A stretch of DNA of 64,000 nucleotides from Vicinamibacteria bacterium (GCA_964291235.2 OZ219816.1:704001-768000); one strand, 5' to 3'; positions 1-64,000 are shown, counted from the stretch's first letter. The notes: generated by a model not told the origin, from the letters alone. Program-made: numbers and translations.

Positions 1-115
1 GGGCTGTGCCGATCTGGAGATCGGCGTTCCATTGCGGTCGCCCGCCGTCGGTGCTTGGGAAGATCCGTCCCGTTGCCCCGCTTTGCGGACGATGCCGGCC
101 GGAGGCCGGCGCTCC
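1..115. repeat. REP/BIME-like cluster with two GC hairpins
   Basis: GCCGATC-TGGA-GATCGGCGTTCC (8-30) and GCCGGCC-GGA-GGCCGGCGCTCC (94-115). Bases 1-47 match the reverse complement of the 188-bp unit at 42836. Confidence 0.75.
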
Positions 116-121
116 TCTTTC

Positions 122-1555
122 CTAAACCCGCGCGTCCACGTCGATTTCGACGCGGTGCGGTGCGGTCGGTCGGAGCAAACCCACATAGCGGTCCCTGACC
201 ATCGAGTCCGGCCCTATGGAAGGGAGTCGATCGAGAAGCACTTCCCGCACCGTCGGCCAGTCTTCCTCGCGGGCACGCGCATCGACCCGAAAAATGTCAC
301 CGACTTCGGCGCGGAGGGACTGAAGCGCTCCCTCCATCCGGTCCACCACGAAATGGGTCTGGGCGCGGACATCGTCCCCGCCGATGGTGCGGCCGCCGTG
401 GGTCGGGGGCACCCCGGCCAGCCGGACGTTGCCGCCGCTCCGAAACGCTTCGGTGAATCCCGCCTCGGGGACCAATTCCAGCCCGCGCGCCGTTTCCCGG
501 ACCCCGTAGGGCGCCGGGAAATGGGTCACGTGGTGGTGCAGATCTCCGGAGGCGGTGAGATAGGGCGGCCGGCGGTACTCGTCGCCGCAGTCCCCCGGAA
601 TGGGATCGAGCTCGGCCCGCGCCTCGGCGAGTTCCGCGCGTGACCGGGCGTCGAGCGAGAAGTCCGAGAGCCGGAGGTTGTCTTCGAGATGACTCCGCTC
701 CCCCGGACGCGCTCCGACGATCACTCCCGCCACCGCGGGCTGCTCCAGCACGTAGCGCCCGGCGACGTTCGCGATGGAGACTCCGTAGCGATCCGCGATT
801 CGGCGGGCGGCGCGCAGCACCCCCTGGAATCTCTCCCAGCCGCCGGCCTGCTCGATGAACCGGCGGTACTTCATCTGGGACCAGGTGAGGGACTCGTCGA
901 TCGGCGGCGCCGGAGCGTCCAGCCAGCGATCGCTCAACAGGCCGCCGGCGAGGGCGCCGTAGGCCAATAGACCGACTCCGTGGCTGCGACACACCGCGGC
1001 CATGCGCCCCGCCGGGCGATCGTCGAGCAGGGAATAGCAAACCTGGTTCGAAACGAGCGGAATCCCGCTGCGGAGCGCCAGGTCGAGATGGACCGCGTCG
1101 AAGTTGGTCACCCCGAGGTGCCCGATCCGGCCGGAGTTGCGGATCTCCACCAAGTGGAACAGGCAGTCCAGCCAGCCCGGATCCGGATAGCTCCAGGCGT
1201 GGAACTGCAGTACCTCCAAGCGGTTGGCGCCGATCCGATCAAGTGAGAGGCGCACGGCTGCCTCGACATCGCGGCGGGACGAGACTCCGGGCTCCGGCAC
1301 CCATTTGGTGAACACCTGCACCCCGGGTCGCCGCTTCTGCAGCGCCCCGGCGATCAACTCGGCCGAGCCGTAGTGGTCCGCCACGTCGAACGTCGTGAAG
1401 CCGGCGTCCACCGCCGGCTCCAGCGCCTCGGCGGCACGGCCCGTTGCGAGGGCCGCCCCTCCGCGCTCCTGATCGGCGACCTGCCAGAGCCCGGTCAGCA
1501 CCCGGGATATCTCGAGCCCGGGTGCGAGCCGGGTGCGTTCCACCGGCCCGCTCAC
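122..1555 (-). CDS. Aldo/keto reductase with C-terminal RidA/YjgF-like extension
   Basis: AKR motifs GLWQ, FDVADHYG, KWVP, LGVTNFD, SNQV. C-terminus has GGDDVRAQTHFVV...VEIDV. Probable GTG start at 1555 overlaps the permease stop. Confidence 0.8.
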   Translation of the reverse strand: MSGPVERTRLAPGLEISRVLTGLWQVADQERGGAALATGRAAEALEPAVDAGFTTFDVADHYGSAELIAGALQKRRPGVQVFTKWVPEPGVSSRRDVEAAVRLSLDRIGANRLEVLQFHAWSYPDPGWLDCLFHLVEIRNSGRIGHLGVTNFDAVHLDLALRSGIPLVSNQVCYSLLDDRPAGRMAAVCRSHGVGLLAYGALAGGLLSDRWLDAPAPPIDESLTWSQMKYRRFIEQAGGWERFQGVLRAARRIADRYGVSIANVAGRYVLEQPAVAGVIVGARPGERSHLEDNLRLSDFSLDARSRAELAEARAELDPIPGDCGDEYRRPPYLTASGDLHHHVTHFPAPYGVRETARGLELVPEAGFTEAFRSGGNVRLAGVPPTHGGRTIGGDDVRAQTHFVVDRMEGALQSLRAEVGDIFRVDARAREEDWPTVREVLLDRLPSIGPDSMVRDRYVGLLRPTAPHRVEIDVDARV

Positions 1556-3057
1556 TCCGGCGGCAGCGAACCGAAGAGCCGGCCGGTATCCACTCCGCGC
1601 TGGCGTAGCCGGGCCATTTCCCGGAGATAGATAAGCGATGCGACGCCCATCACCAGCAGCCATACCCACGTCGAATGGAAGTACCAGGCAGTCGTCTCGG
1701 TGGTGAGGTCCTTCACGACGTGGAGGACCAGGAACAGCCCGAGGATCGCCGTCCCCCCGCCGCCGACGAGCGCCTGCGCGGTCCGTCCCAAGACCTTCAC
1801 CTCGCCGGCGAGCCGCGGATTCCGCCGGGGCAGGGTGACGAGCGAGAGGCAGATGAGCCCGAAGTTCACGAGCATCGAGGTCACCAGGATGTCGATGCCC
1901 AGGAAAAAGTCGCCCGCGAGGTGACTTCCCAGGATCCCCACGGTCGCCATCAGGCCGCTCAGCAGGATCGCCGCCCAGGGGGTGTGGAAACGCGGGTGGA
2001 CCGCCGCCACCCCCTTCGGGAAAATCCCGTCCTCGGCCCAGGCGAACATCATCCGGGACACGGCGAGCAGCATCGCCGGCAGGTCGTTGATGAGGGCGAC
2101 CGCCGCCCCGCCGAGGATTGCCGCGGTTCCCGCGGCCGGCAAGAGGTAACCGAGGAGTCCGGGCGCGGTGACGTCGCGGACCGCCGCTTCCTCCGCGACG
2201 AAGTTCCAGGGGACCGCGTGGTACATCGCGGCGGTGAACAGGAAGTAGAAGCCGCCGACCGACGCGATCGCGATCCCGATGGCCAGCGGGATGTTGCGCC
2301 CGGGGTTCTTGGCCTCGCCTCCCGCCTGGGCGATCGAGTCGAATCCGATGAAGGTGGCGAAGAGGACGACCGCGGCGGTCACGAACGGGACGAGTTGCAG
2401 CGGAGTGGCCGGGGCCTCCGCGACGGTGCGGCCCTCACTCGCCATGAGCGCCGCGGCGAAGTCCCCGTGGTCGAAGGCGAAGCCGGCGACGATCACCACC
2501 CCGCCGAGCGCGAACATCAGGAACATCATGGGAACCAGGGTCCGCTCGTAGAGCTTCAGTCCCCGGAGGTTCACCAGCACGAAGGTCCACAGGAACGCGA
2601 TCGAGATTCCTACCCGGACCGAACCACGCTCGAGGGCGCCGGCAACCGCGGAATAGCCGAGCGCCCCGGCCATGTCGCGCAGGAAGGGAACGAGCAGGTA
2701 GGACACCACCCCGATGGCTATCGAGAGCCCGAACCACTGCGAGAAGCTGGCGATGAAGCCCCACCACGGGCTGAGGGCCCGGCTCGCGTAGATGTAGCTG
2801 CCTCCGGCCCGGGGCATCGCCGATCCCAGGCTCGCGTAGGCGAGGGCGGCCAGGACGGCGGGGAAGGCGGCGAACACGTACGCCGGGAGGACGTAGGGGC
2901 CGATGTCCGGGATGCCGCGCAGCAGCGCGAAGGGCATCACGTTGATCGCCGCCCCGAGCATCGAGCAGATCCCGGTGGCCGCGAGGCCCATGAGGCCGAG
3001 GTTCCTGGCGAGTCCGGTGCCGGAGCTCGTCATCCGGCCCCCAGGGTCCGCGCTCAT
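1552..3057 (-). CDS. APC family amino acid permease
   Basis: Polytopic hydrophobic protein with SAMPRAGGSYIY, FIGFDS...GEAKNPGRNIP and HPRFHTP motifs. Confidence 0.9.
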   Translation of the reverse strand: MSADPGGRMTSSGTGLARNLGLMGLAATGICSMLGAAINVMPFALLRGIPDIGPYVLPAYVFAAFPAVLAALAYASLGSAMPRAGGSYIYASRALSPWWGFIASFSQWFGLSIAIGVVSYLLVPFLRDMAGALGYSAVAGALERGSVRVGISIAFLWTFVLVNLRGLKLYERTLVPMMFLMFALGGVVIVAGFAFDHGDFAAALMASEGRTVAEAPATPLQLVPFVTAAVVLFATFIGFDSIAQAGGEAKNPGRNIPLAIGIAIASVGGFYFLFTAAMYHAVPWNFVAEEAAVRDVTAPGLLGYLLPAAGTAAILGGAAVALINDLPAMLLAVSRMMFAWAEDGIFPKGVAAVHPRFHTPWAAILLSGLMATVGILGSHLAGDFFLGIDILVTSMLVNFGLICLSLVTLPRRNPRLAGEVKVLGRTAQALVGGGGTAILGLFLVLHVVKDLTTETTAWYFHSTWVWLLVMGVASLIYLREMARLRQRGVDTGRLFGSLPPE

Positions 3058-3163
3058 GTGCGCACCTTACCGGTTGGTGGGCCAGATGAGAGCGCGGCGA
3101 GGGGTACGGCTGGGAGGTGTGCTGGTGAGCCGGCGGAAGGGGGTTGCCCGGAAATTGGGTGCG

Positions 3164-3178
3164 GAATATCCGATATTC
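3164..3178. promoter_or_regulatory. Palindromic operator upstream of AbrB-PIN TA operon
   Basis: Perfect inverted repeat GAATATC-C-GATATTC about 35 bp before the antitoxin start. Confidence 0.45.
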
Positions 3179-3212
3179 GGAAAATACGCTAGGCTACTTC
3201 GCACACCGGAGA

Positions 3213-3470
3213 GTGAAGTTGACGCAGACACTCATAGTTTCCGACCGTGGCCAGATCACCTTGCCCGCCCGGGTTCGCAAGCGAATGGGGATCAAGGGGG
3301 GGGACGTGATGATTCTGGAAGATCGTTCCGAAGAGATCGTCCTGCGGCCCGGAATCGTCGTTGAGTTCGAGCGCTACACGGAGGAACAGATCGCCGAGTG
3401 GGACGTTGCCGATCGACTGGATGACGAGGAGCGGGCGCGCCTGCTTCAGGCGCTCAACCCCCGGAAGTGA
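3213..3470 (+). CDS. AbrB/MazE/SpoVT-family antitoxin
   Basis: SDRGQITLPARVRKRMGIKGGD swapped-hairpin motif. Stop overlaps the PIN gene start. Confidence 0.85.
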   Translation: MKLTQTLIVSDRGQITLPARVRKRMGIKGGDVMILEDRSEEIVLRPGIVVEFERYTEEQIAEWDVADRLDDEERARLLQALNPRK

Positions 3471-3877
3471 GGCTCTTCCTGGACGCCAATGTGCTCTTCA
3501 CCGCCGCGCACAATCCACGCGGGAAAGCCGCATTCGTCATAGAGGCAGGGAAGAGTGGGCGATGGGATCTGGTCACCAGCAGCTATGCGAACGAAGAAGC
3601 CCGGCGCAATCTGACAGCGAAGTTCCCGCAAATCCTGGATGACTACGAAGCGTTGGTCTCCGGGATCCGCCCCGTGGGCCATCCGCCCGACCTTCCGTTT
3701 CCAGCGGGTGTGGCGGACAAGGACCGACCCATTTTTCGGGCAGCCCTCGCCAGCGGCGCGAGCCACTTGCTGACGGGTGACATCCGGGACTTCGGCCCAT
3801 TCATGAACCGCCCGGACCAGACGTTCGGTGTCCTGATTCAGACGGTAGCCGAGTTTCTCCGGTCTGTTGTGGACTGA
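3467..3877 (+). CDS. PIN-domain (VapC-like) toxin
   Basis: LFLDANVLF, conserved E, KDRPI and LLTGD..DF acidic PIN residues. Confidence 0.88.
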   Translation: MRLFLDANVLFTAAHNPRGKAAFVIEAGKSGRWDLVTSSYANEEARRNLTAKFPQILDDYEALVSGIRPVGHPPDLPFPAGVADKDRPIFRAALASGASHLLTGDIRDFGPFMNRPDQTFGVLIQTVAEFLRSVVD

Positions 3878-3903
3878 GCTGACCGAGCAGGATCTGATCG
3901 TCC

Positions 3904-5826
3904 TCAGATCACCCCGTGCAGCGGGCCGCCGGGCGCCGCCAGCGCGTCCGCTCGGCGGCTGACGGCCGGATCTTCGATCAGCGGTGGGGCGTGGTGGGGT
4001 TTGAGGCGAGCGTCGATCAGCACCGGTTCTACCGAGCTCCAGTGCTTGTGGCGGACGGCTGCCTGCCGGCCGTGGACATCGTGTGACGGATTGGACCGGG
4101 TAAAGGCCACCCAGAGAAGGTTCCGGAGGCTCTCGGCGGCGAACTCGGGATCGTCGCAGAGGACGACCAGCGGCATCCCGGTGAGATCCGCGCCATCCCG
4201 CTCTGCCGCGTCGAGGGCGCTCCAGAGCGGGGCGAGATCCGATTCCACCCGGTCGTAGGAATCGAATCGGGGTCCCCCGAGCACAAAGACACCCGGCAGG
4301 ACGGCCCGTAGCCCCGCAAACGGCCCGGGCAGCGAGGCGCCCACCCCGTCGGGCACCGCGGCGGCCAGCGATCTCCGCTCCGGTCCCGCGCCGGCGATGA
4401 CCAGCTTGGAACCCGCGTTCAGGCCCGTACCTGAATAGTCGAGGGTGTCGATGGTGGTCCGGGTCTGGAAGTGGAGATCCGACGCCAGATCTACCCGCCG
4501 CAATACATGATCGAGCATCCCCGGGATGTCGTGCGCGGCAAGTTCCGGAGCGTCCTCGCGGGCGGCGATGAAGAGGTACTTGGCGAGCGAACACTGCCCG
4601 AAGCCCAGGATCGCGTTGGCGATCGTCCACAGCTCCTGCGGCCGCCGGCCGGTGAACGGCGAGTAGCGCTCGCTGCCGACCGCGAGCAGCAGCGGGTGCA
4701 CCCCCGCCGCGTCCACCGCATGGACGGAATGGACGCCCGGCAGGGTGGTCGGCACCATCGGCTCGGTGATCTCGTGGATGAGCTGGCCGAAGGTGGTGTC
4801 TTCCTGGGGCGGACGCCCCACCACCGTGAGCGGCCAGATGGCTCCCGTCCGGTGGGTTACGGAAGTCACCCGTAGAACCGGGAAGGGATGGGTCAGGCTG
4901 TAGTAGCCGAGGTGGTCGCCGAAGGGGCCCTCCGGCAGGGTGTAGCCCGGGTCCACCCAGCCGGTGATCGTGAAGTCGGCGTCCGCCGAGACCACGAACC
5001 CGTCGTCCCGCCGCTGCCAGGCGAACCGCCGCCCGGCCAGCATGCCGGCGAACAGCAGTTCGCTCAACCCTTCGGGCAGCGGCATCACCGCGGCGAGAGC
5101 ATGCGCCGGGGGGCCGCCGACGAAGATGCTCACCCGCAGCGGTTCGCCGCGCCGCTCGGCCGCGGTGTGATGCACGCCGATGCCCCGGTGGATCTGGTAG
5201 TGCATCCCCGCTTCCCAGTCCCCGTACTCGCCGCCGGCGAGTTGGACGCGGTACATCCCGAGGTTCGAGGAGAGCGGCGCCCCGAGGGGGCCTCCGCCCG
5301 GCGGCGCGTCCGGATCCTCGGTGAAGACCTGGGGCAGGGTGATGAAGGGACCGCCGTCGTCCGGCCAGGAGGTGATGCGGGGAACATCCGGGAGGGAGAT
5401 CGCCTGCGCCTGGCTGGGAGCGGTCCGCACCCGGCGGGGCAGCGAGTGGAGGGCGGCCTCAGCGGCCCCGATCGCAACCGACGGCCGGCGGCGGAGGTCG
5501 GAGAAGACCTTGCCCGGTGCGGCCCGGTAGCGGACCGCCGCCTTCGCCCCGTCGAGGCCGTGGCGGAGCAGGAAGCGCGCCCGCTCCATGGTCCCGAAGA
5601 GGTTGGAAACGCACGGGAAGGCCGACCCCTTCACCCGCTCGTAGAGGATGGCCGGAGCTTTCGCCGCGTAGGCCCGGCGCTGGATCTCGGCGACCTCAAG
5701 GCGCCCATCCACCTCGTCCTGGATCCGGATGAGCATCCGGTTCCGTTCGAGGTCGGCTACGGCGTCGGCGAGGGACCGGTACGGCATCGTCAGCGGGGAG
5801 GGTACCGGGCGCGACGGATCCGACAT
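3904..5826 (-). CDS. UbiD-family (prFMN-dependent) decarboxylase
   Basis: SNLFGT, NLGMYR, EGPFGDHLGYY and VVGRPPQED motifs. Confidence 0.9.
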   Translation of the reverse strand: MSDPSRPVPSPLTMPYRSLADAVADLERNRMLIRIQDEVDGRLEVAEIQRRAYAAKAPAILYERVKGSAFPCVSNLFGTMERARFLLRHGLDGAKAAVRYRAAPGKVFSDLRRRPSVAIGAAEAALHSLPRRVRTAPSQAQAISLPDVPRITSWPDDGGPFITLPQVFTEDPDAPPGGGPLGAPLSSNLGMYRVQLAGGEYGDWEAGMHYQIHRGIGVHHTAAERRGEPLRVSIFVGGPPAHALAAVMPLPEGLSELLFAGMLAGRRFAWQRRDDGFVVSADADFTITGWVDPGYTLPEGPFGDHLGYYSLTHPFPVLRVTSVTHRTGAIWPLTVVGRPPQEDTTFGQLIHEITEPMVPTTLPGVHSVHAVDAAGVHPLLLAVGSERYSPFTGRRPQELWTIANAILGFGQCSLAKYLFIAAREDAPELAAHDIPGMLDHVLRRVDLASDLHFQTRTTIDTLDYSGTGLNAGSKLVIAGAGPERRSLAAAVPDGVGASLPGPFAGLRAVLPGVFVLGGPRFDSYDRVESDLAPLWSALDAAERDGADLTGMPLVVLCDDPEFAAESLRNLLWVAFTRSNPSHDVHGRQAAVRHKHWSSVEPVLIDARLKPHHAPPLIEDPAVSRRADALAAPGGPLHGVI

Positions 5827-5870
5827 CGGCTATTCCTGTCCCGATGCCCCCCGAAGTAGCATCCAGAGAG

Positions 5871-6830
5871 ATGAAGAAGAAAACGATCAGTCTGATAGGT
5901 GTGCCGCTGGATTTGGGAGCTGGGTGCCGGGGAGTGGACATGGGGCCCTCGGCGATCCGCCGTGCAGGGATCGCAGTGCGGCTGGAGCGGCTCGGATACC
6001 TCGTGGAGGACGCCGGGAATCTTGAGGCGCCCCTCGCCGAAACGCTCGCCGGACCGGGCGCGGTGAACGCCCGCTATCTGAAGGAGGTAGTCCGGGTTCT
6101 CGAACATCTCGCGTGCGAGGTGCGCCGTCACCGGGCCGAGGGCAGGCTTCCGGTCGTTCTCGGTGGCGACCATTCCATCGCTCTCGGCACCGTTTCCGGG
6201 ATGACCGGATGCACGCACCGGGGCGGGGGTTACCCGCTGGAACAGCGTCTTGGACTCGTGTGGGTCGATGCCCACACGGACGCGAACACCCCCGAAACCT
6301 CTCCCAGCGGCAACCTGCACGGGATGCCGCTGGCCGCTCTGCTGGGTCGCGGCCCCGAAGCGCTCACCCGGGTGGGAGGTTTCGCTGCGGGAGGCACGCG
6401 GGTGAAACCGGAGAACACCGCGCTGATCGGTGTCCGGAGCGTTGACTCGGCTGAAGCCGGGGTCGTGGCGGACCTGGGGATACGGGTCTATACGATGGAA
6501 GAGGTGGATCGCCGGGGCTTCGCGACGGTGGTGGACGAGGCGATCGCCCGGGCACTCGACGGGACCGACGGAATGCACCTCAGCATGGACATGGACGGAC
6601 TTGATCCGGAGGTGGCGCCCGGAGTCGGGACTCCCGTCCGGGGCGGGCTCAGCTACCGCGAGGCGCACACGCTGATGGAGGCGGTCGCGGAAAGCGGCGG
6701 ACTGCGTTCGCTCGAAGTGGCCGAGGTGAATCCGATCCGCGACATCCGCAACCAGACCGCCGAACTGGCGGTCGAGTTGGTCGCGTCTGCGCTCGGGAAG
6801 CGCACGCTTCCGAGGATCGGGAGATCCTGA
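5871..6830 (+). CDS. rocF: Arginase
   Basis: GVDMGP, LGGDHS, DAHTD, SGNLHGMP, DMDGLDP, EVNP. Probable start MKKK at 5871. Confidence 0.9.
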   Translation: MKKKTISLIGVPLDLGAGCRGVDMGPSAIRRAGIAVRLERLGYLVEDAGNLEAPLAETLAGPGAVNARYLKEVVRVLEHLACEVRRHRAEGRLPVVLGGDHSIALGTVSGMTGCTHRGGGYPLEQRLGLVWVDAHTDANTPETSPSGNLHGMPLAALLGRGPEALTRVGGFAAGGTRVKPENTALIGVRSVDSAEAGVVADLGIRVYTMEEVDRRGFATVVDEAIARALDGTDGMHLSMDMDGLDPEVAPGVGTPVRGGLSYREAHTLMEAVAESGGLRSLEVAEVNPIRDIRNQTAELAVELVASALGKRTLPRIGRS

Positions 6831-6847
6831 CCCGCCGGATTCCGACG

Positions 6848-7585
6848 GTGAGCACCAGCGGTTCCTCTCCCGCGGTTCACGACGCCCCCGACGGTGGGGG
6901 CGGATCGGTGAGTGTCGCGGTCCATGAACCAGCTGGGACCTCGCCGGCCCCGCCCGTCCTGCTCCTCACCCACGGCGCTGGCGGTAATCGGGACACGCCG
7001 GGTCTCGTTTCGCTGGCCGAGTCCCTCGCCGAACGAGACGTCCGCGCCGTCCGGTTCAACCTGCCGGCAGCGGAAGCCGGGCGGAGGCGTCCCGATCGTC
7101 CCGGCCGCGCCATCGCCTGCATCGCCGCCGTGCTGGATTGGACAGCGCGGAAGTACGGGGGTCCTCTCTTCGTCGGGGGCCGCTCGTTTGGCGGGCGGAT
7201 GGCCTCGCTCCTGCTCGCGGATGAAACCGCGGCAGCGCGTCGCCAGGTGGCGGGCCTGGTGCTCCTCGCCTATCCCCTGAAGCCGCCGGGCAAGCCGGAA
7301 GTGCCCGCGGAGCGGATGGAGCACCTCGGCCGCCTCGACGTTCCCACCCTGTTCGTGAGTGGCGACCGGGACCCTTTCGCGCCGCCAAATCTACTGAACC
7401 CGGTCGTCGTCGGCGCGGGCGCGGAGTTGCGCTGGATCAAGGGGGGCGACCACGGGTTCCGGGTTCCGAAGGCCATCCTCGCCGCCACGGAGCGCACTTC
7501 AGCCGAGGTTCGCCGTGAGATCGCCGAAGCGGTGGCGACTTTCATCGCCGCCACCGCCGCCGGCAGCCCGACCGGCGTCGGGTAG
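6848..7585 (+). CDS. Alpha/beta-fold hydrolase (KANSL3/dienelactone hydrolase-like)
   Basis: HGAGG, GGRSFGGRMAS nucleophile elbow, GDRDPF, GGDHGF. Confidence 0.85.
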   Translation: MSTSGSSPAVHDAPDGGGGSVSVAVHEPAGTSPAPPVLLLTHGAGGNRDTPGLVSLAESLAERDVRAVRFNLPAAEAGRRRPDRPGRAIACIAAVLDWTARKYGGPLFVGGRSFGGRMASLLLADETAAARRQVAGLVLLAYPLKPPGKPEVPAERMEHLGRLDVPTLFVSGDRDPFAPPNLLNPVVVGAGAELRWIKGGDHGFRVPKAILAATERTSAEVRREIAEAVATFIAATAAGSPTGVG

Positions 7586-7597
7586 GGGGCTTCCCGC

Positions 7598-8968
7598 TTA
7601 CTTCGGTCCGAAGACCCAGGACATCCCGATGGTGAAGGTGTTCTGGCTCATCGAAAGGCCGTCGCCACAGCCGGAGCAGTTGAAGAAGGGCGCGTCCGAC
7701 CAGTCCCGCCGGTACTCGAGCCGGGCCAGGAAGCGCGCGTCGTCGACCACCGGCTGGAACTCCAGCGTGATCGTGTTCTCCATGAGCATCTGCTCGAGTC
7801 CGGTGGAGCGGGCCTCGCGGTCGTTCATGAACTCGTAGCGCTCGGCGATCCGCACCTGGTCGTTCACGTGGAACCGGAGGTATCCGCCCAGTCCCCACGA
7901 CGTTGCGCTGGTCCCCATCTCGTCGGTTGCCGATATGTAGTCCATGTTCACCATGGCCTCGAAGCGGTCGCTGATGCCGAGGTAGGCGTTCCAGCTCAGA
8001 TCCCGCAGCCAGCCGTCATTGGTGCCGGCGTTTTCTGGGCCGTTGATCCAGGTCAGGGTGGTGTTGAACTGGTCGTTCGGCGCGAGCGAGCCCTGGAGCC
8101 CATAGGACTTCCCGGTGTTCTGGTCCCAGGCGTTGTCGAAACCGTTCACCAGCATCAGGGTTCCGGTGAAGGTGTCGCTGAGCGGCACGCCCAGCCGCGC
8201 TCCAACGTGCGAGAAGGGCTCGTTCCAGGCCCAGAGGATCCCGCGGGAGTAGTTCCAGTTCAGATGCGATTCCGCGACCTCGAGTCCGGCGATCGTCCCG
8301 AAGGCGCCCATGTCGAACTGGGCGCCGTTGCCGAACCGGTAGTAGCCGTAGGCCTGCTGGACGTACAACAGGTCGGCCAGCGGCCCCGGCTCGAGTCCGT
8401 CACGGAAGAGGCGCGCCCCGGAGCCGAACCAGATGTCGGAGCGGAACCCGAAGGGGCCGTCGCCGGCGGTTTCGATCTCCAGTTTGAGCTGGTTCAGGCC
8501 GAATCCGCGGGCGTTGGGGTTCGTGTAGTAGAGGGTGTTGTTTCCGTCCTGGGGATCATTGGCGTTGTGGGTGTAGTAGGTGTCCACCAGACCGGTGATG
8601 GAGAGCGGCTGCCCGCCGGTGCTCGCGGTGCCCTCGGGCATTCCAGAGTCGTCGTCCTGAGCCACGGAGCCGGGGACCGCCAGTTCGGGGGTGGCGGAGG
8701 CCGCGCCGTCGGCGGCCGCGAGGGCCAGGTTGGGCGCGCCTCCCGAAGGGATCCCGCCTTCTCGCGACGCCACCAGGGTGGCGAGCAGCACTTCGAGATC
8801 CTCGATGCGTTCGCGCAGTGAATCCAGTTCGCCGCGGATCTCCGCCTCGAGCTCCGCAGTGGTGACCGCGGCGCTGCCGGGTGCTTCCCCGGCGGCAGCC
8901 AGGGGCGGCGCCGCCATTACAAAGAGAACGGGCGCGACGAAGGCCGCGCCCGCAAGTCGTTTCTTCAT
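7598..8968 (-). CDS. Outer-membrane beta-barrel porin (BBP2/DUF1597-like) with N-terminal coiled coil
   Basis: Signal peptide MKKRLAGAAF; GLVDTYY, QQAY, NWNYSRG, PFSHVG, RLEYRRD; terminal aromatic strand. Confidence 0.75.
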   Translation of the reverse strand: MKKRLAGAAFVAPVLFVMAAPPLAAAGEAPGSAAVTTAELEAEIRGELDSLRERIEDLEVLLATLVASREGGIPSGGAPNLALAAADGAASATPELAVPGSVAQDDDSGMPEGTASTGGQPLSITGLVDTYYTHNANDPQDGNNTLYYTNPNARGFGLNQLKLEIETAGDGPFGFRSDIWFGSGARLFRDGLEPGPLADLLYVQQAYGYYRFGNGAQFDMGAFGTIAGLEVAESHLNWNYSRGILWAWNEPFSHVGARLGVPLSDTFTGTLMLVNGFDNAWDQNTGKSYGLQGSLAPNDQFNTTLTWINGPENAGTNDGWLRDLSWNAYLGISDRFEAMVNMDYISATDEMGTSATSWGLGGYLRFHVNDQVRIAERYEFMNDREARSTGLEQMLMENTITLEFQPVVDDARFLARLEYRRDWSDAPFFNCSGCGDGLSMSQNTFTIGMSWVFGPK

Positions 8969-9041
8969 GGTTTCTCCTTGGCCCATCCCGGGCGCTGTAC
9001 AAGCGAAACTGAACTCTCCCAAACCCCCGAGCCGACTCCAG

Positions 9042-10022
9042 CTAGTTTCCGTCTCCGGCGTTTTCGAGGGCGTAGCGGGCCACCGCCTCGTGGGTGGCGT
9101 ACCAAACATCGCCGGTCGCGCCCATGTGCTGGATCAGCCGCTCCAGCATGGCGATGCGCGAACGGTGGCCGATGACGTGGGGATGCATGGTGAGCAGGAA
9201 CATGCCGCCCTCCTCGTGCGCCATGTCGAACTCGGCCTTCCAGATGGACAGCACGTCGTCGGGGGTGCTGTGCGGGCGCAGTGACGAATATCGGCTGAAG
9301 CCGAAGTAGGGCGCGTCATCGAGGATCCATTCCACCGGGAGTTCCACGATTCCGGTGGCCTCCCCGTTGGCCACGATCTCGTAGGGCCAGTCGTCCGCCA
9401 TCAGGCTCGAGTCGTAGAGGAAGCCGAGATCGCGCACGATCCGCAGGGTGTTCGGGCTGTAGTCCCAGGACGGGGTGCGCAGGCCCACCGGACGGGTGCC
9501 CGTAAGTTCCGTGAGAGTGTCCAGAGCCCGTTCGATGAGTTCCTTCTCCACCTCTCCGGGGATCTGGGAGTTGCGTTCGTGGATCCAGCCGTGAACACCG
9601 ATTTCGTGTCCGTCCCCGACGATTTCGGCTACGTCGTCCTGGTAGATCAGGGCGCTGACCGCGGGGATGAAGAAGGAGGCCGGGATCTCGTACCGGCGGA
9701 GGAGATCAAGGACCCGCGGAAGTCCGGCCTTCGACCCGTACTGCCCGCGCGACAGGTTGGAGGCGGTGGTGTTGTTGTCGCGGAGCGAAACCGTTTCGTT
9801 GTCGAAATCGAAGGACAGCGCCACCGCGACGCGCGCTCCTCCCGGCCACGAGGCGGGGGCCAGGCGGCGGCCGGCCCGCACCGCGTCAATCGGCGCCCGC
9901 CACTCCGCCTCGGACCACTCCCAGGGCGGTTTCTCCGGTTCTTCGGCGGGCGCACCGGAATCGCAAGCGATCCATGACACTCCGGCGGCCAGCAGGATGC
10001 CGAACGTGACCCAACCACGCAT
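9042..10022 (-). CDS. Polysaccharide deacetylase (CE4/PuuE-like), probable lipoprotein
   Basis: LSFDFD, HEIGVHGWIHE, RTPSW, YDSS, LTMHPH; signal peptide ending in WIAC. Confidence 0.85.
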   Translation of the reverse strand: MRGWVTFGILLAAGVSWIACDSGAPAEEPEKPPWEWSEAEWRAPIDAVRAGRRLAPASWPGGARVAVALSFDFDNETVSLRDNNTTASNLSRGQYGSKAGLPRVLDLLRRYEIPASFFIPAVSALIYQDDVAEIVGDGHEIGVHGWIHERNSQIPGEVEKELIERALDTLTELTGTRPVGLRTPSWDYSPNTLRIVRDLGFLYDSSLMADDWPYEIVANGEATGIVELPVEWILDDAPYFGFSRYSSLRPHSTPDDVLSIWKAEFDMAHEEGGMFLLTMHPHVIGHRSRIAMLERLIQHMGATGDVWYATHEAVARYALENAGDGN

Positions 10023-10090
10023 GAGTGCCGATTCTATGCGGTGCGGCGCGTTCCGGCCGAGGCGCCCCGAAACGGTAGAATGCGGCGCCC

Positions 10091-10675
10091 TTGTCCGCGC
10101 CCCACGACCCCTCCGCCCTGATTGTCAACCTGGCGGCGGTCCCTGCGCGGGGCGCCCGGGTGGCCATCTCCGCGGACCAGGCAGCACTGGGCTTTTCCGG
10201 CGCTGCTTTCGAGATCGTCGGCGAACTCCGTCTCGATGGGGAACTCGACCGGGTGGAGAGCGCCGGCTTCCGGCTCCTGGCGCGCCTCGCCGGCGCGCTG
10301 CGCCTCGAGTGCGTCCGCTGTCTCGGTCCGGTGGCGCTTCCCGTGGACGAGGAACTCGATCTCGTGTACCTGCCCCGCGGTGCCGATTCGACCGACCTGA
10401 CCGGCGGGGAGCGCGCCCTCGAAGCTTCGGACATGAACGTGTCCTTCGTTGAGGACGACCGGCTTGCTCTCGCCGACACCATGTGGGAGCAGCTCCACCT
10501 GGCGCTGCCCGTAAAGCCGCTCTGTTCCGCCAATTGCCGCGGGCTCTGCAACTCCTGCGGCGCCGACCGGAACCGTCAGCCGCTCTGCGGCTGCGAGGAG
10601 CAGGCCGCCGCCGCCGAGCGTACCGGCCTGGCGGCCCTCCGCGACCTGCCGGGTCTCCGGCGGCTCCCGGGCTAA
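10091..10675 (+). CDS. yceD: YceD/DUF177 family protein
   Basis: CVRCL and PLCSANCRGLCNSCGAD motifs; immediately upstream of rpmF. Confidence 0.88.
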   Translation: MSAPHDPSALIVNLAAVPARGARVAISADQAALGFSGAAFEIVGELRLDGELDRVESAGFRLLARLAGALRLECVRCLGPVALPVDEELDLVYLPRGADSTDLTGGERALEASDMNVSFVEDDRLALADTMWEQLHLALPVKPLCSANCRGLCNSCGADRNRQPLCGCEEQAAAAERTGLAALRDLPGLRRLPG

Positions 10676-10742
10676 CACCCATCCGCCGCCGGACCGACAA
10701 CCGGCCATCAATGTCCTGAGAAACCAGACAGGAGTCAACGAA

Positions 10743-10928
10743 ATGCCGCAACCCAAGAGGCGCCACTCACGTGGTCGCCGCAACAATCGCCGCTCTCACG
10801 ACAGCCTCCAGGCTCCCGGACTCTCGGTCTGCACCGAGTGCAACCGGCGCATCCGGCCCCACGTGGTCTGCCCTCACTGCGGGTTCTACAAGGGCAAGAA
10901 GGTTCTCGACCTGGACCCGGGCGCCTGA
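10743..10928 (+). CDS. rpmF: 50S ribosomal protein L32
   Basis: PKRRHSR...RRSH, CxxC...HVVCPHCGFYKG. Confidence 0.97.
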   Translation: MPQPKRRHSRGRRNNRRSHDSLQAPGLSVCTECNRRIRPHVVCPHCGFYKGKKVLDLDPGA

Positions 10929-10986
10929 CAATCCGGCCTGACAATCTGGATTGCCCCGCCGAACCGAGTCACGGTAAGGATCTCGC

Positions 10987-11946
10987 GTGAGCCACCAAGC
11001 CTTCCTCTTTCCCGGTCAGGGCTCCCAGCGGCCCGGCATGGGCCGGGCGTTGGCGGATGCGTTTTCCGAGTCACGGACCGTGTTCGAGGAGGCGGATGAT
11101 GTCCTGGGCGAGCCGCTTTCCGCCCTTTGTTTCGAAGGGCCGGAGGAAGCGCTCCGACTGACGCGGAACACGCAGCCTGCCATGCTCGCGGTGAGCATCG
11201 CCGCCTGGCGGGCGGCCGAGGCTCGCGGCGCGGTCATGGACATGGCCGCCGGGCACAGCCTCGGGGAATACTCCGCGCTCGTTGCGGCCGGAGCGCTTTC
11301 GTTCGCCGACGCGCTCCGCCTGACCCGGCGCCGCGCCGAGTTCATGCAGGAAGCGGTGCCGGCGGGAGAGGGCGCAATGGCCGCGGTCCTGGGGCTTTCC
11401 CCGGAGGAGGTAGCCGCGGTCGCGTCGGAGGTGACGGCCCGCGGCGAGGGACTCGTGGAACCGGCCAACTTCAACGGCGGCGGGCAGGTGGTCATCGGTG
11501 GTCATACCGCGGCGGTGGCCGCCGCCGGGGACCAGTTGAAGGCCAGCGGGGCCCGGCGGGTCCTTCCGCTGCCGGTGAGCGCGCCGTTCCACACCCGGTT
11601 GATGCAGCCGGCGGCGGAGCGCCTTGCGGCGGAGCTGGAGGCAATCCCCTTTGCCGACCCCAGGGCGCCCCTGTGGACAAACGTGGATGCCGCTCCGGTC
11701 CGCACGGGAGCTGATGCCCGGGAGGCTCTGCGGCGTCAGGTGGCGTCGCCGGTGCGCTGGGAGGAAACCCTCCGGGGAATGGCCGCGGCGGGCGCCGCCA
11801 CCTTCGTCGAGATTGGAGTGGGCAAGGTCTTGACCGGCCTGGTGCGCAAGGTGCTGCCGGGTGTCGAGGCTCTTGCGGTGTCCGATCCGGCCGGCATCGA
11901 GCACGTTCAGCAGTTGCGGCCGGAGGCGGGGGCGAGCCTCGCGTGA
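10987..11946 (+). CDS. fabD: Malonyl-CoA:ACP transacylase
   Basis: FPGQGSQ, TQPA, GHSLGEYSAL, VSAPFH, PVRW. Confidence 0.96.
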   Translation: MSHQAFLFPGQGSQRPGMGRALADAFSESRTVFEEADDVLGEPLSALCFEGPEEALRLTRNTQPAMLAVSIAAWRAAEARGAVMDMAAGHSLGEYSALVAAGALSFADALRLTRRRAEFMQEAVPAGEGAMAAVLGLSPEEVAAVASEVTARGEGLVEPANFNGGGQVVIGGHTAAVAAAGDQLKASGARRVLPLPVSAPFHTRLMQPAAERLAAELEAIPFADPRAPLWTNVDAAPVRTGADAREALRRQVASPVRWEETLRGMAAAGAATFVEIGVGKVLTGLVRKVLPGVEALAVSDPAGIEHVQQLRPEAGASLA

Positions 11947-12713
11947 TGGTTGCCACGGCTCAGGTTCCCCGCGCGATGCCGTTCGCGGAGCAGACCGCTC
12001 TCGTTACCGGCGGCACCCGCGGGATCGGCCGCGCAATCGCCGTCCGTCTCGCCGACGAAGGGGCGAGGGTCTTCCTGACCGGTACCGACCCTGAGCGGGC
12101 CGCCGCGGTCGCCGCCGAGGTTGATGCGGGGCGCGGCCGCGCCTTTGGGCTGGCGCTCGATCTGACCGATCCGGAATCGGTCCGGCGCGCGGTGGCGGCG
12201 GCCGGCGCGGACGGCGGGTTGCAGATCCTCATCAACAACGCGGGGGTTTCGCGGGACAGCCTGCTGCTTCGCCAGTCGGCCGAGGCGTGGCGCGAAACGA
12301 TCTCCACGAATCTCGACGGCCTCTACGCTTGCTGTCAGGCCGCCGTGCGGCCTATGATCCGCGCCCGCTACGGTCGGATTGTCAATCTGAGTTCCATTGT
12401 GGGGCTCCGGGGCAATCCGGGTCAGACCGCCTACGCGACAACCAAGGCAGGGATTCTCGGCTTCACGAAGTCGCTTGCCAAGGAACTGGCGCGCCGAAAC
12501 GTCACCGTCAATGCGGTGGCTCCGGGACTCGTGGAAACGGATATGACCCGCGAGTTGCCGGAGGCGGCGCGGGAGCAGCTCGGAAGCGCCATTGCCATGG
12601 GGCGCCCCGGATCACCCGAAGAGGTGGCCGCCGCAGTCGTCTTCCTCGCCTCCCCCGAGGCGAGTTACATCACTGGCGCGGTCCTCGAGGTAACCGGGGG
12701 ACTCGCGCTCTAG
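11943..12713 (+). CDS. fabG: 3-oxoacyl-ACP reductase
   Basis: TGGTRGIG, NNAG, YATTK, NAVAPG; position in fab cluster. Confidence 0.93.
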   Translation: MMVATAQVPRAMPFAEQTALVTGGTRGIGRAIAVRLADEGARVFLTGTDPERAAAVAAEVDAGRGRAFGLALDLTDPESVRRAVAAAGADGGLQILINNAGVSRDSLLLRQSAEAWRETISTNLDGLYACCQAAVRPMIRARYGRIVNLSSIVGLRGNPGQTAYATTKAGILGFTKSLAKELARRNVTVNAVAPGLVETDMTRELPEAAREQLGSAIAMGRPGSPEEVAAAVVFLASPEASYITGAVLEVTGGLAL

Positions 12714-12895
12714 CAGCCTGTCGATAAAGTGACGTGAGCACCGAGAATAGTGAAGCGCCCGGCAGACAAGGCGCGTGAGGGAGGAATACCGAGTGTATTG
12801 CGACCGAAACGCAACGATGAGGGTCGCGCAGCGGCCCCGTTCAGCCGGGATGCATCGCTGTTCGAATGCCGCGTGACTTTATCGACAGGCTGCTA
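12711..12895. mobile_element. MITE-like element, copy 1
   Basis: Perfect 20-bp terminal inverted repeats TAGCAGCCTGTCGATAAAGT / ACTTTATCGACAGGCTGCTA; core shared with the copies at 21445 and 30353; no ORF. Confidence 0.8.
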
Positions 12896-12963
12896 ACCCG
12901 GCGCCTCCGCGCGATCCGGCAGGCATTCAACCAGAACAGAGCACAGACAGGAGAAACGAACTC

Positions 12964-13248
12964 ATGACGGACAAAGCCAACGAAGCGAACGGCGCTCCGG
13001 AAGTCGAGGAACTTCCGACCGACGAGCGCGTCCGCGAAATCATCTGCGAGCAGCTTTCGGTGGCTCCCGACGAGGTCACGCCCGAGGCAACCTTCGTAGG
13101 CGATTTGAGCGCGGACTCGCTGGACATGGTCGAGCTGATGATGGCGCTTGAAGAACAGTTCGGGATCGACATCTCGGAAGATCAGGCGGAACGGATCCAG
13201 ACTGTCGGCGATGCGGTGGCGTTCATCGAGCAGCGGATCGACAGCTGA
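12964..13248 (+). CDS. acpP: Acyl carrier protein
   Basis: [24 protein letters not shown]. Confidence 0.96.
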
Positions 13249-13332
13249 CCTGCGTCAGCGCCGATTCCGCGGGACAGCTCGCGGCGCCCTCGGGCTGCGG
13301 CTACCGGTCTGTCCTCAAGGCCGGGTAGTGGC

Positions 13333-14580
13333 ATGACCACCAGAAGAGTTGTCGTCACCGGCGTGGGGCTCGTGTCCCCGCTGGGTATCGGAACCCGCGC
13401 TACCTGGGAAGGCCTGCTCGCCGGCCGCTCCGGCGCGGGGCCGATCACCCGTTTCGACGCCGCGGACTTCTCGTCGCGGATCGCCTGCGAGGTCAAGGGG
13501 TTCGACCCGCTCGACTATGCCGACCGCCGGGACACCCGGAAGATGGACACCTTCATCCAGTACGCGTTGGCAGCGTCGCTGTTCGCGGCCGAGGATGCGG
13601 GACTCGAGACTCCGCTCGCGGATCCGGATCGCGTTGGGGTGATCATTTCCTCGGGGATCGGCGGTTTCGAAACGATCGAGAGGGAACACCGGAAGCTGCT
13701 CGAGAAGGGACCGCGACGCATCTCTCCTTTCTTCGTGCCGGCGATGGTGGTCAACCTGGCCGCTGGATGGGTCTCGATCCGGCTGGGAGCGAAGGGGCCG
13801 AATTCGGCGATGGCGACCGCCTGTTCCGCCGGCGCCCATGCGGTCGGGGAAGCCTTCCGCCTCGTGCGCCACGGCCAGGCAGACGTCATGGTGGCGGGAG
13901 GAGCGGAGGCCACCATCACTCCGATGTGCATCGGAGGCTTCGCCTCCATGAAGGCGCTCTCCACCCGAAACGACGATCCCGAGCGGGCGTCGCGCCCCTT
14001 CGACCGCGACCGCGATGGCTTCGTGGTCGGCGAGGGCGCGGGCATCCTCCTGCTGGAGGAACGGGAGCGGGCGCTGGCGCGCGGCGCCAACCCGTATGCG
14101 GAGGTCGTGGGATACGGGATGAGCGGTGATGCGTTCCACATCACGGCCCCGGCGCCGGACGGGAGCGGCGCGGTGCGGGTGATGGAGGCCGCGCTGGCCG
14201 AGGCGAACGCCGCTCCCGAAGACGTGGACGCGGTGAACGCCCACGGCACCTCCACCCCGCTGAACGACCGGATCGAAACAGCCGCCATCCGGCAGGTGTT
14301 CGGGGAACACGCCGACCGGCTCGCGGTCAGTTCCACGAAGTCCATGACCGGGCATCTGCTCGGCGGTGCGGGGGGGCTCGAGGCCGGGATCTCCTGTCTG
14401 ACCCTGCGTCACCAGACGCTACCCCCGACCATCAACTACGAGACGCCGGATCCCGACTGCGACCTGGACATCGTGCCGAACACCGCGCGGCCGGCCGCGG
14501 TGCGCAGCGTGCTGTCGAACTCTTTCGGGTTCGGCGGAACGAATGTTTCCTTGCTGTTCCGCCACCCCGAGGGGCGCTGA
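13333..14580 (+). CDS. fabF: Beta-ketoacyl-ACP synthase II
   Basis: [36 protein letters not shown]. Confidence 0.96.
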
Positions 14581-14581
14581 C

Positions 14582-15595
14582 ATGGAAGACCTTTTCCGAT
14601 ACCTGAGGGAACTCGTTGACATCCCGTCGGTGACCGGCGATGAGGAAGCGGTCGCCCGGCGGGTGGGCGCGGATCTGGAGGCGCTCGGCCTCGAGGTCGA
14701 GTTCGATGAAATGGCCCCCGGCCGCCCGAACCTGATCGCCCGCGCCGGCGCCGAGCCCACGCGGCTCTGGTACTGCACCCATCTGGACACGGTGCCGCCC
14801 TTCTTCCCGTCCAGCGAAAACGAAACCCACGTCGCCGGCCGCGGCTCCTGCGATGCCAAGGGCATTCTGGCGGCGATGGTCTTCGCGGCCCGCCGGCTCC
14901 GGGAAGACGGAGCTGCCGGATTCGGACTGGTGTTCACGGTCGGAGAGGAAGTGGACAGCGCCGGCGCTATTCATCTGGACCAGCGGGGGCCCGGGCCCCG
15001 GGTCGAGGGACTCCACCTCGTCTGCGGGGAGCCCACCGAAGGAGTCATGGCGAGTGGCCACAAGGGGACTCTTCGGGTCCGGATTTCCGCGCGCGGGAAG
15101 GCGGCTCACTCCGCGTACCCGGAAGCGGGAGACTCGGCGATTCACCGCCTCCTCGCACTCATCACCCATCTTCAGTCGCTCGATTGGGGCAGGAGTGAGA
15201 TCCTCGGTTCGGCCACCCTGAACGTGGGCCTGATTTCCGGCGGTGTCGCCGGCAACGTCTTCGCCCCTTCCGCGCAGGCGACCGTCTACTGGCGGCTGGT
15301 CGGCGAGGTGGAACCCGTCCGCCGGCGCCTCGAGGAGATCCTGGCTGCCGATGACAATCTGAGCTTCGAGTTGGTCGGTCAGAACGACGCGGTCTTCTGC
15401 CGCACGCTCCCGGGGTTCGAGGTGGCGCCGATGTCCTACTCCACCGACATCCCCTTCATGCCCTCCTGGGGAAGGCCCCTGCTGATCGGCCCCGGCAGCA
15501 TTCACGACGCGCATACGGCTGACGAACACGTGTTGAAGAGCGACCTGGTGGACGCCGTCGGCTACTACCAGAAGATCGCCCGCGAACTCCTCTAA
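14582..15595 (+). CDS. M20 family metallopeptidase (ArgE/DapE-like)
   Basis: HLDTVPP, GRGSCDAKG, VGEE, GEPT, AHS, AHTADE. Confidence 0.88.
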   Translation: MEDLFRYLRELVDIPSVTGDEEAVARRVGADLEALGLEVEFDEMAPGRPNLIARAGAEPTRLWYCTHLDTVPPFFPSSENETHVAGRGSCDAKGILAAMVFAARRLREDGAAGFGLVFTVGEEVDSAGAIHLDQRGPGPRVEGLHLVCGEPTEGVMASGHKGTLRVRISARGKAAHSAYPEAGDSAIHRLLALITHLQSLDWGRSEILGSATLNVGLISGGVAGNVFAPSAQATVYWRLVGEVEPVRRRLEEILAADDNLSFELVGQNDAVFCRTLPGFEVAPMSYSTDIPFMPSWGRPLLIGPGSIHDAHTADEHVLKSDLVDAVGYYQKIARELL

Positions 15596-15664
15596 CCCGG
15601 CTGGCTCCGGAGTCTCACCGCCCACGGCCGCGAGCCGACGGGAACGCCGGCGCTCCCACTCCGC

Positions 15665-16777
15665 ATGTCCGACAATCGCCCAGCGTCCCCGTTCCGTCTC
15701 CTCCGCCGCACCCTCCTCGGGTGGTTCCGGAAGAACAAGCGTCCGCTTCCTTTCCGGGAATCGCCGGACGCCTGGCGTGTCTGGGTTTCGGAGGTGATGC
15801 TCCAGCAGACCCGGGTGGAGGCGATGCTGCCGCGCTACCGGGACTTCATGGCTCGCTTCCCGGACCCCGGTGTGCTGGCTGACGCCAGCGAGGACGAAGT
15901 GCTGGGAGCCTGGTCGGGGCTCGGCTACTACGGTCGCGCCCGGGCGCTGCACCGGGCGGTGCGGCAACTCGCCGCGGAGGGCCGGGAAATCCCGCGGGAT
16001 GCGGCGTCGCTCAGGAAGCTCTCGGGTATTGGCGAGTACACCGCGGCCGCGGTCGCCTCGATCGCGGCCGGCGAGCCGGTTGCCGCAGTGGACGGGAATG
16101 TGCGGCGGGTGCTGTCCAGGCTGTTCGCAGTAGGAGGGGTTCCCGGGCGGACATCCTTCGAGAGACGGATCCGGGAGTTGGCCGACCGGCTCATGGAGGC
16201 GGACGACGCTGAAGAGCCGGGTGATTGGAACCAGGCGCTGATGGAACTCGGAGCAACGGTCTGCGTCGCGCGTGCACCTCGCTGCGACCGCTGTCCCGTT
16301 CGTGAATTCTGCTGGGCTCGGCTGGGAGGGCGCCCGGAAGCGTTTCCCGAGCGGCGCGAGCGTCCCCGGGCGGTCGCCACAAGGCTCGCGGTGGCTGTCG
16401 TCAGGGACGAGGAGGGCCGGGTTCTGCTGTTTCGGCGCCGGGAAACCCCGATGCGCGGCCTCTACGAACTGCCGTGCGGCGAATGCCGAAGCGGCGAGCG
16501 CGCGGAGCAGGCACTCGTCCGTGAGGCGAGGGCGCGCTACGGGATCCGGCTGCGGACTGGCCGGCAACTGAGCGGATTCCGGCACACCATCATGAACCGA
16601 AGAATCGCGGTCGTTCCCTACGAGGCCGATGTCGAGGAGCCGCCGCCTCCCGATGCCGAGAAGGGCCGCTTCGTACACCCCCGGGATCTGGACCGGATTC
16701 CGTCCGGGTCGATGGTCTCGAAGGCCCTGCGCGGGATCGGCACGACGAGCCCCGGAAGGCCGGAACCCCTCGACTAG
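15665..16777 (+). CDS. mutY: A/G-specific adenine glycosylase
   Basis: VSEVMLQQT, WSGLGYY, GIGEYTA, VDGNVRRV, Fe-S CxxxxxxCxxCxxxxxC, NUDIX-like C-terminus. Confidence 0.94.
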   Translation: MSDNRPASPFRLLRRTLLGWFRKNKRPLPFRESPDAWRVWVSEVMLQQTRVEAMLPRYRDFMARFPDPGVLADASEDEVLGAWSGLGYYGRARALHRAVRQLAAEGREIPRDAASLRKLSGIGEYTAAAVASIAAGEPVAAVDGNVRRVLSRLFAVGGVPGRTSFERRIRELADRLMEADDAEEPGDWNQALMELGATVCVARAPRCDRCPVREFCWARLGGRPEAFPERRERPRAVATRLAVAVVRDEEGRVLLFRRRETPMRGLYELPCGECRSGERAEQALVREARARYGIRLRTGRQLSGFRHTIMNRRIAVVPYEADVEEPPPPDAEKGRFVHPRDLDRIPSGSMVSKALRGIGTTSPGRPEPLD

Positions 16778-16796
16778 ACTCCGCCCGCGACTTCCC

Positions 16797-19280
16797 ATGA
16801 GCACCTTCCACGAACGCGTCGAAACGAAATGGCAGGACCGCTGGGCTCGCGAGCGCTCCTTCCGGACTCCGGACCTGCCGGAGGGGCCGCGCTACTACTG
16901 CCTCGAGATGCTGCCGTATCCGTCCGGGCGCATCCACATGGGCCACGTGAGGAACTACTCCATTGGGGATGTGATGGCCCGCTTCTTCCGGCGGAACGGG
17001 TTCACCGTCATGCATCCGATCGGTTGGGACGCGCTGGGCCTGCCCGCGGAGAACGCCGCGCTTCAGCGGGGCGCTCACCCCGCTGACTGGACCCTCCACA
17101 ACATAGACCACATGCGCCGGCAGCTTCGCCGACTCGGATTCAGCTACGACTGGGAGCGGGAGTTCGCCACCTGCGATCCCTCCTACTACCGGTGGAATCA
17201 GTGGTTCTTTCTCAAGATGTGGGAACGGGGACTCGCCTACCGGAAGAACGGCACCGTCAACTGGTGTCCCGGCTGTGCGACCGTGCTGGCCAACGAGCAG
17301 GTCGAGGCCGGACAGTGTTGGCGCTGCGAGGCCGTTGTCGAGGAGCGGGAACTCCCGCAGTGGTTCCTGCGGGTCACTGACTACGCCGACGAGCTGCTCG
17401 ACGAGATGGAGCGGATGCCCGGCTGGCCTCACAAGGTGCTCGTGCTGCAGCGCAACTGGATCGGGCGCTCGGAGGGCGCCGAGATCCGGTTCCGAATCCC
17501 GGCTCTCGGAGACGTTGGGGACATCCCGGTGTTCACCACCCGGGTGGATACGGTCTATGGCGCCACCGCCCTGGTGCTGGCGCCGAGGCACCCGGCCACC
17601 GAGGCCATCGCGTCACGAAGCGCGGAAGTGGCCGACTACGTCCGCGCCGCGCTGGCGGCCCACGCGGGGGAAAGCCATCCGACCGGCGAAGTCGAAAAGA
17701 CCGGGGTGGACACCGGGTTTCGAGCGGTGAATCCGTTTTCGGGAGAGGAGATTCCGGTGTTCGTCGCGGACTACGTGCTCATGGAGTACGGAACCGGGGC
17801 GGTGATGGCGGTTCCGGCCCACGATGAGCGCGACTACGAGTTCGCGAAGAGGTACGGACTGGAAATACGCACGGTCGTCATCCCGAACGACCCGGACCGG
17901 GCGGCCGATCCGGACGGCGCCTTCGTGGACTATGGGACGGTGGTGGACTCGGGGTCCTTCAGCGGCCTGCCCACCGAAGAGGCGAAGGCCGCGATGGCGA
18001 GGCACGCCCGCGAGGGAGGCTACGGCGAGCCGAAGATCGCCTGGCGTTTTCGCGACTGGGGAATCTCCCGGCAGCGCTACTGGGGCACTCCGATTCCCAT
18101 GATCCATTGTCCGGAATGCGGGGAAGTACCGGTGCCCGAGGACGACCTCCCGGTGGAACTGCCGCGCGATGTCGAGATCACCGGCATGGGCGGCTCGGCG
18201 CTTTCGAAGATCGAATCCTGGTTCCGGGTGGATTGTCCGCGCTGCGGGGCGGCGTCCCGCCGGGAGACGGACACCATGGATACCTTCGTGGACTCGTCCT
18301 GGTACTTCTATCGCTACCTGGATCCCACGAACGACCGCGCTCCCTTCGACGCCGAAAAGGCGCGCGCCTGGTTTCCCATCGATCTCTATATCGGCGGCGT
18401 GGAGCACGCCATCCTGCATCTCATCTACTGCCGCTTCTGGACCAAGATGATGCGCGACCTCGGGCTCGCCAGCACCGACGAGCCGGTGATCCGCCAGTTG
18501 AGCCAGGGGATGGTCATCAAGGACGGCGCCAAGATGTCCAAGAGCAAGGGCAACGTCGTGGACCCCGATGCGGTGGTCGAACGGCAAGGCGCCGACGCGA
18601 TCCGGCTCTATGTCCTGTTCGAATCGCCTCCCGAAAAGGAGATGGATTGGACCGATGCCCGACTCTCGGGTCCGGCGCGCTATCTGCGGCGGCTCGAGCG
18701 GATGATCCCCGGGGAGGCCGAGTGGCTGGCCACGACCCCGCTTCCCGAGGGAAACGAAGACTTCGCGCCCGAAGATGTAGCGCTCCGCCGCAAGACCCAC
18801 CAGACGATCCGGCGGGTCACCCGCGATCTCGAAGAACGGATCCATCCGAACACCGCGATTGCGGCCATCATGGAACTAACGACCGCGGTTTCGCACCGAT
18901 TGGCGGATGCGGTCGCGGCAGCCTCCCGGCGAGCCGTGCGGGAGGGGGTGGAGGCGGTGATCTCGCTCTTGAACCCGATGGCGCCCCATCTGACCGAAGA
19001 ACTCTGGGAGCGGCTCGGGCACAAGACGATGCTGGTGGAATCTCCTTGGCCCCAGTGCGACGATGACCTTGCCCGGGAAGAGCAGGTTCTCGTCGTTTTG
19101 CAGGTGAACGGAAAGCTCCGCGGCCGCCTTGAGGTGCCGGCGGGCACCGAGACCCGGATCCTGACGGACCGGGCGCGGGAGAATGCGGGGATCCGCCGCC
19201 ACCTGGAAGGACTCGAGGTCCGCCGGGTCGTCACGGTGCCCGACCGGCTCGTGAACTTCGTGGCCGCCCGCCCCTCGTGA
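16797..19280 (+). CDS. leuS: Leucine--tRNA ligase
   Basis: PYPSGRIHMGH, GTGAVMAVPAHDERD editing domain, KMSKS. Confidence 0.97.
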   Translation: MSTFHERVETKWQDRWARERSFRTPDLPEGPRYYCLEMLPYPSGRIHMGHVRNYSIGDVMARFFRRNGFTVMHPIGWDALGLPAENAALQRGAHPADWTLHNIDHMRRQLRRLGFSYDWEREFATCDPSYYRWNQWFFLKMWERGLAYRKNGTVNWCPGCATVLANEQVEAGQCWRCEAVVEERELPQWFLRVTDYADELLDEMERMPGWPHKVLVLQRNWIGRSEGAEIRFRIPALGDVGDIPVFTTRVDTVYGATALVLAPRHPATEAIASRSAEVADYVRAALAAHAGESHPTGEVEKTGVDTGFRAVNPFSGEEIPVFVADYVLMEYGTGAVMAVPAHDERDYEFAKRYGLEIRTVVIPNDPDRAADPDGAFVDYGTVVDSGSFSGLPTEEAKAAMARHAREGGYGEPKIAWRFRDWGISRQRYWGTPIPMIHCPECGEVPVPEDDLPVELPRDVEITGMGGSALSKIESWFRVDCPRCGAASRRETDTMDTFVDSSWYFYRYLDPTNDRAPFDAEKARAWFPIDLYIGGVEHAILHLIYCRFWTKMMRDLGLASTDEPVIRQLSQGMVIKDGAKMSKSKGNVVDPDAVVERQGADAIRLYVLFESPPEKEMDWTDARLSGPARYLRRLERMIPGEAEWLATTPLPEGNEDFAPEDVALRRKTHQTIRRVTRDLEERIHPNTAIAAIMELTTAVSHRLADAVAAASRRAVREGVEAVISLLNPMAPHLTEELWERLGHKTMLVESPWPQCDDDLAREEQVLVVLQVNGKLRGRLEVPAGTETRILTDRARENAGIRRHLEGLEVRRVVTVPDRLVNFVAARPS

Positions 19281-19858
19281 TTTCTCCTCGTAATTCGCGG
19301 TCCGCCAGAGCGCCCGGTGGGGCGCGCTCCCTTCGGGATCGGCCCGGAATGTTTCTTGTCGTCCTGGCCGCGCTCGGCATTGTGGGCGGATGCGGTTACC
19401 GGCTCGCGGGGCTCGGGGCCGGACTGCCGGGTCACATCGAAGTGGTCGCCATCCTGCCCTTCGACAACGAGAGCGCCTTCCCGGAAGTTGAAGAGGGGAT
19501 GACCGAAGAGATCATCGAGGGGTTCAACCGGCGCGGCCGCTATACGGTGCAGGAGATCGAGGAGGGGGCGGACGCGGTGATGCGGGGCACGGTGCTCAGC
19601 GTGGACTTTTCACCGGCGCAGCTCGACCCGGCGACCGGATCGGCCTCCACCTACCTGATCATCGTCCGGGCCACGGTGGAATTCACGGATGTCGCCAATG
19701 ACGTGGTGCTGTTCGAATCGGACGAGTTCACGCTGCGCGACGAGTTTTCGATCGGGGACGATCCGGACGCTGCGTTCGACCGTGAGGGACTTGCTTTCTC
19801 CCGCATCGCCAGCGCCTTTGCGGACTCGCTGCTGGTCGCGATTCTCGAGGGGTTCTGA
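19277..19858 (+). CDS. lptE: LPS assembly lipoprotein LptE family
   Basis: Lipobox VGGCGYRL; conserved leuS-lptE-holA order. Confidence 0.8.
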   Translation: MISPRNSRSARAPGGARSLRDRPGMFLVVLAALGIVGGCGYRLAGLGAGLPGHIEVVAILPFDNESAFPEVEEGMTEEIIEGFNRRGRYTVQEIEEGADAVMRGTVLSVDFSPAQLDPATGSASTYLIIVRATVEFTDVANDVVLFESDEFTLRDEFSIGDDPDAAFDREGLAFSRIASAFADSLLVAILEGF

Positions 19859-20964
19859 TGGCCTTTGTCCAGGCGGGTTTCACCAAGGCCTTCGCCGCCT
19901 TCAGTCCGCTGCCGGCGGAAGCGCTGGCGAAGAAGCTGCCCGCCGCGGACTCGGGCGCCCTCTATGTTGTTGGCGGTGCGGATGGCTGGCTTCGCCGGCA
20001 GGCAATGCGGAAGCTCGCCGCCCATCATCTCGGGGACCCACCCGCCCCCTTTCGCCTGCGCCGCTTCGACGGACGGACGGCGGGCGCCGAACAGGTGGTG
20101 AGCGCGACGCGGACGGTTTCGTTCAGCGGAGGTCCGGTCGTCCTTGTCGAGAACGCGCTCCGGGTAGCGCAGCCACCGGCCTCGGCGGCTGGTCTCGGAG
20201 GGGTCATGGTGGAACTCCTCGAGGACCCGCCGGGACGGGCCGTCATCGCTTTCGAATGGGAACAAAACCCTGACCGGCGCCGAAAGGACTGGAAGGCGCT
20301 TGCCGCCGCGCTCGGTGATGCCGTGTCCCGGGGTGTGGCGCGCGTCGTGGATTGCGACGCGCCGCCCCCCGCGCGGATGACCGCGTGGATTCGCCGGACC
20401 GCGCGCCGGCGAGGCCTGAATCTGCCGGAGCGGGGAGCGGAACTCCTCCATGAGCGCTTCGGGCGGGAGCTACGGCAGCAGGTCAACGAGATCGAAAAGC
20501 TGGCGCTCTACGCGGGGAGCGACGAGGTCGGCGACATCTCGCTCGAGGATATGGAGCGGGTGCTCGGGGGCGGAAGTGTTCAGGACCGCTTCCGTTTCAC
20601 CGACGCCCTGCAGGCGGGCCGCACCGAAGCGGCGCTCTCGTCGCTCGAGTTGCTGCTTCGGGACGGAGAGTCGCCCCAGGCGCTCATGGCGCTGCTCTAC
20701 CGGCTCGTCACCCAGATCCAATTGGCTCAGGCCCACCGGGGTGATGAACCGCTCTCCGAGGCCCTCCGCGTTCCCCGCCGGGTTGCCGATGACCTGGCGC
20801 GCGCCGCCCGCCGCTTTCGTCCGGCCGATTTGCGCGCCATCTTGCGGCAACTGGCGGAAATGGATCTGCGGATGAAAACCACCCGCATCCCTGACCGTGC
20901 CGCCCTTGCCTCGCTGGCATTGTTGCTGGCCGCGCCGGGGTCCGGACGGGAGCAATCCCACTAG
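19858..20964 (+). CDS. holA: DNA polymerase III delta subunit
   Basis: NEIEKLALY, DLRMKT; synteny after leuS-lptE. Confidence 0.85.
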   Translation: MAFVQAGFTKAFAAFSPLPAEALAKKLPAADSGALYVVGGADGWLRRQAMRKLAAHHLGDPPAPFRLRRFDGRTAGAEQVVSATRTVSFSGGPVVLVENALRVAQPPASAAGLGGVMVELLEDPPGRAVIAFEWEQNPDRRRKDWKALAAALGDAVSRGVARVVDCDAPPPARMTAWIRRTARRRGLNLPERGAELLHERFGRELRQQVNEIEKLALYAGSDEVGDISLEDMERVLGGGSVQDRFRFTDALQAGRTEAALSSLELLLRDGESPQALMALLYRLVTQIQLAQAHRGDEPLSEALRVPRRVADDLARAARRFRPADLRAILRQLAEMDLRMKTTRIPDRAALASLALLLAAPGSGREQSH

Positions 20965-20973
20965 TCTCCGGGC

Positions 20974-21447
20974 ATGGCTCCACGCGTTGCCCGGGATTCC
21001 GCCCTGGCGCTGCTTTCCGACCACCACCAGCGCGCCCTGGCGCTGGCGGTGCTGATCGATCGCAAGCTCAAGGGTGCTCCGGCGGCCGCCCAGGTGGACG
21101 AACTGGCGGAGCAGGTTGTCCGCTTCGCCGAAGAGAACCTGTTCAGCCATCTTGAGATCACGGAGGCGTTGGTGTTTCCCAGCCTGCAGAGGCTCCTCGA
21201 TTCCAGCCAACTGATTGATGGCCTGCTGGCCGATCACGAGGCCCTCCGGAGTTGTGTCGGGAGTCTGGCGGCGGCGCAAGGCGAACGGCGGGCAAGTCTG
21301 CTGAAGGGATTCGGAGAGTTGCTTCGGCGCCACATCCACACGGAAGAACGCTCCGTCTTCGCAACTCTCCGAACCCGGCTGGACGATTCTCGGCGCGAGG
21401 AGCTTGGCCGTCGGATTGCCGAGGCCCTGAGAGCGCGCCGAGCCTAG
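20974..21447 (+). CDS. Hemerythrin-like (HHE) domain protein, paralog 1
   Basis: LSDHHQRAL, HLEITE, DH, HIHTEE. Confidence 0.75.
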   Translation: MAPRVARDSALALLSDHHQRALALAVLIDRKLKGAPAAAQVDELAEQVVRFAEENLFSHLEITEALVFPSLQRLLDSSQLIDGLLADHEALRSCVGSLAAAQGERRASLLKGFGELLRRHIHTEERSVFATLRTRLDDSRREELGRRIAEALRARRA

Positions 21448-21665
21448 CAGCCTGTGGTGAAACCCCCGTGAGCGCCGAGAGTGGCGAGGCCCAGTTCTCC
21501 CGGTGGGGCCAGTTCTCCCGGTGGGGGCCCGGCTGACAAGGCGCGTGAGGGAGGAATACCGGGTGTATTTCGACCGAAACGCAACGCAGAGCGCCTCTTA
21601 GAGGCGCGGTTCAGACGGGATGCATCGCCGCTCAAACGCCGCGGGGGTTTTGCCACAGGCTGCTA
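21445..21665. mobile_element. MITE-like element, copy 2, with internal 18-bp tandem duplication
   Basis: TAGCAGCCTGTGG...CCACAGGCTGCTA ends; core GACAAGGCGCGTGAGGGAGGAATACC; CCAGTTCTCCCGGTGGGG present twice. Confidence 0.8.
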
Positions 21666-21759
21666 AGGGCGGACCGCTTCCACCTCCGGCTGACCGGGCG
21701 CCTTGGGGCCGGCACGGCGGCACGTAGCGCCGCGGGCGGTTCCTCGCCGCTCGCGCCCA

Positions 21760-21912
21760 CGGGGTCCCCTCCGAGAGAGGGAGCCATCCCGGCCAGCCAG
21801 GTCCGTCCCGCCGCCCGCCTACGGCGGGCTGTGCCGGCCTGGAGGCCGGCGTTCCCGTGCCTTTCCGACATCAAGGCTGGTGGGGTTCCCGCCGAGAGGG
21901 GAACCATCCTGC
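21760..21912 (-). repeat. REP/BIME-like unit
   Basis: GGGCTGTGCCGGCCTGGAGGCCGGCGTTCC and CGACATCAAGGCTGGTGGGG...GAGAGGGGAACC are the reverse complement of the 188-bp unit at 42836. Confidence 0.75.
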
Positions 21913-21961
21913 GTCGATCTCTGCGGCGGAAGTATGAGAAATCCCGGCTAGAGTGGGGGTC

Positions 21962-22468
21962 ATGGCTCCCCAATCCCTGCATCGCGATCCGAGTCTCATC
22001 CCGCTGTCCCACCAGCACCAGCACGGGCTCGCGATCACGGTCCTGATCGACCGCGGCTTGCGGGCGGAGCCGACCCGAGAGAAGGGGCTGGAACTCGCGG
22101 AAAAAGTGGCGCGCCTGGCCGAAGTGGAACTACTCGGGCACTTCGAGGTGGAAGAACGGGTGTTGTTTCCGGCGGTGCGTCCGTTCCTGGACTCCGGAGA
22201 CCTGATCGACCGCCTGGTGTCCGAACACCGGGTCATGGAAGACCTGGTGCGCCGCATTGCGGAAGCGGGAGACGAGGAACGCCCCTCCCTCCTCAAGGAG
22301 TTCGGGGAGATGCTTCACCGCCACATACGCGCCGAAGAGCGCCAGTTGTTCCAGCAAATCCAGGCGCGGTTGGACGAATCGCAGCTCGCGGAACTCGGCC
22401 GGGAGATCGACAAGAGGGTGCAGGCGGCCTGTCCGCTCACCGACCGGCTCCCCTGGGCGGGTTCCTAG
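21962..22468 (+). CDS. Hemerythrin-like (HHE) domain protein, paralog 2
   Basis: RDPSLIPLSHQHQHGL, HFEVEE, EH, HIRAEE. Confidence 0.85.
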   Translation: MAPQSLHRDPSLIPLSHQHQHGLAITVLIDRGLRAEPTREKGLELAEKVARLAEVELLGHFEVEERVLFPAVRPFLDSGDLIDRLVSEHRVMEDLVRRIAEAGDEERPSLLKEFGEMLHRHIRAEERQLFQQIQARLDESQLAELGREIDKRVQAACPLTDRLPWAGS

Positions 22469-22548
22469 CAGCCTGTGGCAAAACCCACGCGGCCCGGTTC
22501 TCCCGGTGGGGGCCTCGGCGCTCACCTGGGTTTCACCACCGGCTGCCA
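22466..22548. mobile_element. Internally deleted MITE copy 3, inverted relative to copy 2
   Basis: Left end TAGCAGCCTGTGGCAAAACC; right end CTCGGCGCTCAC..GGGTTTCACCAC.GGCTGC is the reverse complement of the left end of copy 2. Confidence 0.7.
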
Positions 22549-22691
22549 GCGCCACGACCGGAAGAATCCCGCGGACGGGGACCTGCCCCGTGGTACCCTC
22601 CGGCCCCTGATGCAACTCGACGAATCCGCCCAACCTCCGGAACCCACCCGGAGACCCGTCCCCGTCGAGGTGCGCCCTTCCGGTATTCGCC

Positions 22692-24050
22692 ATGGTTCTC
22701 ACCAAGACCCCGCTGCTCGCGGAAACGGTGCGCAAACTGGTGTCCCGGGGGGCCTTCGCTAACGCACACCGCATCCTCGAAAAGCTGCATCCGGCGGATG
22801 TGGCGCAGGTGCTCGCCGACCTGCCGGACGCGTACCGACTGAAGACGTTTCGGGTCGTTTTTCAGCGGGATCTGAATCTGGCTGCCGCCGCGCTCGGGGA
22901 AATCGGGGTCGAGCGGGGCGGGGATCTGATCATCCGGCTCGAGCCACCGGAAATTTCGCACCTCCTGCAGGAACTCGATCCCGACGACGCCGCGGAGTTC
23001 CTGAGCGAACTCCCCGAGGAGCTGCGCGAGCAGGTCCTCCGGGGAATGCGGACCCGCGAGGCGTCCGACGTCGAGGATCTCCTCCAGTACCCGGAGGAAA
23101 CCGCCGGGCGCATCATGAGTCCGAAGGTGTTCTCGGTCCTGGAGGACACCACCATCGGCGAGACCATCGCGCGCCTCCAGGAGTCCCCCGACGTGGAGAT
23201 GGTCTTCTACATCTACGTGGTGGACAGCCACGGGACTCTGGTGGGGGTGCTCTCGCTGCGCCAGCTCCTGCAGCGCCGGCCGGAGGCGTCGCTTTCGGAG
23301 GTCATGGTGACTGACGTGCTGCGCGTGCGTACCGAGATGGACCAGGAGGAAGTTGCCCAGTTGGTGGCCAGCTATAACATTCTTGCGGTCCCGGTGGTGA
23401 ACCAGCAGGGAAAACTGGTCGGCGTCATCACCGTGGACGACGTCATCGACGTCATCAAGGAAGAGGCTACCGAGGACATGTACCGGATGGCCGGCCTCGG
23501 GGTTTCGGAGAGTGTCTTCACCAACGCCCGGCGCTCCATCCGGATGCGAATTCCCTGGCTCACGGTGAATCTCGCGACCGCGTTCCTCGCCGCCTGGGTG
23601 GTCAGCCTGTTCGAGGAGTCCATCGCGCGTTTCGCGATCCTCGCGGTGTTCATGCCGATGGTGCCCCTCCTGGGCGGAAACGCCGGCAACCAGACACTCA
23701 CCGTGATGGTGCGCGGAATTGCCCTTGGGGAACTGAGCTGGAAGAACAGCCGCCCGGCGCTGCTGAAGGAACTTGCGGTGGGTTCGGCCAACGGTCTGAT
23801 GATCGGCCTGCTCATCGCCGCGTTCGCGTGGCTGTGGAAAGGGGATCCCCGGATCGGTCTGGCGCTCGCGCTCGCGATGGTCGGCACCATGGTCGTGGCC
23901 GCGGTGGTTGGAACGCTGATGCCGCTTACGCTCCGCTGGCTCAAGGTCGATCCCGCGCTCGCGTCCTCGGTCTTCGTCACCACGGCGACCGACGTGTCGG
24001 GTTTCCTCCTGTTCCTCGGCATCGGGGTGACCGCACTCACGAATCTCTAG
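22692..24050 (+). CDS. mgtE: Magnesium transporter MgtE
   Basis: LHPADVA, CBS pair, GVITVDD, GGNAGNQ, DPALASSVFVTTATD. Confidence 0.95.
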   Translation: MVLTKTPLLAETVRKLVSRGAFANAHRILEKLHPADVAQVLADLPDAYRLKTFRVVFQRDLNLAAAALGEIGVERGGDLIIRLEPPEISHLLQELDPDDAAEFLSELPEELREQVLRGMRTREASDVEDLLQYPEETAGRIMSPKVFSVLEDTTIGETIARLQESPDVEMVFYIYVVDSHGTLVGVLSLRQLLQRRPEASLSEVMVTDVLRVRTEMDQEEVAQLVASYNILAVPVVNQQGKLVGVITVDDVIDVIKEEATEDMYRMAGLGVSESVFTNARRSIRMRIPWLTVNLATAFLAAWVVSLFEESIARFAILAVFMPMVPLLGGNAGNQTLTVMVRGIALGELSWKNSRPALLKELAVGSANGLMIGLLIAAFAWLWKGDPRIGLALALAMVGTMVVAAVVGTLMPLTLRWLKVDPALASSVFVTTATDVSGFLLFLGIGVTALTNL

Positions 24051-24178
24051 ATCGCGCGGGCGCGGATCTTCGGGCTCGGGCGACTCCTCGAACGACGAGA
24101 GGGTGTTGAGCGCTGGGAGAAATAGGGGAGGATTCTCCGAGCGTCCGTCTCCGGCTGCGCTCCCACCTTCGTACTCCG

Positions 24179-24955
24179 ATGCCGCTCAAGCATTCCCGCG
24201 TGTTCGTGCTCCGCACTTATGCGGTCGCCGAGGCCGACAAGGTCTGCGTGCTGTTCAGCGGGGACGAGGGGAAGGTCCGCGCCTGGGCGCGGGGAGCCCG
24301 GCGGCCCAAGTCGCGCTACGGGGGCGCGCTCGAAATCGGGAACGAGGTGGACGCCGGCTGGTTCGAACGGGAGGGCAGGGAACTGGTGAACCTCGACCGC
24401 TGTGAACTGGTCGTTTCCGCACTGCCCCTCGCCCGGGATCCGGTGCGGGCGGCGGCACTGGGCTACCTTTCCCGGCTCGTGGACACCTTCGCGCCCGACC
24501 GGGAAGCCGACCCCAGGCTCTACCGGTTGATCTCTGCCTGCCGCGACGCCCTGCTCGACGAGCGGCCCGCGGAACTCGTCGTGGCCTACTTCGAAGCCTG
24601 GCTGCTTCGCCTGTCCGGGTTGTACCCGCGCCCGGGCCGCTGCGCGTGCGGAGCGGCCTTCGACGACGGCGGGGCGGCCTTTTTTGCCTCCGGTCCGGTG
24701 TACGCGTGCTGCCGTTGCGCCGCGGCGCACGGCGAGCCGACCGCCCGGCTCTCGCTGGGCGCGCTCCGCTTGCTCGAGGCGTTCTGGGTAGCCCCGCCAT
24801 CCGCTTCCTTGCCGGACATCTCCGCAGCCGGGGAGCTGTTTCGTTTCCACGGCGGGCTCACCGCCGCCTTCGCCGAGCGGGCGTCGCCGGCCCGTCACGC
24901 GCTCGAGAGCATCCTCCGGTCCGGCGCCGTCGGTCTCGGAGAGGCCGCCCGATGA
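24179..24955 (+). CDS. recO: DNA repair protein RecO
   Basis: [23 protein letters not shown], Zn Cys motifs; precedes glyQS. Confidence 0.9.
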
Positions 24956-25791
24956 CGTTCCAGGACCTGATCGCCAAGCTGTCCGGCTTCTGGGCTGCAC
25001 AGGGGGCGGTCGTCGCGCAGCCGTACGACATGGAAATGGGCGCCGGGACCATGCATCCGGAAACCTTCTTCCGGGTTCTCGGCCCCACCCCCTGGAAGGT
25101 TGTCTATGTGCAACCCTCGCGTCGGCCCGCCGACGGACGTTACGGCGAGAACCCGAACCGGCTTTACAAGCACCACCAGCTCCAGCTCATCCTGAAACCC
25201 GCACCCCAGAACATCCAGGATCTCTATCTGGCGAGCCTCGCGGCCTGCGGGGTGAATGCCGCCCAGCACGATCTCCGGTTCGAGGAGGACAACTGGGCCG
25301 CGCCGACCCTTGGAGCGTGGGGTGTCGGATGGCAGGTCGTGCTCGACGGGCTCGAGATCAGCCAGTTCACGTACTTCCAGCAGGCGGGGGGAATCGAACT
25401 CGCTCCCATCTCGGTCGAGATCACCTACGGGCTGGAACGTCTGGCCATGTACCTACAGGACGTGGACGACGTGTATGACCTCGAATGGACGAAGGGAGTG
25501 GACTACCGCACGGTGCGGCTCGCGGACGAGCGGCAGTCGTCGCGCTATGCGTTCGAGGAGGCGGACACCGCGGTGCTCAACCGCAATTTCGACGAAGCGA
25601 TCACCGAGGGGACGCGATTGATCGACGACGGGCTGGTGCTTCCGGGCTACGAACAATGTCTCCGGGCTTCCCACCTCTTCAACCTGCTGGACGCCCGCGG
25701 CGCGGTGTCGGTCAGCGACCGCCCGAGCCGCATCCTGGCGGTACGCGGTCTGGCGACGGCGGCCGCGAGCCGCTACCTCGACGACCAATGA
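24952..25791 (+). CDS. glyQ: Glycine--tRNA ligase alpha subunit
   Basis: [36 protein letters not shown]. Confidence 0.97.
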
Positions 25792-27944
25792 CCGGTACGG
25801 ACCTCCTCATCGAGATCGGGTGCGAGGAGATTCCCGCCCACTGGGTGGAAGGCCTGACGGAGGGATTCGAAGAAGCGGTTTCCGCGGGGCTGGAGCGGGA
25901 GCGGCTGGCGGCGGCGACGATCGAGTCCCACGGCACGCTCCGCCGCCTGGCCGTCCACGCCACCGGCATTCCGGAAGCTCAACCGGATCAGGTCCGTGAG
26001 CTCCTGGGTCCGCCATGGCGGGTAGCGAAGGACGCCGAGGGCGGGTGGAGCCGCGCGGCGGCCGGCTTTGCCGGTCGCCACGGCATCGGGGAGGCCGACT
26101 TCGAGGAGCGACTTCGGCCGGTGGAAACGGCCCGCGGCCAATACCTGGGGATCCGCCAGGTTGTCCCCGGGCAGCCGGCGATCGACATCCTGCCCGGGAT
26201 TCTGGCGACCGCTCTCGGGTCGGTCCCCCTTCCGAAGGCGATGAACTGGGATGCCTCCATCGCGGGTACATCGTTTGCCTTCGTCCGCCCCATCCGCTGG
26301 TTGGTGGCGGTCTTCGGGGCGGAGGTCGTTCCCTTCCGGATCGAGGTGACGGGAGGCGCCCCGGTGGTCGCGGGGAACCGGAGCTTTGGCCATCGGGCAC
26401 GGACGACGATCGCCGGGGAAGCCCCGGGTGCCTCGTTCGCGGTGGATTCGCTTGGGGGACTCCGCGACGGGCTGCGCAGCCGCTGCGTCGTCCTGAACGA
26501 ACAGGAACGGAAACAGCAGTTGGTCGAGGCGCTCGGGCGCTGTGAGGACGAGGCGGGCGAGGGCGCCGAAGTCGGCGCCGCGACCGACATTCACAAGAAC
26601 CTGGTGGAATATCCGGGAGCAGTCCTGGGCGGTTTCCCGGAAGAGTTCCTCTCCTTGCCGAAGCAGATCCGCGACACCGTCCTCATCCATCACCAGAAGT
26701 ACTTCCCATTTCCACAGAAGCCGCTCTTCATCGCGGTGACCAACCTGCCGGACGACCCGGAAGGCCACGTCCGGCGCGGCGCCGAACGGGTGGTCGTGGC
26801 CCGGTTCCGGGATGCCCGTTTCTTCTGGGACGAAGACCGAAAGGCCCGGTTGGCCGGCAGCCGCGACCGGTTGGCGGGGGTGGTCTTCCACCGGCGGCTC
26901 GGCAGTTTCCTCGACAAGGCGCACCGGATGGAGCGGCTGGCGGAGTGGATCGCCGACTCCGTGGAAGCGGACTCCAGCGCCGCCTCCCAGGCTGCGGGGC
27001 TCGCCAAGTGCGATCTCACGACCAACCTGGTCGGGGAGTTCGCTTCACTCCAGGGCGTCGTCGGCGGACTCCTCCTGCGCGAGGAGGGAGTTCCAGACAC
27101 CGTCTGGCAGGCGGTTCACGACCACTACCGACCGGCGGGACTTGACGGTGAACTTCCGCGAAGCCCCGAAGGGGCCGCGGTTTCGCTGGCCGACCGCGCC
27201 GACACCCTCGCCGGGTTGTTTCTGGCCGGCGAACAGCCCTCGGGTTCCGGCGATCCCTTCGCTCTGCGGCGCGCGGCGCTCTCGATGATCCGGGTGCTGC
27301 GGGACGCGCCGCGGGAGTATCCCGGCCACCGGGACCGCTGGCCCGCACCTCAGGCCCTGCTGGACCGGGCCCTTGCGGGATATGAGCCGGATGAGGAGGC
27401 GCGCGCCGCGACCGCCGCGAAGCTCCTCGCCTTCGTCGGCGACCGGTTGCCGCACGCTTTCGGAAGTGCCGCCACCCCCGGGGGGGTAGTGAACGCGGTG
27501 CTGGCGATCCGGGCCGCCGCCCACCCGGTAGCCGACACCTCGCAGCGGATCCGGGATCTCTCGGCGGCCGTGGTTTCCGGGGACTACACAACCCTCGCGG
27601 AGGCTTCGCGGCGGGTCCGGCGCATCCTGCCGCCCGAAATCCGGGAGGGAAGAGGCGCCGGGCTGGCCCCCGGGCTACTCACCGAGCCGGCGGAACAACG
27701 ACTCTACGCACGGCTTGAGGAGGTAGAGGCGGAGGTCCGGCGCCGCTTCGCCGAGACGCAGTATTTCCCGGCGTTCCAGGCGCTTGCCACCCTCGCCCCC
27801 GCCATCGCAACTTTCTTCGACGATGTACTGGTCATGGCGGACGATCCCGAGATTCGCGGAAACCGGCTGGCGCTGCTCGCCCGGCTGGACGCCCTGTTCC
27901 AGGAGGTCGGAGATCTGAGCCAGATCGAGTCGTCGGCGTCGTGA
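25788..27944 (+). CDS. glyS: Glycine--tRNA ligase beta subunit
   Basis: [54 protein letters not shown]. Confidence 0.95.
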
Positions 27945-28306
27945 GGGCTGGATGTGACAACCATTTCGCTGGCCTCCGGCCAGCGGTGCCGGACCCGACG
28001 AGATGGACCGGGGCCTCATTGCTGTGCACGTCGCGTCGAGATGATCCACTGCCGACCGCGCGGAAGACCAATGGCAGCGAACTCTGTTCGCTGTCGGCGG
28101 TTCCGGGGGAAAGTGTGAAAGGGGGGAGTCCCCCCTTTCACAAGAAGAAAACGACGAATCGGGACTTGCCGCCGCGCGCACCCGGCGCGCAAGGAAGTCT
28201 CGATTCGCGGCGCGAAGCGCCGGGCGGTCTTTGGACGGAGCCTCAACACAATCGGCGATAGCAGTTCGAACAACTCCACTCCATGGCTCCGTCCAAAGAC
28301 CGCTCG
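27945..28306. other. Multi-hairpin structured intergenic region preceding mutL
   Basis: Several stem-loops (e.g. GTGAAAGGGGGGA/TCCCCCCTTTCAC) and a 19-bp perfect inverted repeat, 28224-28242 versus 28285-28303. Confidence 0.5.
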
Positions 28307-30094
28307 AGGATTCACCGGCTGTCGGCGGCGGTCGCTAACCAGATTGCTGCCGGGGAGGTCGTGGAACGGCCGGCCGCGGTCGTCCGGGAACTCGTCGAAA
28401 ACTCGATCGACGCGGGCGCCACGACGATTTCGGTGCGCGTCAAGGGCGCCGGCCGCACCGAGATCCGGGTGGGCGACGACGGGATGGGCATGACCCGCGA
28501 GGACGCGCGGCTGGCGCTCGAGCGGCACGCCACCAGCAAGATCGAGTCGGTGGACGACCTCACCGCCATCGGATCGCTCGGTTTCCGCGGTGAGGCATTG
28601 CCCTCGATCGCGTCGGTCTCCCGGTTCCGGTTGCGCACCCGGCCAGCAGGGGCGGAATCCGGCTGGGAGATCGAGGTCGAAGGGGGGGCGACCATCTCCG
28701 ACCGGCCGGCCGGAATGCGCCCGGGGACCGTGGTGGAAGTCCGGGACCTCTTCTTCAACACCCCGGCGCGGCGCAAGTTCTTGCGAGCGGAGCGGACCGA
28801 GGCCTCCTACATCGTCCAGGCCGTGTCGAATCTCGCCCTCGCCTGGCCGCAGATCCGCTTTGAACTGGTGAGCGGAGACCGCCAGGTGCTCGCCCTCGAA
28901 CCGGGCGGTGACACGGTGGAGCGGCTCCAGCAACTCGAACCCCGCTGGGCCCGGGACGCCATTCCGATCGAGGCCAGCGCCGGAACCCTCGGAGTCCGCG
29001 CTTTCCTCTCGCCGCCCATGGCGCCGCGCGGCGCTTCCTCGCGGCTGCTTCTCTACGTGAACGGGCGGCCCATCAAGGACCGCCGGCTGTTTCACGGGGT
29101 CACCGAGGCGTACCGACGGCTTTCGAGTCTGAGCGGCACGCCGAAGGCCTACGTTTTTCTCGAAGCGCCGCCGGACATGGTGGACGTGAATGTGCATCCG
29201 GCAAAGGCGGAGGTGCGGTTCGCGGATCCGGAAGCGGCCTGGGGCGCTGTCTTCCGGACCGTGCGCGCGGCGATCGAGGGTTCTCCGAAGCGGGTGGACC
29301 TGGGGCCAACGGGCGGGGGGGCCACGGGCGGGAGCCGCCCGGCCACGCGACCCGGCCGCGCCATGGGGTTGGCTCCCGCCGGCGCCGACGGCGCCGGGAC
29401 AAGCGACTCGGCCCCCGCGCAATCCCAGCCCGGCGCCTGGGACGGGAAAGCGGTGGGGGAACTGCTCTACGGCGCCGACGGGGTCGCGGAACAAACCCGG
29501 GCCGGCTACCTGGACTTCGGCGCGACTCCCCCCCGGGTGCTCGGCCAATTCCGGCGCACCTACATCCTCGCGGAGGAGCGCTCCGAACTGCTTGTCGTGG
29601 ACCAGCACGCCGCCGACGAGCGGGTGATCTTCAACCGTTTGATGGAGGAGTCGAGCCGGCCCCGTACCCAGGAGCTCCTGCAGCCGGTCCCCCTCGAACT
29701 TTCTCCCGTGGAACGCGCGGCACTGACCGGCGAGCACGAGCGGCTGGCGGCGGCCGGCTTCGACGTCGAACCCTTCGGCGGCGACTCGTGGATTCTCCGC
29801 GGAGTGCCGGAAGTGCTCGGCGTTGGCCGCGGCCTCGATGTCCTCATGCGCTCGCTTGCATCCGAGGAAAGCGAATGCGCGGCGAGTGCCGCCCACGATG
29901 CCCGCGCCCGGATCATGGCGCGGGTGGCGTGCCACGCCGCGGTGACCGCCGGAGTGACGCTCACGACCGAGCGCCTGAGCGCGGTGCTCGGTTCCCTCTG
30001 GGGAACGACAAACCCCTCCACCTGTCCGCACGGACGTCCCACGGTGATGCGGCTTGACCTGCCGTTCATCGAACGGCGCTTCGGCCGTAGTTGA
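28283..30094 (+). CDS. mutL: DNA mismatch repair protein MutL
   Basis: NQIAAGEVVERP, HATSK, GFRGEAL, DVNVHPAKAEV, DQHAADER, ACHAA, CPHGRP. Confidence 0.97.
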   Translation: MAPSKDRSRIHRLSAAVANQIAAGEVVERPAAVVRELVENSIDAGATTISVRVKGAGRTEIRVGDDGMGMTREDARLALERHATSKIESVDDLTAIGSLGFRGEALPSIASVSRFRLRTRPAGAESGWEIEVEGGATISDRPAGMRPGTVVEVRDLFFNTPARRKFLRAERTEASYIVQAVSNLALAWPQIRFELVSGDRQVLALEPGGDTVERLQQLEPRWARDAIPIEASAGTLGVRAFLSPPMAPRGASSRLLLYVNGRPIKDRRLFHGVTEAYRRLSSLSGTPKAYVFLEAPPDMVDVNVHPAKAEVRFADPEAAWGAVFRTVRAAIEGSPKRVDLGPTGGGATGGSRPATRPGRAMGLAPAGADGAGTSDSAPAQSQPGAWDGKAVGELLYGADGVAEQTRAGYLDFGATPPRVLGQFRRTYILAEERSELLVVDQHAADERVIFNRLMEESSRPRTQELLQPVPLELSPVERAALTGEHERLAAAGFDVEPFGGDSWILRGVPEVLGVGRGLDVLMRSLASEESECAASAAHDARARIMARVACHAAVTAGVTLTTERLSAVLGSLWGTTNPSTCPHGRPTVMRLDLPFIERRFGRS

Positions 30095-30095
30095 G

Positions 30096-30332
30096 ATGGT
30101 GAAGCAAAAACCCCGGAAGGAACCGCTGCCCACCGCGGTGACGCTGGCGTGGATTCGCTACTTTGCCGGGCGCACCCTGATGATGGTGGGCATGCTGGTG
30201 GTGACCGGGGCGGCCGCGCTTTTCTTCGGCGCCGACGCCGAGCGTCGGATGCTCGTCTTCACCGGAACGGGAGCGCTGTTATTCGGTGCCGGTTGGTTGC
30301 TCTCCAGAAAGCGCCCTCCGGAAGCGCGCTGA
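30096..30332 (+). CDS. Small two-TM membrane protein
   Basis: ATG 2 bp after the mutL stop; two hydrophobic segments. Confidence 0.6.
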   Translation: MVKQKPRKEPLPTAVTLAWIRYFAGRTLMMVGMLVVTGAAALFFGADAERRMLVFTGTGALLFGAGWLLSRKRPPEAR

Positions 30333-30352
30333 CCCGCGCTGGCGGAGCTGCT

Positions 30353-30537
30353 TAACAGTCTGTGGTGAAACGCACGCGAGCACCGAGACGAGTGAGGCGC
30401 CCGGCTGACAAGGCGCGTGAGGGAGGAATACCGGGTGTATTTCGACCGAAACGCAACGATGAGCGCCTCGCAGAGGCGCAGTTCAGCCGGGATGCATCGC
30501 TCGTCGAATGCCGCGTGGGTTTTGCCACAGGCTGTTA
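30353..30537. mobile_element. MITE-like element, copy 4
   Basis: TAACAGTCTGTGG...CCACAGGCTGTTA ends with TTAA at both junctions; same core as copies 1 and 2. Confidence 0.8.
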
Positions 30538-30972
30538 ACCCCCGATGCCGTCGGCCGTAAAGAAGCTCACCACCGATTCGAGTGCTTCTTTCTCTTCATC
30601 CAGTTTGTGCTTCAGCACCCGGCGCACCGTCGCAATGCCGACCACTTCGTCGCCGTCCATGACCGGGAGGTGCCGGAAGTGATTGGACACCATGATTTCA
30701 AGCGCCTGCTCGAGCGACGTGTCCGGAGTGATGGTGACCGGCTCGGTGGTCATCGCGTCTCCGACCACCGTGGTCTCCGGATCCCGATGCTGGGCCACCA
30801 CCCGGGTCATGAGGTCGCGCTCGGTGAAGATCCCGGCGAGGGTCCCGTCCGCGTTCATGACGGCGGCCGCCCCCGTACGGTTGCGGACCATGGCCTGCAC
30901 CGTCGCACAGATGGTTTCATCCGGGGCAACCCGGGTTGCGGGCCGGTGACTGATCTTGAGCAGCGGGTCCAT
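30535..30972 (-). CDS. CBS domain protein
   Basis: GIFTERD, MTTEP, FRHLPV CBS pair. Confidence 0.9.
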   Translation of the reverse strand: MDPLLKISHRPATRVAPDETICATVQAMVRNRTGAAAVMNADGTLAGIFTERDLMTRVVAQHRDPETTVVGDAMTTEPVTITPDTSLEQALEIMVSNHFRHLPVMDGDEVVGIATVRRVLKHKLDEEKEALESVVSFFTADGIGG

Positions 30973-31105
30973 GACTTTGTCCTTCGATGATCGCGGTTAC
31001 GAAGCGGCAAGTTTCGCAAAAGGCGGGCACGATGGCAATTTTCGCCTCCGGCAGGCGAGGAACGGAACACAATTCCCTGCCCGACCGTCGGGTTGATTAG
31101 ATTCC

Positions 31106-32251
31106 ATGAGGCTTGCCATCGTCTGCTATCCCACCCATGGCGGGAGCGGCGCGGTCGCCTCCGAACTCGCCATCGGGATGGCGGACGCCGGCCACGATGT
31201 CCACGTGGTGAGCTACGCGGTGCCCTTCCGCCTGCGCCGGTTCCACCCGGGGGTTCGGCTGCACGAAGTCGAGATCGCCTCCTATCCGCTGTTCCGCTAC
31301 CCGCCGTACACCCTGGGGCTCGCGACGAAGCTCGCCGAGGTGGCAAGCGAAGAAGGCGATTTCGACATCATCCACGCCCACTACGCGGTTCCCAATGCGG
31401 TCAGCGCCTTTCTTGCGCGGGAGATCATCGGGGGCGGCCGCACCCGGGTCGTCACCACCCTCCATGGAACCGACATCACACTGGTGGGCGCGGACAAGTC
31501 GTTCCACCGGGTGATCTGCTTCGCGCTCGAGCGCTCGGACGCCGTGACCGCGGTTTCGAACTATCTCGCCGACCGGACCCAACGCGATTTCGCTCCGCAC
31601 GTGCCGGTGGAGGTCATCCCGAACTTCGTGGATACCGCGCTTCCGCCTCCTCCGTCCGGGCGCGGGGCGCGGGAGACCTGGGCTCCGAACGGGGAGCGGA
31701 TCCTGATGCACGCCTCGAACTTCCGACCGGTGAAGCGCATCAGCGACGTCGTGCGCGTCTTTGCCGAAGTGCGCCGGCAGCTTCCCGCCAAACTCGTGCT
31801 GGTGGGAGAGGGGCCGGAGCGCCTTTTCGCCCAGCAACTCGTCCGCGAACTCGAACTCACCCCCGACGTGATCTTCCTCGGGCAGCAGGACGACATCGGG
31901 GGGCCACTCGCCTGTGGAGACCTGCTGCTGCTGCCGAGCGAACAGGAGAGCTTCGGGCTGACCGCGCTCGAAGCGATGGTAAGCCGCGTGCCGGTGATCG
32001 CGACGGCGATCGGAGGCCTCCCGGAGGTGGTGCTTGACGGAGAAACCGGGCACCTGTTCCCGGTAGGGGAGGTTCGGGGGATGGCGGCGGCCGCGGTACG
32101 GCTCCTGACCGACGAACCGGCCCGCCGGGCGATGGGGGAGGCGGGGCGGAACCGGGCGATCACCCACTTTGCCCGCGAGATCGTGATGCCTCGGTACGAG
32201 GCTCTCTACGAGCGGGTGATCGCCGGGGCTCCGGCGGTCGCGCCGCGCTGA
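31106..32251 (+). CDS. bshA: BshA-type GT4 glycosyltransferase (bacillithiol biosynthesis)
   Basis: CYPTHGGSG, YPLFRYPPY, HAHYAVP, TTLHGTDITLVG, SNFRPVKR, ESFGLTALEAM. Confidence 0.88.
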   Translation: MRLAIVCYPTHGGSGAVASELAIGMADAGHDVHVVSYAVPFRLRRFHPGVRLHEVEIASYPLFRYPPYTLGLATKLAEVASEEGDFDIIHAHYAVPNAVSAFLAREIIGGGRTRVVTTLHGTDITLVGADKSFHRVICFALERSDAVTAVSNYLADRTQRDFAPHVPVEVIPNFVDTALPPPPSGRGARETWAPNGERILMHASNFRPVKRISDVVRVFAEVRRQLPAKLVLVGEGPERLFAQQLVRELELTPDVIFLGQQDDIGGPLACGDLLLLPSEQESFGLTALEAMVSRVPVIATAIGGLPEVVLDGETGHLFPVGEVRGMAAAAVRLLTDEPARRAMGEAGRNRAITHFAREIVMPRYEALYERVIAGAPAVAPR

Positions 32252-32270
32252 TGCCGGTCCGCGGCAGCGG

Positions 32271-33260
32271 TCACCCCTCGCCGTAGATCCGTTCCCGATA
32301 GCCGAGCGCCGCGGGGCGCTCGGCCAGGTAGGCCTGGTCGGCAAGGCTGTCCACCGCGAATTCCGCGGCCCCGCGAGCGAGGGATCGCACCGGCATCGCC
32401 AGGGGAACCTCCCGCGCCAGGAAGGCCGTGATTTCCCGGTTCAGGCGGATCCTGGCTGCCGCGCCGAGCTGCTTCTTGAGGTGGCCCGCGAGATGGAGCA
32501 GCACGTTGTGGTGGGTTCCGACCGCGGCGGGTTCCGCGAGGCCCGCCAGGAAGCCCGTCCGGTAGGCGGAAAAGGCCGCCGGGGCTCCGCTGGCCCCCGC
32601 GAGCCGGTGTCCGAGCTCCCGGGCGGTCTCTTCCGCGTGCGCCATCAGGACCATCTTCCAGCGGGCGTGGAACCCCTGGAGCGCGGCGATCGTCAGCTGG
32701 CCGGAACCGAGGGCCCGGAGTTCCGCGCTGGCGAAGACCCGGGTCAGCCAGTGATCCCGGCGGGCCGGGTCGTCGAGGTCCGTTTCACAGATTCGGGGAA
32801 TGTCGGGGAGTGCGCCGGCGAGACCGCCGGCGAAGATTCCGGTGCCGTTTTCGGAGACCACGGTTCCCTTCACGTGGAGCTTTACGTCTCCCGTCCCGCA
32901 GCTCGGGGAACGCGATTTGAGGACGATCCCGGAGACTCCAGCGTCCCGGAACCGCGCCGCTGCTCCGCTTGCGTATGCCTCCATGAGCGGGGTCAGTTCT
33001 TCGTCCCGCGAGCCAAGGAGCCGGACCCCGGATGCCTCCCGTTCCAGCCGGATTCGGGGCCGGGGGACGCCGAGCCCGATGCCCGTTTCGGGGCACTCGG
33101 AGATCACCTCGAACGCGCGGCCGAGGGCATCGGCGACGTAGTTGCTCCGCCGGTGCCCGCCGTCGTAACGCACGGGCTCCCCCAGCAGACATCCCGACAC
33201 CGCGATCCTCAGACGCGGCGGCGCCGGTGAGCCGCGTTCCACCTCTTGCATCCCGCTCAT
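32271..33260 (-). CDS. DUF523 (TudS-like) plus DUF1722 (YbgA-like) protein
   Basis: SGCLLGEPVRYDGGH, CPETGIGLGVPR, KSRSPSCG; C-terminal FHARWK and HHNVLLHLAGHLK. Confidence 0.85.
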   Translation of the reverse strand: MSGMQEVERGSPAPPRLRIAVSGCLLGEPVRYDGGHRRSNYVADALGRAFEVISECPETGIGLGVPRPRIRLEREASGVRLLGSRDEELTPLMEAYASGAAARFRDAGVSGIVLKSRSPSCGTGDVKLHVKGTVVSENGTGIFAGGLAGALPDIPRICETDLDDPARRDHWLTRVFASAELRALGSGQLTIAALQGFHARWKMVLMAHAEETARELGHRLAGASGAPAAFSAYRTGFLAGLAEPAAVGTHHNVLLHLAGHLKKQLGAAARIRLNREITAFLAREVPLAMPVRSLARGAAEFAVDSLADQAYLAERPAALGYRERIYGEG

Positions 33261-33952
33261 CCCCCCGCGAGCCGGCGAGCGTCGGCGAAGACCCGGTGGA
33301 ACATGGGGCGGGTCAGCCGTCCGGTGAAGGTGTTCTGCTGGCTCGGGTGGTAGCTGGCGAGCAGCTCGATCTCGGGAGCGATGGCAGCGCGGGCGCCGTG
33401 ACCGAACTTCGGCGCCGGCGCGGGCGTCTCGCGCCCGATGGCCTTCCAGGTGCGGAGGAACGCGCGGAAGGCGATGGAGCCGAGCGCGACGACCACGCGC
33501 AGCTCGGTTGCTGCCCGGAGTTCCTCCTCCAGGAAGGGCTGGCAGGCGACGAGTTCATCCCGGGTGGGGCGATTCCCGGGTGGAGCGCAGTGGAGAGCGG
33601 CGGTGATCCGGGCTTGCACGAGCCGAAGCCCGTCTTTCGGATCGGGCGAGTGGGGCGCCGACGAGAAGCCGAAGCGATGGAGCGCCTCGTAGAGCCACTC
33701 GCCGGACCGGTCCCCGGTGAACATCCGGCCGGTGCGGTTCGCCCCGTGGGCGGCTGGCGCGAGGCCCACGATCAGCAATCGGAAACCCTCGTCCCCGAAA
33801 GAGGGAACCGGTTGCGCCCAATAGTTCAGCCCGCGATAGCGGCGCGGGGGCTCCCGGGCCACGGCCTCCCGGTGGGCCACCAGACGCGGACAGATCCGGC
33901 ACGCGGCAACGCGTGCGTGGAAGTCGGCGGAGCGGGGCACGGCTGGTCCCAT
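33257..33952 (-). CDS. Family 5 uracil-DNA glycosylase (UdgB-like)
   Basis: CRICPRL, GLAPAAHGANRTGRMFTGDRSG, CAPPGN, YHPSQQN. Confidence 0.92.
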   Translation of the reverse strand: MGPAVPRSADFHARVAACRICPRLVAHREAVAREPPRRYRGLNYWAQPVPSFGDEGFRLLIVGLAPAAHGANRTGRMFTGDRSGEWLYEALHRFGFSSAPHSPDPKDGLRLVQARITAALHCAPPGNRPTRDELVACQPFLEEELRAATELRVVVALGSIAFRAFLRTWKAIGRETPAPAPKFGHGARAAIAPEIELLASYHPSQQNTFTGRLTRPMFHRVFADARRLAGG

Positions 33953-33993
33953 TGTCGCAGCCCGGCGTGTCGCGAGACGTCATCCGTCAGAAT

Positions 33994-34809
33994 GTGCGGT
34001 CGGAATTTCGTTTGACTCCCGCTACCGCTGACCGCGCCACCCAGGAACGGTTTCTCGAACCCGACGATCCGGGGCGCGCCCGGCTGGCCCTGAGCTGGAT
34101 TCCCCCACATGCATCCGAGGAACCAGTCTGGGTGTTTCTGCACGGGCTCGGGTCCGACCGGAAAGGAGAAAAGGCCCGGCGGTTCCGGGACCATCTCGCC
34201 GGCCGGGGGCCCGGGTTTGTCGCGCTTGACTTCAGCGGCCACGGCGAATCCGGCGGTGACTGCCGGGGACTCTCGTTGACGCGGAACCTCAACGACATCG
34301 GGCGGGTGGCCTCCTTCGTGCGCGAAGAGGTTGCCGCCGCGCCGTTGATTCTGGTCGGCTCTTCCATGGGGGGAATCGCCGCGCTCTGGTACGCCTCCCT
34401 CCATCCCGGCGGCGTCGAACGGGTGTTCGCCATCGCTCCCGCCTTCCTGATGGCGGCCCGGTTCGCGGCGAGCCTGTCTGCCGCCGCCCGGCGGGATTGG
34501 GCCGGGCAGGGGTTCTTGCCAGTTTCTGTCGGAGATCGGAACCTCGAAATCGGCTGGGACATCGTCGCCGACGAGGACGGCTACCGGATGGAGCGGTTGG
34601 CGGAGACGCTGCGTACTCCGGCGCTTCTCATGCACGGGGCGGAAGACATTGTCGTACCGCCCGAGCTGTCTCGCGATTTCGCCGCCAGGTGCCCGGCAGC
34701 CGAACTGTTTGAAATCGAGGATGGCGATCACCGCCTGAGCGAACACCGGGACCTGCTGTTCGAAACCATGTGGACCACCGCGGCGGCGGGAGGCCTCCGG
34801 GCGACCTGA
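33994..34809 (+). CDS. Alpha/beta hydrolase
   Basis: FLHGLGSD, DFSGHGES, GSSMGG, HGAEDIVV, GDHRL; start uncertain. Confidence 0.82.
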   Translation: MRSEFRLTPATADRATQERFLEPDDPGRARLALSWIPPHASEEPVWVFLHGLGSDRKGEKARRFRDHLAGRGPGFVALDFSGHGESGGDCRGLSLTRNLNDIGRVASFVREEVAAAPLILVGSSMGGIAALWYASLHPGGVERVFAIAPAFLMAARFAASLSAAARRDWAGQGFLPVSVGDRNLEIGWDIVADEDGYRMERLAETLRTPALLMHGAEDIVVPPELSRDFAARCPAAELFEIEDGDHRLSEHRDLLFETMWTTAAAGGLRAT

Positions 34810-35891
34810 TGTCCGCGTTGTTCATCGCCCTGAGCATCTACGCGGCCGTGCTGGTCGTCGCGTTCGGATTCGGACTGGTGATCGAGCGGGGAGTGCGGGC
34901 ATTTTTCCGGAAGAAGGCGGAAGCGACGCAGACCGACTGGGACGATTGGCTGGCCAGCGAGGGGTTCCACCTGGTGCCCTCCCTGTTGCTGGCGGTGGTC
35001 GCCACCCGGATCCTGATGACGGTGCGGCCGCCGGCCGACTCGGTGGAACCGCTGATCACCACCGGCCTGCAGGTGGTGCTGGTGCTCGCCGCGATCCGCG
35101 TGGGAGTGGACGTGGGCCTCGCCAGCCTCCGCATCCGACAGCAGCGGCTCGGCCACCAGGGCGTTTCGATCCTCCGCAACACGCTCGTCGGAGTAGCCCT
35201 GACCGTGGGGGTGCTCGTCGTCCTGGACCAGCTCGGGATTTCCGTGGCCCCGCTGCTCGCCACTCTGGGCGTCGGGGCGCTTGCCCTCGCCCTCGCGTTG
35301 CAGCCGACCCTCGGGAACATTTTCGCGGGGATCCAGTTGGTCGCTGCCGCGCAGTTCAAGGTGGGCGACTTTCTGCGGATCAACGACGCCGGGGTTGAGG
35401 GCTACGTCACCGACATCGGTTGGCGCACCACCACCCTCCGGACCCTGCTCGACAACTACGTGATCATTCCCAACTCGCAGCTCGCCGATTCGGTGCTCAC
35501 GAATCTGCACACCCCGGACCCCCGGGTTCGGCTCAGCATCGCCGTGGGGGTCCACTACGACACCGATCTGGAGGAAGCGGAACGCATCGCGCGCGAGGTA
35601 ATCCTTGAGGTCCAGAACGACACCGGCGCGGGAGTCTCCGGCTTCAAGGGTGACATCCGCTGGACGGCGTTCGGGGATTCGGCGATCACCTTCGACGCGA
35701 TCCTGCAGGCGCAAAAGCCGCTCGACCGCTTCGATGTCGCCAGTGCCTTCATCAAGCGGCTCCATCGCCGTTACGACGAGGCGGGAATCGAAATCCCGTA
35801 TCCGATTCGGAACCTGTATCTACGTACCGGAGTCGAGGTCACCGGGCCCGGAGGAAGCGGGGCCGCCTCGGCCGGGAACGAGTCGAGCTAG
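34809..35891 (+). CDS. Small-conductance mechanosensitive channel (MscS family)
   Basis: LGVGALALALALQPTLGNIFAG, FKVGD, IGWRTT, IPNS, GIEIPYP. Confidence 0.92.
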   Translation: MSALFIALSIYAAVLVVAFGFGLVIERGVRAFFRKKAEATQTDWDDWLASEGFHLVPSLLLAVVATRILMTVRPPADSVEPLITTGLQVVLVLAAIRVGVDVGLASLRIRQQRLGHQGVSILRNTLVGVALTVGVLVVLDQLGISVAPLLATLGVGALALALALQPTLGNIFAGIQLVAAAQFKVGDFLRINDAGVEGYVTDIGWRTTTLRTLLDNYVIIPNSQLADSVLTNLHTPDPRVRLSIAVGVHYDTDLEEAERIAREVILEVQNDTGAGVSGFKGDIRWTAFGDSAITFDAILQAQKPLDRFDVASAFIKRLHRRYDEAGIEIPYPIRNLYLRTGVEVTGPGGSGAASAGNESS

Positions 35892-35938
35892 CAGGGAGGG
35901 CGGATTCCAGCCGCCGGGTCTCATCAGGGAGGTTTTTG

Positions 35939-37693
35939 ATGACAGCAGCGAGTTCCACCGGAAGCGGGGCCGGCCCCCGGGAGGCGTCGGTCCGCTACCA
36001 GCCGGATGAAAGGCCGCCGGAGGCGCTCGCCTTCGGGCTGGGTCTCCAGATGGCGATCCTGCAGATCGCGGGCATTGTCCTCACCCCCGCGATCGTGATC
36101 CGCGCCGCCGGACTCGGCGAGCCGTACCTCTCCTGGGCCGTCTTCGCCGCGCTCATCGTGTGCGGCTTCTCCACCATCCTGCAGGCGAACCGGGTCGGCC
36201 GCTTCGGCGCCGGGCATGTGCTCCTGATGGGCACTTCCGGCGCCTTTATCGCGATTTCGGTTGCCGCGCTACGAGAAGGGGGGCCAGCGCTCCTCGCGGT
36301 GCTGGTCCTCGCTTCCTCGCTGTTCCAGTTCGGGCTCGCCTTCCAACTCACCTGGCTGCGCCGCGTGATTACCCCAACCGTCGCCGGCATCGTGATCATG
36401 CTGATCGCGGCGACGGTGATGCCCATCCTGTTCCCGCTGCTGGGGGATGTTCCCGAGGGCGCCGGAGTCCTGGCGGCGCCTCTGAGTGCCGGGGTGGCGC
36501 TCGCGGTCTTCGCTGGACTCGCGCTCCGGGGAAGGGGAATCCTGCGGCTCTGGGCGCCGATCATTGGGGTTGTCGTCGGATCCACGATCGGAGCCCTGAC
36601 CGGGATCTTCGATTTCGAGCCGGTCAGGAACGCCGGCTGGATCGGCATACCCACCGGATGGCCGGGGCTGGACTTTTCCTTCGGGGCTTCCTTTTGGGCG
36701 CTCCTGCCCGCTTTTGTCTTCGTGACCCTCATCGGCGCCATCGAGACGATCGGAGATGCCATCGCCATCCAGCGGGTCTCCTGGAGGAAGCCCCGGGCGC
36801 CCGACTACCGGGTGGTGGGGGGCGCCGTCGCCGCCGATGGGGTGGGCAACCTGCTCTCCGGGGTGCTGGGGACGGTGCCGAACACGACCTATTCCAACAG
36901 CATTTCGATGACGGAGCTGACCGGGGTGGCTTCGCGCCGGGTGGGTACCTGGATCGGCGTCAGCTTCCTGGGGCTGGCCCTGTTCCCGAAAGTGGCGGCC
37001 CTCTTTCTGGCGATTCCGGGTCCGGTGGTGGGCGCCTTCGGGATCGGCCTGATCGGGATCCTCTTCAGTCTCGGCATGCACCTGGTGGTGAAGGACGGAA
37101 TGAACCTGCAAAAGGCCGTCATCGTGGGTCTCTCCTTCTGGATCGGTACCGGATTCCAGGCCCGGGCCATCTTCCCCGAGGTTCTTGAGGGCTTTTGGGG
37201 GGTTCTGCTCGACAACGGGATGACGGCGGGCGGTCTGATGGCGATCCTGCTGATGGTTTTCCTGAATCTCACCGGAGCGCGGCCGAAGCGACTGCAGGCC
37301 CGCCTCGATATGTCGGCCGGAGCGAAGATCGAGGACTTCCTGAGAGCCGAGGCCGGCCGCCGCCGGTGGGACGAGGGGTCCACCTCCCGCCTCGTTTCCG
37401 CGGGAGAGGAGGCGCTCCTCAGCCTGCTCGAGGAGGGGGTTCCCGACGACGCGGAGGCACGGCAACTGCGTCTCACTGCCCGGACTGGACGGCGATCCGC
37501 GGAGTTGGAGTTCGTCGCGGCCGCCGGCGACCTCAACATCGAGGACCGCATGGCGATGATGGGCGACCGCCCCGAGGTTCCCGACGAGAGCGAGATATCG
37601 CTGCGCCTGTTGAAGCACTACGCGAGTTCGGTACGGCACCAGAAGTACCACGATGTGGACATCGTGACGGTGGAGGTGGAAGGACGGGCCTGA
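35939..37693 (+). CDS. NCS2 (xanthine/uracil) permease with extra C-terminal soluble domain
   Basis: MGTSGAFI, ITPTVAG, IETIGD, PNTTYS, TGVASR, NGMTAG; followed by about 135 soluble residues. Confidence 0.85.
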   Translation: MTAASSTGSGAGPREASVRYQPDERPPEALAFGLGLQMAILQIAGIVLTPAIVIRAAGLGEPYLSWAVFAALIVCGFSTILQANRVGRFGAGHVLLMGTSGAFIAISVAALREGGPALLAVLVLASSLFQFGLAFQLTWLRRVITPTVAGIVIMLIAATVMPILFPLLGDVPEGAGVLAAPLSAGVALAVFAGLALRGRGILRLWAPIIGVVVGSTIGALTGIFDFEPVRNAGWIGIPTGWPGLDFSFGASFWALLPAFVFVTLIGAIETIGDAIAIQRVSWRKPRAPDYRVVGGAVAADGVGNLLSGVLGTVPNTTYSNSISMTELTGVASRRVGTWIGVSFLGLALFPKVAALFLAIPGPVVGAFGIGLIGILFSLGMHLVVKDGMNLQKAVIVGLSFWIGTGFQARAIFPEVLEGFWGVLLDNGMTAGGLMAILLMVFLNLTGARPKRLQARLDMSAGAKIEDFLRAEAGRRRWDEGSTSRLVSAGEEALLSLLEEGVPDDAEARQLRLTARTGRRSAELEFVAAAGDLNIEDRMAMMGDRPEVPDESEISLRLLKHYASSVRHQKYHDVDIVTVEVEGRA

Positions 37694-37877
37694 TCGGCCC
37701 GTTGCGCAGTGCCCAAGGAATCGCCAACGGTCGCTCCGCCGTCATCGCGATGGCCGCCCTCGGCATCGTTCGGCCTGGCGCCGACGGCCGCAACCGGGGA
37801 GTCCTGAACTCGGGTTTCACCGGCAGGTTTGCCCGCGTGCGTGGTGTACGCTCGCGGGCCGGCCGTGCGGCAGGGTA

Positions 37878-40800
37878 ATGACGCCGCGCGGAGGGGAGGC
37901 GAGTCCCATGTTTGTTCCGTTTGCATCGTTTGGCAGGGCCCGGAGCGGTAGTGCCCAGTCCCTGCTTGTCGCCGCGTTCGTGCTCCTGGCGGCAGCGCCG
38001 GCGGGGGCCCAGACGGCCGAACAGGTCGAATCCATCCTGAACCGGATCGAGTGGCGGAACATCGGCCCGGCGATCATGGGCGGCCGGATCGACGACTTCG
38101 CCGTCGTCGAGTCCGACCCGAAGGTCTTCTGGGTGGCCACCGCCAGCGCGGGCCTCTGGAAGACCGAAAACCACGGCACCACCTGGATCCCCCAGTTCCA
38201 GAGCGAGGCGGTGTCCTCGATCGGCTCGGTCGCGGTAGCCCCCTCGGATCCCTCGGTGGTGTGGGTGGGCACCGGGGAGCCGGCGAACCGGCAGAGCAGC
38301 TCGTGGGGCAACGGGGTTTACGTTTCCACCGACGGCGGCAACACCTGGGACCACAAGGGGCTCGAGGACACGCACCACATCGGCCGGGTCCTGGTGCACC
38401 CGACGGACCCCGGAACCGTGTATGTCGCGGCGATCGGCCATCTCTGGGGCCCGAACGCGGAGCGCGGGGTCTATCGGACCCGGGACGGCGGTGAAACCTG
38501 GGACCGCGTGCTGCACGGCGACGACAACACCGGCGCGGTGGAACTCGCGATGGACCCGGAGAGCCCGGACACCGTGTACGCGGCGCTCTACCAGCGACGC
38601 CGGCGCGCCTACGGATTCGCCGGGGGCGGACCGGGCAGCGGAATCCACCGCACGACCGACGGAGGCGACACCTGGATGAAACTGGCCGGCGGCCTTCCCG
38701 AGGGGGACACCGGCCGGATCGGGCTCAGCGTGTATCGCCGCGATCCCCGGGTCGTTTACGCGATCGTCGAGAACCGGGAAGGCGGGGTCTTCCGTTCCGA
38801 GGACAAGGGGCTCACCTGGGAACGGATGAGCGACACGAATCCTCGTCCGATGTATTACAGCCAGATCCGGATCGATCCCAACAACGACCAGCGCATCTGG
38901 GTTCTCGGGACGCAGATGTACTACTCCCAGGACGGCGGACGGACCTTCGCCACCGACTGGGTCGAGCGCATCCACGTGGACCATCACGCAATGTGGATCG
39001 ATCCCGCCGACTCCAACCACATGCTGCTCGGCAACGACGGGGGGATCCACTTCTCCTGGGACCGGGGACGCACCTGGGACTTCGTGAACACCATCCCGCT
39101 CGCGCAGTTCTACGAGATCGGCCACGACATGAACACGCCGTACATGGTTTACGGCGGGCTCCAGGACAACGGAAGCTGGGCCGGCCCGTCGCGCACCTTC
39201 TTCCGCCAGGGAATCAGCAACGAGGACTGGTTTCGGATCGGCGGTGGCGACGGCTTCTACACGCAGGTCGTCCCGGACGACCCGGACACGGTGTACGTCG
39301 AGTCCCAGAACGGGAACCTGCGCCGGCTGAACCGCCGCACCTCCGAAACCAAACTGATCCGCCCACAGCCGGAAAACGGCGGCGAGCGCTACCGCTTCGA
39401 CTGGAACAGTCCGATCGTGATCTCGCCACACGACCCGAGCACCGTGTACTACGGAGGGAACCGGCTCTTCATTTCACGGAACCGGGGCGACGCCTGGACC
39501 CGCACCGACGACCTCACCAAGCGTCTCGATCGGGACGAGCTTCCCATCATGGACGTTCCGGTGACCGAGGACACGCTCTCGCGTCACGACGGGATCTCAA
39601 GCTTCGGCCAGATCGTGACCATCGCGGCTTCGCCGCTCGAAGAAGGGGTCATCTACGTGGGCGCCGACGACGGAAACCTGCAGCGGAGCCGGGACGGCGG
39701 CGCGACCTGGGACAACCTGACCTCGAACCTGCCGGGTGTCCCCGACCAGACCTACGTGACCCGGCTGATTGCGTCGGCGCACTCCGCGTCACGGGTCTAT
39801 GTCACCCTGGACGGCCACCGGAACGACGACTACGCCACCTACGCCTTCCTGAGCGACGACTACGGGGACAGCTTCCGCTCGATGGGGGCGACGCTGCCGC
39901 CGGAGGCCGCGCTCAACGTGATTCGTGAGCATCATGACAACGAGGATTTCCTGGTGGCGAGCGGTGAGTTCGGCGTTTACGTGACCCTCGACCGGGGCGC
40001 GAACTGGCACCGGGTCGGCGGCCAGATCCCTACCGTGCCGGTGGATGACCTCGCCATCCATCCGCGCGAGAACGACCTGATCCTCGGCACTCACGGCCGG
40101 GGCGTCTGGATCGCCGACGACATCGCTCCGCTCACCACCCTCGACGCGATGGTCTTCGAGAAGGATGTCCACCTGTTCCCGGTGCGCGACGCCGTCGCGT
40201 GGCGCATCTACACCCACAAGGGAAACACGGGCCACAAGTTCTTCATCGCTGAGAATCCGCCGGAGGGCGCGCTGCTCCACATCCATGTGAGGGCGGCCGG
40301 CGAGGCCGAGATCACGGTCAGCGCCGCGGGCGGCGATGCGGTCCGCACCCTGAAGGCCGAGCTTGAGCCGGGGCTCAACCGGGTGAACTGGGACCTCCGC
40401 TACGACTCCCCGGTTCCGGACGGCGGTCAAGGTTTTGGCGGACCGCCGCGGGGGCCGCGCGTGCTTCCGGGCGCCTACACCGTTCGGGTGACGAGCGGCG
40501 AGGCCTCGGCCGAGGGGGCCGTTCAGGTTTCCGAGGATCCCCGCATCCAGATTTCGGATACCGACCGCCGCGCCAACCACGACGCCCTGGTGCGGCTCAC
40601 CGGGATGATCGCCGGCATGACCCAGGCCCACGAGGCGGCCGAGACCACCGCCAAGGAGGCCGCGGGACTCGTGCAGGCATTCGCCAGCGAGCCGGACGGA
40701 GAACTGAAGACGCGCGTCTTCGATTTCCAGGAGGCCGCCGCGGAGGCGGCGAAGAACCTCTCCCGGAACGAGGGGCGCCAGGGACGCGGCGCCTGGCCGC

Positions 40801-41021
40801 GGCCGCTCTTCGCCCGCATCGGGGCCGAGGCCCGAAATCTGGATGCCTACACCGAGGCGCCGAGCGCGGAGGTGAGCGCCAGGATTGACTCGCTGGGCGC
40901 CGAGTACGACGAGCGGATCGCCGCCTGGGAGGCGGTGCGCGGGCAGATAGAGGCTCTGAACGAGTCCCTCCGCGGCGAGGGGCCGCCCCGACTCACGCCC
41001 CGCTCCGGCGGCATGAATTGA
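37878..41021 (+). CDS. Secreted VPS10/sortilin-like BNR-repeat protein (glycosyl hydrolase-like)
   Basis: WRNIGPAIMGGRI, repeated SxDGGxTW Asp-boxes, HVDHH, GGLQDNG, GTHGRG. Confidence 0.85.
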   Translation: MTPRGGEASPMFVPFASFGRARSGSAQSLLVAAFVLLAAAPAGAQTAEQVESILNRIEWRNIGPAIMGGRIDDFAVVESDPKVFWVATASAGLWKTENHGTTWIPQFQSEAVSSIGSVAVAPSDPSVVWVGTGEPANRQSSSWGNGVYVSTDGGNTWDHKGLEDTHHIGRVLVHPTDPGTVYVAAIGHLWGPNAERGVYRTRDGGETWDRVLHGDDNTGAVELAMDPESPDTVYAALYQRRRRAYGFAGGGPGSGIHRTTDGGDTWMKLAGGLPEGDTGRIGLSVYRRDPRVVYAIVENREGGVFRSEDKGLTWERMSDTNPRPMYYSQIRIDPNNDQRIWVLGTQMYYSQDGGRTFATDWVERIHVDHHAMWIDPADSNHMLLGNDGGIHFSWDRGRTWDFVNTIPLAQFYEIGHDMNTPYMVYGGLQDNGSWAGPSRTFFRQGISNEDWFRIGGGDGFYTQVVPDDPDTVYVESQNGNLRRLNRRTSETKLIRPQPENGGERYRFDWNSPIVISPHDPSTVYYGGNRLFISRNRGDAWTRTDDLTKRLDRDELPIMDVPVTEDTLSRHDGISSFGQIVTIAASPLEEGVIYVGADDGNLQRSRDGGATWDNLTSNLPGVPDQTYVTRLIASAHSASRVYVTLDGHRNDDYATYAFLSDDYGDSFRSMGATLPPEAALNVIREHHDNEDFLVASGEFGVYVTLDRGANWHRVGGQIPTVPVDDLAIHPRENDLILGTHGRGVWIADDIAPLTTLDAMVFEKDVHLFPVRDAVAWRIYTHKGNTGHKFFIAENPPEGALLHIHVRAAGEAEITVSAAGGDAVRTLKAELEPGLNRVNWDLRYDSPVPDGGQGFGGPPRGPRVLPGAYTVRVTSGEASAEGAVQVSEDPRIQISDTDRRANHDALVRLTGMIAGMTQAHEAAETTAKEAAGLVQAFASEPDGELKTRVFDFQEAAAEAAKNLSRNEGRQGRGAWPRPLFARIGAEARNLDAYTEAPSAEVSARIDSLGAEYDERIAAWEAVRGQIEALNESLRGEGPPRLTPRSGGMN

Positions 41022-41103
41022 AACGCCTCCTTCCTCATGTGGAGCCCTGCGCCGTATGCTCTCCGCTCGCTGACACCCTTCCCACGTCAGGAGGAAACCG
41101 CCC

Positions 41104-42831
41104 GTGTCCCGTCTGCTTGACAAGAACCTGAGCCGCGCCGAATTCCTGAAGCTCTCGGGCGCCGCTGCCGCCGCCGGGCTCACGACTGCCGCCGGCTGCC
41201 AGCCCGCGGCGTCGAGCCGGCCCGACATGGTGGTCCATAACGCGCGGGTGTACACCTCGGAGTACTCCGAAGGCGCGGACACGATGGACCGGGCGGAAGC
41301 GTTCGCCGTCCAGCACGGGAAGTTCGTCGCCGTCGGTTCGAACGACGAGATCATGAACCTTGCCGGGCCCGGCGTCGAAGTCGTGGACGCCGGCGGGATG
41401 ACGGTGGTCCCCGGCTTCATCGACGCTCACTGCCACCCCGGCGGGATGCGGGATCTCTTCGAGGTGAACCTCGATGTCCGCACCATCGAGGACATCAAGC
41501 TGGCGATCCGTGCCGCCGCCGCCGACACCCAGGCGGGCTACTGGGTGGACGGGTTCAAGTACGACGACACCAAGGTCACGGGCGAGGACGGGGAATACCG
41601 CCGGATCACCAAGCACGATCTCGACGAAGCGACGACGGACGTTCCGGTCCGCGTTTCTCACCGGGGCGGCCATATCTACTGGTACAACTCGAAGGCCTTC
41701 GAGATGGCCGGGGTGACCAACGATGTCGCCGATCCACCAGGCGGCCGTTTCGAAAAGGACGCGAACGGGGAACTGACGGGCCTCGTCGAGGAGCGCGCCG
41801 ACGACGTCTTCAACGGGGTCGGTCAGCGGCGGGTTTACGGCCGGGCCGAGTTCCGGCAGGGCGTCGCCCACATGTCGAAGCTGATGACCGCCGCCGGGAT
41901 CACCGGCGTCCACCAGACCGGCGGCGACTCCGAAGGTCTGCGGGCTCTCGAAGACGCGTACGCCGCGGGCGAGCTGCGCTACCGGATGTACTACTTCGCT
42001 TCCGGGAACTCGGACCTCTACAGCGGGTTGAAGGCCGCCGGGATCCACCGCGGCTTCGGCAACGAGTGGCTCCGGATCGGCGCGGTGAAGTACGGCGCCG
42101 ACGGGTCGGCCTCCGGCCGCACCATGTACATGAGCACTCCGTACGAGGGCACCGACGACCACGGCATCCTCACCATGACTCCGGAGGAGATCATGGAGGC
42201 GGTCGAGGATTCGCACGCGCACGACTTCCACATCGGAATTCACGCGAACGGCGACCTGACGATCGGCTACGTGCTCGATGCCTACGAGAAGGTGCTCGCC
42301 GAGGCGCCCCGGGACGCCCGGCACCGCCTTGAGCACTGCTCGCTGGTGAACCCCGAACTGCTCGAGCGGATTCGGGACACCGGCTCCATTCCCACCCCGT
42401 TCTGGACCTATGTCCACTACCACGGGAACAAGTGGGTGGAGTACGGCGAAGAGAAAATGAAGTGGATGTTCGCCCACAAGTCCTTCCTCGACTACGACAT
42501 TCCGGTCGCCGGCGCCTCCGACTACGTGCCGGGGCCCTACGAGCCGATGATGGCGCTCCAGGCCATGGTGACCCGCAAGGACACCCAGGGCCGGATCTGG
42601 GGTGAGAACCAGAAGGTCACTGTGGACCAGGGGCTCCGGATCGGCACGATCAACGGCGCCCACGCCTCGTTCGAGGAGAACCTGAAGGGCAGCATCAAGG
42701 CCGGCAAGCTGGCGGACTTCGTGATGCTCGAGCAGGACCCCCATGACGTCGCCGCGAGCGATCCGGACCAGATCAAGCACATCGCCATCCACCGCACCGT
42801 GGTGGGCGGCAAGACCATGCACCAGATTTAG
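41104..42831 (+). CDS. Amidohydrolase family 3 (YtcJ-like), exported lipoprotein
   Basis: PGFIDAHCH, K..ADGS, IHANGD, RLEHCS, GASD, GKLADFV; Tat-like signal plus AAGC lipobox. Confidence 0.88.
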   Translation: MSRLLDKNLSRAEFLKLSGAAAAAGLTTAAGCQPAASSRPDMVVHNARVYTSEYSEGADTMDRAEAFAVQHGKFVAVGSNDEIMNLAGPGVEVVDAGGMTVVPGFIDAHCHPGGMRDLFEVNLDVRTIEDIKLAIRAAAADTQAGYWVDGFKYDDTKVTGEDGEYRRITKHDLDEATTDVPVRVSHRGGHIYWYNSKAFEMAGVTNDVADPPGGRFEKDANGELTGLVEERADDVFNGVGQRRVYGRAEFRQGVAHMSKLMTAAGITGVHQTGGDSEGLRALEDAYAAGELRYRMYYFASGNSDLYSGLKAAGIHRGFGNEWLRIGAVKYGADGSASGRTMYMSTPYEGTDDHGILTMTPEEIMEAVEDSHAHDFHIGIHANGDLTIGYVLDAYEKVLAEAPRDARHRLEHCSLVNPELLERIRDTGSIPTPFWTYVHYHGNKWVEYGEEKMKWMFAHKSFLDYDIPVAGASDYVPGPYEPMMALQAMVTRKDTQGRIWGENQKVTVDQGLRIGTINGAHASFEENLKGSIKAGKLADFVMLEQDPHDVAASDPDQIKHIAIHRTVVGGKTMHQI

Positions 42832-42835
42832 CCAG

Positions 42836-43480
42836 GGAACGCCGGCCTCCAGGCCGGCACAGCCCCGCCGCAGGCGGGGCGGCGGGACGGTCTCCCCCGT
42901 GTCAGGACGGTTCCCCTCTCGGCAGGGACCCCACCAGCCTTGATGTCGCTCAGGCAGAGCCCCGGCGCCGGCGGGGTGGCGGAACGGTCCCCCTGTTGAG
43001 CACAGCCGGCGGGCGACCGCAATGGAACGCCGGCCTCCAGGCCGGCACAGCCCCGCCGCAGGCGGGGCGGCGGGACGGTCTCCCCCGTGTCAGGACGGTT
43101 CCCCTCTCGGCAGGGCCCCCACCAGCCTTGATGTCGCTCAGGCAGAGCCCCGGCGCCGGCGGGGTGGCGGAACGGTCCCTCTGTTGAGCACACCCGGCGG
43201 GCGACCGCAATGGAACGCCGGCCTCCAGGCCGGCACAGCCCCGCCGCCGGCGGGGCGGCGGGACGGTCTCCCCAATGTCAGGACGGTTCCCCTCTCGGCA
43301 GGGACCCCACCAGCCTTGATGTCGCCGAGGCACAGCCCCGCCGCCGTCGGGTGAGGGGCTGCGGTGTTGCAGGGAGGAAGGCGCAGGGGCGTTACGCCGT
43401 CGCGGGACGTCGGGCTGTGGCTGGTACGCGCCTGCCGCCCGCCTGCGGCGGGCTGTGCCGACCTGGAGGTCGGCGTTCCC
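42836..43480. repeat. Tandem array of a 188-bp REP-containing unit (about 2.6 copies) plus an inverted REP
   Basis: Units begin at 42836, 43024 and 43212 with GGAACGCCGGCCTCCAGGCCGGCACAGCCC; inverted REP at 43450-43480. Confidence 0.9.
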
Positions 43481-43540
43481 GTGCCTGCGCGCCGTGAGGC
43501 CGGTCGGAGACCGGCTCAGCCCGCGGGAGCGATCTCCCGG

Positions 43541-43996
43541 TCAGCCCTTGGCGCGGAGCTTCGCGGCGATGAACGCGGGGTGCTCGACGTGCAGCAGGGT
43601 CGCCACCTTGCGGATGGTCTGTTCTTCCTCCCCGGCGAGCCAGCCGTCCGCAAACGCGACCCGGAACAGCAGCTCGATAATGGTCGCCTTGTGTTCCTTC
43701 GCCAGACTCCGGTCCACCAGCCGGGTGAACTCGTAGAGGGAAACCGCCTCCGCGGACCGGCGGCCGGCCATCCCGACGATCTCGGCGGTCTCCCCGGTGC
43801 TGAGACCGAAAGCTGACTCCAGGCTCCGGACGATTTCCTGACGCTCCCGCTCGTCCACGTGGTGGTCGGCGGCGGACACCTCCAGCAGGAGGACGGCGGT
43901 CGCGATCTGCACGTCGCGTGGCGACGGCGGCGGGGGAGGGGTGTGGTCGGGGCGGCTATGCCCGCCGCCCTTCACCAGATCGCTGATCCAACCCAT
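43541..43996 (-). CDS. TerB family tellurite-resistance-like protein
   Basis: ATAVLLLEVSAADHHVDERE, SLYEFT, VAFADG..EE. Confidence 0.85.
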   Translation of the reverse strand: MGWISDLVKGGGHSRPDHTPPPPPSPRDVQIATAVLLLEVSAADHHVDERERQEIVRSLESAFGLSTGETAEIVGMAGRRSAEAVSLYEFTRLVDRSLAKEHKATIIELLFRVAFADGWLAGEEEQTIRKVATLLHVEHPAFIAAKLRAKG

Positions 43997-44066
43997 GGGG
44001 GGCCTCCGTTTTTGCGACCGCGGCGCCCCGAGGCACCCGACGCAAGAGTGAAACCCGCGTTCTCGT

Positions 44067-44456
44067 TCATGCTCCCACCGGCCAGTGCTCCAGCCGGATT
44101 CCTTCCATGGGGAAGTCCTTCGGATTTCCCGTTACGAGCAACGCGGACGCGGAATAGGCGGCGGCGGCGATCAGGCAGTCGGACTGAGGCAGGGGCATTC
44201 CTCTGGATGCGAAGCGTTGACGCCATTCGCCCGCTCTCCGCCCTTGTTCGAGTCCCAGCGGGAGAATCACCAAGCCGCGCACGAGATCGTCCGTCCGACC
44301 CGTTTCGTCCGGACGAAGACCGCGGTACACCTCTTCGATGTTGATCGCTGTGGTGCAGGCGACGTCACCACGAGACCGTAGTCGCCGCATCCGAACGACG
44401 GCGGGACGACCGCGCAGGTGGTCAATGAGCACCGTGCTGTCGAGCAGCACGAGCAT
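44067..44456 (-). CDS. vapC: VapC PIN-domain toxin
   Basis: LLDSTVLID, EVYRG, DCLIAA, TGNPKDF. Confidence 0.9.
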   Translation of the reverse strand: MLVLLDSTVLIDHLRGRPAVVRMRRLRSRGDVACTTAINIEEVYRGLRPDETGRTDDLVRGLVILPLGLEQGRRAGEWRQRFASRGMPLPQSDCLIAAAAYSASALLVTGNPKDFPMEGIRLEHWPVGA

Positions 44457-44460
44457 TTCC

Positions 44461-44700
44461 TCATCCAGCCCCGCGGGGATCCTCGCGGCGTCCTCGCCGG
44501 ACCCACTCTGCCGGATCGTCGTCCCACTCGTGTCCGTGGTCCGGAATGCTCCCGGCGGCCTTCTCGATCAGATCCCACCGGTTCTGGTGTTCCACGGCAG
44601 CGCGCACGGCCTTCCGGATGAATGCGCTGCGCCCTCGCCGTCCGGCGAGCGCATCCACCCGCTCGATCAACTCGTCCTCAACATGGACGTGTAAACGCAT
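44461..44700 (-). CDS. Ribbon-helix-helix (CopG/VapB-like) antitoxin
   Basis: MRLHVHVEDELIERVD...RSAFIRKAV; immediately upstream of vapC. Confidence 0.85.
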   Translation of the reverse strand: MRLHVHVEDELIERVDALAGRRGRSAFIRKAVRAAVEHQNRWDLIEKAAGSIPDHGHEWDDDPAEWVRRGRREDPRGAG

Positions 44701-44759
44701 GTGCCAATGTTAGCCCACACCGGCGGTGAACATGGGACTTCGGGGAAAAGGGCCAGGAT

Positions 44760-46337
44760 CTATGCCGCTGCCGGGCGGCGCGAGCGCCAGATCCAGAGTC
44801 CGAAGGCGCCGAGACCGAAGAACATCACCAGGAGGCCTACGATCCCCCCAACGAACGGAACTTCGACGGCCAACACCAGAATCGCCAGGCCGAGGGCAAT
44901 CCGGCCGATGCGCTGGAGGTTGGTTGAGGCGAGGCCCAGGATTGCCTGGCCGATCACCATGGCGGCGACGACCCGGGAGGCGTAGAGGAGGAAGAGGTAG
45001 AGCGCACCGACCGCGAAGGCGACCGGCAGGCCGATGAAGGTGATCGCGAGGAGGAGCGCCGCGAAGGGGAGCCCCGCAAACAGCAGCAGGCCCAGAAGCA
45101 GGGGGGCGACGGGCCGTCCGCCGACGGCGGCGATGGCTCCCAGCGGCCCGGAGGCGAGCAGGACGAGCACCAGTCCGAGGGCGAGTCCCATGGCCCAGCG
45201 GGTCCCGACCCGCATGACCTCGTCCCAGACGCTGGTTTCCTCGGGTTCAGGCTCGGACCACTCCACGTTGGGGGCGCCGGGCTCCCGCTCCGGCTCCGTG
45301 GGGCCGGTGAAGTGGGCATCGCCGGCAAACGCCGCGCCGGACCCGAGAAACAGTGTTTCCCCGGTGAACTTGAAGTCGCCCTCGATGGGTGCGTCCAATT
45401 CGAGTCTGGTTCCCCCGGCAAGGACCGAGCCTCCGACCGGCCCCGCGACCGAGAGGCGGTCACCGGCCATCATGATGCCGCCTCCGACGCTGCCGCCGGG
45501 AAGGACCGAGACGGTCTCGGCCCCAGCCGCCAGCCCGCGCCCCAGATCGCCGCTGATCCGCACCGACTGCGCCGCGCCGCGCAGGCTGAGGCCGACGCTG
45601 CCCTCCATGTTGATTTCGTTTCCGAATCCGAAGACATCGCCATCCACGCGCCCCGTGATCGTGAGCGAACGTCCGGCGAAATAGAGATCCCCCCGCACGG
45701 TGCCGGCGACCACGGCCTCGTTGCAAAGAAGCAGCAGGTCGTCGTTCACCGTCCGTTCCACGGCGATGCGGCAGCGGCCGGTGTCTCCGCCGATCACTTC
45801 GAGCGCTTGCGCGGGCGCACTGAAGGCGCCGAGCCCGGGAACCAGCGCTGCCAGCAGCAGCGGCATGGCGCCGGCCCGGGGACGGCGGATGGCGTTCGAG
45901 GCCAGGGCAATACCGAAGAGAGTCATGATGACGATGCCTCCGTAGGCAATCTGAAGTCCGATCTGCTGTACGTCCAGCAGCGAAAGAAGGCGAAAACCCA
46001 GATCCGAGAGGACGGGAAGGGCGTCCGGCATCGCGGCCTCGGCCGCCGCTTCGCTCACGCCGAGGAAGAAGCGGCGGAGCGCCACCAGGCCCAGCGAGAG
46101 CACGAGCCCGGCGGCCACCACCCAGCCGAGCTCTCGCGAGACCTCGGGGGCTCCGGCCACCTCGGGCGCCACGGCCGCGCGCAGGAGGTCGCCCTCCCGG
46201 CGGAGCCCCTCGTAGAGGCGGTGGCAGGGGAAGCAGCGGGTCAGGTGGGAGCGCGCCGCGGCCGCCTCCGCCCGGGGCAATTCCTCATCCAGCAGGGCGA
46301 CGAGCCGCAACTCGGAGAGATGCTGAATTTCGGCCAT
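44760..46337 (-). CDS. Membrane anti-sigma factor: ZAS zinc finger, bactofilin-like repeats and TM bundle
   Basis: HLTRCFPC (HxxxCxxC); repeated G-x-V-x-G-D beta-helix units; C-terminal TMs; coupled to the ECF gene. Confidence 0.75.
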   Translation of the reverse strand: MAEIQHLSELRLVALLDEELPRAEAAAARSHLTRCFPCHRLYEGLRREGDLLRAAVAPEVAGAPEVSRELGWVVAAGLVLSLGLVALRRFFLGVSEAAAEAAMPDALPVLSDLGFRLLSLLDVQQIGLQIAYGGIVIMTLFGIALASNAIRRPRAGAMPLLLAALVPGLGAFSAPAQALEVIGGDTGRCRIAVERTVNDDLLLLCNEAVVAGTVRGDLYFAGRSLTITGRVDGDVFGFGNEINMEGSVGLSLRGAAQSVRISGDLGRGLAAGAETVSVLPGGSVGGGIMMAGDRLSVAGPVGGSVLAGGTRLELDAPIEGDFKFTGETLFLGSGAAFAGDAHFTGPTEPEREPGAPNVEWSEPEPEETSVWDEVMRVGTRWAMGLALGLVLVLLASGPLGAIAAVGGRPVAPLLLGLLLFAGLPFAALLLAITFIGLPVAFAVGALYLFLLYASRVVAAMVIGQAILGLASTNLQRIGRIALGLAILVLAVEVPFVGGIVGLLVMFFGLGAFGLWIWRSRRPAAA

Positions 46338-46933
46338 CAGGTCACCTCCTCCCCCGCGAGGCGGTCCCGCATCCGGCGGCGCCCGCGGAGCAGGACAACG
46401 CCCACGTTGTTCGGGGTGATTCCGAGGATCTCCCCGATCTCGCGGTAGCTGAGCCCGGCGCCGTAGCGGAGGGTCAGCGCGAAGCGCTGCCGGAGCGGCA
46501 GCCCCGAGAGCGCGGCGCGGACGTGCTCGCGCCGCTCCTGGGTGATCAGCCGGTCAAGCGGGCTCGCGGCGTCGGATGCCAGTTGGGCCGTCCCCTCGTC
46601 GTCGAGGGGCTCGGAGCGGCGGTTCTTGCGTGCTTCGTCCCAGCATCGGTTGGCGGCAATCCGGAACAGCCACGGCCCAAAGGGGCGCCCGGCGTCGAAG
46701 GAATCCAGCCGGAAGCGGGTCTTCATCATGATCTCCGCGGCCAGGTCCTCGCCGCTGTCGCCCGGGAGCGTCCGGCGGCAAAACGCGAGTACCTGGGGAT
46801 GGAAGTGCTCGTACAGCGTTCCCCAGGCATCCCGGCTGGCGGCCTGTTCCGCTTCTGGTCCACCGGCCGCGCTCGCTCGGTCGGCTTCCTGGCAGATGCG
46901 GACAAGCCGGTTGATTTCCTGATCGTGGAGCAT
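46337..46933 (-). CDS. ECF sigma-70 factor
   Basis: FGPWLFRIAANRCWD region 2; LSYREIGEILG...RGRRRMR region 4. Confidence 0.9.
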   Translation of the reverse strand: MLHDQEINRLVRICQEADRASAAGGPEAEQAASRDAWGTLYEHFHPQVLAFCRRTLPGDSGEDLAAEIMMKTRFRLDSFDAGRPFGPWLFRIAANRCWDEARKNRRSEPLDDEGTAQLASDAASPLDRLITQERREHVRAALSGLPLRQRFALTLRYGAGLSYREIGEILGITPNNVGVVLLRGRRRMRDRLAGEEVT

Positions 46934-47001
46934 CCCTCCGATTCCTATACGTCCCGGACCGACGGAAGTTACAGCGCGCGGCGCGGCTCACCGCCGCGTG
47001 T

Positions 47002-47868
47002 GTGATGCTTCCGCGCCTTCAGGAGGCTTCGAGAGTGCGCAAACTGCTCAGGCGCTTCGCCGGCCGATTCGCGTTGACGCTTGCTCTGGTTCTCCTGGAG
47101 GCGGCGGGCTGGACCCTGTTTCCGCTGGTGATCGGGCGCGCGATTGACAGCGTCCTGGCCGACTCCGCGCGCGGTCTCTACGAGTTCGCCGCCCTCGGGA
47201 TCGGCACCATGGGGATCGGCATTGCCCGCCGTTTTGTGGACAGTCGGGCATACGCGCGGGTGTTTCGGCGGCTGGGCGAAGACCTGGTTACTCAGGACAC
47301 GGCGAGCGGTACCTCGATAAAGACGGCGCGCCTCCGAATGGTGCAGGAGTTCGTCGAGTTCTTCGAGAACCACATCCCCGGTCTGATCACGGGCGTCATC
47401 GGCCTCGGTGGCACCCTGCTCATTCTCTCGGCGCTCAACCGGCCGGTCTTTGTTGGCTGCCTGGGGGTCACGGCCGTCAGCGTGGTTCTCTACGCCCTGA
47501 CCGGCAAGCTCACCACCCGCTACCACGTCGGGCTCAACGACGAACAGGAACGTCAGGTGGACGCGGTCGAGAGCGGTGAGCCAGGCCGAGTCGCCGGACA
47601 TCTCCGGGCCCTCATGCGCTGGAACATCAAGTTGTCGGACCTGGAGGCGGTCAACTTCGGAGTGGTGTGGCTCTTCCTGATGGGACTGCTGGTCTTCTCG
47701 ATCGGGACGGCGGCGGAGCAGACCCTCGAGTACGGCACGGTGTTCGCCGTAGTGATGTACGTGTTCCAGTTCACCGAGTCCGTGATCGTGCTACCCCTCT
47801 ACTACCAGCAGTGGCTGCGGCTCCGGGAGATTTCGGGTCGGCTGAGCGTGATCGCCGGGCCGGCCTGA
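47002..47868 (+). CDS. ABC transporter six-transmembrane domain protein lacking ATPase (ABC_membrane_3-like)
   Basis: PLVIGRAID, RRFVDSRAY, EFVEFFE, LSDLEA. Confidence 0.75.
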   Translation: MMLPRLQEASRVRKLLRRFAGRFALTLALVLLEAAGWTLFPLVIGRAIDSVLADSARGLYEFAALGIGTMGIGIARRFVDSRAYARVFRRLGEDLVTQDTASGTSIKTARLRMVQEFVEFFENHIPGLITGVIGLGGTLLILSALNRPVFVGCLGVTAVSVVLYALTGKLTTRYHVGLNDEQERQVDAVESGEPGRVAGHLRALMRWNIKLSDLEAVNFGVVWLFLMGLLVFSIGTAAEQTLEYGTVFAVVMYVFQFTESVIVLPLYYQQWLRLREISGRLSVIAGPA

Positions 47869-47913
47869 GGCTGACCCGCGGACCGAAAGAGGCCGGGGAC
47901 GCCGTGGGCCGAT

Positions 47914-48681
47914 TCAAAGAGTTGGCGTGAGGCTGAAATCGGTCCAGACGCCGAAGTGGTCGGAAAGGTGCTCGTCGCCGATCCGCTTGGGCCAGATTCC
48001 CATGTCAGTGCTGCGGGTCAGGTCGCCAGTGTGGCCGATGTGGTCAATCGCCAGACCCGGATCGCCGGGCAGCTCTCCGGTAGTCGCGATTGTGAGGCCG
48101 TCGAAAGCCGACCTGAGGGCTCGGTACATGTGCTCCGGAGTTGTGCAGCGCGGGATGCGCTGGTTGAAGTCTCCCAAGACGACCGTCCGGACACCGGACG
48201 TTCGATACGGCAGTCGTTCAAACTCCCGGAGCCAAGCCTCGTGGTCCTCCCAACGCTTCCGGTCCCGCTGACCGCTCTTGACGTGAGCGCCAGCCCAGGG
48301 AATGCAAACCCCGACGACGGTTATCCGACCGATCGGGGTTGTGGTGACGCCCTTGACGAAACGGCCTTTGGGCAGGTCTGAAGAATCCTCGCGATCCTCT
48401 TCGGACCACGGGGCGCGGCTCCAGAGGAGCACTTTCCTGCGGTTCTGAGGCCGCACTCGGTAGCCCCAGTCCGTCCCGGCATCGATGATGCAGCCTTCGC
48501 TGGGCAGGAGACCTGCCGATCCCTCCGTTACGCACAGGATGTCGCAGTCGGTGTCCGCGAGGGCGGCACGGACGCGAGCCCCCCGTGGCCGATCGGGCAC
48601 GGCCCATTGAGTGTTCCAAGTGCCGATACGGACGGTGGGTGCCTGCGCATGCTGAACCATGGCGGCCGGGGACCGTACCAC
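47914..48681 (-). CDS. Endonuclease/exonuclease/phosphatase family protein
   Basis: TWN, DILCVTE, LGDFN, IDHI, SDH; start uncertain. Confidence 0.85.
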   Translation of the reverse strand: MVRSPAAMVQHAQAPTVRIGTWNTQWAVPDRPRGARVRAALADTDCDILCVTEGSAGLLPSEGCIIDAGTDWGYRVRPQNRRKVLLWSRAPWSEEDREDSSDLPKGRFVKGVTTTPIGRITVVGVCIPWAGAHVKSGQRDRKRWEDHEAWLREFERLPYRTSGVRTVVLGDFNQRIPRCTTPEHMYRALRSAFDGLTIATTGELPGDPGLAIDHIGHTGDLTRSTDMGIWPKRIGDEHLSDHFGVWTDFSLTPTL

Positions 48682-48734
48682 CCCGGCGCAGCGTCAGGCG
48701 TCGCCGGGTGGGCGGCGGCGGACGACCGTTCGGG

Positions 48735-49535
48735 CTATGCGCGGGGGGCAGCGACCGTGGGCCAGGCGCCGCGCACCGAGCCCCAATGGCGCGTCAACGA
48801 GCGGAACCCGGCGGATGATGGATCCGGAGTGGCCGGGCTTCCCTGTGAATCCAGGTAGAGGCTGCCGACTTCACTTGCGGGAAGGTCCGCCACCAGTGTC
48901 CGGGCCTCGTCCATCGCGGTGAGCCAGCGGCGCTTGAGGGCGCCGAGGTCGAGCGGTTCCCGGAGCGCCAGCCGGTGGAGGTCCGTTTCGGTATAGGCCG
49001 CGTGCCGCGCCGTCTGCTCCAGCAGGAAGTCCGGGGTGTAGCCCGGATCCTGGCCGCAGGCGGCCCACGCCAGCGCACCCAGCGACAGGTAGGTGTCGTG
49101 GAGATGGAGCACGTCCACGAAGTCGCGGATCTCGTTGCGTCCGGCCAGCGCCAGGACCTTGTTGATGGCGGCGTCGGCATCGTGCAAGCGATAACCGCAC
49201 CGGTCGTCCTGCTGAATCGGATAGAACCGGAACGCGCTGTCATGAGCCCACTCGATCCTCAGCGAGGCGGCGCCCAATCGGGTGACCGCGCGGTGAAATG
49301 CCGAGGTCCGGAGCAGCCAGGACACCTCGTAGCCGGCTTCCCGCAGGGTTGTCGCATCCGCCTCCGCGCAGAGGGCCACGCTTTCTTCCAGGTCGTGGAA
49401 GAGATCGAGATCGAGCGAATAGCGTGGCGTCCGTTTCTCCCGGTGGAGCACCGTCGCGCCAGCGACATAACTGTCCGGGCTGCGGTTGCACGCAATGAGG
49501 CGCAAGACCTCAACCTGGAAGGGACTTAGCGGCAT
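48735..49535 (-). CDS. AbiEii-like nucleotidyltransferase (putative toxin)
   Basis: YVAGATVL, RYSLDLDLF, NKVLAL..R.EIRDFVDV. Confidence 0.75.
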   Translation of the reverse strand: MPLSPFQVEVLRLIACNRSPDSYVAGATVLHREKRTPRYSLDLDLFHDLEESVALCAEADATTLREAGYEVSWLLRTSAFHRAVTRLGAASLRIEWAHDSAFRFYPIQQDDRCGYRLHDADAAINKVLALAGRNEIRDFVDVLHLHDTYLSLGALAWAACGQDPGYTPDFLLEQTARHAAYTETDLHRLALREPLDLGALKRRWLTAMDEARTLVADLPASEVGSLYLDSQGSPATPDPSSAGFRSLTRHWGSVRGAWPTVAAPRA

Positions 49536-49798
49536 AGCCGGGCGGCGATTCGGAACCCCTTCCGTCCGCCGTGCTGCCGGAGGCCGCGGACGATCTCGGG
49601 GATATCTTCGAGCGTAACGATCAGATCGGGGCGCAGGTACCAGAAGCACTGGGCGCGAAACTCGCGGAACGCCCGCCGCGCCTCACGCACCCGGACCATG
49701 TCCCGGGCCTCGTCGGAAGAGAGGTTGCGGCGGCTCCGCAATCCACCCCGTCGACCAATTCGGGAGAAGTACTCCCTCACTGCGGGGGGCGGGTCCAT
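49526..49798 (-). CDS. Small basic protein, putative antitoxin
   Basis: Overlaps the NTase start; YFSRIGRRGG N-terminus and CFWY motif. Confidence 0.65.
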   Translation of the reverse strand: MDPPPAVREYFSRIGRRGGLRSRRNLSSDEARDMVRVREARRAFREFRAQCFWYLRPDLIVTLEDIPEIVRGLRQHGGRKGFRIAARLCR

Positions 49799-49802
49799 GT
49801 GC

Positions 49803-49835
49803 GCATTCTAACGTAAGCAGTTTATGTTTGAATGC
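49803..49835. promoter_or_regulatory. AT-rich palindromic promoter/operator of the NTase TA operon
   Basis: Imperfect 33-bp palindrome GCATTCTAACGTAAGCAGTTTATGTTTGAATGC containing a minus-strand TAGAAT. Confidence 0.5.
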
Positions 49836-49891
49836 AATACGCGAGTGAGCGTGGCGCAACCCGGGGCCGTCGGTTTCGCGCTCCCGCGCGA

Positions 49892-49906
49892 TGCCGACCG
49901 GAGGTC
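49892..49906 (+). repeat. Left att core (TGCCGACCGGAGGTC)
   Basis: Identical to 58708-58722. Confidence 0.8.
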
Positions 49907-49934
49907 TGCTTCTGAATGGATTTAAATTGCGATT

Positions 49935-49947
49935 TATCAATGAGTTA
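49935..49947 (+). promoter_or_regulatory. IHF consensus site inside left att
   Basis: TATCAATGAGTTA matches WATCAANNNNTTR. Confidence 0.7.
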
Positions 49948-50554
49948 CGTGCAGTTCTAAAATCCAGATATCACTGCGGCTATCACGCACGGCGATGACC
50001 GGGTCGCGTCGACTCTTGTAGGAACGGTCGGGAAGTCAAGGTAAGCGTTCGGTCGTGGGGGCATGGAGCAGACGCCCGTGTCACTCTCCCGCCGGCAGAG
50101 CCCGATGTTCCTGGTCCGGCGTTCGGCGGCCTCGTCAGGGCGGGGTAGCGGTGTTTTCCTGTGGAATGAGGGCGCCGACAACACCGCACTGCGCCAGCGT
50201 TTACACGACAGCGCGCAAATCAAGGACGACACGAGAATCGTGGGTGACCAGCACGGCGAGATCGCCTTGTTGTTCGACGGCGTCGCCCTCGCTCTTGGGA
50301 TGCGGCGCAGCGGTGCGAAGCAGTGAGGGACCACCACATACCCCCACGACCGAACGCTTACAAGTCAAGTCTGGAAGTCTGATCGGATGACAGCCGTTCC
50401 GCGGGGGCAGCGGCCACCGATCGGGCCGCGATGTCCCTGGGGACGGGACGCGGAAGGTGCATGCATGGCGGGCCTTCCGGAGGGCGCCATCGTATGCGTC
50501 CCGACGCCGGCCCGCAGGCCGGCGCCGGTCGCTGCCTCCGGACGGGGAGATTGG

Positions 50555-52442
50555 CTAACGATTGGGGCAGATTTCCGGCAGGTTCGGCGGGCTCTTCTCC
50601 AACCGGACGTGCGTCGAAAGCCACGTGTTCATCGGGACACCGCCAAGCGCCCACACTTCCACCCGGTAGTCGCAGGGCAAGGACTGCCCCGGGATCTGGA
50701 ACCATTCGAAGGCCGTCTCCGCCGGGATGGTCACGGTCCACCATTTCTGGTTGGGTTCGTTCTGCCATACCTGGATGTTGAATCCGTAACCCAGAACATT
50801 GTCGTTCCGGGAGACGAGAAAGCGGAGGTACGAATATTCCCCGTCAACCGCGTCGCGTCCGCCGGAGAGCGTCTTCGTGGCCGGTACGAGGGTTCCGTAT
50901 TGAGGCAGGCAATAGTCACTCGCCTCGACCTCGAAGTTTGCTGCAACCGGATCCGATCGGAGAGCACGGGCAACATCGCGCGCGCAGCTTCCGCCGGTTG
51001 TGATTTGCCAAGCGTTGCCGACACGGTCCAATCCCGCTGCTGCGCCCTTGTAGACAATCACCGTAGCCCCGTTGGCGTAGTCCGCAGTCGGCGTGGCGCC
51101 CGGTTTCGCCGTCAATCGGAGCCACTCGGTATGGAGCCGGATCCCGCTGCTGTGCCTCACCTCGGTGCTGAACTCCACGCTCGCCGGCCTCGCGGGCAAG
51201 TCCGGTTGGTCCGGTTGGCCTTCGACTCCGATAAGAATGAGATCGTCGTCCCAGACGCGGAGGAGCACGTCCGCCGTCCCGATCCTGAACGGCAACCGGA
51301 TGTCCTCGTAGGCCTCGATCTCCGCCGTGGCGAGGCCGCCGGGCTGCGTCGCCTTGCTGACCACGTTGTCGTCCGTGGTGACGGTGAGGAATCCGGAGAG
51401 CCGGATTTCGTTCGACGTGCCGTCCACGGACCAACCGATGTTGTCCTTCCCGCGGTTCATGCCCGTCAGGATCGTGCTACCCGAGTCGCTCCAGACCGCC
51501 GTCCAACCGGTAGGAACCGAGGCGTCGAAGGTCGGAGCGCCGGTCCCGATCAGAACGCCACCGTCGTAGATCTCAGCCAGGTTGCAGCCCTCGTAGGTGT
51601 CCACCACGAAGTCGCCGCCCTCGGCCCGCGCGCTCATGCGCGGCCGGGGGCCGCTCTCGGCGTGCGGCCGGTAGGGGTAGCCGCAGGACAGGTACATCGT
51701 GGACGTGCCCGTGGCATTCTGAGGATCCGCCAGCGAGTTCACCACCTGCTGCTGCCGGACCGGCTGCTGCTGCCGGACCGGCTCCTGCTGCGGGACCGGC
51801 GTCGGGGCCGCCTCGTCCTCGACGATGACGACCGTCCACACCACGCTGCTTCCGTTGATGTGCAGTCCGACGGACTTGCGGTCTCCCGTGTAATCGGAGT
51901 CGTTCGCCCGGGCGTCGTAGTTGAAACCGAGCGTGCCGTCCGCGTCCCACTTCACCGCGAGCGCGCTCGGGTTCCCGCCCCGCAGCGGAGACACATCGGC
52001 GAAGAGGTTCTGCCAGCCGTTGCTCGCCGTTCCCGTGTTGCCGCCCGGATTGGCGATCCCCGAGCACCGGCCCGCCGCGGAGCCGCCGTCGTTGTAGCGG
52101 CCGTTCTCGGGAATCCGGATCTCCCGCTCGGTAGCGCTCACCGCCACGATCTCCAGGTTGTCCGAGGAGTAGGGCCCCCAGCGGCCACCGGAGCGCGGAG
52201 TGCAGGTCTGCACGGAGGTCGCCAGGATCTGCATCTGCCCGCCCACGGACTGCGCCGTGAGGCCGTCGCCTCCCCCGCCCGCCGGGGGCGCCGCATCCGA
52301 GGCCGCGGGGGAGGGCGCTGCCGGAACGGGCGCGGTGGGGCTATCCGACCCGCAGTTCGCCATGAGGAGAACGGCCAGAGCCGCTACCGCAAGGCCGTGT
52401 CCGGTCCGGGCTTCGTGTGTGTGTGTGTGTGTGTGTGGTCAC
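50555..52442 (-). CDS. Large secreted/surface lipoprotein, frameshifted at a CA repeat (phase-variable candidate)
   Basis: 602-aa ORF from 52363 (MANCGSDSPTAP). In-frame upstream hydrophobic leader is closed by TGA at 52439-52441. GGAGGA RBS plus GTG at 52442 is out of frame across the repeat. Confidence 0.7.
51746..51799. repeat. 3 x 18-bp in-frame tandem repeat (PV-x-QQ-x linker)
   Basis: CTGCTGCTGCCGGACCGG twice plus a degenerate third copy. Confidence 0.8.
52415..52437. repeat. (GT)11G simple sequence repeat
   Basis: Directly visible; lies between the start codon and signal-peptide codons of the lipoprotein gene. Confidence 0.95.
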
Positions 52443-52786
52443 GATTTCCTCCGATATTCTCCGCCGCTTCCGCACGCGCGGCGCGGACTATAACGCCCAC
52501 CTTAGCGCGCCGGTCCAAAGAAGCAAGCGCAAAGGACTTCACAGCCATGATGCCCTCCGCGCCCCGTGCTGAGGCGGATCACCCTCCGAACGCCACCCCG
52601 CCCGCCGACTGTTCCGAGTCGGACAGCGCGCTATGTCCCCCCGCGATGTGTGGCCGGAGCGGCTGCGGGGACGCGAACTCATGGAGGAGTGGTCGGCGTT
52701 TGTCGCACGATCTTGACATTCGCCCAGGCCCCTGACGTGGAGTACAGGTTTCCCTCCAAGGTCGTCCTGAGCGCCGTTTCCGTTGT

Positions 52787-53104
52787 ATGGTTGCCTGCTT
52801 GGTTGAGAAGGCACTGACACGATTCCTGCTTGGCGCCGTTGCCGTACTCGGCGCTTGTGCGGGCCGCACTCCGGCTCCGGCGGTCGAGGGAGTGGTCCCG
52901 CTCCCGGAGAGCGAGGTCCGGATCTACGAAGGCGATGACCGTGTCCCGGTCCACGATGTGGTCGCGATCCTCAAGGTCTCGGAGGAGCCTCCGGAGCGTG
53001 AAGACCTGCGAGAGCGTGCGGCGGAAATGGGCGCCAACGGCATTCTGCTCACGTACTACCGGTCCGGCGAAGGCACGATCGCTGTCGCAATCCGAACACG
53101 ATGA
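52787..53104 (+). CDS. Small lipoprotein (YbjQ/heavy-metal-binding-like fold)
   Basis: Lipobox VLGAC; LRERAAEMGANGILL...AVAIR. Confidence 0.6.
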   Translation: MVACLVEKALTRFLLGAVAVLGACAGRTPAPAVEGVVPLPESEVRIYEGDDRVPVHDVVAILKVSEEPPEREDLRERAAEMGANGILLTYYRSGEGTIAVAIRTR

Positions 53105-53296
53105 GGGGCACCTCTTCGAGCGGCGGCGCGAGTCTTGGGAGAGTGGTCGGCGTTTCTGGACCGGGGTTGAGATTCGTCCAGGCGACGAACCGAATTCGCC
53201 CCCGGCAGGCTCGTAAACCCGGGGTCGAGTGTATTGACTGTGTCTCAGAGCGGCACCTGGCGGGCGGCTTCAGGTTCCCTCGCGAAAGGAGAGACG

Positions 53297-53551
53297 ATGA
53301 GCGACGACGGCAGCCCGGCCCCTGGGCGGCCTGTCACCCTAGAGACGCTCCTCCTTGTCACCTTGGTTGGCGCCGTGATCGGCGTGTACGTTCAGATGGG
53401 GAGTGTGCGCGTTGAAATGGTCGAGCGTGTTGCAACGGTGGAGCGTCGTCTACTCGAGGAGTTCGCGAAGACAGACGAGCGCCTCGCCAGCCTAGAAACC
53501 AAGATCGACATTCAGCAGGGTCCGGCTCAGTCTGGCAACGGAGGCCAGTAA
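53297..53551 (+). CDS. Small single-TM coiled-coil protein
   Basis: AGGAGA RBS; TM LLLVTLVGAVIGVYV; ERLASLET heptads. Confidence 0.6.
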   Translation: MSDDGSPAPGRPVTLETLLLVTLVGAVIGVYVQMGSVRVEMVERVATVERRLLEEFAKTDERLASLETKIDIQQGPAQSGNGGQ

Positions 53552-53649
53552 GGCGGCAATCAGCCTCTAGCGACTCCGACACTCCACCGGGCTCGCTGCG
53601 ACCCGAGACACACTGGCAGGTTTGGTACCCTTAGAGTTGTAGGGACAGC

Positions 53650-53895
53650 ATGAACAACGGGAACGGTTGGCGGAACCTCTGGGCCGGATTGATGGTTGCC
53701 CTCATGGTGGTGCTCGTAGGAGTGGTCGTCCAACTGCATGTCACGATGGCAGATTTCCGAGTCGAGGTCGGCCAAGAAATCGGCTCTGTCCGCCTAGAGA
53801 TGGAGCGTCGATTCGGAGAGGTGAATGAGCGTCTCGCTCGGATCGAAACCCTGATCCAGCGCCTCGATCCGGATCTTTCGCAGCCGGCGGATTGA
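53650..53895 (+). CDS. Small single-TM coiled-coil protein (similar to 53297)
   Basis: TM GLMVALMVVLVGVVV; ERRFGEVNERLARIET. Confidence 0.65.
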   Translation: MNNGNGWRNLWAGLMVALMVVLVGVVVQLHVTMADFRVEVGQEIGSVRLEMERRFGEVNERLARIETLIQRLDPDLSQPAD

Positions 53896-53941
53896 ACGTT
53901 CTTCGGGGACCGTAGGGGATACGCCCAGCCGTATTGGTTCC

Positions 53942-54271
53942 ATGGCAACGCTGGCCTTCCCGTTTCAGTGCGACGGCGGCGCGGATCGCGTGGCCTCAGC
54001 GCTCGGACTCCGGCAGTCCGGATCCGAGTGGATCGGCGACTGCCCCGCTTGCAAGCGCTCTGAGGCTTTGTCAGTCCGGGAGTCGCGCGATGGCCACCCC
54101 GCGCACATCCTTTGCGTCTGCCGGGGAGCGTGCGTGAGCGCGACCGCGTTCCGGACCGCTCTTGACGAAATCCTCGGTCCGGGGTCCCTGACCCAGCCGT
54201 TGCAGAGGAACACCCGGATCGCTGCCGATCTCCTGAGCTCCGGTGAGGGGTTTCCCCGAAAGCCCGAGTGA
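53942..54271 (+). CDS. Stand-alone primase-type zinc-ribbon protein or primase remnant
   Basis: LGLRQSGSEWIGDCPAC...LSV...CVCRGAC; no Toprim or helicase domain follows. Confidence 0.5.
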   Translation: MATLAFPFQCDGGADRVASALGLRQSGSEWIGDCPACKRSEALSVRESRDGHPAHILCVCRGACVSATAFRTALDEILGPGSLTQPLQRNTRIAADLLSSGEGFPRKPE

Positions 54272-54311
54272 GCCGGCGGGCTATGGGAGTCTGCTCCAGT
54301 CTGGATGGGTG

Positions 54312-55907
54312 TTAGCGGCTCTGACCGTGGTCCCGATCCCGCGTCCGGTCGCGCTGGCGGATCACCTCCAGCGCCCGCGCAACGTCTCGGCGAGCGTCTC
54401 GTAGTCCCGGTCCAAGCGCGTCATTTGCGCGCTGAGCAGCTCGACACGCCGCCGCAAGGCTTCGACCTGTGCGGCATGCTGCTCGACTTGCTGCCGCAAG
54501 ATTCCGCTCTCGGCGTCCTGCTGCTCGATGCGCCGCTGCAAGGCTCCGGCCAGCTCGGAGTGCCGCCGCTGCTCCTCGCAGTGCTGCTGCTGTGCCGTCT
54601 CGTACTCCTCGGACAACGCCCGCAAGGCGATCGTCAGTTGCCGTTCCAACTCGGTCATAGAGCTCCCTCACTCGCTCGATAGCTTCAAGGCAGGCCGCCC
54701 GCCCACGGTCCAGGGCGGATCCTCCAGCGCGCCGTCCGGCAGCACCAGGAACCGCTCCCCGTCGATCTCCCGTAGCGTCACGCCCCACGTCGTGTCCTCG
54801 ATCTTGGCCAGCGTGTCCCGGGCCTGATCGATCCGTACCTCCAGCATCGCCAAGGTCTCGATCTGGCTCTGGATGCTCGCCGACAACCATTGCATCAGCC
54901 CCCAGCTCCCGCCGCTGAACCCGAGAAAAAGGCTCAGGCCGACTACCAGGGGCCGCAGCCACGCTTTCAGCAGCATCCCGCGCATCCGCGCGACCGACGC
55001 TTCCGTATCGCTTTCGATGGTACGCAGCGCGCCATTCGCGACGGCGCGCAAGTTCTCGCCAAGCAGCCGCTGCTCGCTCGCCGCTGCCTCCTCGATCTGA
55101 CGGCGGTCGGTCGCCATCCGGTTCCTCATCCGGGCGGTCAAGTCGTTCGGGTCTGAAATCCTGCTCATACAGCGCTCCTTTCAGTCGCCACCGTTTTCCG
55201 CTGTCGGGATCGCGGGCGGTCAGGTAGTCCTTGCCCTGGCGGGGCACCTCGAAGCCGGCCTCCTCCAGCGCGGCAACCACGTCGGCGCGGCTCCGCACCA
55301 CGCCGTGCTCGACCCGCTGCAGCAGGTAGTCGCGGATCAGCTCGCGCGGGCCGGCTTCGTGCTCGAGCCCGGCCCGCAGCTTCGCCGCCTCCAGGTAGGC
55401 GCGATGGCCCGGCTGGTGCGCCCGGGCCCGCGTCGGGTCGTCCGGGCGGCTCCAGCCGTGCTGGTGGTTGAAACCGTCACGTAGCGGGCCGAAGGTCTTC
55501 TGCCAGCCGGGCGGAGCGATGTTCAGACTGCGGCCGGTCTCCAGGTCGCAGCGGGCGGTGAGGATGTGCACGTGGACCCCGGTGCCGTGCTCCCGGTGCA
55601 GGACCGCCGTCCAGGCGTAGCGGTCGGGCTCCAGTCCCGCCCAGGCCGTGTTCTCGAACTCGTCGAGGACAGCCCCGATCTGCGCGTCGGTGGGCCGGTC
55701 TTCCGGCGCCCACGCGATCACGCCCGAGGTGTACTTCCGCTCGAAGCCCAGGGAGTCGGCAAGGGCGGCCACCTGGTCCGGGTTGCCGCGGAGGACCTCG
55801 ATGCCCGGACGCACCCGTCCGGCGGAATCGCGTTCACCGACGAGATAGTCGGCCGAGGCGCGGGCGGAGCCGGTGCCGCCCGCAGCGAAGCTAATGTGCA
55901 TCGTCAC
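54312..55907 (-). CDS. mobA: MOBP-family relaxase, ColE1 MbeA-like
   Basis: GTGSARASADYL (catalytic Tyr), VLRGNP, KYTSGVIAW, LHREHGTGVHVHIL, DLETGRSLN, WRLKGALYE. Confidence 0.88.
   Translation of the reverse strand: MTMHISFAAGGTGSARASADYLVGERDSAGRVRPGIEVLRGNPDQVAALADSLGFERKYTSGVIAWAPEDRPTDAQIGAVLDEFENTAWAGLEPDRYAWTAVLHREHGTGVHVHILTARCDLETGRSLNIAPPGWQKTFGPLRDGFNHQHGWSRPDDPTRARAHQPGHRAYLEAAKLRAGLEHEAGPRELIRDYLLQRVEHGVVRSRADVVAALEEAGFEVPRQGKDYLTARDPDSGKRWRLKGALYEQDFRPERLDRPDEEPDGDRPPSDRGGSGERAAAAWRELARRREWRAAYHRKRYGSVGRADARDAAESVAAAPGSRPEPFSRVQRRELGADAMVVGEHPEPDRDLGDAGGTDRSGPGHAGQDRGHDVGRDATGDRRGAVPGAAGRRAGGSALDRGRAACLEAIERVRELYDRVGTATDDRLAGVVRGVRDGTAAALRGAAAALRAGRSLAAAHRAAGRRERNLAAASRAACRTGRSLAAACRAAQRANDALGPGLRDARRDVARALEVIRQRDRTRDRDHGQSR
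54362..54658 (-). CDS. MbeD/MobD-like protein, nested in relaxase
   Basis: MTELERQLTIALRALSEEY N-terminus typical of MbeD; coiled coil; alternate frame. Confidence 0.75.
   Translation of the reverse strand: MTELERQLTIALRALSEEYETAQQQHCEEQRRHSELAGALQRRIEQQDAESGILRQQVEQHAAQVEALRRRVELLSAQMTRLDRDYETLAETLRGRWR
54668..55168 (-). CDS. MbeB/MobB-like protein, nested in relaxase
   Basis: MSRI start, central TM, TWGVTLREIDGERFLVLP; alternate frame upstream of mbeD. Confidence 0.75.
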   Translation of the reverse strand: MSRISDPNDLTARMRNRMATDRRQIEEAAASEQRLLGENLRAVANGALRTIESDTEASVARMRGMLLKAWLRPLVVGLSLFLGFSGGSWGLMQWLSASIQSQIETLAMLEVRIDQARDTLAKIEDTTWGVTLREIDGERFLVLPDGALEDPPWTVGGRPALKLSSE

Positions 55908-56229
55908 GGTCTCCGCCGAGGCGGGCGACGACGCGCAACGAACGCTCGAACGCGACGAGGTTGGCGATCACCGTCACGGCTTCGGTGGCCGAGGTGTGGG
56001 TGTTGGCCCAGCGCGCGAGCTGGTTCAGGTTGTTGCCGATGCGGGCAACCTGGACGTTGCGCTCGCGCTCGATATCGGCCGCCGCCGCGGTCCAGGTGCG
56101 CGTCCGGGCCATCGCGTTCCGGAGCAGTGTGGACAGCGGGACTCCGGCAGCCGCGGCCTTGGCGCGCCAGGCGGCGCGGTCCGCCGGTGATACGCGGAGG
56201 TGGATCTGCACGGAGCGGCGCTCAGCCAT
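55891..56229 (-). CDS. mobC: MobC/MbeC relaxosome accessory protein
   Basis: RHH N-terminus; QVARIGNNLNQLARWAN. Confidence 0.9.
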   Translation of the reverse strand: MAERRSVQIHLRVSPADRAAWRAKAAAAGVPLSTLLRNAMARTRTWTAAAADIERERNVQVARIGNNLNQLARWANTHTSATEAVTVIANLVAFERSLRVVARLGGDRDDAH

Positions 56230-56239
56230 GGGCGCACCG

Positions 56240-56426
56240 GTGAGGGGGTTCAGGGGGCGGCGCCCCCCGTCCGCGCACCGCTTCGGCGGTGGCGCGGCGG
56301 GCCGGGGGTTCGGGGGGCGATGCCCCCCGGCCGCACGCTGCTCCCGCAGCGGCGGATGCCGGGGGTTCGAAGGGGGGCGCAGCCTCCCCTCGCCAGTCCC
56401 ATTGTGTACACAATGGGTATGCTGGC
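56240..56426. other. Candidate oriT
   Basis: Perfect 20-bp palindrome CCCATTGTGTACACAATGGG (56398-56417) followed by TATGCTGGC (nic-like); three G/C hairpins between it and mobC. Confidence 0.6.
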
Positions 56427-56582
56427 CCTCGTGCCTTAGTGGTCATCAGGAAGGCACGAAGCCTGCCCCGAGTCCCGTGACGAGTGTTACCAGCCTATCG
56501 ACGGATAGGCTGCAAATGAGCGATCCGCCCTTGGCGTGTTATTGGCTTGCCGGCCACCGGCCGGACGCGAGAACGGGCTCGC

Positions 56583-56861
56583 TCAGCTGCCGCCGGGGAA
56601 GTTCCGGAAACCCGGTGCGGGACGGAAACGCACCACGCGTCCCGGGCGAATGCCCGCCGGCTCGCCGGTGCGTGGATTTCGCGCCTTTCCCGTCTTGCGG
56701 GGGCGCGTGTGGAAGACCCCGAACCGCCGGAGCACCACACGGTCGCCGCGCGCCAGCGCGGAGGCAACGGATTCGAACAGCGCCTCCACGGCGTCCTGCG
56801 CGGCGGGAGACTCCAGATTCGCCGCCTCCATCGCCCGGTCGACGAGGTCCGCCTTCACCAT
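56583..56861 (-). CDS. HU/IHF family DNA-bending protein
   Basis: MVKADLV, GDRVVLRRFGVF, ARNPRTGE, VRFRP. Confidence 0.9.
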   Translation of the reverse strand: MVKADLVDRAMEAANLESPAAQDAVEALFESVASALARGDRVVLRRFGVFHTRPRKTGKARNPRTGEPAGIRPGRVVRFRPAPGFRNFPGGS

Positions 56862-57104
56862 GCGGAGCGCATCATGGGCGACACGCGACATCGAATAGTC
56901 TCTCCGACCACAGGAGCTGGAGAGCCGGACTCCGGTGACCTCCTCCACCCATCCCGCCGCTGGCGGCTCCGGCGGCAGTTGCCGCCGCCAGTGGCACCCC
57001 GACGCCGCCGCCCAAACTGATGCACCAACGGGTTCGCTCGCGCTGATCGTCATGGGAAGGCTGGCCGCGCCGTCCGGGCGGATTCGGTGACGGAGACTGG
57101 GCCG

Positions 57105-57221
57105 GTGGGAAAAAGACGCCGCCGGCAGCCGAGGTCAGTCTGGGGGTTGCTCGGGGTCCTGTTTGCCGTGTGGCTCGCCTTTGCGGTCGTATCCGTTGCC
57201 CTGCTCTCGGGGAGCTGCTGA
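57105..57221 (+). CDS. Putative 38-aa basic hydrophobic peptide
   Basis: GGAG RBS, GTG start; MGKRRRRQPRSVWGLLGVLFAVWLAFAVVSVALLSGSC. Confidence 0.35.
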   Translation: MGKRRRRQPRSVWGLLGVLFAVWLAFAVVSVALLSGSC

Positions 57222-57349
57222 GGCCCGGAGCCTCGGTCCGGGCCGGAGATCGCGTGTGGCTTGAAGTCACGGATAGCTTGGGCCGCTACCGGGCTGCGGC
57301 GGCAGCCGGTAGAGGCCAGTTGCGCGGTCGCGGAACCTCTGGCGCTACC

Positions 57350-58522
57350 TCACGTTCCGGCCAGGAACGCGGCCCACTGCTCCATGAGCGCCCGCCGCCG
57401 CTCGAACAGGTCCGACCGCCGGTAGGCGGCCTCGATGGCGTTCGTGTTCACGTGCGCCAGCGCTAACTCGCACACCTCACGCGGAGCGTCCGAACACTCC
57501 GCCGCCCAGTCACGGAAGCTGGAACGGAAGCCGTGCGGCACCGCACCGATCCCCAGATCCCGGACCAGCTTCGCGATCGCCCGCTTGGACAGCAGCCCGC
57601 CCCGCGCCGAGGGGAACACCGGCCCCGCACCGTCCGCGAGCGCACGCGCCTTCTGGAGCACCGCCAGCGCCCCGCTGGACAGTGGAACCCGGTGCTCCCG
57701 GTTCGTCTTCATCCGCTCCGCGGGAATGCGCCACTCCTGCCGCTCAAGGTCTATCTCACTCCACCGCGCGCCGCGCACCTCGCCGCTCCGGCACGCCGTC
57801 AGCACCAGGAACTCAAACGCCAGTACCGTCGCCGGATACGCGCCCGACCCCCGCACCGTCTCGATGGCTACGGCGACCTCCGCGTACGGGAGCGCGGGGA
57901 GATGGCGCACCGGCACTCCGTTCCTGGGCAGGGCCGCCCCGATGGCCTCCCCCGCCGGGTTGTCCTCCCGGTAGCCCTGCGCCACCGCCCAGCGCATCAC
58001 TGCCGAGATCCGGTGCCGCACCCGACGCGCGGTCACCCGCTTCTCATTCCAGATCGGGAGCAGGATCCCCATCACGTCCGCCGTGGCGATCCGGTCCACC
58101 GGCCTCCCGCCGAGCTTCGGCAGGGCGTAGTCCCGGAGCGTCCCGCGCCAGTCCTCCTCGGACCGGCTTCCGTTCTTCCAACCGGCCCGATGCACGGCGA
58201 TCACCTTCTCGACGGCGTCCTCGAACATCGGGACCGTCCGCTTCCGGCCGGTCACCAGTTCCCCGCGTCGCCGGGCGGCGAGGTTCAGGGCGCACTTCTC
58301 GCGGGCTTCGGCCAGGCTGACGTGGGGCCATGATCCGAGTCCGAGGTTGCGCTGGCGACCGTCCACGCTGATGCGCTGCGCCCAGGACTTGGCCAGGTGT
58401 CCTCGGGCCGTATGCTTGACGAGGAGTGAGAGGCCGCCGGAGCCGCGTCCGTCGCCGTAGCGTCCGGGGTGCTCAATGGTGGCGACGAAGCGGGCGGAGA
58501 GGCGATAGGGTCGCTCCATCAT
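57350..58522 (-). CDS. Tyrosine integrase, P4/IntA-like with arm-binding domain
   Basis: YGDG..GLSL, LGLGSWPHVSLAEAR, LTACRSGEV, RMK..REHRVPL, HGFRSSFRDW, LAH, AY. Confidence 0.93.
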   Translation of the reverse strand: MMERPYRLSARFVATIEHPGRYGDGRGSGGLSLLVKHTARGHLAKSWAQRISVDGRQRNLGLGSWPHVSLAEAREKCALNLAARRRGELVTGRKRTVPMFEDAVEKVIAVHRAGWKNGSRSEEDWRGTLRDYALPKLGGRPVDRIATADVMGILLPIWNEKRVTARRVRHRISAVMRWAVAQGYREDNPAGEAIGAALPRNGVPVRHLPALPYAEVAVAIETVRGSGAYPATVLAFEFLVLTACRSGEVRGARWSEIDLERQEWRIPAERMKTNREHRVPLSSGALAVLQKARALADGAGPVFPSARGGLLSKRAIAKLVRDLGIGAVPHGFRSSFRDWAAECSDAPREVCELALAHVNTNAIEAAYRRSDLFERRRALMEQWAAFLAGT

Positions 58523-58636
58523 GGCTTTTTCGTTCCTGAGGAGGGTTGTTGGTTCCTACCACTACCAAGTGGATATCAGAAAAACGGCGGGAACTATCGA
58601 GCTGCGGTCGTCCTCGGATGGAACACTATAGCACGA

Positions 58637-58649
58637 TAACTCGTTGATA
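58637..58649 (-). promoter_or_regulatory. IHF consensus site inside right att
   Basis: Reverse complement is TATCAACGAGTTA; 12/13 identical to the left site. Confidence 0.7.
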
Positions 58650-58707
58650 TACAACATGGATCGAAGCATGCAGAGGCACCAATCGGAATCTCATAGAACA
58701 GCAGAAG

Positions 58708-58722
58708 TGCCGACCGGAGGTC
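58708..58722 (+). repeat. Right att core, continuing into REP right arm GGCGGTCC
   Basis: Identical to 49892-49906. Confidence 0.8.
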
Positions 58723-58784
58723 GGCGGTCCAGGTCCACGCGCCATGCGGGCTCCCGACTGGCCACGTCTCCTAGAATCCCGGCG

Positions 58785-60110
58785 ATGCGTGTGCTGCGGC
58801 GGAGGCTGCTCGTTGCCGGGGTCGCCGCCCTGGCGCTGGTTCCGGTTCTCTTCGGGGTCCGATTGCTCGACCGGATGGCGCTCGCCTATACGACGGGGCT
58901 GCGGCGGAGTCCGGACAGTCCGGGGTTCGGCGGCGTCATGCCGCCGTCCGACGGACCGCCGCCGGGCGTTGCCTTCATCGGCTTCTCGCAGCCGGCCGAA
59001 GACGCCGACGGCTTCGTGATGCGGCGGGTCACCGCCGAGGGCCGGGAGGCCGGGCTCCGCAGCGGGGACCGGGTCACGTCCGTGGACGGGGTGACGTACC
59101 GCGATGCGAGGGCGGCGATGGGGGGACTGATCAGTACCCGGCTCGCGGGCGAAACGGTGGACCTCACGGTCGTGCGGAGCGGGGAGGAACTCACCCTGCC
59201 ACTCCGCCTCTCGCGCTACGTGCGGCACCCGGCGGACCTGGGCTTGCCCTACGAGGAGGTATCGCTGGCTTCCGGAAGCGGCCACACGCTTCGCGGGTGG
59301 TGGATCCCTCCCCCCGCGGACAGCGATGGAAGAGCGGTGGTGTGGGTCCACGGCGCCCATTCCTCGCGCTACCAGGCGCTCGACCACGGCGCCGAGTTCC
59401 TGCACGCCCGCGGCTACGGCATCCTGACCATGGATCTCTCCGGCCGGGGCTCGAGTGACGGGGAATACATCACCTACACCTGGAACGAGCGTCACGACGT
59501 GGAGTCCGCGGTCCGCTATCTGCGGGAGCGCCAGGACGCCGATCCGTCCCGGGTGGTCATCTTCGGAACCTCGAACGGCGCCGCCTCCGCGATCTATGCG
59601 GCCGCTGAACTCGGGGATCTCCCGGCGCTCGCCCTCGACGCCCCCTATGCGGATCTCTGGCGGGCCGCGGGCTCCATGCTGGAGATGCGCGGCGGCGTTC
59701 CGGCGCTGCGCGGACCGCTCTCGCTCTTCGTGTGGGCGCGGACCGGTCTCCGGATCCGGGAAGTACGGCCCGTCGAAGTGATTGCCGAGATCCCGGGGCC
59801 GGTGCTCTTCCTGCACGGCGACAACGACCGCCAGGTGCCCCCTGAGCACAGCCTGGAGCTTCACGAAGCCCGACTGGCGGCCGACCTGCCTTCCCGGCGC
59901 TGGATACTCCCGGGTGGGGAGCACGGTTTTGACGACTACCCCCCTCGCGGCATCTTCTGGAACCGGGTCGCCGACTTTTTCGACGACGCGCTGGGTGGTC
60001 GTCCACCGGGCCGGGAACTCGGCGGCCCGACCCCGCACACACTCGACGATCCGACCTGGACCGAGAGTGGCGCTTCCCCGAACGCCGTGAACGGCGGCCG
60101 CCTCCAATGA
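58785..60110 (+). CDS. Membrane-anchored PDZ plus alpha/beta hydrolase
   Basis: AGLRSGDRVTSVDG PDZ motif; VHG, DLSGRGSSDG, GTSNGAA, HGDND, GEH. Confidence 0.82.
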   Translation: MRVLRRRLLVAGVAALALVPVLFGVRLLDRMALAYTTGLRRSPDSPGFGGVMPPSDGPPPGVAFIGFSQPAEDADGFVMRRVTAEGREAGLRSGDRVTSVDGVTYRDARAAMGGLISTRLAGETVDLTVVRSGEELTLPLRLSRYVRHPADLGLPYEEVSLASGSGHTLRGWWIPPPADSDGRAVVWVHGAHSSRYQALDHGAEFLHARGYGILTMDLSGRGSSDGEYITYTWNERHDVESAVRYLRERQDADPSRVVIFGTSNGAASAIYAAAELGDLPALALDAPYADLWRAAGSMLEMRGGVPALRGPLSLFVWARTGLRIREVRPVEVIAEIPGPVLFLHGDNDRQVPPEHSLELHEARLAADLPSRRWILPGGEHGFDDYPPRGIFWNRVADFFDDALGGRPPGRELGGPTPHTLDDPTWTESGASPNAVNGGRLQ

Positions 60111-62530
60111 TCGGCCGGATCCCGGCCCGGCGCCTGGCGGAATTCGCCCTTGTGCTGCTGGCTGGCTGTGGAAGTGCAGACATTCAGGAGTCCGCCGTCA
60201 TTGGGCCGGACTCGGGATACGAGGGACTCGCCTCCCGGCTCGCCGATTTCGTCACCGCGGAAATGGAACAAAAGCGGATACCGGCGTTGGCGGTTGCTCT
60301 TACGGATGGTGACCGGATCGTCTGGGCGCGGGGATTCGGCGAGGCGCAACCGGGTATCCCCGCCGATGCCGACACGCTTTTTCGGGTGGGATCGGTTTCG
60401 AAGCTGTTCACCGACATCGCGGTAGTGGCCCGTGGGCGCAAGGGCGAACTGGACCTCGACGGCGAGGTCGCCGGCATCCTGCCCGGCTTCGCCCCCGCCG
60501 AGGTTCCCGAGGAAGGCGGCATCACTCTCCGCCGGCTTATGGCCCACCGGGCGGGACTCGTTCGCGAGCCTCCGGTCGGCCATTACTTTGACGACACGGA
60601 TCCCTCGCTCGCGGAAACCGTCGAAAGTTTGAACGGCGTTCCCCTCGTCTTCCCGCCCGGAACGCGGCAGAAGTACTCGAACGCCGGAATCGCGGTGGTG
60701 GGCAGGGTCCTCGAGCACCTGGCCGGGATGCCCTTCGCCGAGGCAGCCACCGAGGAGGTGCTGGTTCCGCTCGGATTGGAATCCAGTTCTTTTTCGCTCG
60801 CCGCCGCTCCCGCCGAGCGCGTCGCCGAGGCTTCGATGTGGAGCTACGACGGCCGCGCGTTTCGAGCCCCCGACTTCCCTCTCGGCATGGCGCCGGCCGG
60901 GTCCATGGTGACGTCGGTGCGCGACCTGGGCCGTTTTCTGACTCTCCTGGCCGGCGGCGAGCTGCCCGGGGTGCTCGATGGCGACGGGCTCGCCGAGATG
61001 TGGCGGGTGCAGTTCCCCGAGGACAGCGACGACCCCGACGCTCCCGGCTTCGGGCTCGGTTTCTTCGTGAACACTCTGGAAGCCGACACTGCCTCGGGCG
61101 AGCCCTCTTCCTACCGGGTTGTGCGGCACGGTGGAGCGATCTACGGCTACTCCACCGAGCTGGCGTTCTTGCCGGCGGTCGGCCTGGGGGCGGTAGCGGT
61201 CAGCAACGTGGATTTCACGAATGCAGTCGTGGCCCGTATCGCCGAGTTCGCGCTCCGGGGAGCGCTCGCGCTGGATTCGGGAACGGAGGTTTCCTTCCCG
61301 CGGTCCGGGCCGCTTCCCGAGGGGTTGTCGAGAAGACTGCACGGCCTCTATGAAACCGACGCCGGGGTCCGTCTCCGGGTTCTCGACCGCACTGGGCGCG
61401 CCGAAATGGAAGCCGGGAGCGCCACGCTGGAACTTCGCGCCAGTGGGACTCCGGACACCCTCATCGCCGATTCGCGGCTCGCTTACGGTCCCGAGGTCGC
61501 GATCGTCGAAGAGGAGGCCGGCGAGATTCGGGCGCTCGGGATCGGGGAGCGGGTGTTCCGGCGGGTCCCCGACCCCCGTCCGCCCCCTCCGGCCGAGGCG
61601 TTCTTGCCGCTGATCGGGGAGTACGGCTGGGATCACAACATCCTTTTCGTCTTCGAGCGCGACGGTGCGCTCACCGTGCTGATCGAATGGCTCGAGCGCT
61701 ACCCGTTGACCGCCGATGCCGACGATCCGGATCTCTTCCACTTCCCGGACTCGGGGCTCTATCCGGGGGAGTCGCTCCGTTTCCTCCGGGATGCCGAGGG
61801 TGACGTCACCGGAGCGGATCTCTCCGGGATCGTGTTCGCCCGGCGCCCCGGCCCGTCGGCGGGAACCTTCCGCATCGAACCGCTGCTTCCGGCCGCGGAG
61901 CTTCGCCGCCGGGCCGGCGAGGCATCGCCGCCCGTAGAGGAGGGCGATTTCCGCGCGTCGGACCTGGTGCGCCTCACGGATCTGGATTCCAGCATTCGCC
62001 TGGACGTTCGCTACGCCGGAGAGAACAACTTCATGGGCACCGCCTTCTACGAGGTGGCGGATGCCTTCTTGCAGCGTCCGGCCGCCGCGGCGCTCGCCCG
62101 GGCGCATGCCGCGCTGGCCGAACACGGCTATGGGGTGGTGGTCCATGACGGTTACCGTCCGTGGCGCGTGACCAAGATGTTTTTCGACGCCACCCCCGAG
62201 CACCAGCGGATCTTCGTGGCCGATCCCGCCTCCGGATCGCGGCATAACCGCGGGGCGGCCGTGGACATCGGTCTTTACGACCTGACGACCGGCGACGTTC
62301 AGGTCTTCGTATCGGGCTACGACGAATTCTCGGAACGGGCCTTTCCCCGCTACGCCGGCGGAACCTCGGAGCAGCGCTGGCTTCGCGAGTTGCTCCGCCA
62401 GGTCATGGAGGGCGAGGGCTTCGCCGTTTACGAGCACGAGTGGTGGCACTTCGACTACGGGGACTGGCAGCGCTACGGCATCCAGAACGTCCCCCTCCAC
62501 CGCATCGGAGAGGCGGTCCCCGCCCCGTGA
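60107..62530 (+). CDS. Serine beta-lactamase-like hydrolase fused to VanX-type D-Ala-D-Ala dipeptidase, lipoprotein
   Basis: LAGC lipobox; SVSK, YSN, HGG; C-terminal DGYRP, SRHNRGAAVD, EWWHFD. Confidence 0.88.
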   Translation: MIGRIPARRLAEFALVLLAGCGSADIQESAVIGPDSGYEGLASRLADFVTAEMEQKRIPALAVALTDGDRIVWARGFGEAQPGIPADADTLFRVGSVSKLFTDIAVVARGRKGELDLDGEVAGILPGFAPAEVPEEGGITLRRLMAHRAGLVREPPVGHYFDDTDPSLAETVESLNGVPLVFPPGTRQKYSNAGIAVVGRVLEHLAGMPFAEAATEEVLVPLGLESSSFSLAAAPAERVAEASMWSYDGRAFRAPDFPLGMAPAGSMVTSVRDLGRFLTLLAGGELPGVLDGDGLAEMWRVQFPEDSDDPDAPGFGLGFFVNTLEADTASGEPSSYRVVRHGGAIYGYSTELAFLPAVGLGAVAVSNVDFTNAVVARIAEFALRGALALDSGTEVSFPRSGPLPEGLSRRLHGLYETDAGVRLRVLDRTGRAEMEAGSATLELRASGTPDTLIADSRLAYGPEVAIVEEEAGEIRALGIGERVFRRVPDPRPPPPAEAFLPLIGEYGWDHNILFVFERDGALTVLIEWLERYPLTADADDPDLFHFPDSGLYPGESLRFLRDAEGDVTGADLSGIVFARRPGPSAGTFRIEPLLPAAELRRRAGEASPPVEEGDFRASDLVRLTDLDSSIRLDVRYAGENNFMGTAFYEVADAFLQRPAAAALARAHAALAEHGYGVVVHDGYRPWRVTKMFFDATPEHQRIFVADPASGSRHNRGAAVDIGLYDLTTGDVQVFVSGYDEFSERAFPRYAGGTSEQRWLRELLRQVMEGEGFAVYEHEWWHFDYGDWQRYGIQNVPLHRIGEAVPAP

Positions 62531-63252
62531 TTCTCGAGCTGCTTTCGCGCGAAGGCCGGGAGGCGGCCCGGATTCGGCGCGCCGCGAAAACGCTGACCGA
62601 ACGCTACGCCCAGCCGGAGCCCCGGATGGACGCCGCCGAACGGTTGCTGGGGATCGGAACGCCCGAGGCGATCTACCAGCTCGCCCGGCGTTTCACCATT
62701 ACTTCCGGAAATCTGCAACAGGACGATCAGGAAAAGCGCTGGGTCCGCGATCTGCTGGTGGAACTGGGGGAGGGGGCGGTGGCCCCGCTGAAACGGTACG
62801 TGGCGGGCCACGACGAGATCACCTGGGCGATGGACAGCCTCTTGAAGCTCCTCCCGGCCGGTGACTTGGCGGATTTCCTCTTCGAAGTCCTCCAGGACGG
62901 CGACCCGGTAGCGATCCGGGGGTCGAAGGCGACCCAGATTGTCGATTTCCTGGCCGCGCTCGACACGGAAGGGAACGCGGCGGGGGTGGCACGCTGTCTC
63001 AAGAGCAGCGACGACACCGTCCGCATCGCGGCGGTGGCGGCGCTCCGCACCTATGCGGATCCCGGGACCCGCGAAGCGCTCCTCGAGGCTTTTGTTTCCG
63101 GGGAAGAGGACTCCGTAAGGGTCCGGATTGCGATCGCGGAACTCTTCGCCGATCTGGAGTGGGAAATCCGCGGCCATCGCCCCGGAGTCGAGCGGGTGCT
63201 TCCCGACGGTTTCCGGGTCAGTTCCCGTGGCCGGATCCTCCGCGCCGGTTAG
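62527..63252 (+). CDS. HEAT-repeat protein
   Basis: Helical repeats DDTVRIAAVAAL and EDSVRVRIAIAE. Confidence 0.65.
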   Translation: MILELLSREGREAARIRRAAKTLTERYAQPEPRMDAAERLLGIGTPEAIYQLARRFTITSGNLQQDDQEKRWVRDLLVELGEGAVAPLKRYVAGHDEITWAMDSLLKLLPAGDLADFLFEVLQDGDPVAIRGSKATQIVDFLAALDTEGNAAGVARCLKSSDDTVRIAAVAALRTYADPGTREALLEAFVSGEEDSVRVRIAIAELFADLEWEIRGHRPGVERVLPDGFRVSSRGRILRAG

Positions 63253-63291
63253 GGATCGGGTGATCCGGCGCCGGCCGAACCGGAGGCGCTG

Positions 63292-64000
63292 ATGGTCTCG
63301 TTTTCCACCGTCCTGGTGGTTCTCGGGTACCTCGCCGGGATCACCGCATTCGGCATCTGGGTGGGCCGGCGGGACCGCACGGTCACGGGGTTTTTCCTTG
63401 CCGGCCGTTCGGCTCCCTTTTGGGCGGTGGGGGCGTGCGTGGTGGCGACCGAAACCAGCGTCCTCACGTTCACCTCGATTCCGGGGTTCGCCTACGAGGG
63501 GAACTTCGGGTTCCTGCAACTCGCGGCCGGTTTCCTGCTGGGCCGGGTGGGGATCGCCCTGGTGCTCCTGCCGGCGTATTTCCGCGGTGAGGTGGTGACC
63601 ACCTACGAGCTCCTGCTGAAGCGCTTCGGAACCCGGGTTCGGAGTGCGGCGGCGGCGATCTTCCTGGTGTACCGGAACCTGGCCGACGGGGTCCGGCTCC
63701 ACGCGGCGGCGCTCATGGTGGCCATCGTCGCCGGAGTCCCCGAATGGTGGTGCATCGTGGCGCTCGCCGCCGCCATGGTGGTGTTCTCGGAGGAGGGTGG
63801 GGTCAAGGCCACCATCTGGACCGACGTGGTTCAGCTCGGGGTGTACCTCATCGGCGCCGGGGTCATCGTGGCGGCGCTCTGGCACGGAAGCGGTCCCGAG
63901 CCGCTCGCCTGGATTCCGGCCGCCCGGGAAGCCGGGAAATTCGCGGTGGCGGTTCCCGTCTTCGATCTGACCATCCCCTATACGGTGTGGGCTGGCGTGA
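63292..64000 (+). CDS. Sodium:solute symporter (partial, runs off window)
   Basis: FFLAGRSAPFWAV, ATETSVLTF..PG..Y, TTYELL..RFG, GGVKATIWTDVVQ. Confidence 0.88.
   Translation, partial: MVSFSTVLVVLGYLAGITAFGIWVGRRDRTVTGFFLAGRSAPFWAVGACVVATETSVLTFTSIPGFAYEGNFGFLQLAAGFLLGRVGIALVLLPAYFRGEVVTTYELLLKRFGTRVRSAAAAIFLVYRNLADGVRLHAAALMVAIVAGVPEWWCIVALAAAMVVFSEEGGVKATIWTDVVQLGVYLIGAGVIVAALWHGSGPEPLAWIPAAREAGKFAVAVPVFDLTIPYTVWAGV

What the first reader, a model, noticed from the sequence alone, without database searches (positions are those of the whole stretch)
49892..58722. Integrative mobilizable element whose tyrosine integrase appears to target a REP hairpin instead of a tRNA
Seen: the element is flanked by the exact 15-mer TGCCGACCGGAGGTC. 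Joining the outer flanks gives CGATGCCGACC-GGA-GGTCGGCGGTCC. This differs at only 3 of 26 positions from the free REP at 90-115 (CGATGCCGGCC-GGA-GGCCGGCGCTCC), and two of the three changes are a compensatory stem pair. No tRNA or tmRNA is visible at either end. Known: P4/IntA-like integrases mostly use tRNA/tmRNA 3' ends, while REP targeting is best known for ISs (IS1397, IS621, ISPpu10). Inference: the integrase uses a multicopy, intergenic REP family as attB, giving many neutral landing sites. This could be an undescribed class of REP-targeting mobilizable islands.
Basis: partly seen in the sequence, partly recalled or inferred. Interest (0 to 1): 0.9.

Follow-up and report, generated by a model that had tools for sequence, protein, structure and literature searches.

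The report
Mobile island family that targets REP hairpins
An 8.8-kb mobilizable island sits exactly inside one hairpin of a short repeated palindrome (REP) in a sponge-type Acidobacteriota genome, and dozens of its close relatives do the same, so this branch of tRNA-type integrases appears to have switched to a multicopy repeat as its landing site.

Summary
The exact 15-mer flanks an 8,816-bp element at 49892-49906 and 58708-58722. The window has no tRNA, tmRNA or Rfam hit.

- **The REP is real.** The genome carries a two-hairpin REP: 87 copies of the hairpin-2 motif against 0 in the control, plus a RAYT-like gene flanked by inverted REP arrays.
- **The REP is split by the element.** Its left half lies only outside attL and its tail only outside attR. 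Four sibling species lack the element at this locus.
- **A second copy exists.** A paralogous element (integrase 81% identical) splits another REP at the same core.
- **The family does the same.** In 54 of 73 related integrase loci a REP-class hairpin starts 164-189 nt from the integrase start. The control rate is 0.46%.
- **Targets vary.** They are hairpin 1 or hairpin 2, in either orientation, and they switch often on the integrase tree.
- **Copy numbers are high.** They reach 18 per genome.
- **More distant relatives differ.** Those at 38-56% identity sit by tRNA-Ser or tmRNA-like 3' ends.

Targeting is specific to a hairpin variant. This genome has only 4 copies of that variant, while sibling species have 127-245.

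No excision or circular form was seen. I found no published precedent for a tyrosine integrase with a REP attB.

The parts
49872..49891 (+). Chromosomal left half of the split REP: GGTTTCGC, hairpin 1 and GA, just outside attL
   Evidence: Read. It matches the conserved left flank of the 87 REP copies. The same half stands at the orthologous place in G005, G006 and G007.
49892..49906 (+). attL core: direct repeat copy 1, made of the left arm, the loop and 4 nt of the right arm of REP hairpin 2
   Evidence: Exact 15-mer.
49935..49947 (-). Candidate arm-type or terminal motif TAACTCATTGATA, inverted relative to its partner near attR
   Evidence: This 13-mer (R at position 7) occurs only twice in the window, with 0 expected from shuffles.
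50063..50326 (+). 87-aa ORF of unknown function. The surrounding 325 bp are 90-93% identical to three other places in the genome, one of them in element E2.
   Evidence: Codon-position GC phase. BLAST within the genome. No Pfam, NCBIfam or PADLOC hit.
50555..52363 (-). 602-aa cargo ORF of unknown function
   Evidence: Codon-position GC fits this minus-strand frame and not the overlapping 782-aa plus-strand ORF. No hit in Pfam, NCBIfam, PADLOC or the ESM Atlas.
54312..55907 (-). Relaxase, MbeA (ColE1)-like, 531 aa. Two nested ORFs in another frame lie inside it, at 54362-54658 (MbeD/MobD-like) and 54668-55168.
   Evidence: PF03432, E 6.1e-6. NF047848 MbeA aligned over residues 3-489 at E 5.1e-29, below the curated cut-off. 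PF04899, E 8.8e-6. Frame change seen.
55891..56229 (-). Relaxosome accessory protein, NikA/MobC-like, 112 aa
   Evidence: PF21983, E 1.6e-12, and PF05713, E 1.2e-9.
56583..57053 (-). IHF/HU-like DNA-bending protein, 156 aa, encoded next to the integrase
   Evidence: PF00216, E 1.2e-20. The best NCBIfam hit is IHF alpha at 64 bits, below the cut-off.
57350..58522 (-). P4-type tyrosine integrase, 390 aa, transcribed inward. Its start lies 186 nt from the hairpin.
   Evidence: PF13356, PF22022 and PF00589. R, K, HxxR, W and Y motifs seen by eye in the translation.
58637..58649 (+). Partner of the 13-mer motif: TAACTCGTTGATA
58685..58699 (+). GGAAT-N5-GAAC repeat next to the core. It is conserved as GGAAC-N5-6-GGAAC in most relatives and is a candidate integrase arm or core-proximal site.
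   Evidence: On its own it is not above chance within the window.
58708..58722 (+). attR core: direct repeat copy 2. Together with 58723-58725 it forms a complete hairpin 2.
   Evidence: It folds as a 7-8 bp stem with a 3-nt loop.
58723..58730 (+). Chromosomal right remainder of the split REP: GGC and the tail GGTCC
   Evidence: The tail GCTCC/GTTCC follows hairpin 2 in 80-81 of 87 copies.
66..115 (+). Free, unoccupied REP of the canonical variant, used for comparison

Best explanation
The segment 49892-58722 is an integrative mobilizable element, here called E1. It is 8,816 bp counting one repeat copy.

**What happened.** Its own P4-type tyrosine integrase inserted it by site-specific recombination into hairpin 2 of a pre-existing two-hairpin REP of the host chromosome.

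**Family behaviour.** REP hairpins are the normal attB of this integrase clade, defined here as about 73% identity or more. The clade is confined mostly to one genus of sponge-type Acidobacteriota. It descends from relatives that use tRNA-Ser or tmRNA-like 3' ends.

**Inferred mechanism (not shown).** The palindromic stem would supply the two inverted core-binding sites. Its outer 4 bp are GCSG...CSGC in every target class. The inner 9-11 bp, meaning the upper stem plus the 3-nt loop, would be the crossover region, which must be identical in attP and attB. The asymmetric loop would set the orientation. Arm-type repeats near both ends, together with the element's own IHF-like protein, would assemble the intasome.

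**Consequences.** Only the inner core needs to match. A lineage can therefore move to another hairpin, or flip orientation, by changing attP rather than the protein. This would explain the frequent switches seen between close relatives. In this genome the matching variant (GCCGACC-GGA-GGTCGGC) is rare, so E1 probably arrived from a species in which it is the dominant REP.
For: **Shown**
- An exact 15-bp direct repeat flanks the element.
- The REP family has 87 copies against 0 in the control, with conserved flanks.
- A RAYT-like gene is flanked by inverted REP arrays.
- Complementary REP halves lie on the two outer flanks.
- G005, G006, G007 and G012 have the two flanking genes 212-640 bp apart without the element, and G005, G006 and G007 keep the left REP half in place.
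- E3, whose integrase is 81% identical, is bounded by the 13-mer CCGACCGGAGGTC. Another REP's halves lie outside it.
- Six further loci show elements with direct repeats of 11-19 bp that split hairpin 1 or hairpin 2 in either orientation: L018, L048, L049, L050, L052 and L058.
- In 54 of 73 integrase loci a REP-class hairpin starts 164-189 nt from the integrase start. The control is 167 of 36,000 random windows. The patterns were defined after seeing the data.
- The half of the hairpin facing away from the element is multicopy (median 5 copies in the 1.06 Mb of loci). The element-side 15-mer is single-copy (median 1).
- 107 integrase matches at E<=1e-150 occur in 15 of 16 genomes of the genus, up to 18 per genome.
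- The core hairpin has 4 copies here but 194, 245, 139 and 127 in G006, G013, G014 and G015.
- In G000, 2 of 4 A..T-variant sites are occupied against 0 of 83 others. By my hand calculation Fisher's p is about 0.002.
- Target type is clustered on the integrase tree but needs at least 16 changes.
- Paralogues at 51-56% identity lie next to tRNA-Ser.
- Of 53 metagenomic relatives at 38-47% identity, 16 carry a dyad ending in ...CTCCGCCA and 4 carry GCTCCACCA at the equivalent distance. Two more have a whole tRNA-Ser.
- A 13-mer motif occurs only at the two element ends, in inverted orientation.

**Inferred**
- The roles of the outer stem, the inner core and the loop.
- Retargeting through changes in attP.
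- Arrival of E1 by horizontal transfer.
Against: - No empty site from the same species is available. The four comparison genomes are other species at 80-86% identity, and their hairpin 2 at this spot is degenerate or different.
- No circular junction or excision joint was seen. Only assembled contigs could be laid, and they break at the core.
- Only 6 of 53 hairpin-bearing loci gave a clear second end. Many contigs are short, and some elements may exceed 10 kb.
- E2's far end could not be defined.
- 19 of 73 loci show no REP-class hairpin. Seven of them form a clade nested inside the REP-targeting clade, with a lipoprotein-like gene at that position.
- My first, loose hairpin criterion had a 27% background and is not used.
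- The REP patterns and target classes were defined post hoc.
- No T4CP (PF02534) or VirB4 (PF03135) was found in this 90%-complete genome, so no helper for mobilization is known.
- Cleavage positions, binding sites and the role of the IHF-like protein are untested.
Confidence: 0.85

Rival explanations
1. Coincidence. The two 15-mers are fragments of two independent REP copies that happen to lie near an island whose true ends are elsewhere.
For: REPs are frequent in intergenic DNA of this genome (87 copies). Relatives carry arrays of REP units in this very intergenic region.
Against: - The two partial REPs are complementary halves. The left half lies only at attL and the tail only at attR.
- The DNA just inside each repeat is not REP-like. 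It carries an element-specific 13-mer in inverted orientation.
- The same split is seen in E3 and in six other loci.
- The hairpin lies at a fixed 164-189 nt from the integrase start in 54 of 73 loci.
Confidence: 0.03
2. The REP-like hairpins belong to the elements. The genome's REPs would then be footprints or solo att sites left by integrase activity, not an independent host repeat that is targeted.
For: attP shares 11-19 bp with the REP hairpin. The element-side arm completes the hairpin at attR.
Against: - Hundreds of REP copies per genome carry no element nearby.
- REPs have a second hairpin and conserved flanks that the elements lack.
- Different elements use hairpin 1 or hairpin 2 of the same unit.
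- A RAYT-like Y1 transposase flanked by inverted REP arrays offers the usual spreading mechanism.
- G014 has 139 copies of the hairpin and 0 integrase matches at E<=1e-150.
Confidence: 0.04
3. Same target, different chemistry. The integrase would recombine the REP as a folded hairpin (single strand or cruciform), as integron integrases do with attC, rather than as ordinary duplex DNA.
For: - The targets are perfect 7-bp stems with 3-nt loops.
- Near-identical integrases are found in both orientations, differing only in the loop: GGA against TCC.
- Two copies of one element in one contig differ in a loop base: GGA against AGA.
Against: - Both ends carry ordinary direct repeats of 11-19 bp that include the loop, as expected for duplex attP x attB exchange.
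- The protein has the arm-binding architecture of lambda/P4-type integrases and arm-like repeats. Its hits to XerA/integron-integrase and XerC models are only weak, at E about 2e-4 to 4e-4.
- Single-strand folding energies are not exceptional, with z about -1.5.
Confidence: 0.08
4. Locus-specific integration. The integrase recognises one unique chromosomal site, and its REP character is incidental.
For: In this genome only 4 copies of the exact hairpin exist.
Against: - E1 and E3 occupy two different loci with the same core.
- Relatives with near-identical integrases sit at different loci in one contig with different outer flanks.
- Up to 18 integrase copies occur per genome.
Confidence: 0.02

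Closest known systems
P4-type (IntA/CP4-57-like) tyrosine integrases of genomic islands that target tRNA/tmRNA genes (Islander database paper PMC4383910, abstract seen in the listing; the sublocation classes of Williams 2002 are recalled, not read)
   Same: - Domain architecture.
- The integrase gene lies next to the att site and is transcribed inward.
- A short direct repeat flanks the island.
- The core is a dyad of about 17-20 bp.
- Relatives at 38-56% identity sit at tRNA-Ser or tmRNA-like 3' ends at the same distance from the integrase start.
   Different: - attB is a REP hairpin, not a gene for a stable RNA.
- The target is multicopy, at 127-245 copies in some hosts.
- The target changes often between close relatives.
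- Many copies occur per genome.
REP-targeting insertion sequences: IS1397, ISKpn1, IS621, ISPpu9/10, ISPa11 and others (Tobes and Pareja 2006, PMC1525189, passages read; ISPpu9 preprint abstract)
   Same: They use REP palindromes as specific, neutral, multicopy landing sites.
   Different: Those are DDE or DEDD (IS110) transposases of 1-2 kb ISs from five IS families. The passages I read name no tyrosine integrase. Here the enzyme is a tyrosine recombinase and moves islands of 2.5-9 kb that carry relaxase and cargo.
Integron integrases (IntI) with attC sites (recalled)
   Same: A tyrosine recombinase acts on many different imperfect palindromes that share structure more than sequence.
   Different: IntI recombines a folded single strand and has no arm-binding domain. 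Here there are ordinary direct repeats and a P4-type architecture. Folded-strand recombination is untested.
Integrase clades retargeted to non-tRNA sites, such as the dusA-specific integrases (PMC4482086, abstract seen in the listings)
   Same: A clade of island integrases with a new, conserved class of attB.
   Different: dusA is a single-copy protein gene. Here the target is a multicopy extragenic repeat with several interchangeable sub-targets.
Site-affinity (saf) mutants of phage lambda, in which a changed overlap in attP redirects integration (recalled, not read)
   Same: A model for retargeting through the crossover region without any change in the protein.
   Different: Those are laboratory mutants at secondary sites. 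Here the pattern is inferred from natural diversity only.

Membership tests
Tyrosine recombinase, P4-type integrase | C-terminal catalytic domain (PF00589) with central SAM-like domain (PF22022) and N-terminal arm-binding domain (PF13356) | tested here: met
   E 8.2e-17, 3e-23 and 2.8e-8, all above the Pfam cut-offs.
Tyrosine recombinase, P4-type integrase | Catalytic residues R, K, HxxR, H/W and the tyrosine nucleophile | tested here: met
   Seen by eye in the translation: ACRSGE, ERMKT, HGFRSSFRDW, AAYRR. The motif names are recalled, and there was no alignment to a solved catalytic domain. The PDB search found only central-domain structures.
Tyrosine recombinase, P4-type integrase | attB at the 3' part of a tRNA or tmRNA gene (usual for the family, not strictly defining) | tested here: not met
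   0 tRNA/tmRNA genes in the window. None within 3 kb of E1, E2 or E3. The target is a REP hairpin.
Integrative mobilizable element (IME) | Own integrase and att repeats at both ends | tested here: met
Integrative mobilizable element (IME) | Relaxase and accessory genes but no mating-pair apparatus of its own | tested here: met
   MbeA-like relaxase, NikA/MobC-like and MbeD-like genes. No other ORF of the 8.8 kb hits a T4SS family in Pfam. No oriT was identified.
Integrative mobilizable element (IME) | Excision to a circle and transfer with a helper | tested here: inconclusive
   Contigs of 4 runs show neither a circle nor an empty site, but contigs cannot show rare forms. No T4CP or VirB4 family hit in the genome.
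REP / RAYT system | Short imperfect palindrome in high copy number with conserved flanks | tested here: met
   87 copies against 0 in the control. Flank conservation in 80-83 of 87 copies.
REP / RAYT system | A Y1 (IS200-like) RAYT gene flanked by REPs in inverted orientation | tested here: met
   One PF01797 hit at 33.2 bits, over the cut-off. Arrays of a REP variant lie on both sides in opposite orientation.
REP / RAYT system | Extragenic location genome-wide | not tested
   Shown only for the E1 locus and its orthologues.
REP-targeting insertion sequences (IS3, IS110, IS4, IS256, IS5) | DDE or DEDD transposase as the only mobility gene | tested here: not met
   The only recombinase in the element is a tyrosine integrase.
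Integron integrase / attC recombination | Recombination of a folded single strand; IntI-specific insertion in the catalytic domain | not testable with these tools
   The NCBIfam hit to a XerA/integron-integrase model is only weak, at E 1.9e-4. The strandedness of the substrate needs experiments.

The most novel reading that the evidence does not exclude
A natural clade of tyrosine integrases would use a fixed palindromic scaffold supplied by host REPs (outer stem GCSG...CSGC). It would be retargeted between hairpins and orientations simply by changing the 9-11 bp inner core of attP. This would give a ready-made series of matched integrase/attP/attB sets. The species-specific REP hairpin variants may in turn be shaped by this pressure, as a moving target for the islands.
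Probability: 0.4. Interest if true: 0.85.

Novelty: new variant of a known kind. Interest (0 to 1): 0.75.

Why it matters
Tyrosine integrases of genomic islands are textbook examples of single-site specificity, usually for tRNA genes. Until now REPs were known as targets of transposases only.

A whole clade of island integrases that uses a multicopy extragenic palindrome changes several expectations:
- how many islands a genome can hold, here up to 18 copies of one integrase family in 3-5 Mb genomes;
- where to look for island borders, since tRNA-based finders would miss all of these;
- how integrase specificity evolves.

The many natural pairs of close integrases with different cores and orientations form a comparative data set for the rules of core recognition, which is of use for engineering integrases.

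It also adds a cost and a possible selective force to REP/RAYT biology, and it shows that sponge-symbiont Acidobacteriota carry a large, previously unannotated mobilome.

Tried and rejected
1. **Reads.** The look-up of sequencing runs gave four holders (X5-X8, one study) and three sponge-metagenome runs with a small share, which I did not lay. Read laying could use only Logan contigs. The left-flank contig ends at 49902 in all four runs, and the right-flank contigs begin at 58659 or 58763. No joint connects about 49900 to about 58710, and there is no circle joint. The listed joints have sides of 20-60 nt, and I take them for repeats or relatives. This says nothing for or against excision.

2. 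**Loose hairpin criterion.** Requiring 6 or more of 7 pairs in GC-rich arms gave 53 of 73 loci, but also 27% of random windows. I dropped it and used REP-class patterns instead.

3. **Far end of E2.** No direct repeat of 10 bp or more was found.

4. **Site C2:376906.** The A..T hairpin there has no element-like flank. An IHF-like fragment lies 1.5 kb away. Its status is unclear.

5. **Distal repeats of the two tRNA-Ser-adjacent islands.** None of 13 bp or more was found apart from the other tRNA-Ser gene.

6. **Cargo function.** The 602-aa and 87-aa ORFs have no hit in Pfam, NCBIfam, PADLOC or the ESM Atlas.

7. **Metagenome contigs.** No attP-like (circular) form was seen among the close relatives found, as read.

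8. **L046 against L047.** These have identical integrases in one contig, but the comparison gave a tangle of repeats and no clean ends.

9. **Literature.** Nine searches found no paper describing a tyrosine integrase with a REP attB. The library lacks most subscription journals, and supplements were not opened.

11. **Loci left out.** Seven of the 80 loci were dropped before the counts: L043, L069, L075, L078, L083, L090 and L091. Each had an incomplete integrase start or fewer than 100 nt upstream.

Full report
**Observation**

The exact 15-mer TGCCGACCGGAGGTC stands at 49892-49906 and 58708-58722. It occurs nowhere else in the window. The only near match, with 2 mismatches, is the free REP at 93-107.

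The rebuilt site differs from the free REP at 90-115 at 3 of 26 positions, and two of these are a compensating stem pair. ARAGORN finds no tRNA or tmRNA in the window. Rfam finds nothing at gathering score.

**The element (E1, 8,816 bp)**

Codon-position GC content and family searches give these genes:
- A P4-type tyrosine integrase at 57350-58522(-). It has the arm-binding, central and catalytic domains. Its catalytic motifs are visible in the translation.
- An IHF/HU-like protein at 56583-57053(-).
- A NikA/MobC-like protein at 55891-56229(-).
- An MbeA-like relaxase at 54312-55907(-). It aligns over its full length to the MbeA model at E 5e-29, below the curated cut-off. Two ORFs are nested in another frame, one of them MbeD-like, as in ColE1-type Mob regions (that comparison is recalled).
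- Unknown cargo, including a 602-aa ORF at 50555-52363(-).

The overlapping 782-aa plus-strand ORF does not fit the codon-position GC pattern.

A 13-mer, TAACTCRTTGATA, occurs only twice in the window. One copy lies 29 nt inside attL and the other 59 nt inside attR, in inverted orientation, with 0 expected by chance. This supports the borders.

The IME label fits by gene content. However, no T4CP or VirB4 family hit exists in this 90%-complete genome.

**The target is a true REP**

The window is G000:C2:704001-768000. The hairpin motif GCCGRCCGGAGGYCGGC has 87 copies in the 3.45-Mb genome and 0 in the backwards control.

Aligning the copies shows a larger unit. It runs GGGAGTTTCGC, a variable hairpin 1, GCGAT, hairpin 2 (7-bp stem, loop GGA), then GCTCC. 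GCGAT is present in 80-83 of 87 copies and GCTCC in 80-81 of 87.

One RAYT-like Y1 transposase gene (PF01797, 33 bits) is flanked on both sides by arrays of a REP variant in opposite orientation. This is the usual mark of a REP/RAYT system.

**The REP is split by the element**

Outside attL lie GGTTTCGC, a hairpin 1 and GA. This is the REP's left half. Outside attR lie GGC and GGTCC, its tail. Inside the repeats the DNA is not REP-like.

In four sibling species (G005, G006, G007, G012; flanks 80-86% identical) the two flanking genes are 212-640 bp apart and the 8.8 kb are absent. G005, G006 and G007 have the same left REP half at the orthologous place. Their hairpin 2 there is different or degenerate. 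No closer genome was available, so the exact empty site is inferred, not seen.

**Paralogues in the same genome**

The genome has three full-length integrases of this type: E1, E2 (86% identical) and E3 (81% identical).

E3 is a 3.5-kb element bounded by the 13-mer CCGACCGGAGGTC. A REP hairpin 1 lies outside its left end and the REP tail outside its right end.

E2 abuts a different 7-3-7 hairpin (GCGGTCC-GCA-GGGCCGC). This is a hairpin-1 type read in reverse. Its far end could not be defined.

The A..T hairpin variant used by E1 and E3 has only 4 complete copies here. Two are the attR sites. One sits in an intact REP at C2:1903689, a candidate free attB. One is solitary. None of the 83 other copies is occupied. 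By hand, Fisher's p is about 0.002.

None of the three elements lies within 3 kb of any of the 59 tRNA/tmRNA genes. Two more distant paralogues (51% and 56% identical) lie directly beside tRNA-Ser genes.

**The family**

The integrase has 274 relatives in the species-representative genome collection. The best 80 loci are almost all from Acidobacteriota MAGs whose titles name Candidatus Marinacidobacterium or Vicinamibacteria.

Of the 80 loci, 73 had a usable integrase start. In 54 of these 73 a REP-class hairpin begins 164-189 nt beyond the integrase start. Random 80-nt windows of the same loci reach this in 167 of 36,000 cases. The patterns were written after seeing the data.

The classes are:

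| Class | Loci |
|---|---|
| Hairpin 2 forward | 13 |
| Hairpin 2 reverse | 16 |
| Hairpin 1 forward | 11 |
| Hairpin 1 reverse | 10 |
| Second hairpin-1 type | 2 + 2 |

The DNA beyond the hairpin is the expected rest of the REP: the tail, or hairpin 1 followed by GAAAC, or hairpin 2. That outward half is multicopy, while the element-side sequence is unique.

Six loci show both ends, with direct repeats of 11-19 bp that include the loop and with REP halves split between the ends. The shortest repeat is the inner 11 bp of the hairpin. For L050 three partner sites were possible. The 5,032-bp one is shared with L052.

Within the genus there are 107 matches at E<=1e-150 in 15 of 16 genomes, up to 18 per genome.

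The E1 core hairpin has 194, 245, 139 and 127 copies in G006, G013, G014 and G015, against 4 here. The hairpin-1 form that E2-type elements use has 2 copies here, against 32 of the local 6-3-6 form. E1 and E2 therefore sit in rare variants of this genome that are common REPs elsewhere. This suggests import from another species.

**Evolution of the target**

On a tree of 72 integrases (quick IQ-TREE; labels set by eye) the target class is clustered. All 7 labels together need 18 changes, against a shuffled mean of 46.5. At least 16 changes are needed among the REP classes alone. Forward/reverse flips occur between almost identical proteins.

The attP regions of E3 and L050 are alike except for the loop, GGA against TCC. 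Two copies of one element in one contig lie at different REPs and differ in a loop base.

Among 53 metagenomic relatives of 38-47% identity:
- 16 carry, at 128-175 nt from the integrase start (one at 312), a dyad GGCGG-N-CTCCGCCA. Its outer arm equals the 3' end of a tRNA-Ser with CCA. This is my reading, based on the tRNA-Ser genes.
- 4 carry GCTCCACCA, a tmRNA-like end. That label is recalled.
- 20 carry another dyad.
- 10 carry none.
- Among those not counted as tRNA-Ser-like ends, 2 have a whole tRNA-Ser upstream of the integrase.

The REP habit therefore looks derived from a tRNA/tmRNA-end habit. The architecture is kept throughout: integrase start, about 150-190 nt of arm region, then a dyad core of 17-20 bp.

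**Mechanism (inferred)**

All target classes share the outer stem GCSG...CSGC and differ in the inner stem and the loop. The minimal repeat is the inner 11 bp.

I propose the following. The outer stems are the two core-binding sites. The inner 9-11 bp are the crossover region that must match between attP and attB. The 3-nt loop sets the orientation. The A and T that distinguish the E1 variant from the canonical REP lie just outside a putative central 7 bp. That placement would explain why canonical copies are not used.

Retargeting would then need only a change in attP, as in lambda saf mutants (recalled). The alternative that the hairpin is recombined as a folded strand cannot be excluded.

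**What is not shown**

Excision, a circle, transfer, cleavage positions and the helper are all untested. Read data gave no answer.

Nineteen of the 73 loci lack a REP-class hairpin:
- 7 are distant, at 60% identity or less;
- 7 form a nested clade with a lipoprotein-like gene at that place;
- 2 have another palindrome;
- 3 are odd or cut.

**Novelty**

REP targeting is documented for five IS families (PMC1525189, passages read) and for ISPpu9 (abstract). Nine full-text searches found no tyrosine integrase with a REP attB. Subscription journals and supplements were not covered.

I rate it a new variant of a known kind. It combines a known enzyme family and a known element type with a new class of attachment site and an unusual capacity for retargeting.

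Noticed in passing
G000:C2:1590987-1594491 (outside the window): E3, a 3.5-kb sister element. Its integrase is 81% identical to E1's. It is bounded by a 13-bp repeat of the same core and sits in another REP.
   Followed up: partly
G000:C2:232900-241700 (outside the window): E2, a sister element with an integrase 86% identical to E1's. It abuts a hairpin-1-type palindrome. It shares the relaxase region and the 325-bp left-end block with E1. Its far end was not found.
   Followed up: partly
G000:C2:557000-565000: A cluster of one full-length distant paralogue (41% identical) and several integrase fragments that are 67-80% identical to E1's integrase, three of them with stop codons. It looks like a graveyard of decayed elements.
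   Followed up: no
G000:C1:15500-17300 (locus L093): A RAYT-like Y1 transposase gene flanked by inverted arrays (about 123-bp period) of a REP variant whose hairpin 2 reads GCCGGCC-TGG-AGGCCGGC. A partial copy of a similar variant opens the window at 1-30.
   Followed up: partly
G000:C2:1673050 and C2:568637; loci L062, L065: Integrase paralogues 44-45% identical to E1's (and two loci about 80% identical) have, upstream of the gene, another palindrome, GAAAGGGGG...CCCCCTTTC, followed by REP-like GGGAGTTTCG. This may be a further repeat target.
   Followed up: no
Loci L057, L059, L063, L066, L070, L071, L072: A clade nested among the REP-targeting integrases has a lipoprotein-like gene start (MKSFTGKF...) where the others have the REP hairpin. 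Several of these contigs are binned to other phyla.
   Followed up: no
window 50038-50362: The block around the 87-aa ORF is 90-93% identical to three other places in the genome (C2:241228-241550, C2:128178-128406, C2:520963-521051). It is far better conserved than the rest of the element.
   Followed up: no
window 50387-52735 (+) against 50555-52363 (-): The longest ORF of the element, 782 aa on the plus strand, is probably not a gene. Codon-position GC fits the 602-aa ORF on the opposite strand.
   Followed up: yes
Loci L131, L136-L142, L147-L155, L165, L169, L172 (soil-type metagenome contigs): Twenty relatives about 42% identical share a dyad, GGC[GT]GCCCGGGA[CT]ACCGCC, about 150 nt from the integrase start, followed by a conserved flank. 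The target is unidentified.
   Followed up: no
G000 whole genome: No hit to T4SS coupling protein (PF02534) or VirB4 (PF03135) families, although there are at least three relaxase-bearing elements. The genome is 90% complete.
   Followed up: partly
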